The notes: generated by a model not told the origin, from the letters alone. A DNA stretch of 64,000 nt from Actinomycetota bacterium (GCA_035691205.1 DASSJM010000090.1:9059-73058); one strand, 5' to 3'. Positions 1-64,000 are shown, counted from the first letter of the stretch. Numbers and translations: made by a program.

Positions 1-16
1 CCAGCCTGGAGGCCGC

Positions 17-628
17 GTGAGCACCTGGACCCTGATCCGCGCCGCCGGGGTGGGCGCCTACCTGATGCTGTTCCTGTCGGTCGCCTGGGGGCTGGCGGCT
101 ACGACCGCACCTTTGGGCAAGCGGGTCTCCAAGGCCTCCGCCGCCACCTTGCACCAGACGATGTCGACCGTCGGGCTCGTCCTGCTCGGACTGCACCTGG
201 TCGCGCTGTCGGCCGACGGGTTCATGCCGTTCTCCCTGCCCGAGCTCACCATCCCGATGTCGAGCGAGTACCGGCCGGTCGCGGTCGCCTTCGGGATCGC
301 GTCGAGGTACGTGACCGTGTTCGTGGTCGTGGCCTCGCTGCTCCGCGCGCGGATCGGCACGACGACCTGGCGCCGGACGCACCTGCTGGCCGTGCCGGCG
401 TTCGTCCTGGCGCTGGTGCACGGGGTCTTCGCCGGGAGCGACGGCGCTCGACCGTGGATGTTCTGGGTGTACGTGAGCACGGGGTTGATCGTGCTGTTCC
501 TGCTCGTCGTGCGCGGCCTCACCGCGGGGTACCGCCCGGCACGGGCGGCGTCGCCGGCACGACCGGCCGCCTCCGGCGACCTCCGGCCGCAGGCGCCTCC
601 GGCGCAGGTCTCAGCGACGAAGGGTTGA
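17..628 (+). CDS. Polytopic membrane protein, ferric-reductase-like / MsrQ-like transmembrane domain (putative haem b carrier)
   Basis: 203-aa ORF from GTG 17. About six hydrophobic helices with His inside helices (TLHQTM, GLHLVAL, ALVHGVF) and an Ala/Pro-rich tail. Family call is from motif memory only. Confidence 0.5.
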   Translation: MSTWTLIRAAGVGAYLMLFLSVAWGLAATTAPLGKRVSKASAATLHQTMSTVGLVLLGLHLVALSADGFMPFSLPELTIPMSSEYRPVAVAFGIASRYVTVFVVVASLLRARIGTTTWRRTHLLAVPAFVLALVHGVFAGSDGARPWMFWVYVSTGLIVLFLLVVRGLTAGYRPARAASPARPAASGDLRPQAPPAQVSATKG

Positions 629-651
629 ACCGTCCGCCGTAGGATGGCGGC

Positions 652-3357
652 ATGACGGTCGAGGTCTTCCCCTCGCACCTGGTATCGGACGTCGTGCTGC
701 GCGACGGCTCGACGGTCCGGATCCGGCCCGTCCGCCCCTCCGACCTGCGCCGGGTCGAGGACTACCTGATCGGCCTGTCCCCCGAGACCCGGCGGCTCCG
801 CTTCTGGACCCAGGCGGTGAACGTCACCGATCTGGCCAAGCGGATCGTCGAGGTGGACTACCGCGACCACCTCACCCTGCTGGTGCTGGTCGGCGGCGAC
901 GAGGGGCGCATGATCGGTGGCGCGCAGTACATCCGGATGGACGGCCCGCGCGCCGAGCTCGGCCTCTCGGTCACCGACGACTACCAGGGACGAGGCATCG
1001 GGTCGATCCTGGTCGGGCAGATGGCCCAGGCGGCGGCGGCTAACGGGATCACGATCTTCGTCGCCGAGGTCCTGCCCGAGAACCACGGCATGATCAACGT
1101 GTTCCGCAGCAGCGGGTTCCCCGTCACGCTCCGCGCGGAGCCAGGCTCGATCGAGGTCGAGTTCCCGATCGGCCTCACCGAGGACGCGACGGATCGCTTC
1201 GACCAGCGCGAGAACGAGTCGGCGGTGGCCGCGATGCGGACGTTCCTGTCACCGCGCTCGGTGGCCGTGATCGGCGCATCGCGCGACCCCACGTCGATCG
1301 GGGGGCAGCTGTTCCACAACCTGATCACCAGCGACTTCCACGGCCCCGTCTACCCGATCAACCCGAAGGCCGACGTGGTGCACGGCGTCGTGGCCTACCC
1401 GTCGATCCGCGACGCGCCGGGGCCGGTGGACGTCGCGTTCATCGTCGTGCCGGCGGCACACGTCACCGCCGTCGCGAAGGAGTGCGGTGAGGAAGGGGTC
1501 CGCGGACTCGTCGTGATCTCGGCGGGGTTCTCCGAGACCGGCGGCGAGGGCTCGGACCGCCAGGACGAGCTCGTGCGCATCTGCCGCGACCACGGCATGC
1601 GACTGATCGGCCCCAACTGCATGGGCATCGTCAACACCGACGACCAGGTTCGCCTGAACGGCACCTTCGCGACGGTGTACCCGCCCGCCGGCCGGGTGTC
1701 GTTCCTGTCGCAATCGGGCGCGCTGGGTCTCGCCGTCATGCAGGTGGCGACGGAGCTCGGTCTCGGCCTGTCGACGTTCGTCTCGATCGGCAACAAGGCC
1801 GACGTCTCGGGCAACGACCTCGTCGCCTACTGGGGCAAGGACGAGCACACGGACGTCATCCTGCTGTACCTGGAGTCGTTCGGGAACCCGCGCCGGTTCG
1901 CGCGGCTCGCGCGCGAGATCGGTCGGCGCAAGCCCATCATCGCCGTCAAGTCCGGTCGCAGCGCCGCCGGGCAGCGCGCCGCGGCCTCGCACACGGGTGC
2001 GCTGCTCGCCTCGTCGGACGTGACCGTCGACGCGCTGTTCAACCAGTCCGGCGTGATCCGCACGGACACGCTCGAGGAGATGTTCGACGTCGCGACGATC
2101 CTTGCGAGCCAACCGGCGCCGAGCGGCAACCGGATCGCGATCGTCACCAACGCCGGCGGGCTCGGGATCTTGTGCGCCGACACGTGCGAGGCCAACGGGC
2201 TCCAGGTGCCGCCGCTCGCCGACGCCACGACCGAGCTCCTGCGCTCGTTCCTGCCCGCCGAGGCCTCGGTCGGCAACCCGGTCGACATGATCGCCTCGGC
2301 GGGAGGCGAGGACTATCGGCGAGCGATCGAGGTGGTCGCCGCCGATCCCGGCGTCGACGCCCTGATCGTGATCTACATCCCGCCGCAGGCGACGCGCACC
2401 GCGGAGATCGGGCACGCGATCGTCGAGGCCGTGAACGCCCTGGATGGCAAGATCCCGGTGGCGACGACGTGGATGTCCACGAGGGGGCTCCCCGAGGAGC
2501 TCCACGAGGCGGGCACCCGGATCCCGGCCTTCGCGTTCCCCGAGGCGGCCGCGATCGCGATGGCGCATGCGTGCCGGTACGGCAGCTGGCGCGAGCGGTC
2601 CGAGGGCAGCGTCCCCGCGTTCCACGACACCGACCCCGACACGGCGGTGGCGGCGATCGCCCAGACCTTCGGTCGGGGCGAGGAGTGGCTCCGGGCGGAC
2701 GAGGTCGAACGCACGCTCGCCGCGTACGGGCTCCCCGTCGTGCACACCCGCCGCGCGGCGACCCCCGAGGAGGCCGCGGAGGCCGCGGCGGGCCTCGTCG
2801 GCAAGGTCGCGCTCAAGGCGTTCGGTCCCGACATCGTGCACAAGACCGACATCGGCGCCGTCCGCCTGAACCTCGGGACACCGGGCGAGGTCGAGGAGGC
2901 GGCCCGCGAGATGCGCGAACGCGTCGCCGCCGCCGGTCACCAGGTGGAGGGCTTCGAGGTCCAGGAGATGGTGGAGGACGGGGTCGAGATGCTGGTCGGC
3001 GTGGTGCACGACCCGCTGTTCGGGCCGGTCGTCGCCTGCAGCGCGGGCGGGACGGCCGTCGAGCTGGTCCGCGACGTCGCCGTGCGCGTCACGCCCATCA
3101 CGGACCTGGACGCTTCGGAGATGGTGCGCTCGCTCCGGACCTTCCCGCTGCTGCAGGGGTTCCGGGGGACCCCGATCGCGGACGTGCGAGCCCTCGAGGA
3201 CGTGATCCTGCGCGTCGGCGCGATGGTCGACGCCCATCCGTCGATCGCCGAGATGGACTGCAACCCGGTGATGGTGCTTCCGCGGGGAGCCGTGGTGGTC
3301 GACGCGAGGATCCGCGTGCAGCCGACCGCGCCGGAGCTGCCGCTAGCGGCCCGCTGA
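652..3357 (+). CDS. Bifunctional GNAT N-acetyltransferase / NDP-forming acyl-CoA synthetase-like protein (Pat-type protein lysine acetyltransferase)
   Basis: 901-aa ORF, ATG 652. N-terminal GNAT (motif A QGRGIGS), then CoA-binding and ligase-CoA domains (VAVIGASRD, GPNCMG, SQSGALG) and a C-terminal ATP-grasp. Confidence 0.85.
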   Translation: MTVEVFPSHLVSDVVLRDGSTVRIRPVRPSDLRRVEDYLIGLSPETRRLRFWTQAVNVTDLAKRIVEVDYRDHLTLLVLVGGDEGRMIGGAQYIRMDGPRAELGLSVTDDYQGRGIGSILVGQMAQAAAANGITIFVAEVLPENHGMINVFRSSGFPVTLRAEPGSIEVEFPIGLTEDATDRFDQRENESAVAAMRTFLSPRSVAVIGASRDPTSIGGQLFHNLITSDFHGPVYPINPKADVVHGVVAYPSIRDAPGPVDVAFIVVPAAHVTAVAKECGEEGVRGLVVISAGFSETGGEGSDRQDELVRICRDHGMRLIGPNCMGIVNTDDQVRLNGTFATVYPPAGRVSFLSQSGALGLAVMQVATELGLGLSTFVSIGNKADVSGNDLVAYWGKDEHTDVILLYLESFGNPRRFARLAREIGRRKPIIAVKSGRSAAGQRAAASHTGALLASSDVTVDALFNQSGVIRTDTLEEMFDVATILASQPAPSGNRIAIVTNAGGLGILCADTCEANGLQVPPLADATTELLRSFLPAEASVGNPVDMIASAGGEDYRRAIEVVAADPGVDALIVIYIPPQATRTAEIGHAIVEAVNALDGKIPVATTWMSTRGLPEELHEAGTRIPAFAFPEAAAIAMAHACRYGSWRERSEGSVPAFHDTDPDTAVAAIAQTFGRGEEWLRADEVERTLAAYGLPVVHTRRAATPEEAAEAAAGLVGKVALKAFGPDIVHKTDIGAVRLNLGTPGEVEEAAREMRERVAAAGHQVEGFEVQEMVEDGVEMLVGVVHDPLFGPVVACSAGGTAVELVRDVAVRVTPITDLDASEMVRSLRTFPLLQGFRGTPIADVRALEDVILRVGAMVDAHPSIAEMDCNPVMVLPRGAVVVDARIRVQPTAPELPLAAR

Positions 3358-4194
3358 GGCCGGCGCCGATCGAGCGACGATCACCGAGCACCGGGCGTGC
3401 TCGGTCACGTGACGGCTCACGCTGCCGAGCAGCACGCGCGTCACGCCTCGGAGACCGCGGTGCCCGACCACGAGCAGGTCGAACCCGTCGCGCTCGGCGG
3501 CGGCGACGAGCGCGTGCTCGGGACGGCCCATCGCCACGTCGCGGACCGGCGTCACCCCGAGCGCGGCGAGCGCGAGGGCGGAGGCCTCGAGCTCGGGAGG
3601 GCTGGGCTCGTCCGGCCCGAGGGTCCATTCCGCGTCGCGACCGCGGAAGACCGGGATGACGTGGATCAGGTGGAGCTCCGCGCCGGTCACCGCGGCGATC
3701 GACCCGGCCAGGGTGGCGGTGGCGACCGAAGCGTCCGAGCCGTCCACGCCGCACGCGATCCGCGTCGGGAACCCGTCGGGCGCGGCGCGCGCCACGAGCA
3801 CCGAGCAGGGGGCCTGGCCCACCACGTGAGCCGCGGTGCGGCCGAACCGCAGGGCGCCGTGGAGGAGGCCGGTGTCGGGTCCCACGACCAACAGGTCGAT
3901 CCCATGATCGCGTGCCTCCGCGACGAGGACCTCCGCGGGATCGCCGGCGAGGATCCTGGGGCTCGCCTGCACGCCGGCCTCCCGTGGGCCGGCCCCGGCG
4001 CGGTCGAGCGCGGCTTCGGCCTCGGCCTCCACGTCCTCGTCGTGCGCGCGATGGGTGTCGACCACGAACGCGAGGTCGAGGGCGGCACCGGTCGCGGCCG
4101 CGAGGCGACCCGCCTGCCGAGCGGCCTCCGCCGCCCGTTCGGATCCGTCGACGCCGACGAGGATGCGCGAGAAGACCCGGCGGCCCCCCGTCAC
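3343..4194 (-). CDS. Tandem universal stress protein (two UspA domains)
   Basis: ORF 3343..4416 trimmed to GTG 4194, which overlaps the upstream stop as GTGA; the Arg-rich N-terminal run-on was discarded. Two Usp repeats are visible: ILVGVDGSE...LLVVG...CSVLVAR and IACGVDGSD...LLVVGHRG...GSVSRHV...CSVIVAR. Confidence 0.8.
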   Translation of the reverse strand: MTGGRRVFSRILVGVDGSERAAEAARQAGRLAAATGAALDLAFVVDTHRAHDEDVEAEAEAALDRAGAGPREAGVQASPRILAGDPAEVLVAEARDHGIDLLVVGPDTGLLHGALRFGRTAAHVVGQAPCSVLVARAAPDGFPTRIACGVDGSDASVATATLAGSIAAVTGAELHLIHVIPVFRGRDAEWTLGPDEPSPPELEASALALAALGVTPVRDVAMGRPEHALVAAAERDGFDLLVVGHRGLRGVTRVLLGSVSRHVTEHARCSVIVARSAPASAGR

Positions 4195-4898
4195 CGGCCG
4201 CCGGACCTCGGGGCGAGCGCCGTCCACGGGATGGGCATCTCGCCCGGGACGGTGTCGTCGGCCGCGTACGACAGGCGGTCGTTCACGCCGACGACCCCTT
4301 CGACCGAGGTCACGAGCCGCTCCACGATCGGAAGCAGGCTCCGACGCTCGACCTGGCCCTGCAGGCTGACCACCCCGTCGCGAACCACGACCCGGATCGT
4401 ATCCGGATCGATCCACAGCGTTCGCCGGATCACGTCCTCGCGGATCTCCTTGGCGATCGCCGCATCGTCCCGCAGGAACACGCGGAGGAGATCCGCACGC
4501 GAGACGATCCCGACCAGCCGGCCCTCGGCGGTGACGACCGGTAGGCGCTTGACCTCGTTCCGGTGCATCAGCCGGGCGGCCTCGCCCAGCGGAGCGTCGG
4601 GGGCCACCGAGATCACGGGGCTGGTCATGAGCTCGTGCGCGAGATCGCCGGCCGCCTTCGCGCGGTCCTTCGCCCGGTGGCGGCTCTCGAACATGTGCCC
4701 GCCGCCCGCCAGCCCGGGGTCTTCCCGCAGGATCAGGTCGCCCTCGGACACGATGCCGAGGAGCACGTCGTCATCGTCGACCACCGGCAGCGCGCTCACG
4801 TGGTGCTCCTGCATGAGCCGGACGACCTCCTTGAACGGGGCGAGGGCGTCAACGGTCACGACGTCTCGGGTCATCACATCGGACACGGGCGGCTTCAT
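4191..4898 (-). CDS. CBS-pair plus BON domain protein (Hrp1-like hypoxic response protein)
   Basis: ORF 4191..5189 trimmed to ATG 4898, which has a purine-rich SD just upstream. Two CBS motifs (VMTRDVVTV..., LMTSPVISV...) are followed by a BON domain (VVSLQGQV...VEGVVGVNDRL). Confidence 0.8.
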   Translation of the reverse strand: MKPPVSDVMTRDVVTVDALAPFKEVVRLMQEHHVSALPVVDDDDVLLGIVSEGDLILREDPGLAGGGHMFESRHRAKDRAKAAGDLAHELMTSPVISVAPDAPLGEAARLMHRNEVKRLPVVTAEGRLVGIVSRADLLRVFLRDDAAIAKEIREDVIRRTLWIDPDTIRVVVRDGVVSLQGQVERRSLLPIVERLVTSVEGVVGVNDRLSYAADDTVPGEMPIPWTALAPRSGGR

Positions 4899-4944
4899 GT
4901 CGGGCTCCTCTTCGTTCCCACGCCCCCACCGTAGGCTCGGACGG

Positions 4945-4975
4945 GTCCCGCCCCAACGGCCGACCGTCCCGCCCC
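4945..4975. promoter_or_regulatory. Perfect 10-nt direct repeat GTCCCGCCCC x2 (4945-4954 and 4966-4975, 21-nt register) in the divergent CBS/USP - kinase intergenic region; candidate operator
   Basis: Read directly from the sequence. GTCCC is the half-site core of the mycobacterial DosR box. No experimental support. Confidence 0.3.
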
Positions 4976-5076
4976 GAAGGGTCATGGGCCCGAGTCGCAC
5001 GGGACGCACGGCCCGCCCGCGCGAGGCGCCACGGACGGGCTCCGCGAGGTTCGCACCGCGATACGCTGGCCCCGGC

Positions 5077-6678
5077 ATGGACCGACGCGACGAGCTGATC
5101 CGCTCCGGCCTGGCGCTGGCCTCCGAGCTCGAGCTCGAGGCCGTGCTCCAACGCATCATCGCGCTCGCGGTCGAGATGACCGACGCCACCTACGGGGCCC
5201 TGGGGGTGCTCGGCCCGGACGGCTCGATCAGGGAGTTCGTCACGACCGGGGTCACGGCGGCCGAACGCAGGGCGATCGGGCACGAGCCGACGGGGCGGGG
5301 GGTCCTCGGGCTCCTGATCCGCGATCCCCACCCCATCCGGATCGCCAACATCGGGGAGCACCCGGCGTCCTTCGGCTTCCCCCCCAACCACCCGCAGATG
5401 ACCTCCTTCCTGGGCGCACCCGTCACGGCGCGCGGTCAGGTGTTCGGCAACATCTACCTGACCGACAAGCGGGACGGCGGCGGGTTCGACGACGAGGACG
5501 AGGAGGCGCTCGTCGTCCTCGCCGCCCAGGCCGGCACGGCGATCGAGAACGCGCGGCTGTACGAGGAGGCCCGTACCCGTCAACGCTGGCTCGAGGCGGT
5601 CCGCGAGATCGGCGAGGCGATCCTGTCGGGGGCGCATCCCGATGAGGCTCTCCACCTCGTCGCGGAGCGTGCGGCCGCGCTGGTGGAGGCAGATCTCGCG
5701 CTCGTGTCGGTTCCCGAGGGACCCCAGCACCTCCGGGTCGCGTACGCGGAGGGGATGAACGCCGCGCAGATCCTCGGGATGACGTTCCCGACCGAGGGCT
5801 CGATCTCGGGCGAGGTGGTTCGGACCGGGTCCGCCGCCGTGGTCTCGAACGCAGCGACGGATCTCCGCGCCTATGGCCCGTTGGTCGCCGCGGGCGGGTA
5901 CGGGCCCGTGGTCGTCGTGCCGCTGACCGCGCGCGGTCGCGCGTTCGGGACCCTCGCCGTCGCGAACCGCCTCGGGGGGCCCGCCTTCGGCGAGCAGCAG
6001 GTCGCGCTGGTCGGCACCTTCGCCGACCAGGCCGCGGTCGCCCTCGAGTACGCCCGCGCCCAGCAGGAGGTGGAGCGCCTCGCGATCCTCGAGGACCGCG
6101 AACGGATCGCCAAGGAGCTGCACGACGGCGTGATCCAGGCGTTGTTCGCCGTCGGGATGGGCCTCGAGGGCGTGGCCATGGTGACCGGGGACGACGAGCT
6201 CTCGGCCCGGCTCGAGGGGGCGGTGAACGAGATCGACCGCGTGATCCGCGACCTGCGCAACTACATCTTCGGACTGCGTCCGGGGATCCTGGCCGATCGC
6301 GAGCTCGACAAGGCCCTCCGGGCCCTCGCGGAGGAGTTCCAGTCCCGCAGCGGCGTCGTCACGATCGTCGACGTCGACGAGGAGGTCGCGGCGCACCTGT
6401 CCTCGGTCGCCGCCGACGTGATCCAGCTGACGCGCGAAGCTCTGTCGAACGTCGGGCGCCACGCGGCGGCGGACACCTGCCGGGTCTCGCTGCGGCATCG
6501 GGACCACACCGCCGTGCTGGAGGTCGACGACGACGGCCGCGGGTTCGACGCCGCGACCTCGCGCCGCGGAGATGGGCTCACCAACCTGGAGGATCGCGCG
6601 GCGGCCCTGGGCGGGAAGGCCTCCATCGAGTCCACCCCCGCCCAGGGCACCACGGTCCGGATCGAGCTGCCCCTGTAG
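5077..6678 (+). CDS. devS: GAF-GAF sensor histidine kinase, DevS/DosS-like (haem-type GAF-A, HisKA_3, HATPase_c)
   Basis: C-terminal 533 aa of run-on ORF 3397..6678, ATG 5077. GAF-A carries a DevS/DosT-like pocket (HPASFGFPPNHPQMTSFLGAPV...FGNIYLTDK). GAF-B follows, then the H-box ELHDGVIQ and the N/G boxes SNVGRHA, DDGRGF and GLTNLEDR. Confidence 0.85.
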   Translation: MDRRDELIRSGLALASELELEAVLQRIIALAVEMTDATYGALGVLGPDGSIREFVTTGVTAAERRAIGHEPTGRGVLGLLIRDPHPIRIANIGEHPASFGFPPNHPQMTSFLGAPVTARGQVFGNIYLTDKRDGGGFDDEDEEALVVLAAQAGTAIENARLYEEARTRQRWLEAVREIGEAILSGAHPDEALHLVAERAAALVEADLALVSVPEGPQHLRVAYAEGMNAAQILGMTFPTEGSISGEVVRTGSAAVVSNAATDLRAYGPLVAAGGYGPVVVVPLTARGRAFGTLAVANRLGGPAFGEQQVALVGTFADQAAVALEYARAQQEVERLAILEDRERIAKELHDGVIQALFAVGMGLEGVAMVTGDDELSARLEGAVNEIDRVIRDLRNYIFGLRPGILADRELDKALRALAEEFQSRSGVVTIVDVDEEVAAHLSSVAADVIQLTREALSNVGRHAAADTCRVSLRHRDHTAVLEVDDDGRGFDAATSRRGDGLTNLEDRAAALGGKASIESTPAQGTTVRIELPL

Positions 6679-6691
6679 ACGAGCCTCGCCG

Positions 6692-8050
6692 CTACTGCAC
6701 GACCAGCGCCGTCACCATCCCGAACATGCCCTCTGGGCCCTCGACGTGCGGGAGGATGTGGCAGTGGTAGGCCCACACCCCCGGGTAGTCGGCCTTGACC
6801 AGGATGTCGAAGCGTTGCCCGGGCGCAACCGCGAGGGTGTCCGCCATGTACGGCTGGTCCAGGACGAACCCGTCCTGTGCCACCACCTGGAAGTGGTAGC
6901 CGTGCAGGTGCATCGGGTGGATCTGTGCGCCGTCGTTCGACAGGTGGATCAGAACGGTGTCGCCGAGCCCCGCGACGATCGGCTGGGTCCCGGGGAAGTC
7001 CTTGCCGTTCAGCACGTAGCCGGTCGGCCCGTCCCCCAGGAACAGCGTGTGCTCGACGTCGACACCCCCGTAGAGCCGGTCGAACCCGCCCGCCGGCTCG
7101 ATGTACAGCGCCCCGTACATCCCCTTGCCGACCTGCTCGGTGGAGTTGAAGTGGGAGTGGTAGACGTACATGCCCGGCGGGTCCACCACGTCGAACTCGT
7201 AGGTGAAGAACCCCCCAGGCATGATCGGGTCCTGCGTGATGTAGGGCACGCCGTCCATCTCGTTGGGCACCGTCACGCCGTGCATGTGCAGCACGGTGGG
7301 CTGCGTCATCTCGTTGCGGACCACGATCCGAACCCGGTCGCCGGGGTTCACGCGGAGCTCGGGCCCCGGGATCGTCCCGTTGAAGGCCATCCCGTCCACG
7401 AACACGCCGGGCTTCGTCTCCCACTGCACCTCGGTGGCCGTGAGCTCGAACACCTTGACGCCGCCCTCGACCCTGGGCTCGAGCGGCTGGTTGCCCTGGG
7501 CCTCGGTCTCCGCCGGGAACGCGAGCACGCCCGCCTCGTGCCCGTCCAGCATCTCCTGGACGCTCACGCCCGAGTGGTCCATCGAGCCGGTTGGGCCACT
7601 CGCGCCGGTGGCGCCGGTCGCGCCCGCCGCGGCCTCGGAGCCCTCCATGACCATGAGGGTCCCCTCCATCCCGGCCTCGACGTGCCCGGGGACCGTGCAG
7701 TAGGTCCGGTAGTCGCCGGCCGCGAGCGCGGGGACCTCGAGCGTCTCCGTGTCGCCGTTGGCGAGCTCCCGCGTCTCGATCACGCCCTCGCCCGTGTCCA
7801 CCGCGAAGGTGTGCGGCGCCGTGCCCTCGTTCGTCACCTGGAACGTCAGCGTCTGCCCCGCCGGCGCGTGGATCGCCGCGGGGTCGATCGCGAACTCGGT
7901 GAGCGTGACCGCGATCGCCTCGGACCCGACCGCCGCCTGCGATCCCGTCGCTCCCCCACCATCGTCCCCTCCGCCCGTGCAGGCGGCGGTTACGAGCATC
8001 AACACCGCGATCCCCGGCAGCACCAGGACGCGTCGCGTACGCTCACCCAT
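6692..8050 (-). CDS. Lipoprotein multicopper oxidase: N-terminal blue-copper cupredoxin fused to a two-domain MCO core
   Basis: Trimmed to ATG 8050, with GGAGGAG a few nt upstream. Lipobox-like LVTAAC. Cupredoxin with T1 ligands (APHTF, YCTVPGHVEAGM). MCO copper motifs HMHG, YHSH, HPMHLHG and HCHILPH..M. Confidence 0.8.
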   Translation of the reverse strand: MGERTRRVLVLPGIAVLMLVTAACTGGGDDGGGATGSQAAVGSEAIAVTLTEFAIDPAAIHAPAGQTLTFQVTNEGTAPHTFAVDTGEGVIETRELANGDTETLEVPALAAGDYRTYCTVPGHVEAGMEGTLMVMEGSEAAAGATGATGASGPTGSMDHSGVSVQEMLDGHEAGVLAFPAETEAQGNQPLEPRVEGGVKVFELTATEVQWETKPGVFVDGMAFNGTIPGPELRVNPGDRVRIVVRNEMTQPTVLHMHGVTVPNEMDGVPYITQDPIMPGGFFTYEFDVVDPPGMYVYHSHFNSTEQVGKGMYGALYIEPAGGFDRLYGGVDVEHTLFLGDGPTGYVLNGKDFPGTQPIVAGLGDTVLIHLSNDGAQIHPMHLHGYHFQVVAQDGFVLDQPYMADTLAVAPGQRFDILVKADYPGVWAYHCHILPHVEGPEGMFGMVTALVVQ

Positions 8051-8141
8051 CCCTACTCCTCCTCGATCCGGCGATGGCACATGGTCGAGTAGGAAACGCG
8101 ATGAGGCGTGGACGCCGGAGGGCCGGAGGTCCCGACCGAAC

Positions 8142-8558
8142 CTAGGACCCGGTCCCGGGACCCAGCTCGAGCAGGCCTCGGACCGCCCCCATCAGGGCCC
8201 CCCGCTCGGGATGGCGATGCATGCGCACGAGCTGGCCGGGGACCTCGCCGCCCGGATGCGATCCGAGCGCCACGATCTTGTGCCCGGCGAACAGGTACAT
8301 CGCGAGCAGCTCTTCGGCCGGGGTCCCGGTGAGCACGGCCTCGCTCTCCAGGCTCATGTCCAAGATCACCACCGACGCGTCGTTGGCCAGGGCGCACGTT
8401 CCTCCACGGGAGCCGACGCACGTGTAGTCGGGCCCCGTGGGTCCGGGACAGGTGGCGACGTCGAAGCCGGCATCCTCCAGCCAGAGGGCGATCTGCTCGC
8501 GCTCTTGCTCGTCGGCCTCGACGAGCAGCACCGACGCCGGAGGGTCCGAACCGGTCAT
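8142..8558 (-). CDS. Atypical receiver-like domain protein with a Cys-containing insertion
   Basis: ORF 8142..8681 trimmed to ATG 8558. Contains VLLVEADEQE and VVILDMSL (phospho-acceptor-like Asp). The helix-2 region is replaced by CPGPTGPDYTCVGSRGGTC. No output domain. Confidence 0.4.
   Translation of the reverse strand: MTGSDPPASVLLVEADEQEREQIALWLEDAGFDVATCPGPTGPDYTCVGSRGGTCALANDASVVILDMSLESEAVLTGTPAEELLAMYLFAGHKIVALGSHPGGEVPGQLVRMHRHPERGALMGAVRGLLELGPGTGS
8145..8162. repeat. Overlapping palindromes GGACCCGGTCC / GGTCCCGGGACC at the 3' end of the receiver-like gene, upstream of the MCO gene
   Basis: GGTCCCGGGACC (8151-8162) is a perfect 12-bp palindrome. GAGGTCCCG also occurs at 8126-8134. 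It could be an operator or an intrinsic hairpin. Confidence 0.3.
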
Positions 8559-8673
8559 CTCGGAACGGAGTCTGCGCGAGGTCCGGGGTCCGCCGCCGGT
8601 GCTCGAGGTCCCTCGCGGCTCGGGTCGTTCGACCCTCCGGGCCGCGACCCCGGCTCCCCATCCTGTGCCGAAC

Positions 8674-9153
8674 ATGTTCATCCGCTACTACCTCGACCTG
8701 GCGGTGCCCTTCGAGGACGTCGAGCGCGCGCTCCTCGACGAGCCCTCCACGTGGGTCCCCGGACTCGCGCTCGACGCGGAGGCGGGTGGGCAGCGCCTGC
8801 TCGCCGAGGTGGGGTTCGACGTCGACGCGAGCCGGCGGGTCGACAAGGAGGTCGAGATCGAGATCGGCGAGCCGTACGCGATCCCCGCGAAGACGATGCT
8901 CCCGATCGCCTGGAAGGCCACCGCCGCCGAGCGGATCTTCCCGCAGTTGGAGGCCGACATCGAGATCGCGGCCCTCGGGACGAGCCGCACCCAGCTCTCG
9001 ATCAGCGCCCGGTACCGTCCGCCGCTGGGTCCGCTCGGCCGGGCGTTGGACCGGGCGCTGCTCCATCGCGTGGCCGAGGCCACCGTGAAGGACTTCCTGG
9101 ACCGGGTGGGGGAAGGGGTCGCCGCTCGCGTTCCGCACGTCGCCGGCGGCTAG
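8674..9153 (+). CDS. Hypothetical protein (SRPBCC/START-like by composition), probably co-transcribed with the response regulator
   Basis: ORF 8437..9153 trimmed to ATG 8674 (MFIRYYLDL...). Non-biased composition. Only a 13-nt gap to the next gene. The fold call is weak. Confidence 0.45.
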   Translation: MFIRYYLDLAVPFEDVERALLDEPSTWVPGLALDAEAGGQRLLAEVGFDVDASRRVDKEVEIEIGEPYAIPAKTMLPIAWKATAAERIFPQLEADIEIAALGTSRTQLSISARYRPPLGPLGRALDRALLHRVAEATVKDFLDRVGEGVAARVPHVAGG

Positions 9154-9166
9154 GATTACTCTCCGT

Positions 9167-9844
9167 ATGACCCGATCCTCCAAACAGCCGCCCCTCCGCG
9201 TCCTCCTGGTGGACGACCACGAGGTGGTTCGCGGCGGCGTGAAGGCCCTGCTCCAGGCCACCGACGACATCGTCGTGACCGGCGAGGCCGGGACCGTGCG
9301 CGAGGCCATCGACGAGGCGGACCGGACCCGCCCGGACGTCGTCGTCATGGACGTCCGCCTGGCCGACGGGAGCGGCATCGAGGCCACGCGCGAGATCCGG
9401 GCCAAGCATCCGAAGACCCAGGTGATCATGCTCACCACCTTCGCGGACGACGAGGCCCTATTCGCGTCGATCATGGCCGGTGCCTCCGGCTACGTCCTCA
9501 AGCAGGTCCGCAGCGGCGAGCTGGTGCGGGCGATCCGCACCGTGGGCAAGGGCGAGAGCCTGCTCGACCCCGCGGTCACGAGCGCGGTGCTGGACCGGCT
9601 CCGCAAGGGCAAGCACCTGCTGAAGGACGAGAAGCTCGCGCGCCTGTCTCCCCAGGAGGAGCGGATCCTCTCGCTGGTGGCCGACGGCAAGACCAACCGG
9701 GAGATCGGCGACGAGCTCAACCTCGCCGAGAAGACGGTCAAGAACTACGTCTCGAGCATCCTGTCCAAGCTTGAGGTCGCCCGCCGGGCCGAGGCGGCCG
9801 CCTACCTGGCCAGGCACACCACCACCCCGGGCACGCAGGGCTGA
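9167..9844 (+). CDS. devR: NarL/LuxR-family response regulator, DevR/DosR-like
   Basis: 225 aa. Receiver motifs (LLVDDHEVVR, VVVMDVRL, ILTTF) plus a C-terminal LuxR HTH (LSPQEERILSLVADGKTNREIGDELNLAEKTVKNYVSSILSKL). By eye it aligns closely with M. tuberculosis DevR. Confidence 0.9.
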   Translation: MTRSSKQPPLRVLLVDDHEVVRGGVKALLQATDDIVVTGEAGTVREAIDEADRTRPDVVVMDVRLADGSGIEATREIRAKHPKTQVIMLTTFADDEALFASIMAGASGYVLKQVRSGELVRAIRTVGKGESLLDPAVTSAVLDRLRKGKHLLKDEKLARLSPQEERILSLVADGKTNREIGDELNLAEKTVKNYVSSILSKLEVARRAEAAAYLARHTTTPGTQG

Positions 9845-9860
9845 GGCCGAGGGTCACCCA

Positions 9861-9886
9861 GGCCGTCCTGCGCGGGCCGGACGGCC
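9861..9886 (+). terminator. GC-rich hairpin downstream of the regulator gene (GGCCGTCC-n10-GGACGGCC), no U-tract
   Basis: 8-bp perfect stem read from the sequence, starting 17 nt after the stop codon. Hairpins without a U-tract are common in actinobacteria. Confidence 0.35.
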
Positions 9887-9960
9887 TACTGCCCGCAGGC
9901 GTGCTGAGGCAAGATGAAGGCGGGGCACGCGCCTCAACGTCGTCGCGAGGAGTGGTAGGG

Positions 9961-13595
<3,635 letters not shown>

Positions 13596-13599
<4 letters not shown>

Positions 13600-14633
13600 G
13601 CGTGGACCTTCGGACGACCTACCTCGGGCTCGAGCTGGCCAACCCGCTCGTCCCGAGCGCCTCCACCCTGTCCTCCCGCATCGACACGCTGAAACAGCTG
13701 CAGGACGCGGGCGCCGCGGCGATCGTGATGCAGTCGCTGTTCGAGGAGCAGATCGAGCACGAGGAGGTGCAGATCCACCGCCTGCTCGAGGCGCACACGG
13801 AGAGCTTCCCCGAATCGCTCACGCACTTCCCCGAGCTCGAGGACTACAACACGGGGCCCGACGAGTACCTGCGACACCTCGAGGCGTGCAAGCGTGAGCT
13901 GGCGATCCCGGTGATCGGATCGCTGAACGGCGCGTCCGAGGGCGGATGGGTGAGGTACGCGAAGCTGATCCAGGAGGCGGGAGCCGACGCCCTCGAACTC
14001 AACGTCTACCTGATCGCGGCCGATCCGGCGGAGAGCGGCGAGCAGGTCGAGCGACGCTACCTGGACCTCGTGGCCGCGGTGCGCGAGAGCGTGTCCATCC
14101 CGCTCGCCGTCAAGGTCGGACCGTTCTTCTCCTCGACCGCGAACATGGCCGTCCGGATCGCGGCGGCGGGCGCCGACGGGCTCGTGCTGTTCAACCGGTT
14201 CCTGCAGCCGGACATCGACCTGGAGACGCTCGCCGTCGACCCGACGCTGCACCTGTCCACCTCGGACGAGCTCCGGCTGCCGCTGCGGTGGATCGCGATC
14301 CTGTTCGGACGCGTGCCGTGCTCGCTCGCCGCGACCACGGGCGTGCACACCGCCGAGGACGCGGTGAAGCTGATCCTGGCCGGTGCCGACGTGACCATGA
14401 TGGCCAGCGCGCTGTTCCGCCACGGGCCTCAGCACCTCGGCGCGATCCTCGAGGGCGTGCGGACCTGGCTCGAGGAGCACGAGTACACCTCGGTCGCGCA
14501 GGCGCGCGGCAGCGTGAGTCAGGCCAACGTGGCGGACCCGGTCGCCTACGCGCGGGCGAACTACATGCAGATGCTCGTGGACTTCACGAGCCCCTACGAC
14601 TGGCGAGAGATCCCCGGGAGCGTGCAGGCCTAG
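13596..14633 (+). CDS. Dihydroorotate-dehydrogenase-like FMN TIM-barrel protein lacking the DHOD catalytic Cys motif
   Basis: ATG 13596 overlaps the PFOR stop (ATGA). DHOD-like motifs are present (LELN..., [29 protein letters not shown]). The class-1 NxSCPN loop instead reads [12 protein letters not shown]. Confidence 0.85.
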
Positions 14634-14637
14634 CCGC

Positions 14638-15798
14638 TCATGCCTCGACGAGCTGCTCGACGGGCTCCGGGTGCAGCCAGGCCTGCAGGCTCCCCCGGTA
14701 CAGCGCCCGTTCGTGGAACGACCCATCGGAGCGGACCCCCTCGAACCCTCCACGCTCGATCAGCGTCTCGAGCAGCGGCGCGAGCTGCTTGCCGTAGAGC
14801 TCCATGCAGCGCTTGGGGTGGACCCCGGGCCACGAGTAGCAGGAGGCGACCGGGCGCCGCCGTCGGGTCGGCACCTCGGGTGGGAGCTCGTCCCAGGCGG
14901 GGTCGTCAACGTCGAACACGAACCGGTCGAGGTTGCCCTGTGGGATGCCTTCGATCCCGCGGACGGTGGGGGGATCCTCCGAGAGCAGGTAGGGATCGAC
15001 GACGAGGTCGCAGATCACGGCATGCGGCGGCATCAGGCCCAGGCACTCGTTGCGGATCAGAGGCACCGAGGGATCGTGACGCTGCGTCGCGTCGACCAGG
15101 ACGTCGGTGAACCGCAGCCGCTCGCGCACGTAGCCGTCGTCGCAGGTGAGGTTCCGACCGATCGTGACCACCTCGACCCCGGGCAGGCCGTAGCGGGTGA
15201 GCAGCTCCGAGCGCTCGGCGTTGCCGTACTTGGTGGCGGCCTCGACCGCGTGCTTGCCGATCTCCCCCGCACCCATGACGGTCACGTGGACGGGGCCGCG
15301 CTCGCGGGACGTGAGCAGCGGCCAGGTGCGCTCGAGCGTCTCGAACGCGGCCTCCAGGCCGTTCCAGGCCACCGCCTTGCTGTTGACGACGATCCGACGG
15401 CCCTCGTCGTCCTCGATCATGTCCAGGCTGATCGCGTGGATGCCCAGCTGCTCGAGGTGCTTCACGCGCGCCGGTCGCGTCGGGAAGTGGAGCATCGCGA
15501 CCAGGGCGGCGCCGCGGCGCAGCCACTCGAACTTGCCGATCGGGGCCCGAAGGACGACGACGACGTCCTGCGCATAGCAGGTCGGCTCGTCGCCCACCCC
15601 GATCAGCGACGAGCGCGACGTGTAGTCCTCGTCCGTGTACCCCATGTCCGAGCCGATCCCGGTCTCGACCACCGCCTCGCAGCCGAGGCCGGCGACGAGC
15701 GCGACGAGGTCCGGCAGGAAGTCGCGCCGCTCGCCGGGCTCCTTGTGCATCCGGGGGAACCCGAACGTGGGGCGCGTCAGGTGCACGCGCTGATCCAT
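14638..15798 (-). CDS. AlaDH/PNT-family NAD(P) oxidoreductase, N5-(carboxyethyl)ornithine-synthase-like (paralog 1)
   Basis: ORF 14638..16701 trimmed to ATG 15798, with GGAGGTG upstream. Motifs: FPRMHKEPGERRDFLP, Rossmann VMGAGEIGKHAVEAA, CYSWPG. An alternative GTG start lies at 15786. Confidence 0.7.
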   Translation of the reverse strand: MDQRVHLTRPTFGFPRMHKEPGERRDFLPDLVALVAGLGCEAVVETGIGSDMGYTDEDYTSRSSLIGVGDEPTCYAQDVVVVLRAPIGKFEWLRRGAALVAMLHFPTRPARVKHLEQLGIHAISLDMIEDDEGRRIVVNSKAVAWNGLEAAFETLERTWPLLTSRERGPVHVTVMGAGEIGKHAVEAATKYGNAERSELLTRYGLPGVEVVTIGRNLTCDDGYVRERLRFTDVLVDATQRHDPSVPLIRNECLGLMPPHAVICDLVVDPYLLSEDPPTVRGIEGIPQGNLDRFVFDVDDPAWDELPPEVPTRRRRPVASCYSWPGVHPKRCMELYGKQLAPLLETLIERGGFEGVRSDGSFHERALYRGSLQAWLHPEPVEQLVEA

Positions 15799-16901
15799 CT
15801 CGACACCTCCGCGCGGGCGACGGCCCGCTCCTCGTGATCGGGGCCGTCGGGGGACCAGGAGCCGGGCGGCTTCTCGAGGACTACGCGCAGCACCGGCTCG
15901 AGCTGCGCCCCGTAGGTCCGCATGCTCTCGATCGGGTCCAGGCCCGGCCACGAGTAGCAGGACAGGGCGAGCCGGCGGTTGGTCGCGTCGACACGGGGGT
16001 CGAGCGCGTCCCACGCCGGGTGATCGACGGGGAAGATCCAGCGATCCAGATCGCCGTGCGGCACGCCCTCGATCCCCTTGACGACCGGCGGCCGAGCGTC
16101 CAGGTCGTAGGGATCCGCGGCCAGGTCCAAGATCACCGCATCCGGCGCGAGCGCCCCCAGCCACTCGTTCGGCACGACGGGTCGCGACGGGTCGAGGCGC
16201 TGCGTCGCGTCGATCAGCAGGTCGGTCGTCTCCAGCCGGGCGAGCATGTAGTCCTCGTGCCAGGTGAGGTCGAAGTCGACGACCGTGACCTCGACACCCG
16301 GCACGTTGCTCGCGACGAGCGCCTCGCGCAGCCGATGGTCGCCGTAGCGGGTCGCGGCGTGGACCGCGTGCCCGCCGACGGCTCCCGAGCCCAGGCAGGT
16401 GACGTGCAGCGGTCGCCGGCTCGGGTGATCGAAGTGGGGATGGCGCTCCTGGATCTGCCGGAACGCCTCTCGCACGCCGTTCCAGGCGACCGCCTCGAGG
16501 TTCTCCACGGACCGGCGACCCTGCTCGTCGGTGATGGCGTCCAGCGACACTGCATGGACGCCCAGGTCCACCAGGCTCCGCACGCGCTCGAGCCGGGTCG
16601 GGTAGTGCAGCATCGAGACGAAGACCGAGCCCGGGCGCAGGAGCCGGAGGGCCTCGAGCTCGGGGCAGCGCAGGACCACGACGACGTCGGCCTCGAAGCA
16701 CTCGGGCGACTCACCGAAGCGGGCCACGGGCGAGGCATCGAGGTAATCCTCTTCCGACAGGCCCATCGCCTCGCCGTAACGGTGCTCCAAGACGACCTCG
16801 CCGACCCCCTGCCGGTCCAGCCAGGCGACGAGCTCCGGCAGGAAGTCCCGGCGTTCGCCGGCCTCCCGGTGCATCCGCGGCAACCCGACCGAGAGCCCCA
16901 T
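15777..16901 (-). CDS. AlaDH/PNT-family NAD(P) oxidoreductase, N5-(carboxyethyl)ornithine-synthase-like (paralog 2)
   Basis: 374 aa, collinear with paralog 1 (LPRMHREAGERRDFLP, CLGSGAVGGHAVHAA, CYSWPG). Its 3' end overlaps the start of paralog 1. Confidence 0.7.
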   Translation of the reverse strand: MGLSVGLPRMHREAGERRDFLPELVAWLDRQGVGEVVLEHRYGEAMGLSEEDYLDASPVARFGESPECFEADVVVVLRCPELEALRLLRPGSVFVSMLHYPTRLERVRSLVDLGVHAVSLDAITDEQGRRSVENLEAVAWNGVREAFRQIQERHPHFDHPSRRPLHVTCLGSGAVGGHAVHAATRYGDHRLREALVASNVPGVEVTVVDFDLTWHEDYMLARLETTDLLIDATQRLDPSRPVVPNEWLGALAPDAVILDLAADPYDLDARPPVVKGIEGVPHGDLDRWIFPVDHPAWDALDPRVDATNRRLALSCYSWPGLDPIESMRTYGAQLEPVLRVVLEKPPGSWSPDGPDHEERAVARAEVSRWISACT

Positions 16902-17000
16902 CCTGCGCTGACGCTACGAGCGGCCGGTTCCGCGAGGTGGGGTCGGGTGGCCCTCGGCGGGCGGGGCGGACGGCGCGTCCCGGATCCGCGACCGCTCGGA

Positions 17001-19607
17001 TCAGTCGGCCAGCAGCTCGCGCAGGACCATCCGGAGGATGCCGCCCTGCCGGTAGTAGTCGAGCTCGGCCGCGCCGTCGATCCGGACGACGACTCGGAAC
17101 CCGACGTTCCCGCCCGCCCCTCGGGCCACCACCCGGACCTCCTGACCCGGCTCGACACCGCCGGCGAGCCCGAGGACGTCGAACGTCTCGGTCCCGGTGA
17201 GACCCAGCGAGCCCGCGCTCTCACCCTCCACGTACTGCAGGGGCACGATCCCCATCCCCACCAGGTTCGAGCGGTGGATCCGCTCGTAGCTCTCGGCGAT
17301 CACGGCGCGGACCCCCAGGAGCGACGGGCCCTTCGCGGCCCAGTCGCGCGACGAGCCCGACCCGTACTCCTTGCCCGCCAGCACGATGAGCGGGACGCCG
17401 TCGGACGCGTACCGCTCCGCCGCGTCGAAGATCGTGACCCCCTCCCCGCTCGGCAGGTGGGTCGTCCAGGGCCCCTCGGTGCCGGGCGCGAGGTCGTTGC
17501 GCAGCCGGATGTTGGCGAAGGTCCCGCGCTTCATCACCTCGTGGTTCCCGCGCCGGGCCCCGTACGAGTTGAAGTCTGCGGGCTGAACGCCGTTCGCGAT
17601 CAGGAACCGTCCGGCCGGCGAATCCGCCTTGATCGAGCCCGCCGGCGAGATGTGATCGGTGGTCACCGAGTCCCCGACCTTCACGAGGCAGCGCGCGCCG
17701 ACGATGTCCCCCGGCGCCGCCTGCGCCTCGAGGACCTCGAAGAAGGGCGGCTCCCGCACGTAGGTCGATGTCGGGTCCCACGCGTAGACGCCGCCGCTGG
17801 GCGTGGGGAGGGCGCGCCACCGCTCGTCGCCATCGAAGACGCGAGCGTACTCACGCTCGAACTGCTCGGGCGCGACCGACGATCCGATCGCCTCGCGGAC
17901 CTCGTCCGGGGTCGGCCACAGGTCCCGCAGGTACACGGGGGTTCCATCTGCGCCGCTGCCGATCGGATCGTTGGCGAGGTTCACCTCGACGTGCCCGGCG
18001 AGCGCGTACGCCACCACGAGCGGGGGCGACGCGAGGTACGAGGCCCGCACGAGCGGGTGGATGCGTCCCTCGAAGTTCCGGTTGCCGGACAGCACGGCGA
18101 CGGCCGCCAGGTCACCCTCGGTCACGGCGTCGGCGACCTCGGGCGGCAGCGGCCCCGAGTTCCCGATGCACGTCGTGCACCCGAACCCGACGAGCGCGAA
18201 CCCGAGCTTGTCCAGGTACGGGGTGAGGCCGGCCGCGTCCAGGTACTCGGTCACCACGCGCGATCCGGGCGCGAGCGAGGTCTTGACCCACGGCTTGGTC
18301 TGCAGGCCCGCCTCGATCGCCTTCTTGGCCAGCAGCCCCGCGGCGAGCATCACCGACGGATTGGAGGTGTTCGTGCAGCTCGTGATTGCCGCGATCACGA
18401 CCGAGCCGTCGCGGACGTCCCCCCCGCTCGGGCGCTCGGCCAGCCGGCCAGCGAAGGCCTCCTCGAAGGAGGCCCACACGCGAGGCAGCGGGACGCGATC
18501 CTGCGGGCGGCGCGGCCCGGCCACCGACGGCTCGATCGCCGAGAGATCCAGGTCGAGCACCTCGTCGAAGACGGGCTCCGGATCGCCGTCGCGACGGAAC
18601 AACCCCTGCTCCTTCGTGTAGCGCTCGACGAGGTCCACGCCGGCGCCGCGACCGGTCGCGTTCAGGTAGCGGAGGGTCTCCTCGTCCACGGGCCAGAGCG
18701 CGGCCGTGGCGCCGTACTCGGGGCACATGTTGGACAGCGTCGCGCGGTCGGCGAGCTCCAGGGTGGAGCACCCGTCGCCGAAGAACTCGACGAACCTTCC
18801 CACGACGCCGTGCGCCCGGAGCATCTGCGTGAGCGTAAGGACGAGGTCGGTCGCCGTCGTGCCGGCCGGAAGGGCGCCCGCCACCCGCACCCCGACCACG
18901 GAGGGCCGGGGGAGGAACATCGGCTGGCCGAGCATCGCCGCCTCGGCCTCGATGCCTCCCACGCCCCAGCCGAGGACGCCGAGGCCGTTGATCATCGTCG
19001 TGTGCGAGTCCATCCCCACGAGCGTGTCGGGCATCGCCACGCCGCCACGGACGGTCACGACCCGGCCGAGGTGCTCGAGGTTCACCTGGTGGCAGATCCC
19101 CGCTCCCGGCGGCACGACCCGCAGGTTGTCGAACGCCTGCTGCGCCCACCGCAGCAGCGCGTACCGCTCGCCGTTGCGCCGGTACTCCCAGTCGATGTTG
19201 GCCTGGTAGGCGCCCTCGGAGCGGAACAGGTCCACCTGGACGGAATGGTCGATCACGAGGTCGACGTCGACGAGCGGGTTCACCCTGGCCGGGTCGCCTC
19301 CGGCCCGGGCCATCGCCGAGCGCATCGCGGCCAGGTCCACGATCGCCGGCACGCCGGTGAGGTCCTGCATCAGCACGCGGGCCGGCATGAACGCCAGGTT
19401 CGCGCCGGGCGCGACGGCGGGCCACGCCGCCAGCGCGCGGACGTCGTCCTCCGAGACGTCCCGCGTCCCGGTGCGGCGCAACAGGTTCTCGAGCAGGATC
19501 TTGACCGTGTGCGGCAGGGACCCGACGTCTCCCACCGCGTCGAGCCGGTAGATCTCGACCGACCCGCCGGCGGTGTCCAGGCGTGCTCGGGCGTCCATGA
19601 CGCCCAT
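17001..19607 (-). CDS. acnA: Aconitate hydratase A
   Basis: 868 aa. Contains [26 protein letters not shown], the Fe-S ligand region [10 protein letters not shown] and a C-terminal swivel domain. The start may instead be at 19598. Confidence 0.95.
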
Positions 19608-19611
19608 GTTC

Positions 19612-20118
19612 TCAGATGGTGTCGGACACCTCGCGGCGATGGTCCTCGATCGCCTTCCGATGCTCCAGGCGCGTGCGGCGACGGATCTTCGCCTCGCGCC
19701 GACGACGCGCCTGCGCGTCGCTCTCGGTCACGAGCGGCGGGACGGCACGCGGCTTTCCTTCCTCGTCCAGCGCGACGAACACCAGGTAGGCGCTCGAGGT
19801 GTGCTTGCGCTCCCCCGTGATCACGTCCTCCACCTCGACGCGCACGCCGACCTCGAGCGAGGTGGTGCCGACATCGTTCACGCTCGCCCGCACGGTCACC
19901 AGGTCGCCCACATGCACCGGGTGCAGGAACGACATCTCGTCGATCGAGACCGTCACGCACATCCCGCCCGCGTGCTTGATCGCCGCGATGCCGGCGGCGG
20001 TGTCCACGAGCTTCATCACCTCGCCGCCGTGCACGATCCCCGCGATGTTCGCGTGCGCGATCTCCATGAGCTGCACGAGCGTGGTCTCCGAATCGCGGAC
20101 CGCCTTGGCCTCTGCCAT
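19612..20118 (-). CDS. Acyl-CoA thioesterase (hotdog fold, YciA-like)
   Basis: 168 aa. Contains [22 protein letters not shown] and a basic C-terminal tail. Only 4 nt separate it from the acn start. Confidence 0.85.
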
Positions 20119-20175
20119 GTGCGGATGCTAACGGCCCGCTCCGGAGGACGCCGGCGGTCCGCGTAGCATGGCTCG

Positions 20176-20940
20176 ATGCGGCGGTTCCTCTGCCTCCTGG
20201 TCGGCGTGCTGCTCGCGCTCCCCGCGTGCACCGGAAGCGGCGACGCGGACGATGGGCCGTCGCCGAGCGTCGTGCCGACGGCGACCACGCCGCCGGACAC
20301 GCCGAGCCCCGAGCCCACGTCGAGCCCGACGCCCGAACCGAGCCCGCGGCCGATCCCGCCCGCGTGGGCGCGCCCGATCGAGGAGGATCTCGACCCGGAG
20401 GCGTTGGCCGACGACGCGCTGATCCCGCCCGGCGCGACGCTCACCGGACGGGTCGAGCTCCCGGCTGCGGGCTCGACCCCAGACCAGGTCGCGGTCGCGT
20501 ACGCCCTCGGCGAAGACCCGTTCGCGGCCGAGCACGGCGTCGCCGTCTGGGAGCGGTTCGCCGACCTACCCGCGTGGAGCGTCGTGTACGCGTTCGTCGA
20601 TCCGCCGGAGGAGGGAGTGCTGGGGATCCGGCTGGAGGCCGGCGACCTGACCGGCGACGGGCACGCCGACGTCCTGACGCTCGAGGACCGCGGCGGCAGT
20701 GGCGCATGCGGAACCTGGACGGTCGTCTCCGGCACCGCCGAGGACACCGCCCGGATCTTCCGCAGGCAGACGTGCGACGCGGAGATCGTGATCGACGACG
20801 GCGGGCTCCGGCTCCGCGAGGCGGTGTTCGAGCCCGACGACCCGCACTGCTGCCCGAGCGCGTTCCGCACGTCGCGGCTCGAGTGGGACGGCGAGCGGTT
20901 CGTCGTCGTCTCGAGCGATGAGACCCCGGCCGGTTCGTAG
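20176..20940 (+). CDS. Secreted lipoprotein with Pro/Thr/Ser linker (LppP/LprE-like)
   Basis: Signal peptide with LALPAC lipobox, a PT-rich linker, and a C-terminal domain with paired Cys (GACGTW, HCCPSAF). Confidence 0.7.
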   Translation: MRRFLCLLVGVLLALPACTGSGDADDGPSPSVVPTATTPPDTPSPEPTSSPTPEPSPRPIPPAWARPIEEDLDPEALADDALIPPGATLTGRVELPAAGSTPDQVAVAYALGEDPFAAEHGVAVWERFADLPAWSVVYAFVDPPEEGVLGIRLEAGDLTGDGHADVLTLEDRGGSGACGTWTVVSGTAEDTARIFRRQTCDAEIVIDDGGLRLREAVFEPDDPHCCPSAFRTSRLEWDGERFVVVSSDETPAGS

Positions 20941-21050
20941 ACCCATCGCGGACCCGAGGTTCGCGCAGAACGCCGCGTCAGGGGAAGGGGTCCCCGTCGT
21001 CGCAAGTAGGGCGAGTCAAGTCGTACCCGGGTGCTAGGCTCGCACGAACG

Positions 21051-21290
21051 ATGGACGCCGCCGTGTGGACCGCGATCGGGTTGCTGGCCGCCACGTCACT
21101 GGGGGCGCTCTTCTAGCTCTGTTCGCGTATCGATGCCCTGGCCACTCGAGTGGACGCGCGGATCGATGGGCTCACGACCAGGATCGAGGCAGGCTTCGCC
21201 CGGGTCGATTCGAGGTTCGACGCGGTGGAGGCTCGGTTCGACGCACTCTCGGGGCGCCTCGACGCCCACCTCGACCAGCACGCCGGCTAG
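21051..21290 (+). pseudogene. Small TM + coiled-coil protein gene interrupted by an in-frame TAG (21114-21116)
   Basis: ATG 21051 encodes MDAAVWTAIGLLAATSLGALF, then TAG. The same frame continues as LCSRIDALATRVDARIDGLTTRIEAGFARVDSRFDAVEARFDALSGRLDAHLDQHAG to TAG 21288-21290. The terminal stop overlaps the rad50 stop as CTAG. Confidence 0.5.
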
Positions 21291-23569
21291 ACGAGCTCGG
21301 CGACGCTGCGGCGGCGTCCGGTCTTCCGGATCAGGATCGTCGCCGGGAACTGGTCCTTCACCCGCTCGGCGTGCGTGATCACGAATAGCTGGTGGAAGCG
21401 GGACGAGAGCCGCCCGAGCGTCTGCACCATGAGGTCCTTGCGCTCCTCGTCCAGCGAGGCCAGCACCTCGTCCAGAACCATCATCCCGACGTCCGCGCCC
21501 GACATGCGGGACAGCTGCGTCGAGATCGCCACGCGGAGCGCCAGGTTGGCCAGGTCGGTTTCGGACCCCGAGAAGCGGTCGATCGGGAAGTACTCGTCGC
21601 CGTCGGCGATCTGGATCGTCAGGGTCTCCTCATCCACCTTCAGGTCGTCGTACTCGTGGTTCGTGAGCTCGCGGAACAGCGCTTCCGCCTCGCGCGAGAG
21701 CTCGGGCCCGATCCGGGCCACCAGGTGGTTGCGGAACCCGTCGAGCAGCATCCCGACCCGCTCCACGTACCGAGCCTCGGAGCGGAGCTCGTCCACCCGA
21801 GCCGCGGTCTCCTTCGCCTGTCGCACCTCGCCGGTCAGCTCCGCCACGCGGCCCTCCGCGTCCTTCGCGGCGTCGCCGGCTCGTCGTTCGACCTCGCGCG
21901 CATCCGCGAGCGTCGTCTCGGCGGCCGCGAGCTCGTCCCGGACCCGCGCGTGCTCCCGCGCGTCGAACGCGAGCCCCTCCGACTCCTCCGCCAGGCTCGC
22001 CAGCTCGCGCTCGAGCGCCTCGATCGTCTCGGCAGCCGCGTCATGGTCCTGCCGAACCTGCTCGAGGTGGTCGCGGCGAGCCCCGAGCTCCGCCACCTTC
22101 TTCGCGACCGCGGTCGCGCGGGCTGCCCCGGCTCGCAGCGCCTCGAGGTCCGGCTCCTCGCCGGCGAACGGCTCCGCGAGCGCCTGGACCTCGGCGCGGA
22201 GCTCGAGGACCTGTTCCTGCAAGCGCGCGAGCCGCGACCCCGCCTCCCGCGCGCGCTCCCCCGCCTCGGCGGCCGCGCGATGCCCCTCCTCGGCCGCGGC
22301 CAGGGCGCCTGCCGCGCGCTTCGCCAGCTTGTCCGCCTCGGCGGCGGCCCGCTTGGCCGCGGTCACCTCGGACCGGCAGTGGCGCAGGTACCCGGCGAAG
22401 TCCTCGCCGAGCGGACGGCCGCACGTCGGGCACGCCTGTGTGGGGTCGGCCTCGGCGGCGCGCGCGAGCCGCTCCTCGGCCTCCGCGAGCAGCCCCGTTC
22501 GGTGAGCGCGTTCGGCCTGCGCCGCCGCCGCCGCCTCCTGGGCCTGCCCGAGCGCGGCCTGGGTCGCCCGCAGCTCCGCGAGCGCCGCCTCCGCGTCCAC
22601 GGCCGGCAGCGCGGCCGCCTGCCGCTCCGCCTCGGCGAGCTTCGACGTCGTCTCCGCGAGGCGCGTCGCCGCCCGCAGCCGATCCTCGACCCCGTCCAGG
22701 CCCTCGAGCTCCTCCTGCAGCGCCGGCAGCTCCGCGAGCTCCGCGGTGAGGGCCTCGACCCGCTCGGCGAGGCCCTGGCGGCGTTCGACCAGCCGGTCCC
22801 GCTCGCCGGTCTTCGCCGTGAGCTGCACCGTCAGCTTCTCGACCCGCTGGCGGGCGGCGTCGAGCGCGCCGAACACCTTCGTCGCCGCGCGGTGCGCGGC
22901 GGTCGCCCCCTTCAGCTCGGCGGCGGCGGCGCGCGCGAGGTCCTTCGCCTCCGCGGCGGCCTCCCTCGCCCCCTTGAGCTCCGCCTCGAGGGCGGCCAGG
23001 TCCGTCACCGCGCCCTCGAGCTGCTGGGCGCTGTCCTTGGTGGCGCGAGCCTCCCGGCGCGCGGCGGCCCGGGCCTCGTCCACCGGCTTGATCCCGAGGA
23101 GCCGCAGGGCCATCTCCTTCCGCCCTCCGGCCGTGAGATCGGAGAACGCGTCGAGCTGCTTCTGCTCGGCGAACACCGACGAGCGGAACACGTGCAGGTC
23201 CATGTGCAGCAGGCGGCGGACCTCCGCGTCGACGTCGGTGGTCCCGGCGGCCAGCTGCAACCCACCTCCGAAGAGCTGGGCGTCGGGCGCATGCCCCTTG
23301 CCCGCGATCGAGCGCCGGACCTCGTACGGCTGCCCCGCGTGCTCGAACGCGATCCGGACCTCGCAGTCCACGAGCACGCCGTGCGTCCGGATCTGGTTGC
23401 GCTTCGTGCGCGTGGCGTTCACCCCGTACAGGCCGAAGGCGATCGACTCCATCAGCGTGGACTTGCCGCTGCCGTTCTCGCCGAAGATGCCGATCACACG
23501 CGCCGGGAGCTCGAGGTCCACCTCCTCGAACACGCGGAAGTTGCGCAGCGAGAGCTCGAGGATCCTCAC
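21287..23569 (-). CDS. rad50: Rad50/SbcC-family ATPase with CxxC zinc hook
   Basis: C-terminal 760 aa of run-on ORF 21287..26083; GTG 23569 overlaps the upstream stop (GTGA). Walker A GENGSGKST, Q-loop FAEQKQ, long Ala/Glu coiled coil with hook CPTCGRP, signature FSGSETD, Walker B MMVLDE, H-loop VITHAE. Confidence 0.9.
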   Translation of the reverse strand: MRILELSLRNFRVFEEVDLELPARVIGIFGENGSGKSTLMESIAFGLYGVNATRTKRNQIRTHGVLVDCEVRIAFEHAGQPYEVRRSIAGKGHAPDAQLFGGGLQLAAGTTDVDAEVRRLLHMDLHVFRSSVFAEQKQLDAFSDLTAGGRKEMALRLLGIKPVDEARAAARREARATKDSAQQLEGAVTDLAALEAELKGAREAAAEAKDLARAAAAELKGATAAHRAATKVFGALDAARQRVEKLTVQLTAKTGERDRLVERRQGLAERVEALTAELAELPALQEELEGLDGVEDRLRAATRLAETTSKLAEAERQAAALPAVDAEAALAELRATQAALGQAQEAAAAAQAERAHRTGLLAEAEERLARAAEADPTQACPTCGRPLGEDFAGYLRHCRSEVTAAKRAAAEADKLAKRAAGALAAAEEGHRAAAEAGERAREAGSRLARLQEQVLELRAEVQALAEPFAGEEPDLEALRAGAARATAVAKKVAELGARRDHLEQVRQDHDAAAETIEALERELASLAEESEGLAFDAREHARVRDELAAAETTLADAREVERRAGDAAKDAEGRVAELTGEVRQAKETAARVDELRSEARYVERVGMLLDGFRNHLVARIGPELSREAEALFRELTNHEYDDLKVDEETLTIQIADGDEYFPIDRFSGSETDLANLALRVAISTQLSRMSGADVGMMVLDEVLASLDEERKDLMVQTLGRLSSRFHQLFVITHAERVKDQFPATILIRKTGRRRSVAELV

Positions 23570-24696
23570 GCCGAGTCGCCCTTGGCCTGCTCGAGGAACG
23601 TCGCGCCCATCTGCACCACGCGCTCGCGCTCGAGCCCGGCGAGGTCCTGGAGCTCCACGTACGCCGCCCACTCCTGCTCGAGCGAGCCCACCGTCGGGCC
23701 GCCCTGGACGGCGAGGGCCTCGGCCCCGTAGTCGGGCTCGACCTGCACCCACAGCGCGCCGGGCACCGCCTCCTGGAACTGCTCGTTCGCCACCTGGCGG
23801 AAGGACGCCGGGTCGACCTCGTTCAGGTACACCCGGACGATCGCCCCCTCGGGCAGCCCTTTCGCTGCGCGCTCGGCCGCGTCCACGAGCTCGCCCGACG
23901 ACATCGAGGCCGCCTGGACGCTCACGGTCGCGAGCGGCCGCTCGCGCGGGTTCTCGACGTGCTCGACCTTCCCCGTCTCGGTGTCCAGGACGACGAGACC
24001 CTTCGCCGTCTCGGGTGAGTCGGCGTAGGAGAACGTGTCCGTCGAGCCCGCGTACCAGGTGCGCCTGGAGACCTTCTGCTGCGCGTGGTAGTGACCGAGC
24101 AGCGCGAGGTCGAACCCCGTGTCGAACTCGGACTCGGCGACCTCGAGCTCGTTGATGTCGCGGTACGCACGCACGGGCAGCGAGGTGAGCGCGACGTGCG
24201 CGAGCAGCAGGTTGGTCGCGTCCTGCCGAACGTTGCGGGCGGCAGCCGCCAACTGCTCCTTGAGCTCGACGACCGAGAGGGTCTGGGGCACGGCGTGCAC
24301 GAGCACCCCGGCGAGTTCCGTCGCCACGGCCTCCATGCGCCACGCGAACGTGACGGCCGGGAACACGCGCTCGAGTGCGTCGTAGGGTGAGCCGGTCCCT
24401 CGGACCCGCGGCGTGTCGTGATTGCCGCTGATCGCCACGCCCCGCAGGCCGGCGTCGGTCAGGCGTTGGATCCCCGCGAGCACGTGTGCGAAGACCCGGT
24501 AGCTCGGCCGGGCGTGGTCGAACACGTCGCCGAGCAACAGGAACCCGTCCGGCTCCAGACGGATCGTCTCGTCCACGGCCCAGGCGAACGAGCGCAGGAA
24601 GTCCTCCTCGCGCACGTTGCGCCCCTGGTCGTCGCGCACGTGGGCGAGGTGCGAACGCCCCAGGTGCGCGTCGCCGAACGCGACCAGCCGCGCCAT
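23566..24696 (-). CDS. mre11: Mre11/SbcD-family metallophosphoesterase nuclease
   Basis: 376 aa. Phosphoesterase motifs GDAHLG, GDVFDH, GNHD and LLAHV..., LLGHYH. The start abuts the herA stop (TAG|ATG). Confidence 0.9.
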   Translation of the reverse strand: MARLVAFGDAHLGRSHLAHVRDDQGRNVREEDFLRSFAWAVDETIRLEPDGFLLLGDVFDHARPSYRVFAHVLAGIQRLTDAGLRGVAISGNHDTPRVRGTGSPYDALERVFPAVTFAWRMEAVATELAGVLVHAVPQTLSVVELKEQLAAAARNVRQDATNLLLAHVALTSLPVRAYRDINELEVAESEFDTGFDLALLGHYHAQQKVSRRTWYAGSTDTFSYADSPETAKGLVVLDTETGKVEHVENPRERPLATVSVQAASMSSGELVDAAERAAKGLPEGAIVRVYLNEVDPASFRQVANEQFQEAVPGALWVQVEPDYGAEALAVQGGPTVGSLEQEWAAYVELQDLAGLERERVVQMGATFLEQAKGDSA

Positions 24697-26262
24697 CTAC
24701 TCCGCGAACCCCTTCGACGACCCCTCGGGCGTCGGCGGCAGCGGCGAGGGTCCCGCGACCGACTTCAGGTAGTCCTCGTACAGGTAGACCTGCGCCGGGA
24801 GCGCGAACGGGGCCTCGAGGTTGGTCACGATCGCCTCGCCGGGCATCAGCGTCTGGATCTCGGGTCCGAGGTTGGAGATGTCCTGCTTGGAGCTGCCGCG
24901 CAGGATGTTGCGGTCCTTCTCGTCGGCCAGGCCGAGGACGAAGAACGTGTTGAACTGCGACAGCAGCTCGTCGTCGATCAGCTTCGGCTGCTGGGAGACG
25001 GCGCACAGGCCGACCTTGAACTTGCGGCCCTCGCGCGCGACGCGCGGGAACACGTTCTCCTCCGCGCGCATGGCGCGCCCGAGCACGCGCTGCGCCTCCT
25101 CGAGCGCGACGAGCGTCGGCGGGAGCGCCGCGAACCGCTCGCGGTCGTCCAGGTAGGCGTCCGAGTAGGCCTCGAGCACGGCCCGCGTGATCACGGAAGC
25201 GACGAGGATCTCCTCGGTGGAGGACAGGCCGCTCGTGTCCACCAGGACGGAGTAGCCGTCCATCAGCTCGCGCACGATGCGCTCGGACAGCGAGGGCTGG
25301 GAGGTGTCGCGCGAGATGCACGGCATGTCGAGGATCCGCTGCGCGCGCCGCTGGATCACCTGCAGCGTGCTGGTCGCGACGTTCAGGTCCTCGGCCAGCG
25401 CGGCGACGTCCGGCTCCTCGCCGACGCGGACGATCCACTCCTCGCGGAAGAAGCGGACCAGCCGGTAGATCGCGTCCTCCTGCGCGTGGCTCCACACGTA
25501 CGCGGTCTGGAGGTCGCCGAGGGTGAGCTCGCCGAGCGAGAGCCGGAGCGCGGTGGCCCCGGCGCCGGCGGCTCGGGTCGCGTAGACCTTCAGGCGCTCG
25601 GCCGCCCACGGGTGGTCGCGCAGTCCGCGGCGGATCCCGCTGCCGCCCTCCAGGTACTCGCCGTGCGGATCGAACAGCAGGCACGCGTACCGCCCCTTGC
25701 TGGAGAGGATCTCGCCCGCGATCACCTTCATCAGGTTGGACTTGCCCATGCCGGTGGTGGCGAACACGCCGACGTGCGACGTCAGCGTCTCCCCCTTGAT
25801 CCCGACCTCCAGGTCGATGGTGTCCTCCCCCGAGCGCAGGAGCCCGACCCGAACGTCGCCCATGCGCTCGCGCAGGAACGCGAAGTCGTCGGTCGTCGGC
25901 GCCGTAACCCGCGCGAACTGCGCCGGCAGTGACTTGGGCTTGCGGAACGCGCCCGCCGCGTCGATGTAGCCGAGCGGCTGGCAGGTCGCCACCTTGTACA
26001 GGCGCTGCTCCGGATCGTGCAGCGTGTACGGGGTGCCCGCGGCGTCGCCGGACATGTAGGCGCCGGCCGTGCGTTCGGACCACGAGGGGTCGCTCGAATC
26101 CGAGCCGTAGGTCACCTGGATCACACGGAACAGGAACCGCCGCCCTCGCTCGGCGTCCTCGCCGGCGAGCAGCTCGCCCAGGAACAGGTCCGTGCCGTAG
26201 AACGAGCGGAACGTCGCCTCCAGCACGCTCTTGCCGAAGATCCGGCCCTTGTAGTCGCTCAT
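24697..26262 (-). CDS. herA: HerA-family hexameric DNA translocase/helicase ATPase
   Basis: 521 aa. N-terminal barrel region, Walker A ATTGMGKSN, HerA-type Walker B LLFDPHGEY, and a C-terminal VSQQP...FVLGL segment. Confidence 0.85.
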   Translation of the reverse strand: MSDYKGRIFGKSVLEATFRSFYGTDLFLGELLAGEDAERGRRFLFRVIQVTYGSDSSDPSWSERTAGAYMSGDAAGTPYTLHDPEQRLYKVATCQPLGYIDAAGAFRKPKSLPAQFARVTAPTTDDFAFLRERMGDVRVGLLRSGEDTIDLEVGIKGETLTSHVGVFATTGMGKSNLMKVIAGEILSSKGRYACLLFDPHGEYLEGGSGIRRGLRDHPWAAERLKVYATRAAGAGATALRLSLGELTLGDLQTAYVWSHAQEDAIYRLVRFFREEWIVRVGEEPDVAALAEDLNVATSTLQVIQRRAQRILDMPCISRDTSQPSLSERIVRELMDGYSVLVDTSGLSSTEEILVASVITRAVLEAYSDAYLDDRERFAALPPTLVALEEAQRVLGRAMRAEENVFPRVAREGRKFKVGLCAVSQQPKLIDDELLSQFNTFFVLGLADEKDRNILRGSSKQDISNLGPEIQTLMPGEAIVTNLEAPFALPAQVYLYEDYLKSVAGPSPLPPTPEGSSKGFAE

Positions 26263-26272
26263 CGCTCCCGCC

Positions 26273-27364
26273 TCATCGGTTCAGCACCTCGTGGAAGTCC
26301 TGGAACAGCACTTCGACGTCGTCCTGCGACATGCCGCGGCGACCGAGCGCGTCGCGGAACGCCCGACGCACGTCGACCACGTCGTAGCCGGTGACCCGGG
26401 CCGTCTGGTGCGCCCGCGCCAGCGGGTACGGATACCCCACGAACGCCGCATCGTCCGCGAGCCCGGCCAGGCGTCCCAGCACCTCGGAGGCCGGCGCGGG
26501 GCCGCTGGCGACGTCGACCCGGAACGCGTACGAGGCGGTCGGCGCGAGGTGCGCGACGAAGATGTCCCCCACGTACAGCCGTCCGAAGACCGGATCCGTC
26601 GAGATCCGGGCGGCCCACGTGGCGTGCCCGAGCTCGCGGTCCCCGCGGCGCTTCACCAGCGTCACGAGCGGCGCGTTCCGCCCCCAGAACAGCGTGGACG
26701 CCTTCACGACCCCGGCGAGCGACACGCCGCGCTCGACGGCCTCGTCGTGGACACGGCGGACGACGACCTGCGGCACGAGGGGCCCGCCGTGCAGCGAGCC
26801 GTCCACGAGCACCAGGTCGCCCGCGGCGGCATCCCGGATCGTGCGTGCCACCTCGGCCCATTCGGCCCACTCGCGGAGGGCGTCGACCGGTCGCGGCATC
26901 TCCGGCAGGCGCTCCGGCTCCTGCCCGCACAGCTCGGTCAGGATCGTCCGGGCGACGGCCTGCATCTCCTCGGGAGAGACCGCCCGCACGGTGAGCGTGG
27001 GCCGCTCGACGACCTCGGTCAGTCCGCCCGCGAACCGGACGCGGGCCGCCCGGTAGGCCGCGACCTGGAACGACCGGCCGTCGGCGACCACGCACGAGCC
27101 ACCGTCGACCGCCCACACCGTGCCGGGCTCGGCCGGGATCACCGGCGTCAGCTCGAAAGCGTCGGGATGCCCCTGCACGACGAGGGCCTCATCCAGGCTC
27201 GCCTGGCCCTCGAGGACGTGGATCTCCGAGGCCGGGCGCTCGAGCAGGTCCACCACGAAGGAGGCGGCGTCGTCCAGCTGGTCGCCCTCGACGAGGTCGA
27301 GGCTGAACAGGCGCGCGCCGGAGGGGTCGGCCACGGGCCGAAGCGTACCCGAGCGCTCCGACAC
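26273..27364 (-). CDS. nurA: NurA-family 5'-3' nuclease
   Basis: 363 aa. NurA-like acidic motifs VWAVDGGS and LVLVDGSLHG, plus a C-terminal FVGYPYPLARAH segment. Lies 10 nt upstream of herA. Confidence 0.8.
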   Translation of the reverse strand: MSERSGTLRPVADPSGARLFSLDLVEGDQLDDAASFVVDLLERPASEIHVLEGQASLDEALVVQGHPDAFELTPVIPAEPGTVWAVDGGSCVVADGRSFQVAAYRAARVRFAGGLTEVVERPTLTVRAVSPEEMQAVARTILTELCGQEPERLPEMPRPVDALREWAEWAEVARTIRDAAAGDLVLVDGSLHGGPLVPQVVVRRVHDEAVERGVSLAGVVKASTLFWGRNAPLVTLVKRRGDRELGHATWAARISTDPVFGRLYVGDIFVAHLAPTASYAFRVDVASGPAPASEVLGRLAGLADDAAFVGYPYPLARAHQTARVTGYDVVDVRRAFRDALGRRGMSQDDVEVLFQDFHEVLNR

Positions 27365-27392
27365 ACCCGGGCATCCGCGGCCTGCCCAGCCC

Positions 27393-28553
27393 CTACCCGA
27401 GCGTCTTCAGGAGCTCCCGGGCGATCACGACGCGCTGGATCTGGTTGGTCCCCTCGTAGATCTGGGTGATCTTCGCGTCGCGCATGAAGCGCTCGACCGG
27501 GTACTCCCGGACGTACCCGTAGCCGCCGAGCACCTGGACGGCGTCGGTCGTGATCCGCATCGCGGCGTCGGAGGCGAAGCACTTCGCGAGACTGGAGAAG
27601 TACGTCATCCGCGGATCCCCGGCGTCGCAGAACGCGAGCGCCTTGTACACGAGGGGCCGCGCGGCCTCCAGCTGCATGGCCATGTCCGCGAGCATGAACG
27701 AGACGCCCTGGAACTCCACGATCGGCTTGCCGAACTGCTCGCGCTCGGCCGCGTAGCGCACGGCGAAGTCGAACGCCCCCTGTGCGATCCCGAGCGCCTG
27801 TGCGGCGATCGCCGGCCGCGAGTAGTCCAGCGTCCGCATCGCGTACGCGAACCCCTGGCCCTCCTCGCCGATCAGCCTGTCCGCAGAGATCCTCGTCGAG
27901 TCGCAGATCACCTCGCGCGTGGGCGACCCGCGGATCCCCATCTTGTCCTCCTTGCGCCCGAACGAGATGCCGGGGTCGTCGCTCATCACGAGGAAGGCCG
28001 ACACGCCCTTCGAGCGCAGCGACGGGTCCTTGGTCGCGAACACCACGTACGCGTGCGAGACGCCCGCGCCGGTGATGAACCGCTTCGTCCCGTCCAGGAC
28101 CCACGAATCACCGTCGCGCACGTACCGCGTGGTCATCGAGGCCGCGTCCGACCCGGCGCCGGGCTCGGTGAGCGCATAGGACATGAGGAGCTCGCCCCTC
28201 GCGATGCCCTCGGTCATGCGCCGGGCCTTGTCCAGGTCTCCCGCGACGACCAGGGGGATCACGCCGAGCTTGGACACGAGCGGCGTCAGCGAGACACCGG
28301 CGGAGACCCGCGAGAGCTCCTCGATGAAGACGCCGAAGGCGAGCGAGCCTCCGCCGGAGCCGCCGTGCTCCTCGGGGTACCCGACCCCCATGAGGTCGTT
28401 CTCGACGAGGACCTCGTAGATGTCCTCGGGCCACTCGTCCGTCTCATCGATCTCTGCGGCGCGCGGCGCGATCCGCTCCTCGGCGATCCGTCGCACGAGC
28501 GCGCGGAACTCCTCGAGCTCCTCGGGCAGGCCGAAGCGCTCGAGCTCGCCCAT
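27393..28553 (-). CDS. Acyl-CoA dehydrogenase
   Basis: 386 aa. Contains YALTEPGAGSD and QVLGGYGYVREYPVERFMRDAKITQIYEGTNQIQ. Confidence 0.9.
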   Translation of the reverse strand: MGELERFGLPEELEEFRALVRRIAEERIAPRAAEIDETDEWPEDIYEVLVENDLMGVGYPEEHGGSGGGSLAFGVFIEELSRVSAGVSLTPLVSKLGVIPLVVAGDLDKARRMTEGIARGELLMSYALTEPGAGSDAASMTTRYVRDGDSWVLDGTKRFITGAGVSHAYVVFATKDPSLRSKGVSAFLVMSDDPGISFGRKEDKMGIRGSPTREVICDSTRISADRLIGEEGQGFAYAMRTLDYSRPAIAAQALGIAQGAFDFAVRYAAEREQFGKPIVEFQGVSFMLADMAMQLEAARPLVYKALAFCDAGDPRMTYFSSLAKCFASDAAMRITTDAVQVLGGYGYVREYPVERFMRDAKITQIYEGTNQIQRVVIARELLKTLG

Positions 28554-28556
28554 GCC

Positions 28557-29738
28557 TCAGACGCGACGCAGCACGAGCGCGTCGCCCTGCCCGCCGCCGC
28601 CGCAGATCGCCACGGCCCCCAGGTCCACGCGGCGCCGGCGCATCTCGTGCGCGAGCGTCAGCACGAGCCGCGCGCCGCTCGCCCCGATCGGATGCCCGAG
28701 GGCGACCGCCCCGCCGTTCACGTTCACGAGCTCGTCGTCGAACCCGAGGATGCGGGCCACGTTCAGCGAGACGGCCGCGAACGCCTCGTTCACCTCGAGC
28801 AGGCCGAGGTCGTGGACGTCCAGGCCCGCCTTCTTCAGCGCGTGCTGCAGCGCGATCGCTGGCACGGTGTGCAGGTAGGCGAACCGCTCCGCCGACATCC
28901 CGTGCGCCACGATCTCGGCGAGCGGCTGCAGGCCGAGCTGCTCGGCCCGGGACGGACTCGTGACGACCACCGCCGCGGCCCCGTCGCTGATCTGCGAGGC
29001 GTTGCCGGCCGTGATGGTCCCGGTCTCCGAGAAGACCGCCGGCAGCCCGCCGAGGATCTCCGGCGTCGAGTCCGGCCGGATCCCCTCGTCCCGCTCCACG
29101 ACCACCGGCTCGCCCTTGCGCTGCGGGACCTCGACCGGGACGACCTCCTCGGCGAGCGCGCCCGACTCCCAGCCGGCGTGCGCTCGCCGATGCGAGCGCG
29201 CGGCCCAGGCGTCCTGCTCCTGGCGCGTGATGCCGAGCTCCGCGTTCACGGCATCGGAGGACTCGCCCATGTGGACCTTCGTGAAGGTCGACCAGAGTCC
29301 GTCGTGGATCATCGTGTCGATCAGGTCCGCGTGGCCGAGCCGCGAGCCGCCGCGAGCCTTCGGCACCACGTACGGGGCGTTGGTCATGGACTCCATCCCG
29401 CCGGCGACCACCACCTCGACCTCGCCCGCCCTGATCATCTGGTCGGCGAGCGCGATCGCGGTCGTGCCCGACAGGCACACCTTGTCCACGTTGAGCGAGG
29501 GGATCTCCTTCGGGATCCCGGCGGCGACGGCCGCCTGGCGAGCGGTGATCTGCCCGGTCCCGGCACGCAGGACCTGTCCCATCACGACGTAGTCGACCTG
29601 ATCGGGCGCCACGCCCGCCCGGACGAGGGCCTCGCGGATCGCCGCGGCGCCGAGGTCCACCGCCTGGAGGTCGGCCAACGCACCCTGGAACCTGCCGATC
29701 GGGGTCCGCGCGCCCGCGACGATGACCGAGCCGCTCAC
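28557..29738 (-). CDS. Acetyl-CoA C-acetyltransferase (canonical thiolase)
   Basis: 393 aa, GTG 29738. Nucleophile region VDKVCLSGTTAIAL, NVNGGAVALGHPIGASGAR, and C-terminal ICGGGGQG. Confidence 0.9.
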   Translation of the reverse strand: MSGSVIVAGARTPIGRFQGALADLQAVDLGAAAIREALVRAGVAPDQVDYVVMGQVLRAGTGQITARQAAVAAGIPKEIPSLNVDKVCLSGTTAIALADQMIRAGEVEVVVAGGMESMTNAPYVVPKARGGSRLGHADLIDTMIHDGLWSTFTKVHMGESSDAVNAELGITRQEQDAWAARSHRRAHAGWESGALAEEVVPVEVPQRKGEPVVVERDEGIRPDSTPEILGGLPAVFSETGTITAGNASQISDGAAAVVVTSPSRAEQLGLQPLAEIVAHGMSAERFAYLHTVPAIALQHALKKAGLDVHDLGLLEVNEAFAAVSLNVARILGFDDELVNVNGGAVALGHPIGASGARLVLTLAHEMRRRRVDLGAVAICGGGGQGDALVLRRV

Positions 29739-30235
29739 GGGCCGAGTCTACGCCAGCGCTCGAACACCTCGAGCCCGTCGGGACAGAAGCGCTCACGGGC
29801 GATCATCGCGTCGACCTCCGGCAGCGGCGCGAACGCGCCCCACGCGACCTCCTCCGGCTGCCACACGATCGGCCCCGTCCACACCGCGTCGAACACCGCC
29901 CCCCATACCTCGCCGCTCGGTCCCGAGTAGCGGTGCAGGAACCGGAACGACGGGCGGGCGGCGACGCCGAGCTCCTCGCGCAGTTCTCGGGCGGCGCAGT
30001 CCTCGTAGGACTCCCCAGCGGCGTTCACCCCGCCCGCGCAGAGGTCGTGATAGCCGGGATACACGTCCTTCGTCTCCGTGCGCCGATGCACGTAGAGCTC
30101 GCCGGCAGGGTTCAGCACCAGGACGTAGGTGCAGCGATGCAGCAGGTTCCGGGCTCGGAGCTCCCGGCGCGTGACCGTGGCGACCACGTCGTTGCCCTCG
30201 TCGACGACGTCGACGAGCTCGTCGCCCGGGTCCAC
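29735..30235 (-). CDS. NUDIX hydrolase
   Basis: ORF 29735..30304 trimmed to GTG 30235. Nudix box GGVNAAGESYEDCAARELREELGV. Its stop overlaps the thiolase start (GTGA). Confidence 0.8.
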   Translation of the reverse strand: MDPGDELVDVVDEGNDVVATVTRRELRARNLLHRCTYVLVLNPAGELYVHRRTETKDVYPGYHDLCAGGVNAAGESYEDCAARELREELGVAARPSFRFLHRYSGPSGEVWGAVFDAVWTGPIVWQPEEVAWGAFAPLPEVDAMIARERFCPDGLEVFERWRRLGP

Positions 30236-30239
30236 GGGC

Positions 30240-30740
30240 TCAGCCGCGGCCGGCGACCCAGTACTGCCAGCCGTCGAGCTCGGGGACCTCCTCGTCGAGC
30301 GCACCGAGCGTCGAGCAGATCTGCGTGCGGTGGTCGTTGCCGTGGTGGATCGCCTGGATCAGCAGGAGCCCCTCGGCGTCGTCCGTATCCGGATACCCGC
30401 CGGTGTGGTCTCGGATCGCGGCCCGCAGCTCGCCCGCCTCGAGCTCGTCGAGGATCTCGGTCCACCGCCGCCGGTGATCGGCGAGCTCCGCCCGCAGCTC
30501 GGCCAGGGGGACGCCCACCCGGTCCTCGGCCGGAGGGAGAGACGGGTTGCGCATCCGGAGCAGGTACCGGTCGTCGGCGCCCATCAGGTGCGCGAGCGTG
30601 TCGATCATCGAGCCGTAGGTGCCGGGCACCGACGCGTCCAGCCGCTCCGCCGGGAGCCCCTCGAGGTGGTCGATCAGGGCCTCGGTCGCCCACAGGTGGT
30701 GGTCGAACATCGCCCGCACGATGTCGTTGGGTGTGGTCAT
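30240..30740 (-). CDS. DinB-family (DinB_2 / mycothiol-transferase-like) four-helix-bundle protein
   Basis: Trimmed to ATG 30740. His triad context: FDHHLWAT, DTLAHLMGAD, AIHHGNDHRTQ. Confidence 0.75.
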   Translation of the reverse strand: MTTPNDIVRAMFDHHLWATEALIDHLEGLPAERLDASVPGTYGSMIDTLAHLMGADDRYLLRMRNPSLPPAEDRVGVPLAELRAELADHRRRWTEILDELEAGELRAAIRDHTGGYPDTDDAEGLLLIQAIHHGNDHRTQICSTLGALDEEVPELDGWQYWVAGRG

Positions 30741-30771
30741 GCTCAGGAGCGTACCGCGCGAGCCGCCCGGT

Positions 30772-32592
30772 TCAGTCCCGTGAGCCCATCGCGATCTCGA
30801 TCTGCTGGATGATCTCCTCACCCACGAGCTCGTCGCGCGCGATCAGCGCGTCGCGCAGCGCGATGACCACGTCGCGGTTGTCCTCGAGCAGCTCGGCGAC
30901 GTTCCGCTTCTGCTCGACGAGGATCTCCTCGACGCGGGCCTTGCCGTCTGGGTCGGAGAGCACCTTACCCACCAGGTTCTTCGATCCGATCGGGCCCTCG
31001 GCGATCGCGTCGAACGAGACCAGCGAGCCGGCCATGCCGAACGATCCGACCATCTGCGCGGCGAGCGTGGTCGCCTGCTGCAGGTCCGACGCGGGTCCGG
31101 TCCCCGACTCGCCGAAGAAGACCTCCTCGGCGACGAGGCCGCCGAGCGCGATCGCGATGCCGGCCTCGATCTCCGATCGCGTGCGCGTGAACCGCTCCTC
31201 CTCGTCGCCGTGGGCCATCAGGCCGAGCGACTGGCGCCGCTTGATGATCGACAGCACCTCGAGGCGTCGCCCCTTCCCGGCGAGGTACGCGACGGTGGCG
31301 TGGCCCGCCTCGTGCGTGGCGACCGACACCCGGTCGGACTCCGTGTAGGTGACCGGCTGCTTGAAGCCCAGCTCCTCGGTGAGCTTGGCCTCGTGGATGT
31401 CCTGCACGTTCATCTCCGTGCGCCCGTTGCGCAGCGCCACGAGCAGCGCCTCGTCCAGGAGGTGCTCGATCATCACCGGCGTGTAGCCGAACGTGTCGTG
31501 GGCCAGCCGCTCGCGTGTGTGGTCGTCGTCCAGCAGGACGTGGTGCGTCTTGCGGTCGAAGAAGAAGTCGATCAGCTCGCGCCGGCCCGACTTGTTGGGC
31601 AGGTCGAAGTACAGACGCCGGTCGAAGCGACCCGGCCGCAGCAGCGCGGGGTCGAGGTTGTCGGCGCGGTTCGTGGCAGCGATCAGCAGGATGTTGTTGT
31701 ACAGGGGCTTGGCGGCCGCGATCCGCCGAGCCGCTGGCAGGTACCCGTTCACCCACTCGATCATCCGCGACTTGACGCGCGCGCCCCACGGCGGCGTGTC
31801 GAACGACTGCATCTGGATCAGCAGCTCGTTCACCATGCCCGAGCCCGCAGGGCCGACGAAGTTCGAGGCCACGCGTCCGAGCCCGGTGCCGTCCGGGCTC
31901 GCGCTCAGGCCGTCGCGGGTGCCGCCGATCGCGTCGATCTCCTCGATGAACCCGATCGCGCCGCCCTCCTTGCGCGCGAGCTTGCGCAGCTTGCGGAAGA
32001 AGGAGCGGATCTTGGAGTTGGTCATCCCGAACCACATCGACTGGAACGCCGGTGCGGCGCTGAACAGGAACGGGACCCCCGCCTGCTTGGCCATCGCCTT
32101 GGCCAGATAGGTCTTGCCGGTCCCGGGCGGGCCCTCGAACAGGATCCCTCGGCGCGGGTTCCCGCCGAGCTGGCCGCGGAACGTGGCGTAGCCCAGGAAC
32201 ACGTCGAGCGTCCGGCCGACCTCGTCCACCTGGGGATCGAGCCCGCGGACGTCGTCGAGCCCGACCTCGATCTCCTCGGGCCGCACGACCACGTGCGGCG
32301 AGCGGCCGCTGAACAGCGGCATCATCATCATCAGCAGGATCGCCGCGAACAGGACGGCGATCGGCGCCCAGATGATCGCGTCGGGCCCGAGCGTCGGGAG
32401 CTCGAACGGGTTGTGCGAGAGGTAGCGGTACCAGAGGTAGCCGTCGACGACGACGAGGATCGTGATCAACCGCCAGACGCGGCGCCTGCGGGTCTTCTCT
32501 CGGACCTTGAAGACGTCCGCCCGTCCCTTGGACAGGGCGTCGGACCCGTGGAGCGCGGCGGCGGTCGAGCTGTCGGTCTGCTTCACGAGCAC
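30772..32592 (-). CDS. FtsH-like membrane AAA+ zinc metalloprotease (atypical paralog)
   Basis: 606 aa. Two N-terminal TM helices with a short loop, Walker A GPPGTGKT, Walker B-like GFIEEIDA, SRH ATNRADNLDPALLRPGRFD, and M41 zinc site HEAGH. Confidence 0.85.
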   Translation of the reverse strand: MLVKQTDSSTAAALHGSDALSKGRADVFKVREKTRRRRVWRLITILVVVDGYLWYRYLSHNPFELPTLGPDAIIWAPIAVLFAAILLMMMMPLFSGRSPHVVVRPEEIEVGLDDVRGLDPQVDEVGRTLDVFLGYATFRGQLGGNPRRGILFEGPPGTGKTYLAKAMAKQAGVPFLFSAAPAFQSMWFGMTNSKIRSFFRKLRKLARKEGGAIGFIEEIDAIGGTRDGLSASPDGTGLGRVASNFVGPAGSGMVNELLIQMQSFDTPPWGARVKSRMIEWVNGYLPAARRIAAAKPLYNNILLIAATNRADNLDPALLRPGRFDRRLYFDLPNKSGRRELIDFFFDRKTHHVLLDDDHTRERLAHDTFGYTPVMIEHLLDEALLVALRNGRTEMNVQDIHEAKLTEELGFKQPVTYTESDRVSVATHEAGHATVAYLAGKGRRLEVLSIIKRRQSLGLMAHGDEEERFTRTRSEIEAGIAIALGGLVAEEVFFGESGTGPASDLQQATTLAAQMVGSFGMAGSLVSFDAIAEGPIGSKNLVGKVLSDPDGKARVEEILVEQKRNVAELLEDNRDVVIALRDALIARDELVGEEIIQQIEIAMGSRD

Positions 32593-32737
32593 CCCTCAGG
32601 TCGGCGGACGGCGGCCGAGGCCATCGTACGTGGAGGGCCGGATCCGGGCATCGGACCTTGGTCCTACGGCCTGAGACGTTCGACGGAGGCGCGCCGGCCT
32701 CTCCGTCGAGCGGGACGAACGGCTATCGTGCCTGGCC

Positions 32738-33130
32738 ATGGCTCGGAAGAAGCTGGCACCCATCCCCCGCGAGGACGCTCGGACGATCGGCGCGCTCCTT
32801 CGCGGCCTGCGCCGCGCCGCGGGCTACCGTGCCGTGCAGGACGCGGCGTCGGCGACCGGCTTCCCGGCGGCGCGGCAGACGATCTACGCGTACGAGCGGG
32901 GCGGGCTCACCCCCTCCCTCCAGCAGTTCCTCGACCTCGTCGAGTTCTACGCGCTGCACCCCGGGTCCGGGGACGATGGCAAGTCCGAGGAGGATCGGCG
33001 CGCCCTGGCGGTCGCGGCCGTGACGAGGGCGCTCACCCTGCCCGCGTACCACGTTCGGCAGGCGCACGAGTTGATCGACCGGCTCCAGCCCCCGCTCGCC
33101 GAGGGCCGTCGCCGGCGGACCTCCTCCTGA
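32738..33130 (+). CDS. XRE-family HTH transcriptional regulator
   Basis: 130 aa. HTH region IGALLRGLRRAAGYRAVQDAASATGFPAARQTIYAYERG. Its stop overlaps the next start (TGATG). Confidence 0.6.
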   Translation: MARKKLAPIPREDARTIGALLRGLRRAAGYRAVQDAASATGFPAARQTIYAYERGGLTPSLQQFLDLVEFYALHPGSGDDGKSEEDRRALAVAAVTRALTLPAYHVRQAHELIDRLQPPLAEGRRRRTSS

Positions 33131-33546
33131 TGCTGACCCGGATCGACCACGTAGGGATCGCGGTCTCAGACCTCGACGCCGCGGTCGAGCACTACCGGCG
33201 AACGCTCGGTCTCGAGCCCGTGCATCGCGAGCGGGTCGAGGACCAAGGGGTCGACGAGGTGCTGTTCGCCGTCGGGGACTCCTTCATCCAACTCCTCGGG
33301 GCGCTCGGGCCCGAGACCCCGGTCGGGCGGTACCTCGAGCGCCGCGGGCCCGGCGTCCACCACATCGGCTTCCGCGTGGACCGTGTCGCCGACGCGCTCC
33401 GGCACCTCCGTGCCGAGGGCGTCCGGCTGATCGACGAGGAGCCCCGTCCCGGATCACGTGGCACGACGATCGCGTTCGTCCATCCGGAGGGGATGGGTGG
33501 GGTCCTCGTCGAGCTGATCCAGGAGGCCGAGGACGCGTCTCCGTGA
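33130..33546 (+). CDS. mce: Methylmalonyl-CoA epimerase (VOC superfamily)
   Basis: C-terminal 138 aa of ORF 31210..33546, ATG 33130. Contains IDHVGIAV.DLD.A...Y, GVHHIGFRV and FVHPEGMGGVLVELIQ. Confidence 0.85.
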   Translation: MLTRIDHVGIAVSDLDAAVEHYRRTLGLEPVHRERVEDQGVDEVLFAVGDSFIQLLGALGPETPVGRYLERRGPGVHHIGFRVDRVADALRHLRAEGVRLIDEEPRPGSRGTTIAFVHPEGMGGVLVELIQEAEDASP

Positions 33547-33597
33547 GTCGGTGAGCCGGAACAGCAGCTCCAGAGCCAGCGACGCTGGGCAACTCCG

Positions 33598-34071
33598 GTG
33601 CGACCTGGCACGATAGCGCAGGTGACCAGCAGACCCGCGGCGGCGCAGCGCCTGAGCGACCTCGCGCGGCTGCGCCGCGTCCGCGACCGGATCGACCGGG
33701 AGTACGCGCAGCCCCTGAACGTCGAGGCGCTCGCCCGCGGCGCGCACATGTCGGCCGGGCACCTCAGCCGCGAGTTCCGGCTCGCCTACGGCGAGTCGGT
33801 GTACGCCTATCTGATGACGCGGCGCATCGAGCGCGCGATGTCGCTGCTGCGGCGCGGCGACCTCAGCGTCACCGAGGTCTGCTTCGCGGTGGGCTGCTCG
33901 TCGCTGGGCACCTTCAGCACCCGCTTCACCGAGCTCGTCGGCGTGCCGCCGAGCGTCTATCGGCGCCAGGCGACGCGCGCGACGGCGGGGATGCCGTCGT
34001 GCGTGGCGAAGCAGGTGACTAGACCGATCAGGAATCGAGAAGCGTCTGCCCGCGAGCCGCAACTAGCATGA
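33598..34071 (+). CDS. AraC-family transcriptional regulator (HTH_18 only)
   Basis: 157 aa. Contains LNVEALARGAHMSAGHLSREFR and VTEVCFAVGCSSLGTFSTRFTELVGVPPSVYR. The start is uncertain. Confidence 0.8.
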   Translation: MRPGTIAQVTSRPAAAQRLSDLARLRRVRDRIDREYAQPLNVEALARGAHMSAGHLSREFRLAYGESVYAYLMTRRIERAMSLLRRGDLSVTEVCFAVGCSSLGTFSTRFTELVGVPPSVYRRQATRATAGMPSCVAKQVTRPIRNREASAREPQLA

Positions 34072-34487
34072 CGGCCATGGACATCACGATCCACTCCAGC
34101 TTCCTCCCGCACGACGACCCGGATGCCGCCATGGCCTTCTATCGCGACATCCTCGGCTTCGAGGTCCGCATGGACGTCGGATACGAGGGGATGCGCTGGA
34201 TCACGGTCGGCCCGGCCGGCCAGCCCGACACGTCCATCGTCCTGCACCCGCCGGCCGCCGACCCAGGCATCACCGACGACGAGCGCCGCACCATCGCCGA
34301 GATGATGGCCAAGGGCACCTACGCCGGCGTCAACCTGGCCACCCATGACCTCGACGGCACCTTCGAGCGGCTGCAGGCCAGCGACACCGAGATCGTCCAG
34401 GAGCCGACCGACCAGCCGTACGGCGTTCGAGACTGCGCCGTCCGCGACCCCGCGGGCAACCTGATCCGCATCCAGGAGCTGCGCTGA
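34068..34487 (+). CDS. VOC/glyoxalase-family protein
   Basis: 139 aa. ATG 34068 overlaps the AraC stop (ATGA). Contains AMAFYRDILGFEV and PYGVRDCAVRDPAGNLIRI. Confidence 0.8.
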   Translation: MTAMDITIHSSFLPHDDPDAAMAFYRDILGFEVRMDVGYEGMRWITVGPAGQPDTSIVLHPPAADPGITDDERRTIAEMMAKGTYAGVNLATHDLDGTFERLQASDTEIVQEPTDQPYGVRDCAVRDPAGNLIRIQELR

Positions 34488-34511
34488 GCCGACCGGAGGA
34501 GGTCCCGAGCC

Positions 34512-35009
34512 ATGGCTGAGAGGAAGACCGGGGAGAAGGCCACGCCGAAGAGGTCCGCCAAGAGCGGTTCCGCGACCGGCAAGTCGTTCGAGGGATTCTC
34601 CGACGAGGAGCGCGCCGCCATGAAGGAGCGCGCCAAGGAGCTGAAGGCTGAAGCGCGCGCGAGCAAGGATCGGGAGGCCGGGGAACGAGCCTTGCTCGAG
34701 AAGATCGCCGAGATGCCGGAACCGGATCGCAGCATGGCGGAGCGGATCCACGAGATCGTCAAGGCTAACGTGCCGGTCCTCGCGCCGAAGACCTGGTACG
34801 GGATGCCCGCGTACGCCAACAAGGACGGGAAGGTCGTCTGCTACTTCACCGCTGCGTCGAAGTTCAACTCGAGGTACGCGACGTTCGGCTTCAACGACGA
34901 TGCGAACCTCGACCAAGGCAACATGTGGCCGACCTCCTTCGCTCTGAAGGAGTTGACCGCGGCCGAGGAGAAGAAGATCGGTGCGCTCGTGAAGAAGGCG
35001 GTGAGCTGA
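34512..35009 (+). CDS. DUF1801 (YdhG-like) domain protein with Lys/Glu-rich N-terminus
   Basis: 165 aa. Contains [33 protein letters not shown]. Confidence 0.7.
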
Positions 35010-35075
35010 ACCCAGCTCCTGAACCCGCCCCCCGCCCCGTCACCGCAGTTGCGGCCTGATCCGCGTGCGAGCCGA

Positions 35076-36317
35076 TCAGGGCAGCCCGGTCAGGCCGCGC
35101 TCGGGCGCGTTGACCAGGACGGCGACGTTGCCCTCGGGGAGCTTCCCCTCCCCCATCAGCTGGTGGGCCTGCGCCGACTCCGCGTAGTCGTACGCGTGGC
35201 CGAGCGTGGTCACGACCCTGCCCTCGCGCACGAGGTCGTTGAACGACGCCGCCTGCTCGTCGTTGAACAGGTGGGAGCCCTGGTAGCGCTTCTGCAGGTA
35301 CCAGAGGTAGCGCACGTCCACCATCGTGTCGTAGCCGGTGGTGCCCGCGCAGATCACGACCATCCCGCCGCGCTCGCACACGAAGATCGAGGTCGGGATC
35401 GTGTCCTGCCCCGGGTGCTCGAACACGATGTTGGGGCTCCGCTTCTCCCCGAGCACCTCCCAGATCGCCTTGCCGAACCCCTTCACACCATCGAACCACG
35501 ACTTCCAATCGCCCGAGTCCCAGGCGGGGGGTACCCCCCAGTGCGAGAACGCGGTCCGGTCGATGTACCCGACGGCGCCGAGCGAGGTGGCGTACTCGCC
35601 TTTCTGGGCGCTGCTCACCACCGCGACGGCCTTTGCCCCCGCGAGCGCGACGAGCTGCACCGCCAGCGATCCGAGGCCGCCCGACGCGCCCCAGACGAGC
35701 ACGACGTCGTCCGGCTTCACGGTGTTCGGCGGCCAGCCGTGGAGCATCCGGTAGGCCGTCGAGCCCGTGAGCGTGGGCGCCGCGGCCTCCTCCCAGGTCA
35801 GGTGCTCGGCCTTGGGCAGGCACTGGTGCGCCTGCACCTTGGCGAACTGCGCGAACGATCCCCAGCAGGAGTCGTACCCCCAGACGCGGAAGCTCGGCGC
35901 CAGGCCGGGGTCGTGCCCGGCCACCACCCAGGGGTCATCGAGGTCCCACTGCCCCGCGTGCACGACGACGTGGTCGCCGACCTTCACGTTGGTCACCTTG
36001 GAGCCGACCGCGTACACGATCCCGGCGGCGTCGGACCCGACGACGTGGAACTCGGTCGGCTCGCCCCATCGCGCCTGGGTCTTGGTCACGTCCACGGGGA
36101 TCCCTCGTGCGGCCCACACGTTGTTGAAGTTCACCCCGGCCGCCATGACCATCACGAGCGCGTCGTGAGGGCCCAGCTCGGGGACGTCGATCACCTCGTC
36201 GACGATCGCATCGTGCGGTTCGCCGAAGCGCTCGGGCCGGACCAGCTGTGCGTGCATCCGGCCGGGAACCTCCCCCACCGGTGGAAGCTCGCCGATGTCG
36301 TACAGGTCCTTGCCCAT
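35076..36317 (-). CDS. ccr: Crotonyl-CoA carboxylase/reductase
   Basis: ORF 35076..37355 trimmed to ATG 36317, with a GGTGGAGGG SD. Contains DLYDIGELPPVGEVP, AAGVNFNNVWAA, WGASGGLGS and RYLWYLQKRYQGSH. Confidence 0.9.
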   Translation of the reverse strand: MGKDLYDIGELPPVGEVPGRMHAQLVRPERFGEPHDAIVDEVIDVPELGPHDALVMVMAAGVNFNNVWAARGIPVDVTKTQARWGEPTEFHVVGSDAAGIVYAVGSKVTNVKVGDHVVVHAGQWDLDDPWVVAGHDPGLAPSFRVWGYDSCWGSFAQFAKVQAHQCLPKAEHLTWEEAAAPTLTGSTAYRMLHGWPPNTVKPDDVVLVWGASGGLGSLAVQLVALAGAKAVAVVSSAQKGEYATSLGAVGYIDRTAFSHWGVPPAWDSGDWKSWFDGVKGFGKAIWEVLGEKRSPNIVFEHPGQDTIPTSIFVCERGGMVVICAGTTGYDTMVDVRYLWYLQKRYQGSHLFNDEQAASFNDLVREGRVVTTLGHAYDYAESAQAHQLMGEGKLPEGNVAVLVNAPERGLTGLP

Positions 36318-36391
36318 GCCCTCCACCCTTCGACGTTTCGGATCGGATGCCCGGCGACGATAGGCGAGGGTCCGAGGGGCCGACAAACCCC

Positions 36392-37360
36392 TCAGGCAGG
36401 TGCCGCCGCAGCGCTCTGCGGGCAGACCGTGCCCCGCGGGCACCAGGTGCAGTACGGCCCGGGACGGAGCGGGATCGGACGGCCGGCGTTGGACGCCGAC
36501 GCGGCGCGGAGGGCCTCGACGACGCGATCGGCGGCGCGCTCGAGCACCCGAGCGTCCACGTCCTCGGCCTGCCACTCCCCCGAGTCCAGGTACAGCGTGG
36601 CCACCCGATACGGCGGCACGCCGAACCGGAAGGCGAGCAGGAGCGCGTAGAACCGCATGTCCTCCGCGTGCTCCGGCCACGCCTTCCCGGTCTTCAGGTC
36701 GATCGCGAGGCGGGTGGCACGCATGGGCTCCGCCGGCACCGACGAACCCAGGACCAGGTCGAGCTGCCCGGTGAGCACGAGCGAGCCGCCGAGCAGCTCC
36801 GCACGCACGTGCCACTCCGTGGACGGTGCGAGCTCTCGCCGCATGAGCCGGAGCGGAGGCATCGTGGCGCGGAACAGCTCGAGCGTCTTGGCCGCGTCCA
36901 TCAGGGTCTCGTCGCGGCGGAGCGGGTCGAGCTCGTCCCAGTATCCGCGGAACCCGTCGTCCTCCACGAGCCGCTCGGCTGCCTGCTCGACGAGGACGTG
37001 GGGGTCGCGATCCTCGCGCCCCGCCACCTCGAGCTCGACCGCCTTGTGGGCGAGACGGCCCGCCGCGAACCGCGCCGAGAACCGGAAGGGACCCCGCTCG
37101 CCGGACCGGACGGCATCGAACAGCCCGGGGCACCGACCCAGGTCGTTCAGGTTGCTCTTGCCGAGCCACAGCGGCTGGGGGAGCTCGAAGGCCCGGGCCG
37201 CTTCCTCCACCCGGTCGCGGAGGCGCGGCACGACCTCCTCGGGGAACATCGGCCGCTCGCCGGTGCCGATCAGTCCTTCGAGGGTCCGGCGTTGCGATGG
37301 GGTGAGCTCGATGGTGGCCTCCACGGCTGGGGATGGTAGGACTAGCCACCGACATGCCAT
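36392..37360 (-). CDS. PD-(D/E)XK nuclease with Cas4/AddB-type four-Cys Fe-S staple
   Basis: ORF 36392..37891 trimmed to ATG 37360 (alternative GTG at 37324). N-terminal Cys (LGRCPG), nuclease motif AIDLKTGK, and C-terminal CTWCPRGTVC, giving the pattern C...CX2CX5C. Confidence 0.7.
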   Translation of the reverse strand: MACRWLVLPSPAVEATIELTPSQRRTLEGLIGTGERPMFPEEVVPRLRDRVEEAARAFELPQPLWLGKSNLNDLGRCPGLFDAVRSGERGPFRFSARFAAGRLAHKAVELEVAGREDRDPHVLVEQAAERLVEDDGFRGYWDELDPLRRDETLMDAAKTLELFRATMPPLRLMRRELAPSTEWHVRAELLGGSLVLTGQLDLVLGSSVPAEPMRATRLAIDLKTGKAWPEHAEDMRFYALLLAFRFGVPPYRVATLYLDSGEWQAEDVDARVLERAADRVVEALRAASASNAGRPIPLRPGPYCTWCPRGTVCPQSAAAAPA

Positions 37361-37378
37361 CGCCGAGCTCGCACTGAC

Positions 37379-37930
37379 GTGGGCGAGACGCCCAACGAGA
37401 TCCTCCGAGCCCTCGCCGACCCCGAGCGGCTGGCCATCGCCGGGCGCCTCTCGCGGGGCGGGTCCTCGGCCGCCGAGCTGTCCGGTGAGCTCGAGGTGCC
37501 GATCGCCCGGCTCCGGCGGCACCTGAACCGCCTGATCGCGGCCGGCGTCGTCCGACTCGAGGAGGACCGCCTCACCTACCGCCTCGACCCCGAGACGCTG
37601 CGCTGGGCGGCCGAGCAGGTGGGACCTCCTCGCGATGCCGGGATCGCGCTCGGCGCGACCAGCGAGGACGAGGAGGCCGTTCTCCGGACGTTCTTCCGGG
37701 ACGGGCGCCTGACCGAGATCCCGGCCAAGGAGGCCAAGCGCCGGATCGTGCTCGAGCGGATCGCCCTGGAGTTCGAACCGGGCGTCCGCTACGACGAGAG
37801 GACCGTGAACGCCGTCGTGGGACGGTTCTTCAACGACCACGCGGCGATCAGGCGGTACCTCGTGGATGAGGGTCTCCTCGACCGAGACCACGGCGAGTAC
37901 TGGCGCACGGGCGGCCGCGTCGAGGTCTGA
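37379..37930 (+). CDS. ArsR-type winged-helix regulator fused to a DUF2087 domain
   Basis: 183 aa from GTG 37379. N-terminal wHTH (ILRALADPERLAIAGRL...ELSGELEVPIARLRRHLNRL). C-terminal LRTFFRDGRLTEIPAKEAKR...RRYLVDEGLLDR. Confidence 0.7.
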   Translation: MGETPNEILRALADPERLAIAGRLSRGGSSAAELSGELEVPIARLRRHLNRLIAAGVVRLEEDRLTYRLDPETLRWAAEQVGPPRDAGIALGATSEDEEAVLRTFFRDGRLTEIPAKEAKRRIVLERIALEFEPGVRYDERTVNAVVGRFFNDHAAIRRYLVDEGLLDRDHGEYWRTGGRVEV

Positions 37931-37936
37931 TCCCGC

Positions 37937-38872
37937 TCAGCCGCCGGATCGCCGCTGGATCGCGAGCGTGGCCACCGCCGCGGCCGTGAGGCAGGCGAGG
38001 TTGAGCGCCAGCACCGCCAGCGCTCCGAGCGCATGGGACAGGTCGCCGAGGCCGATCGCGACCCCGAGCCCCGCCGCCGCCGGGATCGTCGTGACCGAGA
38101 TCGCCACCCCGACCACCGCCCCGGCCGACCGCCGCTCGAACGACAGCACGGCCGCCACGCCGGCGACCAGCGCCACCACCGCGCCCGTCAACCCCGGGTC
38201 GGTGATGAAGCTCGTCAGGAGCCCCTGCCCGAACCCGCCGCCCGCAGGCTTGCGTCCGAGGGCCGGCGCCAGCCCGATCGTGGCCGCTCCCGCGAGCGCG
38301 GCGACACCCAGTCCGAGCGCGAGGCTCGTGGCGCCGCGCGCCGCGACGCGGTACTCGCGTAGCACGAGGCCGATGCAGAGCGCGGCCAGGCGCGCCAGGT
38401 CCGGGCTGAGCGCCATCGCGCCCACGATCAGGACCGGCTGGTCGTCGTAGACGCCGATCGCGGCGATGAGCCCGGCGATCGCCATGATCACGAGGTAGGT
38501 GAGCGACAGCCTCGAGTCCTCGGCGGCGTCCTCGAGCACCTCGTCCCAGACGACGGCGTCCGACCCGCGGTCCCAGTACCCGAAGCCGCGCTCGTCGATG
38601 CCGATCTCGACGAGGTCGATCCCGCGATCGGAGAGCGTGCACCGGTCGGTCGAGACCCCGACCTCGCGAAGCCGCACGAGCACCTCGTCGGCCACGGAGG
38701 GCACGACGGCGGCTGCGACGAGGTCGTCCCCGGTCTCGACGACGGCACCGGGCACCCGGATCACGTTGCGGACGCCCTCGTGGCTCCGCAGCGCCCCGAT
38801 CGCGGCCTCGGCGAGGTCGGCCGGGACGAACACCGTCAGGGACAGGGCGTGCACGAGGCCGCATGATGACAC
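37937..38872 (-). CDS. DUF389-family integral membrane protein
   Basis: 311 aa. Soluble N-terminal domain followed by Gly/Ala-rich TM helices (LVIMAIAGLIAAIG, PVLIVGAMALSPDL). The start is uncertain (alternative GTG at 38854). Confidence 0.7.
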   Translation of the reverse strand: MSSCGLVHALSLTVFVPADLAEAAIGALRSHEGVRNVIRVPGAVVETGDDLVAAAVVPSVADEVLVRLREVGVSTDRCTLSDRGIDLVEIGIDERGFGYWDRGSDAVVWDEVLEDAAEDSRLSLTYLVIMAIAGLIAAIGVYDDQPVLIVGAMALSPDLARLAALCIGLVLREYRVAARGATSLALGLGVAALAGAATIGLAPALGRKPAGGGFGQGLLTSFITDPGLTGAVVALVAGVAAVLSFERRSAGAVVGVAISVTTIPAAAGLGVAIGLGDLSHALGALAVLALNLACLTAAAVATLAIQRRSGG

Positions 38873-38958
38873 GTCACCGCGAGCCTCCCCGACGGGTTGC
38901 CCTCCACGGAAACGGCGCGTTCGACGCCCGAGCCACCCCCCTGCTAGGGTCGCGGACC

Positions 38959-39393
38959 GTGCGTGGCTCCCGCCGCCTGCTCATCGCGGTCCTCGCCGGG
39001 GCGCTCCTCGCGCCGGCCGCCCCCGCCCTCGCCCACCACCGGCCGGGCCCGTGCGACGTTCACCAGCGTGAGGACGAGACCGTCCAGGGGCAGATGCGGC
39101 GGATCATCCGATGCGCCGTCGAGCGGTGGGAGGTGCCGGGCGGCGCGGACAAGGCCGTCTGCATCGCCGCCGCCGAGAGCGGGCTGAACCCGGAGGCCGT
39201 CTCCGCGAACGGGGAGTACCTCGGCCTGTACCAGCACATGGCCGAGGCCTGGCCCGATCGATACCGGGAGTGGACCCGACCTGCCTGGGAGCTGAGCGAG
39301 GACGCCCTCTCCGGCCGGACCAACGCGATCGTCACGATCCGGATGGTCAGCGAGAACGGCTGGGGTCCCTGGTCCGGCGTCGGCGACTGCTGA
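38959..39393 (+). CDS. Secreted lysozyme-like / lytic transglycosylase-like protein
   Basis: ORF 38863..39393 trimmed to GTG 38959. Signal peptide ending ALAHH; contains IAAAESGLNPEAVSANGEYLGLYQ. Confidence 0.65.
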   Translation: MRGSRRLLIAVLAGALLAPAAPALAHHRPGPCDVHQREDETVQGQMRRIIRCAVERWEVPGGADKAVCIAAAESGLNPEAVSANGEYLGLYQHMAEAWPDRYREWTRPAWELSEDALSGRTNAIVTIRMVSENGWGPWSGVGDC

Positions 39394-39437
39394 TCCACGA
39401 CCAGGGGCCGCGCGGTCCGTCTCGCGACGCACGAAGG

Positions 39438-39460
39438 GCCCCCGGATGACCGCCGGGGGC
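39438..39460 (+). terminator. Hairpin GCCCCCGG-n7-CCGGGGGC downstream of the transglycosylase-like gene
   Basis: 8-bp perfect GC stem read from the sequence, about 45 nt after the stop and 22 nt before the pccB start. Confidence 0.4.
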
Positions 39461-39482
39461 TCTCGCCGTAGACTCCGAGGTC

Positions 39483-41069
39483 ATGGCCAAGACCGAGGAC
39501 CTTCCCCAGTCTTCCCTGCGCACGGTCGAGGACCGGATCGAGGAGCTCCGTAGGCGCAAGGCCGCCCTGCTCGATGGGGCGCGCAAGGACGCCGTCCGCG
39601 CACAGCACGAGAAGGGCAAGCTCACCGCCCGTGAGCGCGTCGAGCTGCTGATGGATCGCGGCTCGTTCCAGGAGATCGACCCGCTGGTGGTCCACCGGAC
39701 GCACGACTTCGGGATGGACCGTCGGCGGCCCCCGGGCGACGGCGTCGTCACCGGCTTCGGCACCATCGACGGCCGGCGGGTGTTCGTCGCCAGCCAGGAC
39801 TTCACGATCTTCGGGGGCTCGCTCGGCGAGGTCCACGCGGAGAAGATCTGCAAGGTCATCGACCTCGCGATGAGCACCGGGGCCCCGTTCATCCAGATCA
39901 ACGACTCGGGCGGCGCGCGGATCCAGGAGGGCGCCGCGAGCCTGGCGGGCTACGGTCACGTGTTCGAGCGCAACGTGCGCGCGAGCGGCGTGATCCCCCA
40001 GATCAGCGTGATCATGGGTCCCTGCGCGGGCGGTGCCGTCTACTCCCCCGCGATCACGGACTTCACGTTCATGGTGCGCGAGACCTCGCACATGTTCATC
40101 ACCGGCCCCGACGTGATCAAGGCGGTGACGGGCGAGGAGGTCACGTTCGAGGAGCTCGGAGGGGCGATGACCCACGCGAGCAAGTCGGGCGTCGCATCGT
40201 TCATCAGCCAGGACGAGGAGGAGTGCCTCGCGATGGTGCGGCACCTGCTCTCGTACCTGCCGCAGAACAACCTGGAGGACCCGCCCGGCTACACGGCCGT
40301 GGACGACCCCGACCGGCGCGACGAGGGGCTCACGCACCTCGTGCCCGATTCGGCCAAGGAGCCGTACGACATGCACGAGGTGATCCGTCGCATCGTCGAC
40401 GACGGCGACTTCTTCGAGGTCTTCCCCTTCTGGGCGATGAACATCGTCACCGGGTTCGCCCGCCTGGACGGCCGGAGCGTCGGCGTGATCGCCAACCAGC
40501 CGAAGGTGCTCGCCGGCACGCTCGACATCGAGTCCAGCGAGAAGGCCTCGCGCTTCGTGCGGTTCTGCGATGCGTTCAACGTGCCGCTCGTCACGTTCGT
40601 CGACGTCCCGGGGTTCCTGCCGGGGACCGAGCAGGAGTTCCACGGCATCATCCGCCACGGCGCCAAGCTCCTGTACGCGTTCGCCGAGGCGACGGTACCC
40701 CGGCTCACCGTGATCACCCGCAAGGCCTACGGCGGCGCGTACCTGGTCATGAACTCCAAGCACCTGCGGGCCGACGTCTCGTTCGCATGGCCCACCGCCG
40801 AGATCGCGGTCATGGGTCCGGACGGGGCGGTGAACGTGGTCTTCCGCAAGGAGATCGAGAAGGCCGAGGATCCGGGGGCCAAGCGTGCCGAGCTGATCGC
40901 GCAGTACCAGGAGAAGTTCGCGACGCCGTACATCGCGGCCGAGCGAGGCTTCATCGACGACGTGATCGAGCCGGCCGACACCCGCCAGCGCCTGATCCGC
41001 GCGCTCCGGATGCTCTCCACCAAGCGCGAGGCCATCCCGGCGCGCAAGCACGGGAACATCCCACTGTGA
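39483..41069 (+). CDS. pccB: Propionyl-CoA / acyl-CoA carboxylase beta (carboxyltransferase) subunit
   Basis: 528 aa. Contains [48 protein letters not shown] and RKAYGGAY. Confidence 0.95.
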
Positions 41070-41326
41070 CCGGCGACGGCCGCTTCGAGCTGCCCGAGGA
41101 CCTCACGCCCGAGGAGGAGCACGCGGTGATCCGCGCGCTCGAGCGCTACTTCGCGCAGGAGAGCCCGCACCCGCACCCGTGGGTGCTCGCGGGGCGTATC
41201 GCCGCCACCGGCCTGGGCGCGCTCCAGGCCCGACACCACACGGACACGCCGTGGGGGGTCGGCCGCCACGCTCCCTTCGCGCGCCGCGGGGTTCCGCCGA
41301 TGGTCGGGCGCGGCGACACCCGCTAG
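41066..41326 (+). CDS. Putative acyl-CoA carboxylase epsilon subunit
   Basis: 86 aa from GTG 41066, overlapping the pccB stop (GTGA). The [15 protein letters not shown] segment resembles ACC-epsilon peptides. The call rests on position and size. Confidence 0.45.
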
Positions 41327-41623
41327 ATGGCCGCGACCACGACGCCGGGCGCCGTGCGCGGCCGAGACGACGCGACCGCCGCCTTCGAAGCCGAGGGCTG
41401 TTCCCCACCCCGTCCCTGGGGCAACGGCCCCGGCGACACGTACGGGGTCCACGCGCACGGCTACCACAAGGTGCTGTTCTGCCTCGCGGGCTCGATCACC
41501 TTCCACCTCGGAGACCGAGACGTCACGCTCGAGGCGGGCGACCGCCTGGACCTCGAGCCCGGCACCGAGCACGCCGCCACGGTCGGGCCCGACGGCTGCT
41601 CGTGCATCGAGGCGTCCCGATGA
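41327..41623 (+). CDS. Cupin-domain protein
   Basis: 98 aa. Its ATG directly follows the upstream TAG. Cupin motifs HAHGYHKV and PGTEHAA. Confidence 0.7.
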   Translation: MAATTTPGAVRGRDDATAAFEAEGCSPPRPWGNGPGDTYGVHAHGYHKVLFCLAGSITFHLGDRDVTLEAGDRLDLEPGTEHAATVGPDGCSCIEASR

Positions 41624-42744
41624 GGGCCGGGCTGCACGTCGACCAGCTCTTCTTCGCCGCGCCCGGCGGGATCGGCACCTACATCAGGAACCTCGTTCCC
41701 GGGCTCGCCCGGCAGGACCCGGCCCTGCAGCTCACGCTGTTCCACTCCAGGTTCGCCTCGCCCGAGGTCCCCGAGCGGTGGATGCGCGATCACTGGGTCG
41801 AGGAGCTTCCCGGCACGATCAAGACGCTGTACCCACGATGGGACACGGTCGGCCGGCCGGCGCTCCCGGCCTCCCTCGCGGCGCTCGACCTCGTGCACGC
41901 GACGAACCACGTGGCGATCCCGCCCGTCGCCGGCGGGCAGCGGCTCGTCGTCACCGTGCACGACCTGGCGTTCGAGTACTTCCCCAGCCTGTTCCCCCGC
42001 TCGTGGCGGATCTTGTACCGGCTCGGACTGCGGGCTGCGGTGCGGCGCGCCGACGCCATCTTGACCCCTTCGCGGAACACGGCCGAGGACATCGTGTCCC
42101 GGACCAAGGTCGATCCCCGGAAGCTCCACGTCGTGCCGCTGGCGGCGTCGCTGCCGACGACGGACCTCGACGTGGGCGAGACGCTCGGTCGCCTGAAGGT
42201 GCGTCCGCCGTACGTGCTCTTCGTCGGGACGATCGAGCCCAGGAAGAACCTCGTACGGCTGGTGCGCGCGTACCGCCGCATGGCCTCGACCGGCGTGCCG
42301 CACGCCCTCGTGCTCGCGGGACCCCTCGGCTGGCACCACGAGTCGCTGATGCGCGAGATCGCGCTGGAGGGCCCGGGCGAGATCGTCATGACGGGCTCGC
42401 TCGCGCCCGACGAGCTCGACGCCGTGTACCGGGCCGCGGACGCGTTCGTCTACCCCTCCCTGTATGAGGGCTTCGGCCTCCCGGTCATCGAGGCGATGGT
42501 CCGCGGCATCCCGACCGCCGCCTCGAACACCTCCTCGGTGCCCGAGGTGTGCGGCGACGCGGCGATCGGCGTCAACCCACGCTCGGTCCGCGAGATCGCC
42601 GCCGCGATCGAGGCGCTGTGCACCGACGTCGCGCTCGCCGAGAAGCTCGCGGCACGGGGGCGCGCGCGGGCCGAGCGCTTTTCCTGGGACGAGACCGCGC
42701 GCCTGACGCTCGCGGCGTACGAACAGGTGGTGGGCGGGAAGTGA
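41620..42744 (+). CDS. Glycosyltransferase family 4 (GT-B, GT1 domain)
   Basis: ATG 41620 overlaps the cupin stop (ATGA). Contains FVGTIEPRKN and YPSLYEGFGLPVIEAM. Confidence 0.85.
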   Translation: MRAGLHVDQLFFAAPGGIGTYIRNLVPGLARQDPALQLTLFHSRFASPEVPERWMRDHWVEELPGTIKTLYPRWDTVGRPALPASLAALDLVHATNHVAIPPVAGGQRLVVTVHDLAFEYFPSLFPRSWRILYRLGLRAAVRRADAILTPSRNTAEDIVSRTKVDPRKLHVVPLAASLPTTDLDVGETLGRLKVRPPYVLFVGTIEPRKNLVRLVRAYRRMASTGVPHALVLAGPLGWHHESLMREIALEGPGEIVMTGSLAPDELDAVYRAADAFVYPSLYEGFGLPVIEAMVRGIPTAASNTSSVPEVCGDAAIGVNPRSVREIAAAIEALCTDVALAEKLAARGRARAERFSWDETARLTLAAYEQVVGGK

Positions 42745-43661
42745 AGGTCTCGCTGATCACCACGGTGCTGAACGCGGCCGACCGCGTCGAGGCGTTCCTC
42801 GAGTCCGTGACGTGGCAGACGCGCCCGCCGGACGAGGTGATCGTGGTCGACGGGGGCTCGAGCGACCGAACGCTCGACGTGCTCCGCGATGCCGAGGGCA
42901 TCACCCTGCTCGAGGAACCGGGCGCGAACATCGCCCGCGGCCGCAACGTCGCCGTCGCGGCGGCGACGCACGAGGTCCTCGCGGTCTCCGACGCCGACTG
43001 CGTGCTCGAGCACGACTGGCTAGAGAAGCTGATGGACCCGCTCGAGGCAGGCGCCGACGTCTCGATGGGCTTCTACCGCCCGCTGGCCGAGTCCTTCCTG
43101 CATCGGGTCATGGCCTGCGTGAACCTCCCCGACGCCGAGGAGCTTGACGAGACGACCTTCATGCCGAGCGGCCGATCCGTGGCGTTCACGCGCGAGGCGC
43201 TCGAGCGCGCGGGCGGCTACCCGGAGTGGCTCGACATCGGCGAGGACATGTTCGTGAACCACCGCTTCCGCGAGCTCGGCCTCGACATGCGGCTGGCGCG
43301 GAACGCGATCGTGAACTGGCCGATGCGGGACTCGCTCGGCGCGACCTGGCGTCAGTACTTCAGGTACGCGCGAGGCGATGCGATCGCCGGGATGTACCCC
43401 GAGCGACACGCGCTTCGGTTCGGCGTGTACTCCGCGGCGCTCTACGCGTGGTCGACGAGGGGCGCGCTCCGCAAGATCGCGACGCTGGCCGGCGCGGGCG
43501 CCTACGCCCGGACCCCGCTGCGGCGCGCCGCGGAGCGCTTCGAGGATCCCGCCGAGCGCGCGAAGGCGATGGTCGCGGTCCCCGCGCTGATGGCCTTCGT
43601 CGACGTCGCGAAGATGAGCGGCTACCTCGCGGGGCTGCCCAACCGCCGTCAGCCCTCGTAG
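42741..43661 (+). CDS. Glycosyltransferase family 2 (GT-A)
   Basis: GTG 42741 overlaps the GT4 stop (GTGA). Contains VSLITTVLNAA, VIVVDGGSSDRT, the SDADC (DxD) motif, and a hydrophobic C-terminal region. Confidence 0.85.
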   Translation: MKVSLITTVLNAADRVEAFLESVTWQTRPPDEVIVVDGGSSDRTLDVLRDAEGITLLEEPGANIARGRNVAVAAATHEVLAVSDADCVLEHDWLEKLMDPLEAGADVSMGFYRPLAESFLHRVMACVNLPDAEELDETTFMPSGRSVAFTREALERAGGYPEWLDIGEDMFVNHRFRELGLDMRLARNAIVNWPMRDSLGATWRQYFRYARGDAIAGMYPERHALRFGVYSAALYAWSTRGALRKIATLAGAGAYARTPLRRAAERFEDPAERAKAMVAVPALMAFVDVAKMSGYLAGLPNRRQPS

Positions 43662-44512
43662 TCGTAGAAGCCGCGGCCGACCTTCCGTCCGAGACGGCCG
43701 GCCGTCACCATCCGCTTCAGCAGCGGGGGCGGCGCGAAGGTCGGCTCCTTGAACTCCTCGAACAAGACGTTCGCCACGAACAGGTGCGTGTCCAGGCCGA
43801 TCAGGTCGATCAGGCGGAGCGGGCCCATCGGGTGGTTCAGGCCAAGGTGGACCGCCGTGTCGATGTCCTCGCGCGTCGCGAACCCATCCTCGAGCATCCG
43901 CACCGCGCTGTTCAGGTACGGGATCAGGAGCATGTTCACGATGAAACCGGCTCGGTCACGGGACTCGACCGTGGTCTTGCCCAGGACCACGCCGTAGGCC
44001 CGCCCGAACTCGATCGTCTCGTCCGCGGTCGTGATCGCCTTCACGAGCTCGATCAGCCCCATCACCGGCACCGGGTTGAAGAAGTGCATGCCGAGCACCA
44101 GCTCGGGGCGCTTGGTCGCGGCCCCGAGGTCCGCGATCGGGATCGACGACGTGTTCGAGGCCAAGATCACGTCGGGGCGGGTGACCTCGTCGAGGCGCTG
44201 GAACAGCGCGACCTTGGTGTCGCGGTCCTCGCTGGCCGCCTCGACCACGAGGTCGACGTCGGCGAGGTCGTTCACATCGGTCGTGCCCGAGATCCTGCCC
44301 AGGGTCTCCGAGCGCTCGGCGTCGGACAGGCGCTCACGCTCGACCGCGCGGAGCGTCGAGGTCTCGATGCGGTGGCGCCCGGCCTCGACGAGCTCGTCGC
44401 TCGCCTCGAGGAACACGACGCGCTGGCCCGCCCTCGCCGCGACCTCCGCGATGCCCGAGCCCATGAGCCCGCAGCCGACGACCCCGACCGAGCGAACGTC
44501 CTCCGCCTTCAC
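43649..44512 (-). CDS. hbd: 3-hydroxybutyryl-CoA (3-hydroxyacyl-CoA) dehydrogenase
   Basis: ORF 43649..44569 trimmed to GTG 44512. Contains VGVVGCGLMGSGIA, ASNTSS, HFFNPVPVM and GFIVNM. Confidence 0.9.
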   Translation of the reverse strand: MKAEDVRSVGVVGCGLMGSGIAEVAARAGQRVVFLEASDELVEAGRHRIETSTLRAVERERLSDAERSETLGRISGTTDVNDLADVDLVVEAASEDRDTKVALFQRLDEVTRPDVILASNTSSIPIADLGAATKRPELVLGMHFFNPVPVMGLIELVKAITTADETIEFGRAYGVVLGKTTVESRDRAGFIVNMLLIPYLNSAVRMLEDGFATREDIDTAVHLGLNHPMGPLRLIDLIGLDTHLFVANVLFEEFKEPTFAPPPLLKRMVTAGRLGRKVGRGFYDYEG

Positions 44513-44522
44513 GCGGCCAAGC

Positions 44523-44732
44523 CTAGCGCCTGACCCGGAACCCGCACTCGGCGCATCGCTCGTCCGCATCCGCGACCGAGGATCCGCAGTAGGCGCACAC
44601 GCCCGGATCGTGGGCGCCTGGTGCCTCGTCCGAGCGCGCGAACCGGTGCTTGATCATCGGTCCGAGCAGCACGAGCGCCACGATCAGCGCGGGGATCAAC
44701 AGCTCCTCACCCTGGTGCGCGAGCACGCCCAT
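44523..44732 (-). CDS. Small membrane protein with C-terminal zinc ribbon
   Basis: 69 aa (MGVLAHQGEELLIPALIVALVLLGPMI...CAYCGSS...CAECGF). Its ATG shares one nt with the upstream stop (TGATG). Confidence 0.5.
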   Translation of the reverse strand: MGVLAHQGEELLIPALIVALVLLGPMIKHRFARSDEAPGAHDPGVCAYCGSSVADADERCAECGFRVRR

Positions 44733-46054
44733 CACCCCGACAGGATCAGCAACCCGGTGGCGGTGAACACGATCATCACCCCGAGCAACGCGTACTGCGT
44801 CCGCAGCGCCACGCCGGGCGGGTAGACGGCGATCGCGCGGTCGTGCGCGAGGATCACGCCGCCGATGTGTCCCGCGACGATGGCCACCACCTGGACGTAC
44901 CAGATCGTCGTCGCGGACAGGAGCGTCAGGTCGACGAGCCGGTCCGCGGTGCCGAAGAGGTTCCATCCGCGGTCGAACGGATCGGACAGCCGAGCGATGC
45001 CGATCTGCCCCTCGATCAGCAGGAACGAGAAGTAGTGGGCGACCACGTACGCGAACGCGATCGGCACGAGGCTGTGCGCGAATCGGACGGCGGGGACGTG
45101 CCACCCCTCCCCCGTGATCCACCCGGCGACGAGCATCGCGATCGCGTACAGCCCGGCGACGAGCAGGATCGTGCCGAGCAGGCCAGCGGTCTCGGCCAGC
45201 GTCTCGGGCACGCCCGTGAGGGTCCCGGTCCAGTCGTCCCACCACGACGACCGGCTGAACCCGTCGAACGTGGTCGACCCGAGCGCGACCAGGATCAGCG
45301 CGAGCAGACCGGGCCGCGGCCGGAGCGTTGCGAGCCCTCCCAGCGGCGGACGCGGGACCACAAGCCCGTCCCGGTCGCGCGTGAGCAACGACATGCGCGC
45401 GAACAGCCCGAGGTAGACGGCGAACGCCTCGCCGTGCTCGACCCATGCCCGTCGTCCGTAGATCGCCATGCCACCCAGGGTGATCAGCGTGTACCCGACG
45501 ATGGCGTACCCGAGCGTTCCCGGCCGGTCGGCGAACGGGTCCGCCAGCTCCAGCCAGACGAACCCGAACAGGAGCATCGCCGCCGGCCACATCCCCCAGG
45601 CCTTCGGGTAGGGGCGGGTCGGCCCGCGCTCGGACTCGTCGAACCCCAGCAGCCGCCCGAGCGTGTCGAAGGGCGAGAGCGTCGCCCACCAGTTCCCCAG
45701 GAACGCCTGAGCGAACGCGAGCCCGACCCAGAACCAGATGAACACCACCACGGGGCCGATCGTCTCCGTCGGGGCGAGCGGCAGGAACGAGGCGATCGTC
45801 ACGACCACGAAGAACCCGAGGCTGAGCAGGCGGATGGTCCACTCGAGCGCCCGGTTCGTGAGGACGCGCTGGATCGCCGAGGGGCGTCCGCGGCGCTCGG
45901 CCCGTCCCTCGAACCGCGGCTCGCGCCACAGCGCGGCGAGCGCGACGAACGAGACGACGAGCGCCGTGCCCGCGCCGAACACGAACATCCAGCGGGGCAC
46001 CGGGAGGTCGACCCGGCCGCCGAGGCCGTGCGCGAGGATCCCGGCGAGCGTCAT
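44732..46054 (-). CDS. Polytopic integral membrane protein of unknown function
   Basis: ORF 44732..46138 trimmed to ATG 46054. 440 aa with at least 10 hydrophobic helices, Trp-rich (WWATLSPFD, SSWWDDW). Lies 4 nt after the upstream gene. Confidence 0.65.
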   Translation of the reverse strand: MTLAGILAHGLGGRVDLPVPRWMFVFGAGTALVVSFVALAALWREPRFEGRAERRGRPSAIQRVLTNRALEWTIRLLSLGFFVVVTIASFLPLAPTETIGPVVVFIWFWVGLAFAQAFLGNWWATLSPFDTLGRLLGFDESERGPTRPYPKAWGMWPAAMLLFGFVWLELADPFADRPGTLGYAIVGYTLITLGGMAIYGRRAWVEHGEAFAVYLGLFARMSLLTRDRDGLVVPRPPLGGLATLRPRPGLLALILVALGSTTFDGFSRSSWWDDWTGTLTGVPETLAETAGLLGTILLVAGLYAIAMLVAGWITGEGWHVPAVRFAHSLVPIAFAYVVAHYFSFLLIEGQIGIARLSDPFDRGWNLFGTADRLVDLTLLSATTIWYVQVVAIVAGHIGGVILAHDRAIAVYPPGVALRTQYALLGVMIVFTATGLLILSG

Positions 46055-46058
46055 GGCC

Positions 46059-46541
46059 TCAGGGGACGACCGAGAGCTCGAGCAGCAGGAGCCCGGCCGA
46101 CTCCAGCTCGACCTCGTAGACCCCGGCGGCGTCGGCACGGAAGACGATGACCGCCGGCTCCTGTGGCGTGACGTCGGCGGTCAGGTCGTAGCCGTGGACG
46201 TGCACCTCATCCGAGACGTCGGCCTGCACGACGATGCGCACCCGTTCCCCCTGGGGGACCTCGACGTCGCCGGGTCCGCTGACCTCGCCACCCTCCACCT
46301 CGATCTCGATCTCGAACGCGTCGGGGCTCGGCGACTCGCTCGGCTCCTCGGTCGGGCTGGGCGCTCCGGTCGGGCTCGGCGTCTCGCTCTGGGTGGGCCC
46401 TTCGGTTGGGCTGGGCACGTCGGTCGGGGTCGGGGTCGGACCTGATGCAACCTCGTCCTCGTCCCCCGGTCGGAGCACCAGGAACAGGGTCACGACGGCC
46501 GCAGCGCCGACGACGATGGCGATCCAACGCGATGGCTTCAC
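46059..46541 (-). CDS. Membrane-anchored extracytoplasmic beta-rich domain protein (cupredoxin-like, HVHGYD motif, no Cys)
   Basis: 160 aa. N-terminal TM anchor, PT/SP linker, then ~90 aa (RVRIVVQADVSDEVHVHGYD...GVYEVELE). Confidence 0.6.
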   Translation of the reverse strand: MKPSRWIAIVVGAAAVVTLFLVLRPGDEDEVASGPTPTPTDVPSPTEGPTQSETPSPTGAPSPTEEPSESPSPDAFEIEIEVEGGEVSGPGDVEVPQGERVRIVVQADVSDEVHVHGYDLTADVTPQEPAVIVFRADAAGVYEVELESAGLLLLELSVVP

Positions 46542-46637
46542 GGTCTCCTCCTTCGCATCACGGCCGCGCGCGTGCGAAGGAGCGGGGCCGGTCCATGGTC
46601 AGACCAGCCTAGCGGGTAGCGCCCAGGGTCCCGGTGG

Positions 46638-47795
46638 TCAGCAGACCTGCGCGAGGAGCGGGAAGGGGTTGACGGCCGAGCCGACCACCGAGTAGCCGTA
46701 CGGGCTCGCGGGCCAGTTGGTCGGGATCTGGTTGGGGTGCCACTCGAAGTGGTTGTGGGGCGTGCTCGCGTTGCCGGTGGTGCCCACGTACCCGACGATG
46801 TCGCCGGCGCTCACCGGCCCCGTCACCCCCGGCTGCATCAGGTGGGCGTTGTACGTGTAGCCGAGGTCTCCGTGCACGTACACGGCGTAGCCGCCCAGCG
46901 TGTTCGTCGAGGTCGACGCGTAGCCGTCGAACGTGGCGCGGATCGGCGTCCCCATCGGCGCCATGATGTCGTTGCCAGCGTGCGGGTGGTAGCCGCCCCC
47001 GTAGCGTGGCGCGCCCAGCCCGTCGTAGACGGCGCGCGGCGGGTCGACGGGACACACCCTGAACACCCCGTCGTAGAACTGCACCCCGTACAGGGCTGCG
47101 AGCTCGCGCTTGTACTTCTTCTCGAGATCCTTCACCAGCTCCTCGGCCCGCGCCTTCTTGACCTGCAGGTCGTCGATGATGCTCTGCTGCTCGGCGAACT
47201 TGGCGTCGAGCGCGGCCTTCTGCTCCTCGACCTTGCGGAGCGCGTCCGCGGCCTTCGCCTGCAGGTCCTCCTGGTCCGCCTTCTCGGCGGAGAGCGTGTT
47301 CCTGACGTTCTGCACCTCGGTGGCCAGGTCCGTATCGTTCTCGTTGAGCGCGCTCACGTACTCGGCCCGAAGCGTGAGGTCCGCGAGCGAGGTCGCGCCG
47401 AGCAGGAACTCGATCTCGTTGCCGGGGCCGGTGATGTAGGCCTCACGGACCCGGGCGTCCAGCTGGTCGTGCAGCCGCTGGAACTCGTCCTGCGCCTCCG
47501 CGAGCTCGAGCCTGGTGTTGCGGAGCTCCTCGGTGATCTGCTCGTAGCGGCTCTCGGCCTGCTGCAGCTGCTCGGCCACCACCGCCGTCTCCAACATGAT
47601 CCGCTCGAGGACCTTCTGCTGGGACTCGATCTCGGCGGTGAGCTGCTTGAACTCCGCCTCCGCGGCCTCCAGCTGGGCCTTGGTCGAGGGCTCCGCCCCG
47701 GCCACCCCTCCGAGGGCCGCGACCAGCCCGAGCGCGCCGAGCACGCCGACGGCGCGGCGGAACAGGGCGCGGGCGGATCTGCGGTTATCGGCCAT
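46638..47795 (-). CDS. Secreted coiled-coil M23 (LytM) metallopeptidase
   Basis: 385 aa. Signal peptide, ~200-aa coiled coil, and an M23 domain with HAGNDI and HNHFEW. Confidence 0.85.
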   Translation of the reverse strand: MADNRRSARALFRRAVGVLGALGLVAALGGVAGAEPSTKAQLEAAEAEFKQLTAEIESQQKVLERIMLETAVVAEQLQQAESRYEQITEELRNTRLELAEAQDEFQRLHDQLDARVREAYITGPGNEIEFLLGATSLADLTLRAEYVSALNENDTDLATEVQNVRNTLSAEKADQEDLQAKAADALRKVEEQKAALDAKFAEQQSIIDDLQVKKARAEELVKDLEKKYKRELAALYGVQFYDGVFRVCPVDPPRAVYDGLGAPRYGGGYHPHAGNDIMAPMGTPIRATFDGYASTSTNTLGGYAVYVHGDLGYTYNAHLMQPGVTGPVSAGDIVGYVGTTGNASTPHNHFEWHPNQIPTNWPASPYGYSVVGSAVNPFPLLAQVC

Positions 47796-47917
47796 GGGGA
47801 AGGACCCTTCCTATCGAACGGCCGGAGCGGGTGTCAACCGTGCCTGGTCAGAGCCACCGTTTCAACCACCCCCCGCGATCAGCCTCGGCGGTCAGCGACT
47901 CCGTCTTGAGCACCCCC

Positions 47918-49075
47918 CTAGGGCCGGGCGTCCGGCAGGCCCAGCGAGCGCGCGATCAGCAGGCGCTGGATCTCGCTGGTGCCCTCGCCGATCTCCAGCA
48001 CCTTCGCGTCTCGGTAGAACCGCGCCACGGGGAAGTCCTCCACGTAGCCGTACCCGCCGTGGACCTGGACGGCCTCCCGGGCGGCCGAGACCGCCACCTC
48101 GCTGGCGTAGAGCTTGGCGATCGAGGCCTCCGTGGCGTACGGGTGGCCGGCGTCGCGGAGCCGAGCGGCCCGCCGGTACGCGAGGCGGGCGGTCTCGACC
48201 CCGACCTTCATGTCGGCGAGCTTGAACCGGATCGCCTCGAACGCGCCGATCGGATGCCCGAACGCCTCGCGCTCGCCCGCGTAGCGGACGCTCTCCTCCA
48301 GGCACCCGCGGGCGAGACCGACCGAGAGCGCCGCGGTCGCGATCCGCCCGTCGGCGAGCGTCTCGAGGAACTCCGCGTAGCCGCGCCCGCGCCCGCCGAG
48401 GAGGTTGGCGGCCGGCACCCGGCACCCGTCGAATGCCAGCTCGTGGGTATCGCTCGCGCGCCAGCCCACCTTGCGGTAGCTGGCACCGACCGTCAACCCG
48501 GCCGATCCCGCCGGAACGATGATCGTCGAGATGTCGCCGTGCTCGGCATGCTCGTCGCGCGCGGCGACCAGGATCGCCGACGTGAGCGGCGTCCCCGAGT
48601 TGGTGATGAAGGCCTTCGAGCCGTCGATCACCCACTCCTCGCCCTCGAGCCGTGCGGTGGTGCGGATGGCGTGTGCGTCCGAGCCGCCGCCGGGCTCGGT
48701 GAGCGCGAACGCTCCGATCGCCTCGCCCTTCGCCATCGGCACGAGCCATCGCTCACGCTGCTCGTCGGTGCCGTAGCGGAAGATCGGGTTGGCCGCGAGC
48801 CCCACGGCGGCCTCGAGCGTGATCGCGACCGACGAGTCGTAGCGGGCGATCTCCTCGAGCGCGATGCAGAACGAGGACAGGTCGCCGCCCTGACCACCCC
48901 AGCGCTCGGGGAACGGGATCCCGAACAGTCCCATCTCGGCCGCGGCGCGCACGACCTCGAGCGGGAACTCCTCGCGCTCGTCGTACCCGGGAGCCGCGGG
49001 CGCCACGACCTCTTCGGCGAAGGCCCGCACCGCGTCGCGGAGCGCCTCCTCCTCGGGCGAAAGCTCGGGGTCCAC
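47918..49075 (-). CDS. Acyl-CoA dehydrogenase
   Basis: 385 aa. Contains FALTEPGGGSD and QVHGGYGYVEDFPVARFYRDAKVLEIGEGTSEIQ. Confidence 0.9.
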   Translation of the reverse strand: MDPELSPEEEALRDAVRAFAEEVVAPAAPGYDEREEFPLEVVRAAAEMGLFGIPFPERWGGQGGDLSSFCIALEEIARYDSSVAITLEAAVGLAANPIFRYGTDEQRERWLVPMAKGEAIGAFALTEPGGGSDAHAIRTTARLEGEEWVIDGSKAFITNSGTPLTSAILVAARDEHAEHGDISTIIVPAGSAGLTVGASYRKVGWRASDTHELAFDGCRVPAANLLGGRGRGYAEFLETLADGRIATAALSVGLARGCLEESVRYAGEREAFGHPIGAFEAIRFKLADMKVGVETARLAYRRAARLRDAGHPYATEASIAKLYASEVAVSAAREAVQVHGGYGYVEDFPVARFYRDAKVLEIGEGTSEIQRLLIARSLGLPDARP

Positions 49076-49084
49076 GCCTTGAGC

Positions 49085-49561
49085 CTAGCCTCCGACGATG
49101 CGGAAGCCCTCGATGTCGAGGATCGAGCCCACGCGCTCGCCGGCGGGCCTCAGCACGACCTCGACGCGCTCGCCGATCTCGAGCGGCTCGTCGTCCGGTG
49201 GCTCGAGCACGCGGTGCAGGAGCACGGCGTCCGCGCCGTCCAGCCGAACGAGCCCGAACGTCGCGGGCTCATCGAGCGGATCGCCGTCGACGTCGAAGAA
49301 CGAGATCGTGAACGAGACCAGCTCGCCGCCGGGGCCGACCTCCACCCCCGCCTCGAGCCCCGCGAAGCATCGCTCGCAGAACAGGCGCGCCGGCACGTAC
49401 GTGTACCCGCACCCGTCGCAGCGCGCGGCGAGGAGCACGCCGCGATCGCGCAGGGCCGTGAAGAACACCTCGCCCGCGACCCCCGGCGTGTAGCGATGGC
49501 GCACGGGGAGGTCGCCGGTGACGCGACGGACCTCGTCGGGTCGCGAGATCCTCTCGATCAC
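49085..49561 (-). CDS. DUF35 Zn-ribbon/OB-fold acyl-CoA-associated protein
   Basis: ORF 49085..49648 trimmed to GTG 49561, overlapping the upstream stop (GTGA). Rubredoxin-like CDGCGYTYVPARLFCERC followed by an OB fold. Confidence 0.8.
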   Translation of the reverse strand: MIERISRPDEVRRVTGDLPVRHRYTPGVAGEVFFTALRDRGVLLAARCDGCGYTYVPARLFCERCFAGLEAGVEVGPGGELVSFTISFFDVDGDPLDEPATFGLVRLDGADAVLLHRVLEPPDDEPLEIGERVEVVLRPAGERVGSILDIEGFRIVGG

Positions 49562-51273
49562 GCCGACCCCTCCCCTCCCGCGTCGCGGCGAGGCCGGAAG
49601 TACGCGATGTCGAGGATCGAGCCGGTGCGCTCCTCCTCGGGTCGCCACACGGCCTCAACGGCCATCCCGATCCTGACCTCCTCCGGAGCGATCTCGTCGA
49701 GCTTGTGGAGGAACCCGCCATCCGAGCCGTCGATCCCGATCACCGCGGGGATCTCCGGGGGGTCGAGCGGCTCCATGTCCCATCGGACGTGGCAGATCGA
49801 GAACGTCTGCACGACGCCCGTGGTCTCCGCCTCGATCCACGCGTCGGTCGGCCGGAAGCACCGCTCGCAGAACATGCGCGGCGGCACCAGCACGCGGTCG
49901 CAGCCGCGGCACTCCCGCCCGAGGATCCTGCCCTCGCGCAGCCCGTCGAGGAAGCCGCCCACCCCGACGCCCGCATCCCACGCGTACCCGGCGCCCAGGT
50001 CGTCGTCGACGGCCCCGACCGCGTCCGCGAACCCCTGGCTCGAGAGCCTGCGTCCGGGTGCCGCGGTGGGCGGCGTCGGCATCGTGGCCGCGGTCGTCGG
50101 CGGCCCGCCGTCGCGACCCATCACCACCACGGTCCCGACCTGCATCAGGTCGCCCCAGGCCTGCGCGACGCCGCGCTCGGGGGTCCCGGGGACCTGACGG
50201 GCGCCCGCCTCGCCACGGAGCTGCCAGAAGAGCTCCGCGACCTTCATCAGCCCGGCCGCCGCGATCGGGTTGCCGACACCGAGCAGCCCCCCACTCGGGC
50301 ACGAGGGCAGGTCGCCGTCGCGGTTCAAGACGCCGTCTCTGGCGGCCTCGGGGGCTTTGCCCTTATCGAACAGCAGGAGCCCCTCGAGATGGTGCAGCTC
50401 CTTGTAGTCGAACGGGTCGTACGGCTCGGCGACGTGGATCTGCTTGCGGGGCTCGGTGACCCCCGCCATGGCGTACGCCATGCGCGCGGCGTTCGCCACG
50501 TACTCGGGGTAGACCAGGTCCCGGTTGGTCCAGTACGCGGTGTCCAGGTTCCATCCCACGCCCTGGATCCACACCGGTCGGTCGGTGATCGCGCGCGCGG
50601 CCTCCTCGCTCGCCACGACGAGCGCGACGGCGCCGTCGCTGATCGGCGAGACGTCCAGGCGCTGCACCGGCCACGCGAGCGTCTCCGACGCGAGGACGTC
50701 CTCGATCGTGATGTCCGCCTGCCCCAGGAGGGCGGCCGGATGGTCGGCGGCGTTCCGCTTGTTCTTCACGGCCACCACCGCGATGTCGCGCTTGTCCAGG
50801 CCGTGGACCGTCATGTAGCGGTTCATCTCGAGCGCGAAGATCCACAGCAGGTTCGGCCCGAGGGGGCGCTCGAGCAGGTTGTCGAAGATCGTCAGGAACG
50901 CGCCCTGCGGATGCGGCTGGGTCGAGGACATCTTCTCCTCGGCCACGGCCAGGACGACGTCGGCCATCCCGCTCGCGACCGTGTAGTAGGCCTGGATCGC
51001 GGTGAACACGCCGCTGCCGCCTCCCACGTACGTCCGGATGAACGGCTTGCCGAACGCCCCCGCCCCGTCCGAGAGGTACTCGCCCTTCATGTGCACGCCG
51101 TCGAACGCATCCGGCGCGCTCGTCAGGCAGACCGCGTCCACGCGGTCGAGCCCCAGATCACAGGATGCGAGCGCCTCGCGCGAGGCCTCCCAGGCGAGCT
51201 CCTTGCCCGTCTCCTGCGCGCGCCGGACGAACCTGGTCATCCCGGCCCCGACCACCGCCACGCGCCGCGCCAT
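49558..51273 (-). CDS. Thiolase-fold (SCP-x/Ltp-like) protein fused to a C-terminal DUF35 Zn-ribbon/OB domain
   Basis: ORF 49558..52236 trimmed to ATG 51273. Thiolase-like residues 1-~390 read GGGSG where thiolases have CxSG, and GNP where they have GHP. A Pro/Thr linker follows, then DUF35 (CRGCDRVLVPPRMFCERC). An internal in-frame ATG lies at 50082. Confidence 0.8.
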   Translation of the reverse strand: MARRVAVVGAGMTRFVRRAQETGKELAWEASREALASCDLGLDRVDAVCLTSAPDAFDGVHMKGEYLSDGAGAFGKPFIRTYVGGGSGVFTAIQAYYTVASGMADVVLAVAEEKMSSTQPHPQGAFLTIFDNLLERPLGPNLLWIFALEMNRYMTVHGLDKRDIAVVAVKNKRNAADHPAALLGQADITIEDVLASETLAWPVQRLDVSPISDGAVALVVASEEAARAITDRPVWIQGVGWNLDTAYWTNRDLVYPEYVANAARMAYAMAGVTEPRKQIHVAEPYDPFDYKELHHLEGLLLFDKGKAPEAARDGVLNRDGDLPSCPSGGLLGVGNPIAAAGLMKVAELFWQLRGEAGARQVPGTPERGVAQAWGDLMQVGTVVVMGRDGGPPTTAATMPTPPTAAPGRRLSSQGFADAVGAVDDDLGAGYAWDAGVGVGGFLDGLREGRILGRECRGCDRVLVPPRMFCERCFRPTDAWIEAETTGVVQTFSICHVRWDMEPLDPPEIPAVIGIDGSDGGFLHKLDEIAPEEVRIGMAVEAVWRPEEERTGSILDIAYFRPRRDAGGEGSA

Positions 51274-51638
51274 CAGCCCGCCCCGTCCACGTACTCGATC
51301 AGCTGCAGGGCGTTCCCGTCGGGATCGGCGAACGAGCAGAACCGCGCCCGCCCCTCGACCTCCCCCACGTGGGCGTCGAACACCACGCCCCGCTCCTCCA
51401 GGAGCAGCCGCGTCGCGTCGAGGTCGTCGACCCGCAGCACCACCGTCCCGCCACCCGGTAGCCCTGGGCGCTCGCCGGCGCCGTGGAGCCCGAGCCGCAC
51501 GGGCCCCGCGTCGAACTCGGCCCAGTCGTCGCCGTCGCGCCGCACGAGCGCGAGCCCCACGACCCCGCCGTAGAAGGCGATCGCGCGCTCCATGTCGCGC
51601 GTCCAGAACCAGACATGATCCACGGTGCGTGCGCTCAT
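51273..51638 (-). CDS. VOC/glyoxalase-family protein
   Basis: C-terminal 121 aa of ORF 51273..52217, ATG 51638. Contains VDHVWFWTRDMERAIAFYGGVVGL and FADPDGNALQLIE. Coupled on both sides by overlapping stop/start codons. Confidence 0.75.
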   Translation of the reverse strand: MSARTVDHVWFWTRDMERAIAFYGGVVGLALVRRDGDDWAEFDAGPVRLGLHGAGERPGLPGGGTVVLRVDDLDATRLLLEERGVVFDAHVGEVEGRARFCSFADPDGNALQLIEYVDGAG

Positions 51639-52804
51639 CCGCCGGCCCCCTCGTCGTTGGCGACGACGACGACGGCGGCCGAGGTCGACGGCGCGCCCCG
51701 TGCCGACTGCGCGACCGCGACGTAGGTCTCGTCCACCTGCCGCTCGCCCGCCTCGCCGCGGAGCTGCTCGACGCACTCGAGGAGACGGGCGAGCCCGTTG
51801 GCCTCGAACAGGTTCCCCTGCCCGAGCGAACCTCCGGAGACGTTGACGGGCAGCTCGCCGCCGGGATCCAGCTCGCCGTCCTCCAGCAGCCCGGCGAGCT
51901 CGGCCGCCTCGCCGAGCCCGAGCGCCTCCAGGTGGAGGAGCTCCCGGTACGCGTACGTGTCGTCGACCTCGAGCAGGTCGATCTCCTCCGCGGGGTCGCG
52001 GATCTCGGCGCGCCGGTACGCCATCTCGGCCGCATGCGTGACCGGCTCGGCCTCCCCCCAGGTCCGGCTCTCGAGCGACGGAGCGCCGCTCGCCCACCCG
52101 GCGCCCAGGAGCCATACGGGGCCGTCGGAGAGGTCGCGCGCCCGCTCCTCGGCCGCCAGGACCACCACGACGCAGCCGTCGGCGCGCTGCGCGACCTCCA
52201 GCTCTCGGAGCGGCCACGAGACGGGCGCCGAGTCATCCACGTCCTCCACCGCGAGCTCCGCGGGGTAGGCGGCGCGCGGGTTGTCGAGGGCGTTCGAGCG
52301 GTTCTTCGCGGCGATCGCGGCGCAGTGCTCCTCGGTCAGCCCCGTGCGCTCGAGGAACGCGTGCATGTCCAGCCCCGCGACGGCCAGGGTGGACAGGCGC
52401 AGGGGGCGGTTCACCACCGGGTCGAGCGCGAAGGCCTCGATCCGCTCGAGCGTCCGCACGTCCGAGACCTTCGAGTGCGCTTCGACCGCCACGACCGCGG
52501 CGAGGCCCGAGCGGATCAGCATGATCCCGGTCACGACGCCGACCAGCCCGTCGGAGGACACGGTGTGCACCGGGCGCTGCATCGCGCCGAGCTGGTCCGG
52601 CACGTACTCGTCGAAGATCGAGGTGCCCTCGAGCAGGTCCTCGGAGCAGCAGACGAACGAGTCGATCTCGGTGCGAGGGTCCACGCCGGCGTCGTGGTAG
52701 GCGCGCGTCGCCGCCTCGAACATCAGCTCCTTGTAGGAGATCCCGGCGAGGATCGGTGCGAACCCCGCGTGCCCGACGCCGACGACCGCGACCCTCGGCT
52801 CCAC
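51635..52804 (-). CDS. Thiolase-fold (SCP-x/Ltp-like) protein lacking canonical Cys/His catalytic residues
   Basis: 389 aa. VAVVGVGHAGF. The nucleophile position reads VSSDG and the GHP position reads GQGNL. C-terminal EQLRGEAGERQV. Confidence 0.8.
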   Translation of the reverse strand: MEPRVAVVGVGHAGFAPILAGISYKELMFEAATRAYHDAGVDPRTEIDSFVCCSEDLLEGTSIFDEYVPDQLGAMQRPVHTVSSDGLVGVVTGIMLIRSGLAAVVAVEAHSKVSDVRTLERIEAFALDPVVNRPLRLSTLAVAGLDMHAFLERTGLTEEHCAAIAAKNRSNALDNPRAAYPAELAVEDVDDSAPVSWPLRELEVAQRADGCVVVVLAAEERARDLSDGPVWLLGAGWASGAPSLESRTWGEAEPVTHAAEMAYRRAEIRDPAEEIDLLEVDDTYAYRELLHLEALGLGEAAELAGLLEDGELDPGGELPVNVSGGSLGQGNLFEANGLARLLECVEQLRGEAGERQVDETYVAVAQSARGAPSTSAAVVVVANDEGAGG

Positions 52805-52876
52805 CCCCCTATCCTCCCACCCGCTTCCCCTGCAGGGCCAACCTCGGCCCCAGCCCCGGGGTAGGCTCGACCCGCC

Positions 52877-53878
52877 GTGACCGGATCGCCGATGCTCGAC
52901 CTGTGGCGGCGTGCGCGATGGCTGTTCCTCGCGCTCGCCTGCGCGATCGCGTACGGGGTCGCGGGGTACATGCTCCTGGAGGGCTGGTCGGTGCTCGATG
53001 CCCTCTACATGACCATCACCACCCTGACGACCGTCGGCTTCCGCGAGGTCCGCCCGCTCGGCAGCACGGGCATGGTGTTCACCCTCAGCGTGATCACGAT
53101 CGGGGTCGGCCTCGTCCTCGTCACGATCACGGTGGTCGCCCAGTGGGTCCTCGAGGGACGGTGGAGCGAACAGGCCAGGAGGAAGCGGATGCAGAGACGG
53201 ATCGACGAGCTGTCAGGTCACTTCATCGTCTGCGCATACGGGCGCGTTGGACGCGCGGTCGCCCGCGAGCTCGAGTCGGAGGGTGCACGCTTCGTGGTGA
53301 TCGACCCCGACGAGGACCTCGTCGAACGCATGACGGCGGACGGCGTGCCCTACCTGATCGAGGATCCCTCACAGGAGCCGGTGCTGCGAGACGCGGGCGT
53401 GGAACGTGCGCGCGGGCTCGTGTGCGCGGTCGACTCCGACGCCACCAACGTGTACATCACGCTCATCGCGCGCTCGATGAACCCCGATCTGTTCATCGTG
53501 GCGCGCGCCTCGGAGCCCGGCTCGGACCAGCGGTTGCGCAAGGCGGGTGCGGATCGCGTCGTCTCCCCATTCGTGAGCAGCGGTCGTCACATGGCGCTCG
53601 TCGCGCTGCGGCCGCGCGTTTCCGACGTCGTCGAGCTCGAGGCGCCGGGCACCGCGTCGATCAAGCTCGAGGAGGTGCGGATCGACGCTGGCTCGGGGCT
53701 CGTCGGCCGCACGGTGCACGAGGCGCTCGGCTCGACCCCCGTGCTCGCGATCCGCCACGCCGGGGGCCAGGTCACCGCGCACCCGTCCCCAGATCTCATG
53801 TTGCACGAGGGGGATCTCGTCCTCCTGCTGGGCGAGGCGGACCTAGCGGCCGTCCGGCGCCCGGCGCCGCTCGCGTAG
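52877..53878 (+). CDS. Two-TM K+-channel-like protein with RCK (TrkA-N/TrkA-C) domains; variant filter TTVGFRE
   Basis: 333 aa (GTG 52877; alternative ATG 52892). Pore helix and filter LYMTITTLTTVGFREV; Rossmann VCAYGRVGRAV; C-terminal TrkA-C. Confidence 0.85.
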   Translation: MTGSPMLDLWRRARWLFLALACAIAYGVAGYMLLEGWSVLDALYMTITTLTTVGFREVRPLGSTGMVFTLSVITIGVGLVLVTITVVAQWVLEGRWSEQARRKRMQRRIDELSGHFIVCAYGRVGRAVARELESEGARFVVIDPDEDLVERMTADGVPYLIEDPSQEPVLRDAGVERARGLVCAVDSDATNVYITLIARSMNPDLFIVARASEPGSDQRLRKAGADRVVSPFVSSGRHMALVALRPRVSDVVELEAPGTASIKLEEVRIDAGSGLVGRTVHEALGSTPVLAIRHAGGQVTAHPSPDLMLHEGDLVLLLGEADLAAVRRPAPLA

Positions 53879-55030
53879 CCCGCGCGGGGCCGCGCCGGTG
53901 ACCCGGTCGGCGATGCGGGCCGCGATCGGCCCCGCGATGGCGAGCAGCAGGACGTAGGTCGCCGCGAGCGGCCCGAGATCCGGCTCCGCCCCGCCCGCGA
54001 CGGCGAGCCCGGCGATCACCACGGAGAACTCGCCCCTCGCGATCAGCGCGCTGCCAGCGCGGATCCGCCCGCGACGGCCGACGCCCGCCGCTCGCGCGGC
54101 GAGCCAGCCGGTGAGGTACTTGCTCGCGGCGCCGATCGCCGCGAGCGCCGCCGCGACGGGAAGGGCCGCCGGGATCGTGCCCGGGTCGATGTTGAACCCG
54201 AAGAACAGGAAGAACACGCCGGCGAACACGTCGCGGAGCGGGACCAGGAGCGCACGGGCCCGGTCGGCCGCGGGTCCGGAGAACACGATCCCCGCCAGGA
54301 ACGCGCCCACCGCCGCCGACACGTTCAGCGCCTCGGTCGCGCCGGCCGTGAGGAGGACGAGCCCCAGGATCCCGAGCAGGAGCGCCTCGTCGGATCGGCT
54401 GAAGACGGCGCGGCTGATGCCCGAGCCCCACCGAGCGGCGACGAGGAGCACGGCGCCCACGACGAGCACCGCGACCGCGATCGAGAGACCCACGCGTGCC
54501 GCGCCGCCCCCGACGAGCAGGACCGTCGCGAGCGGCAGGAACCCGGCCATCACGAGATCCTCGAGGACCAAGATCGCGAGCACGAGCGGCGTCTCCCGGT
54601 TCCCCATCCAGCCGAGGTCGTCCAGGGTTCGCGCGATGACGCCCGACGACGAGATGTAGGTCACGCCCCCCAGGAACACCGCGGGCACGAACCCCCACCC
54701 CAACACGATCCCGCCGACGAACCCCGGCGTGAAGTTCAGGACCACGTCCGTGGCCCCGGCGACGGCCGTCGAGCGTAGCGCGTCGACGAGCTCTCGCGCC
54801 GAGTACTCGAGCCCGAGCGAGAACAGGAGCAGGAGGAGCCCGATCTCGGCGCCGGCGGCGATGAACTCCTCCGCCGTCACCAATGGGACGATCCCGCCAC
54901 TGCCGAACCCCAGACCCGCGAGCAGGTACAGGGGGATCGGCGAGAACCCGAAGCGGGTGGCGACCCGGGCGAGCACGGCCAGGAGCAGGACGACACCGCC
55001 CAGCTCGAGCAGGAACAGGGATCCGTGCAC
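53843..55030 (-). CDS. Cation:proton antiporter (CPA2/Kef-type)
   Basis: 395 aa, GTG 55030. At least 11 TM helices (IPLYLLAGLGFG, LEYS). Its 3' end overlaps the convergent channel gene by 36 nt. Confidence 0.85.
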   Translation of the reverse strand: MHGSLFLLELGGVVLLLAVLARVATRFGFSPIPLYLLAGLGFGSGGIVPLVTAEEFIAAGAEIGLLLLLFSLGLEYSARELVDALRSTAVAGATDVVLNFTPGFVGGIVLGWGFVPAVFLGGVTYISSSGVIARTLDDLGWMGNRETPLVLAILVLEDLVMAGFLPLATVLLVGGGAARVGLSIAVAVLVVGAVLLVAARWGSGISRAVFSRSDEALLLGILGLVLLTAGATEALNVSAAVGAFLAGIVFSGPAADRARALLVPLRDVFAGVFFLFFGFNIDPGTIPAALPVAAALAAIGAASKYLTGWLAARAAGVGRRGRIRAGSALIARGEFSVVIAGLAVAGGAEPDLGPLAATYVLLLAIAGPIAARIADRVTGAAPRGLRERRRAPDGR

Positions 55031-55032
55031 CC

Positions 55033-55518
55033 TCAGCCCGACCGCAGGATCAGGGCCAGGTCCTCGATCCCCCTCGGGGTTCCGACGACGACGAGCACGT
55101 CGCCCCCGGCGAGCTGGAACGTCGGTTCGGGCGCCGGATGCGCCCCGTCGGGCCGGAGCACGGCGACGATCGACACACCGGTCCTGCTCCTCGCGCCGGT
55201 GTCGCCGATCGTCCGCCCGTCGAACGGCGAGCCACCCGCGAGCGGGAGCCGGTCGACCGCGAGCCCCTCGACCCCCTGTTCGAGATCGGCCAGGTCCTTC
55301 GCCACCTGCGAGACGCCGAGCAGCTCCGCGAGGGTCCGCGCGTCCTCCGTCCCGAGCCGCACGAAATCATGCGCCGTGTCCGGATCGGCTCGTTCGTACA
55401 GGACGAGCTCGCGCTCACCGGTCCGGTGGTGGACCACGCCGAGCCGGAACCCCTCCTCGGTCGTGAACTCGTACCGCACGCCGATCCCGGGCAGCGGGAC
55501 CTCGTTCACCACGGACAT
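55033..55518 (-). CDS. TrkA-C domain regulatory subunit of the antiporter (KhtT-like)
   Basis: ORF 55033..55548, start chosen at ATG 55518. Contains LPGIGVRYEFTTEEG and a C-terminal TrkA-C (GRTIGDTGARSRTGVSIVAV). Lies 2 nt upstream of the antiporter start. Confidence 0.75.
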   Translation of the reverse strand: MSVVNEVPLPGIGVRYEFTTEEGFRLGVVHHRTGERELVLYERADPDTAHDFVRLGTEDARTLAELLGVSQVAKDLADLEQGVEGLAVDRLPLAGGSPFDGRTIGDTGARSRTGVSIVAVLRPDGAHPAPEPTFQLAGGDVLVVVGTPRGIEDLALILRSG

Positions 55519-55618
55519 GTCCTCATCTCCTGTCTCGTCGATGTCCATCGGGGCGCGGACGGACGCGGAGTCGGACCAAACCGCGCCGAGCGGATGGCCT
55601 CAGGCTCCCGACGAAGGC

Positions 55619-56257
55619 TCAGGAGCCGCCGAGGATCTTCTTCTTCTGCTCCTGGAACTCGGCCTCCGTGAGGACGCCCTCGTCGCGGAGCCTGCCCAGG
55701 CGTTCCAGCTCGGACATCGTGGAGGGCGCAGCCGGAGGCGTGCGGGTCTGCCCCTGATACATCCGCTGTTTGTTGAGCTCGCCCTGGTGGTAGATCGTCT
55801 TCTGCACGGTCTCGGGGTGGCGGATGTCCCCGAACTCCTGCCGTCCGTACTCGCTCGCCGAGCTGATGATGAGGTCCCCCGCTCCGATGACCCGCTCGAA
55901 CACGTTCTGCTGGAACCGCACGTCGTTGATCGCCTCGAGCGGGATCTCCATCGAGCGCTTCGCGATCCAGCCCTCGCGATGGATGACGCGGTCCGAGGTC
56001 ACGACGAAGTAGGACGTCACCCAGGCGATGAACTTGCGCACGGGATAGAAGATGAAGATGAACAGCGCGAGCCCGGTTCCTCCCCAGATGGTCAGGCTGC
56101 GCAGGAGGCCGTCGTCGGGAGCGAACACGAGCGCCCCGGTCCACAGCGCCACCAGCAGCACCGTCACCACGGTCGGCCCGACGAGGGCGATCCAGTGGGG
56201 ACGGAGCTCGACAACCAGCTCCTCGTCCTCGATCAGCAGGTCGCGCGGGAACGGCAC
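55619..56257 (-). CDS. Membrane bPH (DUF304/YdbS-like) domain protein with C-terminal SHOCT domain
   Basis: 212 aa from GTG 56257. Two TM helices, a PH-like core (VVTSDRVIHREG...INDVRFQQNVFERVIGAGDLII), and SHOCT (LERLGRLRDEGVLTEAEFQEQKKKIL). Confidence 0.7.
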   Translation of the reverse strand: MPFPRDLLIEDEELVVELRPHWIALVGPTVVTVLLVALWTGALVFAPDDGLLRSLTIWGGTGLALFIFIFYPVRKFIAWVTSYFVVTSDRVIHREGWIAKRSMEIPLEAINDVRFQQNVFERVIGAGDLIISSASEYGRQEFGDIRHPETVQKTIYHQGELNKQRMYQGQTRTPPAAPSTMSELERLGRLRDEGVLTEAEFQEQKKKILGGS

Positions 56258-56266
56258 GGCCGCATC

Positions 56267-57019
56267 CTACTCCAGGTGTTCGACCGCGCCGAAACGGACC
56301 ACGCGCGTATCTGCGTCGGTGCGCACCACCAGTCCTCCGCGGTCGTCGACCTCCTCCGCCACGCCCTCGACCACCTCGCCGTCGGTGGTCGTCGCGCGGA
56401 CGCGGCGCCCGAGCGTCGCGCACAGCTCCCGGTACTCGCCCAGCACCTCCTCGCCGAAGGTCGCGTCGGACGGCCGATACCCCTGCGCGAATCGGACCAG
56501 GAAGGCCTCGAGCAGCTCGGTCGCCCCGGCAGGGACCGCACCCGCATCGGGGAGGCCCGGAGGCGGCGCCCCGAGGTTCACGCCGACCCCGAGGACGACG
56601 TGCTCGAAGCGTCCCCCGGCCACCAGCGACTCGGCGAGGATCCCCGCGACCTTGCGGCCGGCGACCTGCACGTCGTTCGGCCACTTGCAGACGGCCGGCT
56701 GACCGGCGGCCTCGCGGCACGCGTGCGCGAGCGCCGTGCCCGCGAGCAGCGTGAGCAGCCCCGCGCGGTCCGGCGGCAGGTCGGGTCGGAGCACGATCGA
56801 GAACAACAGGGCGCTCCCCGGCTCGTCCCGCCACTCGCGGCGGAGCCTGCCGCGGCCCTCCGTCTGGTGACCCGCGGCGACGAGCGTCCACTCGGGGGCC
56901 CCCTCCGCTGCCAACCGCAGGGCCGTGGCCTGGGTGGAACCGGTAACCTCGTCGAACCGCACGGGGGCCTTCCGTCCCACGCGTTCGAGCGCGCGCACCA
57001 GGTCGTGTTCGGACATCAT
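56267..57019 (-). CDS. birA: Biotin--[acetyl-CoA-carboxylase] ligase (no N-terminal HTH)
   Basis: 250 aa. Contains GHQTEGRGRLRREW, KWPNDV and KVAGIL. Confidence 0.85.
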   Translation of the reverse strand: MMSEHDLVRALERVGRKAPVRFDEVTGSTQATALRLAAEGAPEWTLVAAGHQTEGRGRLRREWRDEPGSALLFSIVLRPDLPPDRAGLLTLLAGTALAHACREAAGQPAVCKWPNDVQVAGRKVAGILAESLVAGGRFEHVVLGVGVNLGAPPPGLPDAGAVPAGATELLEAFLVRFAQGYRPSDATFGEEVLGEYRELCATLGRRVRATTTDGEVVEGVAEEVDDRGGLVVRTDADTRVVRFGAVEHLE

Positions 57020-57072
57020 CGGACGTTTGACTCCCGTTCGGACGTACCCGATTATCGGCTGCCGGAGAGCCC

Positions 57073-58800
57073 GTGGCGAAACCTCGGATCCTGATCGCTA
57101 ACCGCGGCGAGATCGCCGTGCGGATCATCCGTACCGTCCGCGAGCTCGGGTACACGTCGATCGCCGTCTACTCCGACGCCGATCGCGACGCCCTCCACGT
57201 CCAGCTGGCCGACCAGGCATTCCGGATCGGCCCGCCCCTGCCGGCCGACTCGTACCTGTCGATCGGCGCGATCCTCGAGGCCGCGCAGAAGGCCAAGGCC
57301 ACGATGATCCATCCGGGGTACGGGTTCCTGTCCGAACGGGCGCACTTCGCTCAGGCAGTCGCCGAGTCCGGCTTCACGTTCGTCGGACCCTCGGCCGAAG
57401 CGATCGACACGATGGGCGACAAGGCCGCCGCTCGGCACGCGGCCGACCGCGTCGGCGTCCCCATCGTGCCCGGCACGCCCGAGCCGATCACGCTCGAGGA
57501 CGCCCCGGGCGAGGCCGAACGGATCGGGTTCCCCGTCCTGGTGAAGGCGGCCTTCGGCGGCGGCGGGAAGGGGATGCACGTCGTCCGCAAGCCCGAGGAG
57601 CTCGAGAACGCGCTCGCGAGGGCAGCCCGGGAGGCGCAGGCGTACTTCGGCCGGCCCGAGGTGTTCCTGGAGCGGTACCTGGACCGCGCCCACCACGTCG
57701 AGGCGCAGGTGATCGCGGACACGGCGGGCAACGTGTTCTTCCTCGGCGAGCGCGACTGCTCGGTCCAGCGCCGCCACCAGAAGCTGATCGAGGAGACGCC
57801 CTCTCCCGTCGTCGACGCCGAGCTCCGCTCCCGCATCGCGGAGGCCGCGATCGCGCTCGCCACGGAGACCGGCTACGTGAACGCCGGCACCGTCGAGTGC
57901 ATCGTCGATGAGGACGGCTCCTTCTACTTCCTGGAGATGAACACGCGCCTGCAGGTGGAGCACACGGTCACCGAGATGGTGACCGGGCTCGACCTCGTCG
58001 GCCTGCAGATCCGGGTCGCGCTCGGCGAGAAGCTCGACCTCTCCCACGTCGAGCCGCTGGGTCACGCGATCCAGTGCCGGATCAACGCCGAGGACCCCGC
58101 GCGCAACTTCCTGCCCGGGCCCGGCCGGATCTCCGGCTACCGCGAGCCCGCGGGTCCGTTCGTGCGGGTCGATTCGGCGGTTCGCGAGGGGAACGAGATC
58201 CCCGCCGACTACGACTCGATGTTCGCCAAGCTGATCGTCTCGGCCGAGAACCGGGACCGAGCGATCCGGCGGATGGACCGCGCGCTCGGCGAGTTCGAGG
58301 TGGAGGGCGTGCCGACCACGATCCCGCTCCATCGCTGGATCCTCGGCTCCCGCGCCTTCCATAAGGCCACCCACACGACCACCTGGCTCGAGAAGGCGCT
58401 GCGCGACGCGGAGCTCCCCGGCGACGAGTGGGTCCCGCCGCCGCCCGGCGAGATCAAGGCGCCGGTGCCGGCCGAGCTGCTGCTCGAGGTCGATGGACGC
58501 CGCGTCCCGATCCGCATCTTCGACCACCGCCGCGACACCGCGCCGAGGGTGCCCGCCAAGCACGCCGCCCACGGCGGCGAGCACGTCCACTCGGTGGTCC
58601 TCGCGCCGATGCAGGGCACGATCCTGCGCGTCCTGGTGGAGACCGGTCAGGAGATCCATGCCGGCGACGTGCTCTGCGTCCTGGAGGCGATGAAGATGGA
58701 GAACGCGATCCCGGCGCCGCGCGACGGCGTCGTCTCGGAGATCCCGGTCGAGCCCGGCCGCGTGGTGCAGGCCGGCGAGACCCTCATCGTCCTGGACTGA
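57073..58800 (+). CDS. accA: Acetyl/propionyl-CoA carboxylase alpha subunit (biotin carboxylase + BCCP)
   Basis: 575 aa from GTG 57073. Contains ILIANRGEIAVR, an ATP-grasp domain, EMNTRLQVEH, and the C-terminal biotinylation motif EAMKME. Confidence 0.95.
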   Translation: MAKPRILIANRGEIAVRIIRTVRELGYTSIAVYSDADRDALHVQLADQAFRIGPPLPADSYLSIGAILEAAQKAKATMIHPGYGFLSERAHFAQAVAESGFTFVGPSAEAIDTMGDKAAARHAADRVGVPIVPGTPEPITLEDAPGEAERIGFPVLVKAAFGGGGKGMHVVRKPEELENALARAAREAQAYFGRPEVFLERYLDRAHHVEAQVIADTAGNVFFLGERDCSVQRRHQKLIEETPSPVVDAELRSRIAEAAIALATETGYVNAGTVECIVDEDGSFYFLEMNTRLQVEHTVTEMVTGLDLVGLQIRVALGEKLDLSHVEPLGHAIQCRINAEDPARNFLPGPGRISGYREPAGPFVRVDSAVREGNEIPADYDSMFAKLIVSAENRDRAIRRMDRALGEFEVEGVPTTIPLHRWILGSRAFHKATHTTTWLEKALRDAELPGDEWVPPPPGEIKAPVPAELLLEVDGRRVPIRIFDHRRDTAPRVPAKHAAHGGEHVHSVVLAPMQGTILRVLVETGQEIHAGDVLCVLEAMKMENAIPAPRDGVVSEIPVEPGRVVQAGETLIVLD

Positions 58801-58818
58801 TCGGGCGCGGCCGAGGCC

Positions 58819-59505
58819 CTACCCGGGAGCCCCCCACGAGTCTCGTCCCGTGATGCGGAAGCCCGCGTCGTGGACCTTGTAGGTGCGGTTGATCGAGATC
58901 AGGAGCGCGGTGAGCGTCTCCGTGATCCGGGCCTGGGTGAGATCGCCGGCGTCCACCCAGCGCAGGTTGGGGATCTGGTCGACCAGCCCGCCCACGATCG
59001 CCTTGGCCTCCTTGTCGGTCCCGCACACGAGGACGTCGCTGTCCACGTCGTGGTCGATGTCCTGGAGGGCGTCCCCCGAGATCGTGTGGAACGCCCCGAC
59101 CAGCCTGACCCCGGGGTCCAGGATCGCCTTGGCCTGCTCGGCGGCCGAGCCATGCCACGGGCGCAGGACGTGCCAGGCGCGGCCGCCGACCGCGGTGGCG
59201 AGCGGGTTCGTGCAATCCACGACGATGGCGCCCGCCTGCACCGAATCCTTGATCGACCGGTAGATCAAGGCCTGACCCTCGAAGGGCACCGTGACCACGA
59301 CCACCTCGGCGCTCGCGGCCGCCTGCTCGTTCGTGGTGCCGTCGACGTTCGCGCCGTCTCCCAGGAGTTCCCGGGCCTTCGCCGCCGTCGCCTCGCCCTT
59401 CTCCTGCGAGCGCGAGCCGATCGTCACGTGGTTGCCTGCCTTCGCGAGCCGCAGCGTGAGGCCGAAGCCCTCCTCGCCGGTCCCGCCGATGATCGAGATG
59501 TCCAT
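58819..59505 (-). CDS. npdG: NADPH-dependent F420 reductase (Fno/NpdG)
   Basis: ORF 58819..59655 trimmed to ATG 59505. Contains ISIIGGTGEEGFGLTLRLAKAGNHVTIGSR and a C-terminal TLTALLISINR. Confidence 0.85.
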   Translation of the reverse strand: MDISIIGGTGEEGFGLTLRLAKAGNHVTIGSRSQEKGEATAAKARELLGDGANVDGTTNEQAAASAEVVVVTVPFEGQALIYRSIKDSVQAGAIVVDCTNPLATAVGGRAWHVLRPWHGSAAEQAKAILDPGVRLVGAFHTISGDALQDIDHDVDSDVLVCGTDKEAKAIVGGLVDQIPNLRWVDAGDLTQARITETLTALLISINRTYKVHDAGFRITGRDSWGAPG

Positions 59506-59572
59506 GGCCGCCAAGCCTAGTGGAAGGACGGCGCGGCGCCGGCCCGAGGGCGGCCGTCGTGGTCGAGCGTCC

Positions 59573-61156
59573 TCAGCGGGGGCGGTACTCGCCGAACACG
59601 GACCGCAGGACGTCGGAGACCTCGCCCAAGGTGGCCCTGGCGCGCAGCGCTTCACGCATCGGCGGGAGCAGGTTCGCGCTCCCGCGCGCCGCGACCTCGA
59701 CGTCCGCCAGTCGGCGGTCGACCTCGTTCCGGTCGCGCGATGCCCGGAGGCGTCGAACCCGCTCGACCTGGGCCGACACCTCCTCCTCGCCGAGCCGGAG
59801 CACCTCGACCGGCCGCTCCTGCTGGTCCTCGAAGCGGTTCACGCCCACCACCACCCGCTCGCCAGACTCGATCCCGCGCTGGATCTCGAACGCCGCCTCG
59901 TGGATCTCGTCTTGGTAGAAGCCCTGCTCGATCGCGGCCACGGCTCCGCCCATGCCGTCGATCTTGTCCACGTAACGCCACGCCCGAGCCTCGACGTCGT
60001 TGGTGAGCGCCTCGACGTAGAACGAGCCCCCGAGCGGGTCAACCGTGTGCGTGACACCGGTCTCCCGGCCGATCACCTGCTGGGTCCGCAGCGCGATCTT
60101 GGCGGCGTGCTCGGTGGGCAGGGCCAGGGCCTCGTCGAACGAGTTGGTGTGCAGGGACTGGGTCCCCCCCAGGACCGCCGCAAGCGCCTCGACGGCCGTC
60201 CGCACGATGTTGTTCTCGGGCTGCTGGGCCGTGAGCGTCGCACCCCCCGTCTGCGTGTGGAACCGCAGCATCAGGCTCTTCGGGTCCTTCGCGCCGAATC
60301 GCTCGGCCATGATCCGAGCCCACATCCGCCGTGCCGCGCGGAACTTCGCGATCTCCTCGAAGAAGTGCAGATGGCACGCGAAGAAGAACGAGACGCGCGG
60401 GGCGAAGTCATCGACGGTCAGCCCCGCGTCGATCGCCGCCTGGACGTACGCGATCCCGTTCGCCAGAGTGAACGCGACCTCCTGCACCGCGGTCGCCCCC
60501 GCCTCGCGCATGTGGTAGCCGCTGATCGAGATCGTGTTCCACCTCGGGATCGCCTCGCCGCAGTAGGCGAACAGGTCCGTGATCAGCCGCATCGACGGCT
60601 TCGGCGGGTAGATGTAGGTGCCGCGGGCGGCGTACTCCTTCAGCAGGTCGTTCTGGACCGTGCCCGAGAGCCCCGCGACGTCGATCCCCCGCTCCTCGGC
60701 CTCCAGCTCGTACAGCAACAGCAGGATCGGCGCCGTCGCGTTGATCGTCATCGAGGTCGAGACCCGGTCCAGCGGGATCTGCTCGAAGAGCCGGTGCATG
60801 TCCTCGATCGAGTCGATCGCGACCCCGGTCTTGCCGACCTCGCCCTCGGCGCGCGGATGGTCCGAGTCCAGGCCCATCTGGGTCGGCAGGTCGAACGCCA
60901 CCGACAGGCCGGTCTGTCCGTGCTCGAGCAGGTACCGGAAGCGCGCGTTCGTCTCGTGTGCCGTGGCCATGCCGGCGTACTGCCGGATCGTCCACGGGCG
61001 CCCGAGGTACATGCTGGGGTAGATCCCGCGGGTGAACGGGGGCTCGCCCGGTCGTCCCAGGTCACGCTCGGGATCGAACCCCTCCAGGTCCTCGGGTCCG
61101 TAGACGAGCTTCAGCTCGATGCCCGAGTCGGTGGCCCGGCGGGAGATCTCGCTCAT
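59573..61156 (-). CDS. Methylmalonyl-CoA mutase-family large (substrate-binding TIM barrel) subunit; no B12 domain in this polypeptide
   Basis: ORF 59573..61189 trimmed to ATG 61156. Contains [39 protein letters not shown] and NDLLKEY. Confidence 0.9.
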
Positions 61157-61181
61157 CGCGGCACCAGGGTAGCCTCCACGC

Positions 61182-61829
61182 ATGGACATCGTGGATCCGC
61201 GGGTCGAGACCTACATGGGCTCGCTCCTCGAACGCTACGACGAGCCGGTGCTGCTCGAGATGGAGGCCGAGGGGCGCGAGCGCGGCTTCCCGATCATCGG
61301 CCGGCTGGTCGGAGTGACGGTCGAGCTGCTCGCGCGCTCGGTCGGCGCCCGGAGGGTGTTCGAGCTCGGATCCGGCTTCGGGTACTCCGCGTACTGGTTC
61401 TCGCGTGCGGTGGGACCGGGCGGCGAGGTCCACTGCACCGACGGCGACCCCGCGAACGAGGCGAAGGCGCTCGCGTACCTGGATCGGGCCGGCCTCGGTC
61501 CGCCGATCCGCTGGCACGTCGGGGACGCGGTGACGAACCTCGCCGCCGTGGACGGCGCGTTCGACGTGATCTACGACGACATCGACAAGGTGGGGTACCC
61601 CGACGCCTGGCGTGCGGCCGCCGAGCGGATCCGCGTGGGCGGCCTGTACCTGTGCGACAACGTCCTGTGGTCGGGCGCCGTCGCCGACCCCGAGGGCGGC
61701 CACGGCCGCGACCGGGCGACGACCGAGGCGATCCTCGAGCACAACCGCTTGATCGCCGGGGACGAGCGCTACGTCTCGGGCATCGTCCCCACACGCGACG
61801 GCCTCATGGTCGCCCTCCGCGTCGTCTGA
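61182..61829 (+). CDS. Class I SAM-dependent O-methyltransferase (caffeoyl-CoA OMT-like)
   Basis: 215 aa. SAM motif [12 protein letters not shown]; contains [10 protein letters not shown] and [11 protein letters not shown]. Confidence 0.85.
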
Positions 61830-61928
61830 GGCCGGCCACGTCCGTTCCGCAGTAGACTCCGCGCGGCCCGTCGACCGGACTGCATCGGTTCGCCCGCCGC
61901 GGCCGCGATAGTCTCGGAGAGAACGACT

Positions 61929-62324
61929 GTGGCCAAGCGGAAGTCCGACGTCGGGACGCTCTACAAGGGCAGTCCGGGGCAATGGTCCTGGCTGGCGCAT
62001 CGCATCACCGGGGTCGCCGTGATCCTGTTCCTGTTCGCGCACGTCGTGGACACGGCCGTCGTCGGCTGGGGTCCCGAGGCCTACGACAAGGTCGTTGCCG
62101 TCTACCACAACTGGGTCGTCAAGCTGCTCGAGCTCGGCCTGGTCGCCGCCGTGCTGTACCACGCGATCAACGGGACGAAGATCATGCTCTTCGACTTCTG
62201 GCCCTCGACCACGCGCTACATGAAGCAGCTCTCGCTCGCGTCGACCGCGCTGTTCCTGCTGGCGATGATCCCGATCACGTGGATCATGGGCGAGAGCATC
62301 CTGACCTCGGCAGGTGTCCTCTGA
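61929..62324 (+). CDS. sdhC: Succinate dehydrogenase cytochrome b subunit
   Basis: 131 aa from GTG 61929. Three TM helices with haem His context (WLAHRITGV). Followed directly by sdhD and sdhA. Confidence 0.8.
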
Positions 62325-62773
62325 TGGCGGTCCAGGCCAAGGAGCACGTCCCCGCCCCCTCCGAGCGCCGGGGCGCGTCCCCCTACCGGGGCAGCCGGGA
62401 GCGGCCCGCCGGGGGGTTCGAGCTGTGGTCGTGGCTGTTCATGCGGATCTCCGGCATCGTGCTGCTCGTCCTCGCCGTCGGCCACATCCTGATCATGCAC
62501 GTGCTCGATGGGGGCGTGGACCGCGTGGACTTCGGCTTCGTCGCGGCGCGCTGGGGCAGCCCGTTCTGGCGGACCTGGGACTGGGCCCTACTCGTGCTGG
62601 CACTGATCCATGGCGTCAACGGCCTGCGCGTCATCGTGCAGGACTACGTGCGCTGGCCGGGCGCGCGCCTGGCCGTGAACATGGCCTTCTACGTGATCGG
62701 GTTCGTGCTGTTCGTGCTCGGGACCGTGGTGGTGTTCACGTTCGACCCCAACGCGTGGCCGGCGGTCGGCTGA
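62324..62773 (+). CDS. sdhD: Succinate dehydrogenase hydrophobic membrane anchor subunit
   Basis: ATG 62324 shares one nt with the sdhC stop (TGATG). 149 aa, three TM helices ([19 protein letters not shown]). Confidence 0.75.
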
Positions 62774-64000
62774 TGACGACCGTCCACACCTACGACACCG
62801 TGATCGTCGGCGCCGGCGGCGCGGGCCTGCGAGCGGCGATCGAAGCCTCGGACGGCGTGCGGACCGCGGTGATCTCCAAGCTGTACCCCACGCGCTCGCA
62901 CACCGGGACCGCGCAGGGCGGGGTATGCGCCGCGCTCGCCAACGTCGAGGAGGACTCGCCCGAGTGGCACGCCTTCGACACGGTGAAGGGCGGCGACTAC
63001 CTCGTGGACCAGCCGGCCGCGCAGCTCATGTGCGAGGAGGCCATCGACGCGATCTACGAGCTGGAGCACTGGGGCCTGCCGTTCAACCGAACGCCGGAGG
63101 GCAAGATCGACCAGCGGCGCTTCGGCGGCCACACGCGCAACCACGGGGAGGCGCCGGTCAAGCGTGCCTGCTACGCGGCGGACCGGACCGGCCACATGAT
63201 CCTGCAGACGCTGTACCAGCAGTGCGTCAAGCGCAACGTCCGCTTCTTCAACGAGTTCTACGTGCTCGACCAGCTCATGACGGACGGTCGATGCGCCGGG
63301 GTCGTCGCGTACGAGCTCGCGACCGGCGAGGTACATGTCTTCCGAGCGAAGGCGGTCGTGTACGCGACGGGGGGGTTCGGGAGGATGTTCAAGGTGTCCT
63401 CCAACGCCCACACGCTGACCGGCGACGGGCCCGCGGTGCTGTACCGGCGCGGGATCCCGCTCGAGGACATGGAGTTCTTCCAGTTCCACCCGACCGGCGT
63501 CTACAAGATGGGCATCCTGCTGTCGGAGGCCGTGCGCGGTGAGGGCGGCATCCTCCTGAACGCGGAGGAAGAGCGCTTCATGGAGCGCTACGCCCCCACC
63601 GTGAAGGACCTCGCGCCGCGCGACATGGTCAGCCGCGCGATCTTCCAGGAGATCAAGGAGGGCCGCGGCGCCGGGCCCAACCGCGACGCGGTGTGGCTGG
63701 ACGTCCGCCACCTCCCGCGCGACGTGATCGAGGAGAAGCTGCCCGACGTCACCGAGTTCGCCCGGGTCTACCTCGGGGTCGAGCCCACGACGGAGCTCGT
63801 CCCGATCCAGCCCACCGCGCACTACGCGATGGGCGGCATCCCCACCGACATCGACGGCCGGGTCGTCCTCGGCGCGGACGAGACGCCCGTCCCGGGCCTG
63901 TACGCGGCCGGCGAGTGCGCCTGCGTGAGCGTCCACGGCGCCAACCGGCTGGGTACCAACTCGCTGCTGGACATCGTCGTGTTCGGACGCCGGAGCGGGA
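62773..64000 (+). CDS. sdhA: Succinate dehydrogenase flavoprotein subunit (5' partial; runs off the window)
   Basis: ATG 62773 (TGATG with the sdhD stop). My own translation gives [25 protein letters not shown] (FAD His), HPTG and RGEGG. The six-frame track does not list this frame because no stop falls inside the window. Confidence 0.95.

Follow-up and report, generated by a model that had tools for sequence, protein, structure and literature searches.

A chromosomal nurA-herA-mre11-rad50 cluster in a soil actinobacterium, a likely operon for double-strand DNA break processing built like archaeal HerA-NurA/Mre11-Rad50

Introduction

The best-known arrangement of the HerA, NurA, Mre11 and Rad50 genes is that of heat-loving archaea, the Sulfolobus operon being listed as herA, mre11, rad50, nurA (PMC4351679). 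In S. solfataricus NurA, the roles of residues D58, E116, D133, K202 and Y298 are known by mutation or structure (PMC3326311). Among bacteria, Oceanithermus profundus was noted in 2017 to carry nurA-hepA-sbcD-sbcC, the same four genes in the same order as in the cluster described below (PMC5448004). The NurA-HerA pair of Thermus affects UV sensitivity and DNA transfer and is not an essential resection machine (PMC5448004), while the HerA of Deinococcus radiodurans also works with RecJ (PMC8708640). Because of these two observations, the bacterial roles of the proteins may differ from the archaeal one. Since the cluster is widespread in several bacterial phyla, the present locus is offered as a solid case, not an exceptional one.

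Organization of the four-gene cluster

The window, a stretch of 64,000 nucleotides analysed as a whole, comes from a high-GC soil actinobacterium. It contains four tightly coupled genes in the order nurA-herA-mre11-rad50, all on the minus strand. The features of the locus are as follows.

27342..27363, minus strand: promoter-like motif TGTCGG-N10-TACGCT, fitting the RecA-NDp/PafBC-type skeleton TGTC-N12-TAnnnT
26273..27334, minus strand: nurA, start probably at GTG 27334 (revised), 353 aa
26263..26272, minus strand: 10-nt nurA-herA spacer GGCGGGAGCG, resembling a ribosome-binding site (direct sequence reading)
24697..26262, minus strand: herA, FtsK/HerA-family ATPase, 521 aa (DUF87, NCBIfam, solved relatives, motifs)
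23566..24696, minus strand: mre11/sbcD-family nuclease, 376 aa (Metallophos, invariant metal ligands, profile matches)
21287..23569, minus strand: rad50/sbcC-family ABC ATPase, 760 aa (AAA_23, SMC_N, SbcC_Walker_B; invariant ATPase motifs)

A preliminary description of this DNA had reported four co-directional minus-strand open reading frames and three close junctions, and all were found where it had placed them. The TGA of nurA is followed by the spacer GGCGGGAGCG and then the herA ATG, the herA TAG directly abuts the mre11 ATG, and mre11 and rad50 overlap in the GTGA at 23566-23569. By these junctions the four genes are translationally coupled, and in their clustering and shared direction they resemble the archaeal-type operon. 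The motifs read earlier (AVDGGS, LVLVDGSL, GMGKSN, LLFDPHGEY, GDAHLG, GDVFDH, GNHD, FSGSETD and CPTC) are all present in the translations, as is GENGSGKST. The proposed family assignments also hold in Pfam profile searches, where each of the four proteins exceeds the gathering score. In sequence searches the nearest solved relative of every one of them is an archaeal break-repair protein, and profile searches rank the relatives alike.

Protein families and conserved residues

The window NurA matches Pfam NurA (PF09376) with 41.5 bits, where the cut-off is 21, and the same family is the precomputed Pfam assignment for 119 of 120 NurA homologues among the matches listed. Residues D86, E167, D187, K220 and Y310, which do not vary among aligned sequences from three bacterial phyla, align with S. 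solfataricus D58, E116, D133, K202 and Y298, and the catalytic residues fall on the 2ygk motifs AIDGGS, E...DGSL and GYPFP. An AlphaFold2 model (pLDDT 77.3, pTM 0.78) indicates the RNase H-like NurA fold. In a Foldseek search of the PDB its top three matches are all NurA structures, namely 2ygk from S. solfataricus (E = 4e-10, TM 0.52/0.59), 3tai from P. furiosus and 7f6d_G from D. radiodurans, followed by Endonuclease V and Argonaute PIWI domains. The protein is a predicted 5'-3' nuclease. An actinobacterial homologue of 77% identity has already been named "DNA double-strand break repair nuclease NurA" by NCBI.

The gene itself stands as first read, but its start does not. The earlier reading from GTG 27364 gave 363 aa. 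The promoter-like motif at 27342-27363 overlaps the first 10 codons of that reading, a GTG follows 7 nt beyond it, and, among the matches listed, several of the closest homologues have 353-354 aa; the start was therefore moved, and GTG 27334, giving 353 aa, is probably the true one. Other homologues in that listing range from about 345 to 393 aa.

HerA is placed in its family by the DUF87 central domain (87.6 bits, E = 1.7e-24). Its best NCBIfam matches are models of archaeal HerA for double-strand break repair (HerA_Thermprot, 84 bits with a cut-off of 800; helicase_HerA, 79 bits with a cut-off of 970), so that it falls short of the NCBI equivalog thresholds and belongs to the same family without being an orthologue. 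The third-best NCBIfam match is CedD. The best solved relative by sequence is S. solfataricus HerA (4d2i, 6e-19), and matches to solved HerA proteins lie mainly over residues 340-490. The Walker A motif GMGKSN, the Walker B motif LEEAQ and REGRKF are conserved among close relatives, and the T-G-x-G-K, E-E and E-G-R-K columns remain invariant in a distant alignment; the central domain thus retains Walker A, Walker B and an arginine finger. The protein would be expected to form a hexameric DNA translocase. It is 43-48% identical to proteins from Zixibacteria and Methanomassiliicoccales and so belongs to a HerA subclade distinct from that of Deinococcus and Thermus; no D. radiodurans HerA chain was identifiable among its sequence matches to solved proteins.

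Mre11 matches Metallophos (36.2 bits, E = 1e-8), and residues D9, H11, D57, N92, H93, H167 and H204 are invariant in all 19 sequences compared, which represent Actinomycetota, Bacillota, Zixibacteria and, as a fourth lineage, an archaeon. Calcineurin-like phosphoesterase motifs I-V are present with their metal ligands. A profile of the family scores M. jannaschii Mre11 at 109 bits, P. furiosus Mre11 at 99 bits and E. coli SbcD at 68 bits, and it spans about 260-290 residues of the two archaeal proteins. Rad50 is matched by AAA_23, SMC_N and SbcC_Walker_B, and its N- and C-terminal lobes match solved Rad50 heads. It carries the complete split ABC ATPase, from Walker A, Q-loop and signature to Walker B, D-loop and H-loop (invariant N32-G33-G35-K36, Q136, S667-G668, D700-E701, D707 and H733), together with an invariant, central CPTC zinc hook (C380/C383). 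The Rad50 profile finds M. jannaschii Rad50 as the best solved relative at 188 bits, versus 148 bits for E. coli SbcC. At 760 aa the protein is, as the preliminary description had it, shorter than E. coli SbcC (1048 aa), and its putative coiled coil, judged from composition, would be fairly short.

A promoter-like motif upstream of nurA

The published RecA-NDp consensus is tTGTCRgtg-8nt-TannnT (PMC5656591), and a sequence of this PafBC/RecA-NDp type lies immediately upstream of the revised nurA start. It reads TGTCGGAG-CGCTCGGG-TACGCT at 27363-27342, with GTG 27334 coming 7 nt after. About 30 of 32 related loci have the same motif at the equivalent site, although the spacer and flanks vary. 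The resulting clade pattern, [T/C]GTC[C/G]G-N10-TA[T/C][C/G]CT followed by GTG or ATG after 6-8 nt, has this site as its sole match in the window (0.07 expected from shuffles); its first base is C instead of T in about half of the loci. The looser skeleton TGTC-N12-TAnnnT has only two matches in the window. The second precedes the GTG of a PD-(D/E)XK nuclease gene by 8 nt.

The conserved motif and the closely following GTG together predict damage-inducible, leaderless expression. In this lineage a promoter of the RecA-NDp (PafBC) type, responsive to DNA damage, probably drives all four genes, and the leaderless mRNA would begin at GTG 27334. At the same place, about seven loci of a sister clade carry a LexA-type GAAC-N4-GTTC palindrome. 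The motifs that bear on induction and co-transcription of the operon are accordingly a RecA-NDp-like promoter in the clade and a LexA-like box in its sister. This actinobacterial RecA-independent PafBC-type promoter motif is a new detail of the locus. No PafBC gene was seen in the 64-kb window and no WYL-domain regulator among the window genes scanned. Consensus scans of the region found no σ70-type promoter and nothing notable in terminator-like sites (3, one of them inside herA, versus 2.1 expected). The acyl-CoA dehydrogenase gene ends just 28 nt upstream of the cluster, and read-through transcription is therefore also possible.

Distribution and conservation

Among relatives, 42 of 42 loci with enough flank contain the complete set in this order, an arrangement far beyond chance that agrees with the order first described. 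NurA is upstream of HerA and Mre11 downstream in 61 of 61 related loci, and the median gaps along the cluster are 24, 41 and 11 nt. In seven related loci, unrelated genes lie between herA and mre11, some on the opposite strand, so that co-transcription of all four genes is not obligatory.

Many Actinomycetota have the cluster, as do Bacillota (Pontibacillus, Priestia) and Zixibacteria; it is widespread in several bacterial phyla and not rare. The earlier view of it as a hallmark of thermophilic archaea therefore stands as regards archaeal kinship but not as regards confinement to them, given its occurrence in Actinomycetota, Bacillota, Zixibacteria and Oceanithermus. The window proteins share 20-48% identity with their counterparts in Bacillota and Zixibacteria, and the divergence of the four is broadly parallel lineage by lineage, with some exceptions. 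A Methanomassiliicoccales relative has HerA near Mre11-Rad50 without an adjacent NurA. The closest relatives are carried by uncultured organisms.

The neighbours in the window are housekeeping genes of β-oxidation, the TCA cycle and CoA metabolism, and synteny between species takes in both the locus and its flanks. Relatives share 85-91% identity in HerA, compared with 73-89% in the adjoining thiolase, acyl-CoA dehydrogenase and aconitase, a sign of strong purifying selection and of vertical descent. Full-length plasmid matches occur solely on megabase-scale replicons carrying gyrA/gyrB and murA.

Proposed function and alternatives

Taken together, the cluster is likely to be a chromosomal, vertically inherited operon for double-strand DNA break processing, built like archaeal HerA-NurA/Mre11-Rad50. 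One of the two readings offered in the preliminary description, a complete archaeal-type resection machine in an actinobacterium-like lineage, is thereby supported by families, catalytic residues, the NurA fold, solved relatives, synteny and the promoter motif. The link to desiccation or radiation tolerance drawn there is conjectural. We infer the complexes, the polarity of resection, the damage induction and the single transcript, and take the mechanism from the characterised archaeal and Deinococcus homologues. A Mre11 dimer and the Rad50 ATPase, tethered via the CPTC zinc hook, would recognise, clean and nick the end at the break. A HerA hexamer would then pump the duplex through its pore into a NurA dimer, whose D86/E167/D187 metal site would degrade the 5' strand, or both strands, and this degradation would leave the 3' tail needed by RecA.

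We also infer the importance of HerA-NurA/Mre11-Rad50 relative to RecBCD/AdnAB-type enzymes. In the boldest version, which we regard as speculative and doubtful, it would be the main long-range end-resection system of a large uncultured Actinomycetota lineage, replacing or outranking RecBCD/AdnAB and belonging to the PafBC regulon, and mesophilic archaea (Methanomassiliicoccales) would have exchanged the whole cluster, as a mobile unit, with bacteria (Zixibacteria, Actinomycetota, Bacillota).

A different explanation would treat the cluster as two independent pairs, with NurA-HerA serving DNA transfer, DNA uptake or the processing of stalled forks, Mre11-Rad50 as an ordinary SbcCD hairpin and end nuclease, and adjacency reflecting shared regulation. 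Such roles have been suggested for HepA of Thermus and for CedD-like ATPases of archaea: loss of HepA lowers transformation and transjugation in Thermus (PMC5448004), and CedD is the next NCBIfam match of HerA after the archaeal repair models. The insertions between herA and mre11, the Methanomassiliicoccales locus without adjacent NurA and the SbcCD of D. radiodurans, unlinked to NurA-HerA, can be read the same way. The four genes nevertheless remain adjacent and in order across Actinomycetota, Bacillota and Zixibacteria at such low protein identity, even where genes have been inserted, and in the window the herA stop meets the mre11 start. Their broadly parallel divergence, exceptions aside, is what a co-evolving unit would be expected to show, and Sulfolobus Mre11 is reported to bind HerA physically (PMC2288612). 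Independence of the two pairs is thus quite unlikely.

The other reading in the preliminary description was a defence module that had recruited SbcCD. Here the HerA ATPase and a NurA nuclease effector, with an SbcCD-like pair as reinforcement, would serve to degrade linear DNA brought in by phages or plasmids and not to repair the chromosome. Several defence systems are headed by HerA-family ATPases. The window HerA matches the PADLOC HerA and mad8 models and, by sequence, solved anti-phage HerA proteins (E-values 1e-15 to 1e-7); Rad50 matches LmuB, mad3, DndD and PtuA, and Blackwood et al. raised, as speculation, a further role of archaeal HerA-NurA in the destruction of foreign DNA (PMC3326311). 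The PADLOC matches of HerA and Rad50, however, reflect generic P-loop/SMC similarity with scores no better than those of archaeal repair models, and neither NurA nor Mre11 matched any PADLOC model. The locus has no Sir2, DUF4297 or other known HerA effector and no defence-island context, and upstream of nurA are promoter or operator motifs of the DNA-damage type. The restriction of plasmid matches to megabase-scale replicons also counts against it. With housekeeping neighbours that are syntenic along with the locus, a HerA about as conserved as they are and no homologue among 50,697 phage records, the defence reading is unsupported and very improbable.

Comparison with known systems

The break-processing operon proposed here can be set beside five kinds of system. 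The first is the archaeal operon of Sulfolobus, Pyrococcus and Thermococcus, which has the same four families in one co-directional, tightly packed cluster and whose NurA catalytic residues (D/E/D with K/Y) are conserved in the window protein. According to a review, the four archaeal genes are co-induced by UV; damage-responsive expression is predicted in the window as well, although from an actinobacterial RecA-NDp promoter, unlike in the archaeal operon. Gene order differs (nurA-herA-mre11-rad50 in the window, herA, mre11, rad50, nurA as listed for Sulfolobus), as do the host, a mesophile-type high-GC bacterium, and the length of Rad50 (760 aa, against archaeal equivalog models of about 870-895 positions). 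Window scores lie far below the NCBI archaeal equivalog cut-offs, as with the 84 bits of HerA against 800, and the proteins are therefore distant relatives of the archaeal ones, not orthologue-level matches.

In D. radiodurans and Thermus thermophilus, the NurA and HerA genes lie side by side as in the window, and the D. radiodurans NurA 7f6d_G ranks third among the structural matches of the NurA model, but in both genera the pair is unlinked to sbcCD. E. coli SbcD/SbcC belongs to the same superfamily pair as Mre11/Rad50, with phosphoesterase and ABC-ATPase motifs and a CxxC hook in common. It has no NurA-HerA partner, and E. coli SbcD matches the window Mre11 profile over its first ~95 residues only (68 bits, versus 109 for M. 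jannaschii Mre11). The anti-phage systems Sir2-HerA and DUF4297-HerA share the HerA-family ATPase core, with moderate matches limited to the C-terminal ATPase region. Their partner is Sir2 or DUF4297 where the window has NurA, and the window locus is conserved, vertically inherited and outside a defence island.

The remaining arrangements are those of Oceanithermus, Pontibacillus, Priestia and Zixibacteria, for which no experimental study was found in the literature searched. The Pontibacillus genes are annotated in RefSeq as NurA, ATP-binding protein, metallophosphoesterase and SMC family ATPase, and the Zixibacteria locus has a methyltransferase gene between herA and mre11. Protein identity to the window in this group is just 20-48%, yet the Pontibacillus, Priestia and Zixibacteria clusters, like that of Oceanithermus, have the same four genes in the same order as the window.

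Gene assignments and junctions

The cluster comprises four open reading frames (ORFs) on the minus strand, located where the preliminary description placed them.

21287-23569, minus strand: rad50-like ORF, 760 aa
23566-24696, minus strand: mre11-like ORF, 376 aa
24697-26262, minus strand: herA ORF, 521 aa
26273-27364, minus strand: nurA ORF as first read, 363 aa

Read from the sequence, the nurA TGA is followed by a 10-nt spacer, GGCGGGAGCG, and then by the herA ATG; the mre11 ATG lies directly after the herA TAG; and GTGA at 23566-23569 overlaps the mre11 TGA with the rad50 GTG. The spacer, abutment and overlap originally described are thus exact, and such tight junctions imply a putative translational coupling of the four genes. 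By codon-position GC, third-position values of 0.93-0.97 marked mre11, herA and nurA as real genes, while rad50 was not picked by this filter solely owing to the upstream extension of its open frame. GC content averages about 71% over the window, and the composition profile is unbroken at the locus. Recent horizontal acquisition is unsupported, as the GC of the locus (0.705-0.754) presents no anomaly against the value of about 0.71 for the window.

Profile-HMM searches confirmed all four family assignments above the Pfam gathering scores: NurA with the NurA family (41.5 bits), HerA with DUF87, the HerA central domain (87.6 bits), Mre11 with Metallophos (36.2 bits) and Rad50 with AAA_23, SMC_N and SbcC_Walker_B. 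In NCBIfam, Rad50, Mre11 and HerA fit archaeal break-repair equivalogs best, with scores so far under the cut-offs that the proteins are to be regarded as distant family members and not as orthologues. By sequence, the closest solved relatives of all four are archaeal repair proteins, namely Sulfolobus solfataricus HerA (4d2i, E = 6e-19) and NurA (2ygk, E = 5e-4) and Methanocaldococcus jannaschii Mre11 (E = 1e-7) and Rad50 (E = 5e-22). This archaeal-first ranking by single sequence is kept when profiles built from the bacterial clusters are used, both for Mre11 (M. jannaschii 109 bits, P. furiosus 99, T. maritima 89, E. coli SbcD 68) and for Rad50 (M. jannaschii 188 bits, P. furiosus 156, E. 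coli SbcC 148).

Since NurA was the weakest of the four assignments, it was examined in three ways. In an alignment of Actinomycetota, Bacillota and Zixibacteria proteins, D86, E167, D187, K220 and Y310 are invariant, and the conserved residues match the S. solfataricus NurA motifs AIDGGS, E...DGSL and GYPFP; in the S. solfataricus enzyme, D58, E116 and D133 are catalytic and K202 and Y298 adjoin the active site (PMC3326311). An AlphaFold2 model (pLDDT 77, pTM 0.78) has as its first structural matches three solved NurA proteins, those of S. solfataricus, P. furiosus and D. radiodurans. A homologue 77% identical to the window protein carries the NCBI name "DNA double-strand break repair nuclease NurA". 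In the corresponding alignments, the metal ligands of Mre11 are all invariant, as are all ATPase motifs and the C380/C383 hook of Rad50.

Genomic setting

The neighbours of the four genes are housekeeping genes. Upstream are genes for an FtsH-like protease, a NUDIX hydrolase, a thiolase and an acyl-CoA dehydrogenase; downstream are a thioesterase and an aconitase; and further out are pyruvate:ferredoxin oxidoreductase, carboxylases and methylmalonyl-CoA mutase. In many close relatives, nurA is separated from the acyl-CoA dehydrogenase gene by about 3 kb of opposite-strand genes, whose products are a histidine-kinase-like protein and proteins of coiled-coil or membrane type (3575-6703 in the related locus L001, with equivalents in L005, L007 and L010-L012). 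The window (27365-27392) and loci L003, L009, L013 and L016 are free of this block, so that 28 nt separate the two genes. Directly downstream of rad50, a convergent plus-strand ORF (20176-20940) encodes a 254-aa product that matches no Pfam family and whose position is kept in close relatives at 35-58% identity.

Distribution and synteny

Hundreds of metagenomic proteins are 79-99% identical to the window HerA, and the named ones are labelled Actinomycetota. When one genome per GTDB species was scanned, HerA relatives were found at no fewer than 512 places in bacterial and archaeal genomes. The best 80 of these at least 512 loci are all from metagenome-assembled genomes (MAGs), nearly all labelled Actinomycetota, with HerA identity falling from 91% to 55% and some Acidimicrobiales among the 55-59% group. 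A synteny survey, which the preliminary description had proposed, found the order nurA-herA-mre11-rad50 in all 42 of these 80 loci with enough flank to be evaluated; NurA precedes HerA in 61 of 61 loci, and Mre11 follows it in 61 of 61. Only close relatives also keep the metabolic genes on either side, and the four genes therefore form the conserved unit. HerA (85-91% identity) is at least as conserved as the flanking enzymes (73-89%).

Beyond the Actinomycetota, this four-gene order recurs on megabase replicons of Pontibacillus sp. ALD_SL1 and Priestia megaterium FDU301. The Pontibacillus cluster, named in RefSeq as NurA, ATP-binding protein, metallophosphoesterase and SMC family ATPase, lies beside gyrB/gyrA and murA. 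A Zixibacteria MAG shares this arrangement except for one inserted methyltransferase gene. In a Methanomassiliicoccales archaeon, HerA is grouped with an ion exchanger, Mre11 and Rad50 but lacks a neighbouring NurA, and a Woesearchaeota HerA is solitary. The distribution of the cluster among bacteria is much wider than the preliminary description assumed: Actinomycetota, Bacillota and Zixibacteria all carry it.

The window HerA is 48% identical to that of Zixibacteria, 43% to that of Methanomassiliicoccales and 34% to that of Pontibacillus, and Mre11 and Rad50 are likewise nearer the Zixibacteria and archaeal proteins than the Bacillota ones. By pairwise scores, the window proteins are about equally close to the Methanomassiliicoccales and Zixibacteria sets and farther from the Bacillota set. 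The Zixibacteria (L083) and Methanomassiliicoccales (L084) proteins are closer to each other (HerA 53%, Mre11 42%, Rad50 33% identity) than either is to Actinomycetota or Bacillota proteins, a likeness that points to a possible cross-domain transfer of the cluster.

In seven related loci (L022, L026, L028, L057, L069, L071 and L076), inserted stretches of 0.7-2.3 kb part nurA-herA from mre11-rad50. The inserts include an aminotransferase (L028), a VapBC-like antitoxin/PIN pair (L026), a putative lipoprotein on the opposite strand (L057), opposite-strand MarR and NUDIX genes (L069) and, in L076, the NUDIX gene. As these inserts are unrelated, a single transcript is not essential, though adjacency is retained. 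Some Acidimicrobiales loci seem to have mre11 and rad50 1.8 kb apart; this is a tblastn artefact, as the conserved Rad50 C-terminus alone aligned. Several HerA relatives have about twice the normal length: P0299 (1036 aa) contains the intein/LAGLIDADG Pfam domains PF14528 and PF14890, which suggests an intein within HerA, and P0177, P0222, P0226 and P0265 (945-1157 aa) may be fusions.

A predicted DNA-damage promoter

A scan for σ70-type promoters found none, and terminator-like sites (3 against 2.1 expected) are uninformative. The motif upstream of nurA was detected solely by comparing the DNA just upstream of the gene across the clade with HerA identity of at least 78%. In about 30 of 32 loci, the pattern [T/C]GTC[C/G]G-N10-TA[T/C][C/G]CT is followed after 6-8 nt by GTG or ATG, with variable spacer and flanks. 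It has a single match in the window, against 0.07 expected from shuffles. The broader skeleton TGTC-N12-TAnnnT has one match besides that motif, upstream of a nuclease gene.

27363-27342, minus strand: promoter-like motif TGTCGG-AGCGCTCGGG-TACGCT, followed after 7 nt by GTG 27334
37354-37333, minus strand: second skeleton match, TGTCGGTG-N8-TACCAT, near-perfect RecA-independent (RecA-NDp) type, 8 nt upstream of a GTG
36392-37324, minus strand: PD-(D/E)XK (RecB/Cas4-like) nuclease ORF, ~310 aa from the GTG after the second motif

The nurA motif agrees with the published RecA-independent promoter consensus, tTGTCRgtg-8nt-TAnnnT (PMC5656591), through which PafBC activates its target genes (PMC6789036) and which has been reported outside mycobacteria in other Actinobacteria (PMC8223512). 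Because the -10-like hexamer is close to the start codon, a leaderless nurA mRNA beginning at GTG 27334 is predicted. The identity of nurA stands; the motif and GTG 27334 indicate that the gene probably starts at 27334, in place of the 363-aa start first read, and encodes 353 aa, and several of the closest NurA homologues are 353-354 aa. In this lineage, expression of the cluster seems to be tied to a DNA-damage promoter of actinobacterial type, a reading that yields the concrete prediction of DNA-damage induction dependent on PafBC.

The PD-(D/E)XK nuclease may be another damage-inducible, leaderless repair gene; its 499-aa length in the mechanical ORF list is probably wrong. A 759-aa open frame at 35076-37355 (minus strand) is a high-GC artefact: only residues ~395-703, in the C-terminal half, match zinc-type alcohol dehydrogenase domains, and its upstream part overlaps the nuclease gene in a different frame.

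In a sister clade (about 63% HerA identity, loci L039-L049), a LexA-type GAAC-N4-GTTC palindrome, often GAACGTGTGTTCG, replaces the RecA-NDp-like motif in about seven loci, no more than about 120 nt from where nurA starts. The palindrome was not found near the nurA start in Acidimicrobiales loci. Judged from these motifs, the regulatory wiring of the cluster seems to differ between clades.

Proposed function and alternatives

By homology with archaeal and Deinococcus systems, Mre11-Rad50 would recognise and trim a broken end, a HerA hexamer would feed the duplex into a NurA dimer, and NurA would digest the 5' strand to produce a 3' tail for RecA. The two gene pairs could instead function independently, as Thermus and Deinococcus data lean towards; with adjacency retained across phyla and the four proteins diverging broadly in parallel, this is unlikely. 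A defence role, raised initially as a HerA-nuclease module that had recruited an SbcCD pair, is highly improbable and was rejected, since NurA and Mre11 match no defence model in PADLOC, the locus lies outside any defence island, a search of 50,697 phage records gave no matches and conservation is high and vertical.

Comparison with known systems

In the window and its relatives, the full cluster of the proposed end-resection machine is a stable, strongly conserved chromosomal feature. Reviews (e.g. PMC7752040) still assign resection to HerA-NurA in archaea and to RecBCD/AddAB/AdnAB in bacteria. In Oceanithermus profundus, according to the Thermus HepA paper (PMC5448004), homologues of sbcD and sbcC lie downstream of nurA-hepA. 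A literature search on NurA/HerA and Actinomycetota classes, with older key work outside its coverage, found no dedicated study of the actinobacterial cluster. Three things are added here: how broadly the cluster is conserved, a predicted DNA-damage promoter, and culturable carriers, P. megaterium FDU301 and Pontibacillus sp. ALD_SL1, which would offer genetic access to the bacterial role of the complete machine alongside canonical bacterial resection enzymes. The finding is real and correctly identified: the cluster belongs to a known system, here in a lineage for which no description of it was found, and it extends known biology without being a new kind of system.
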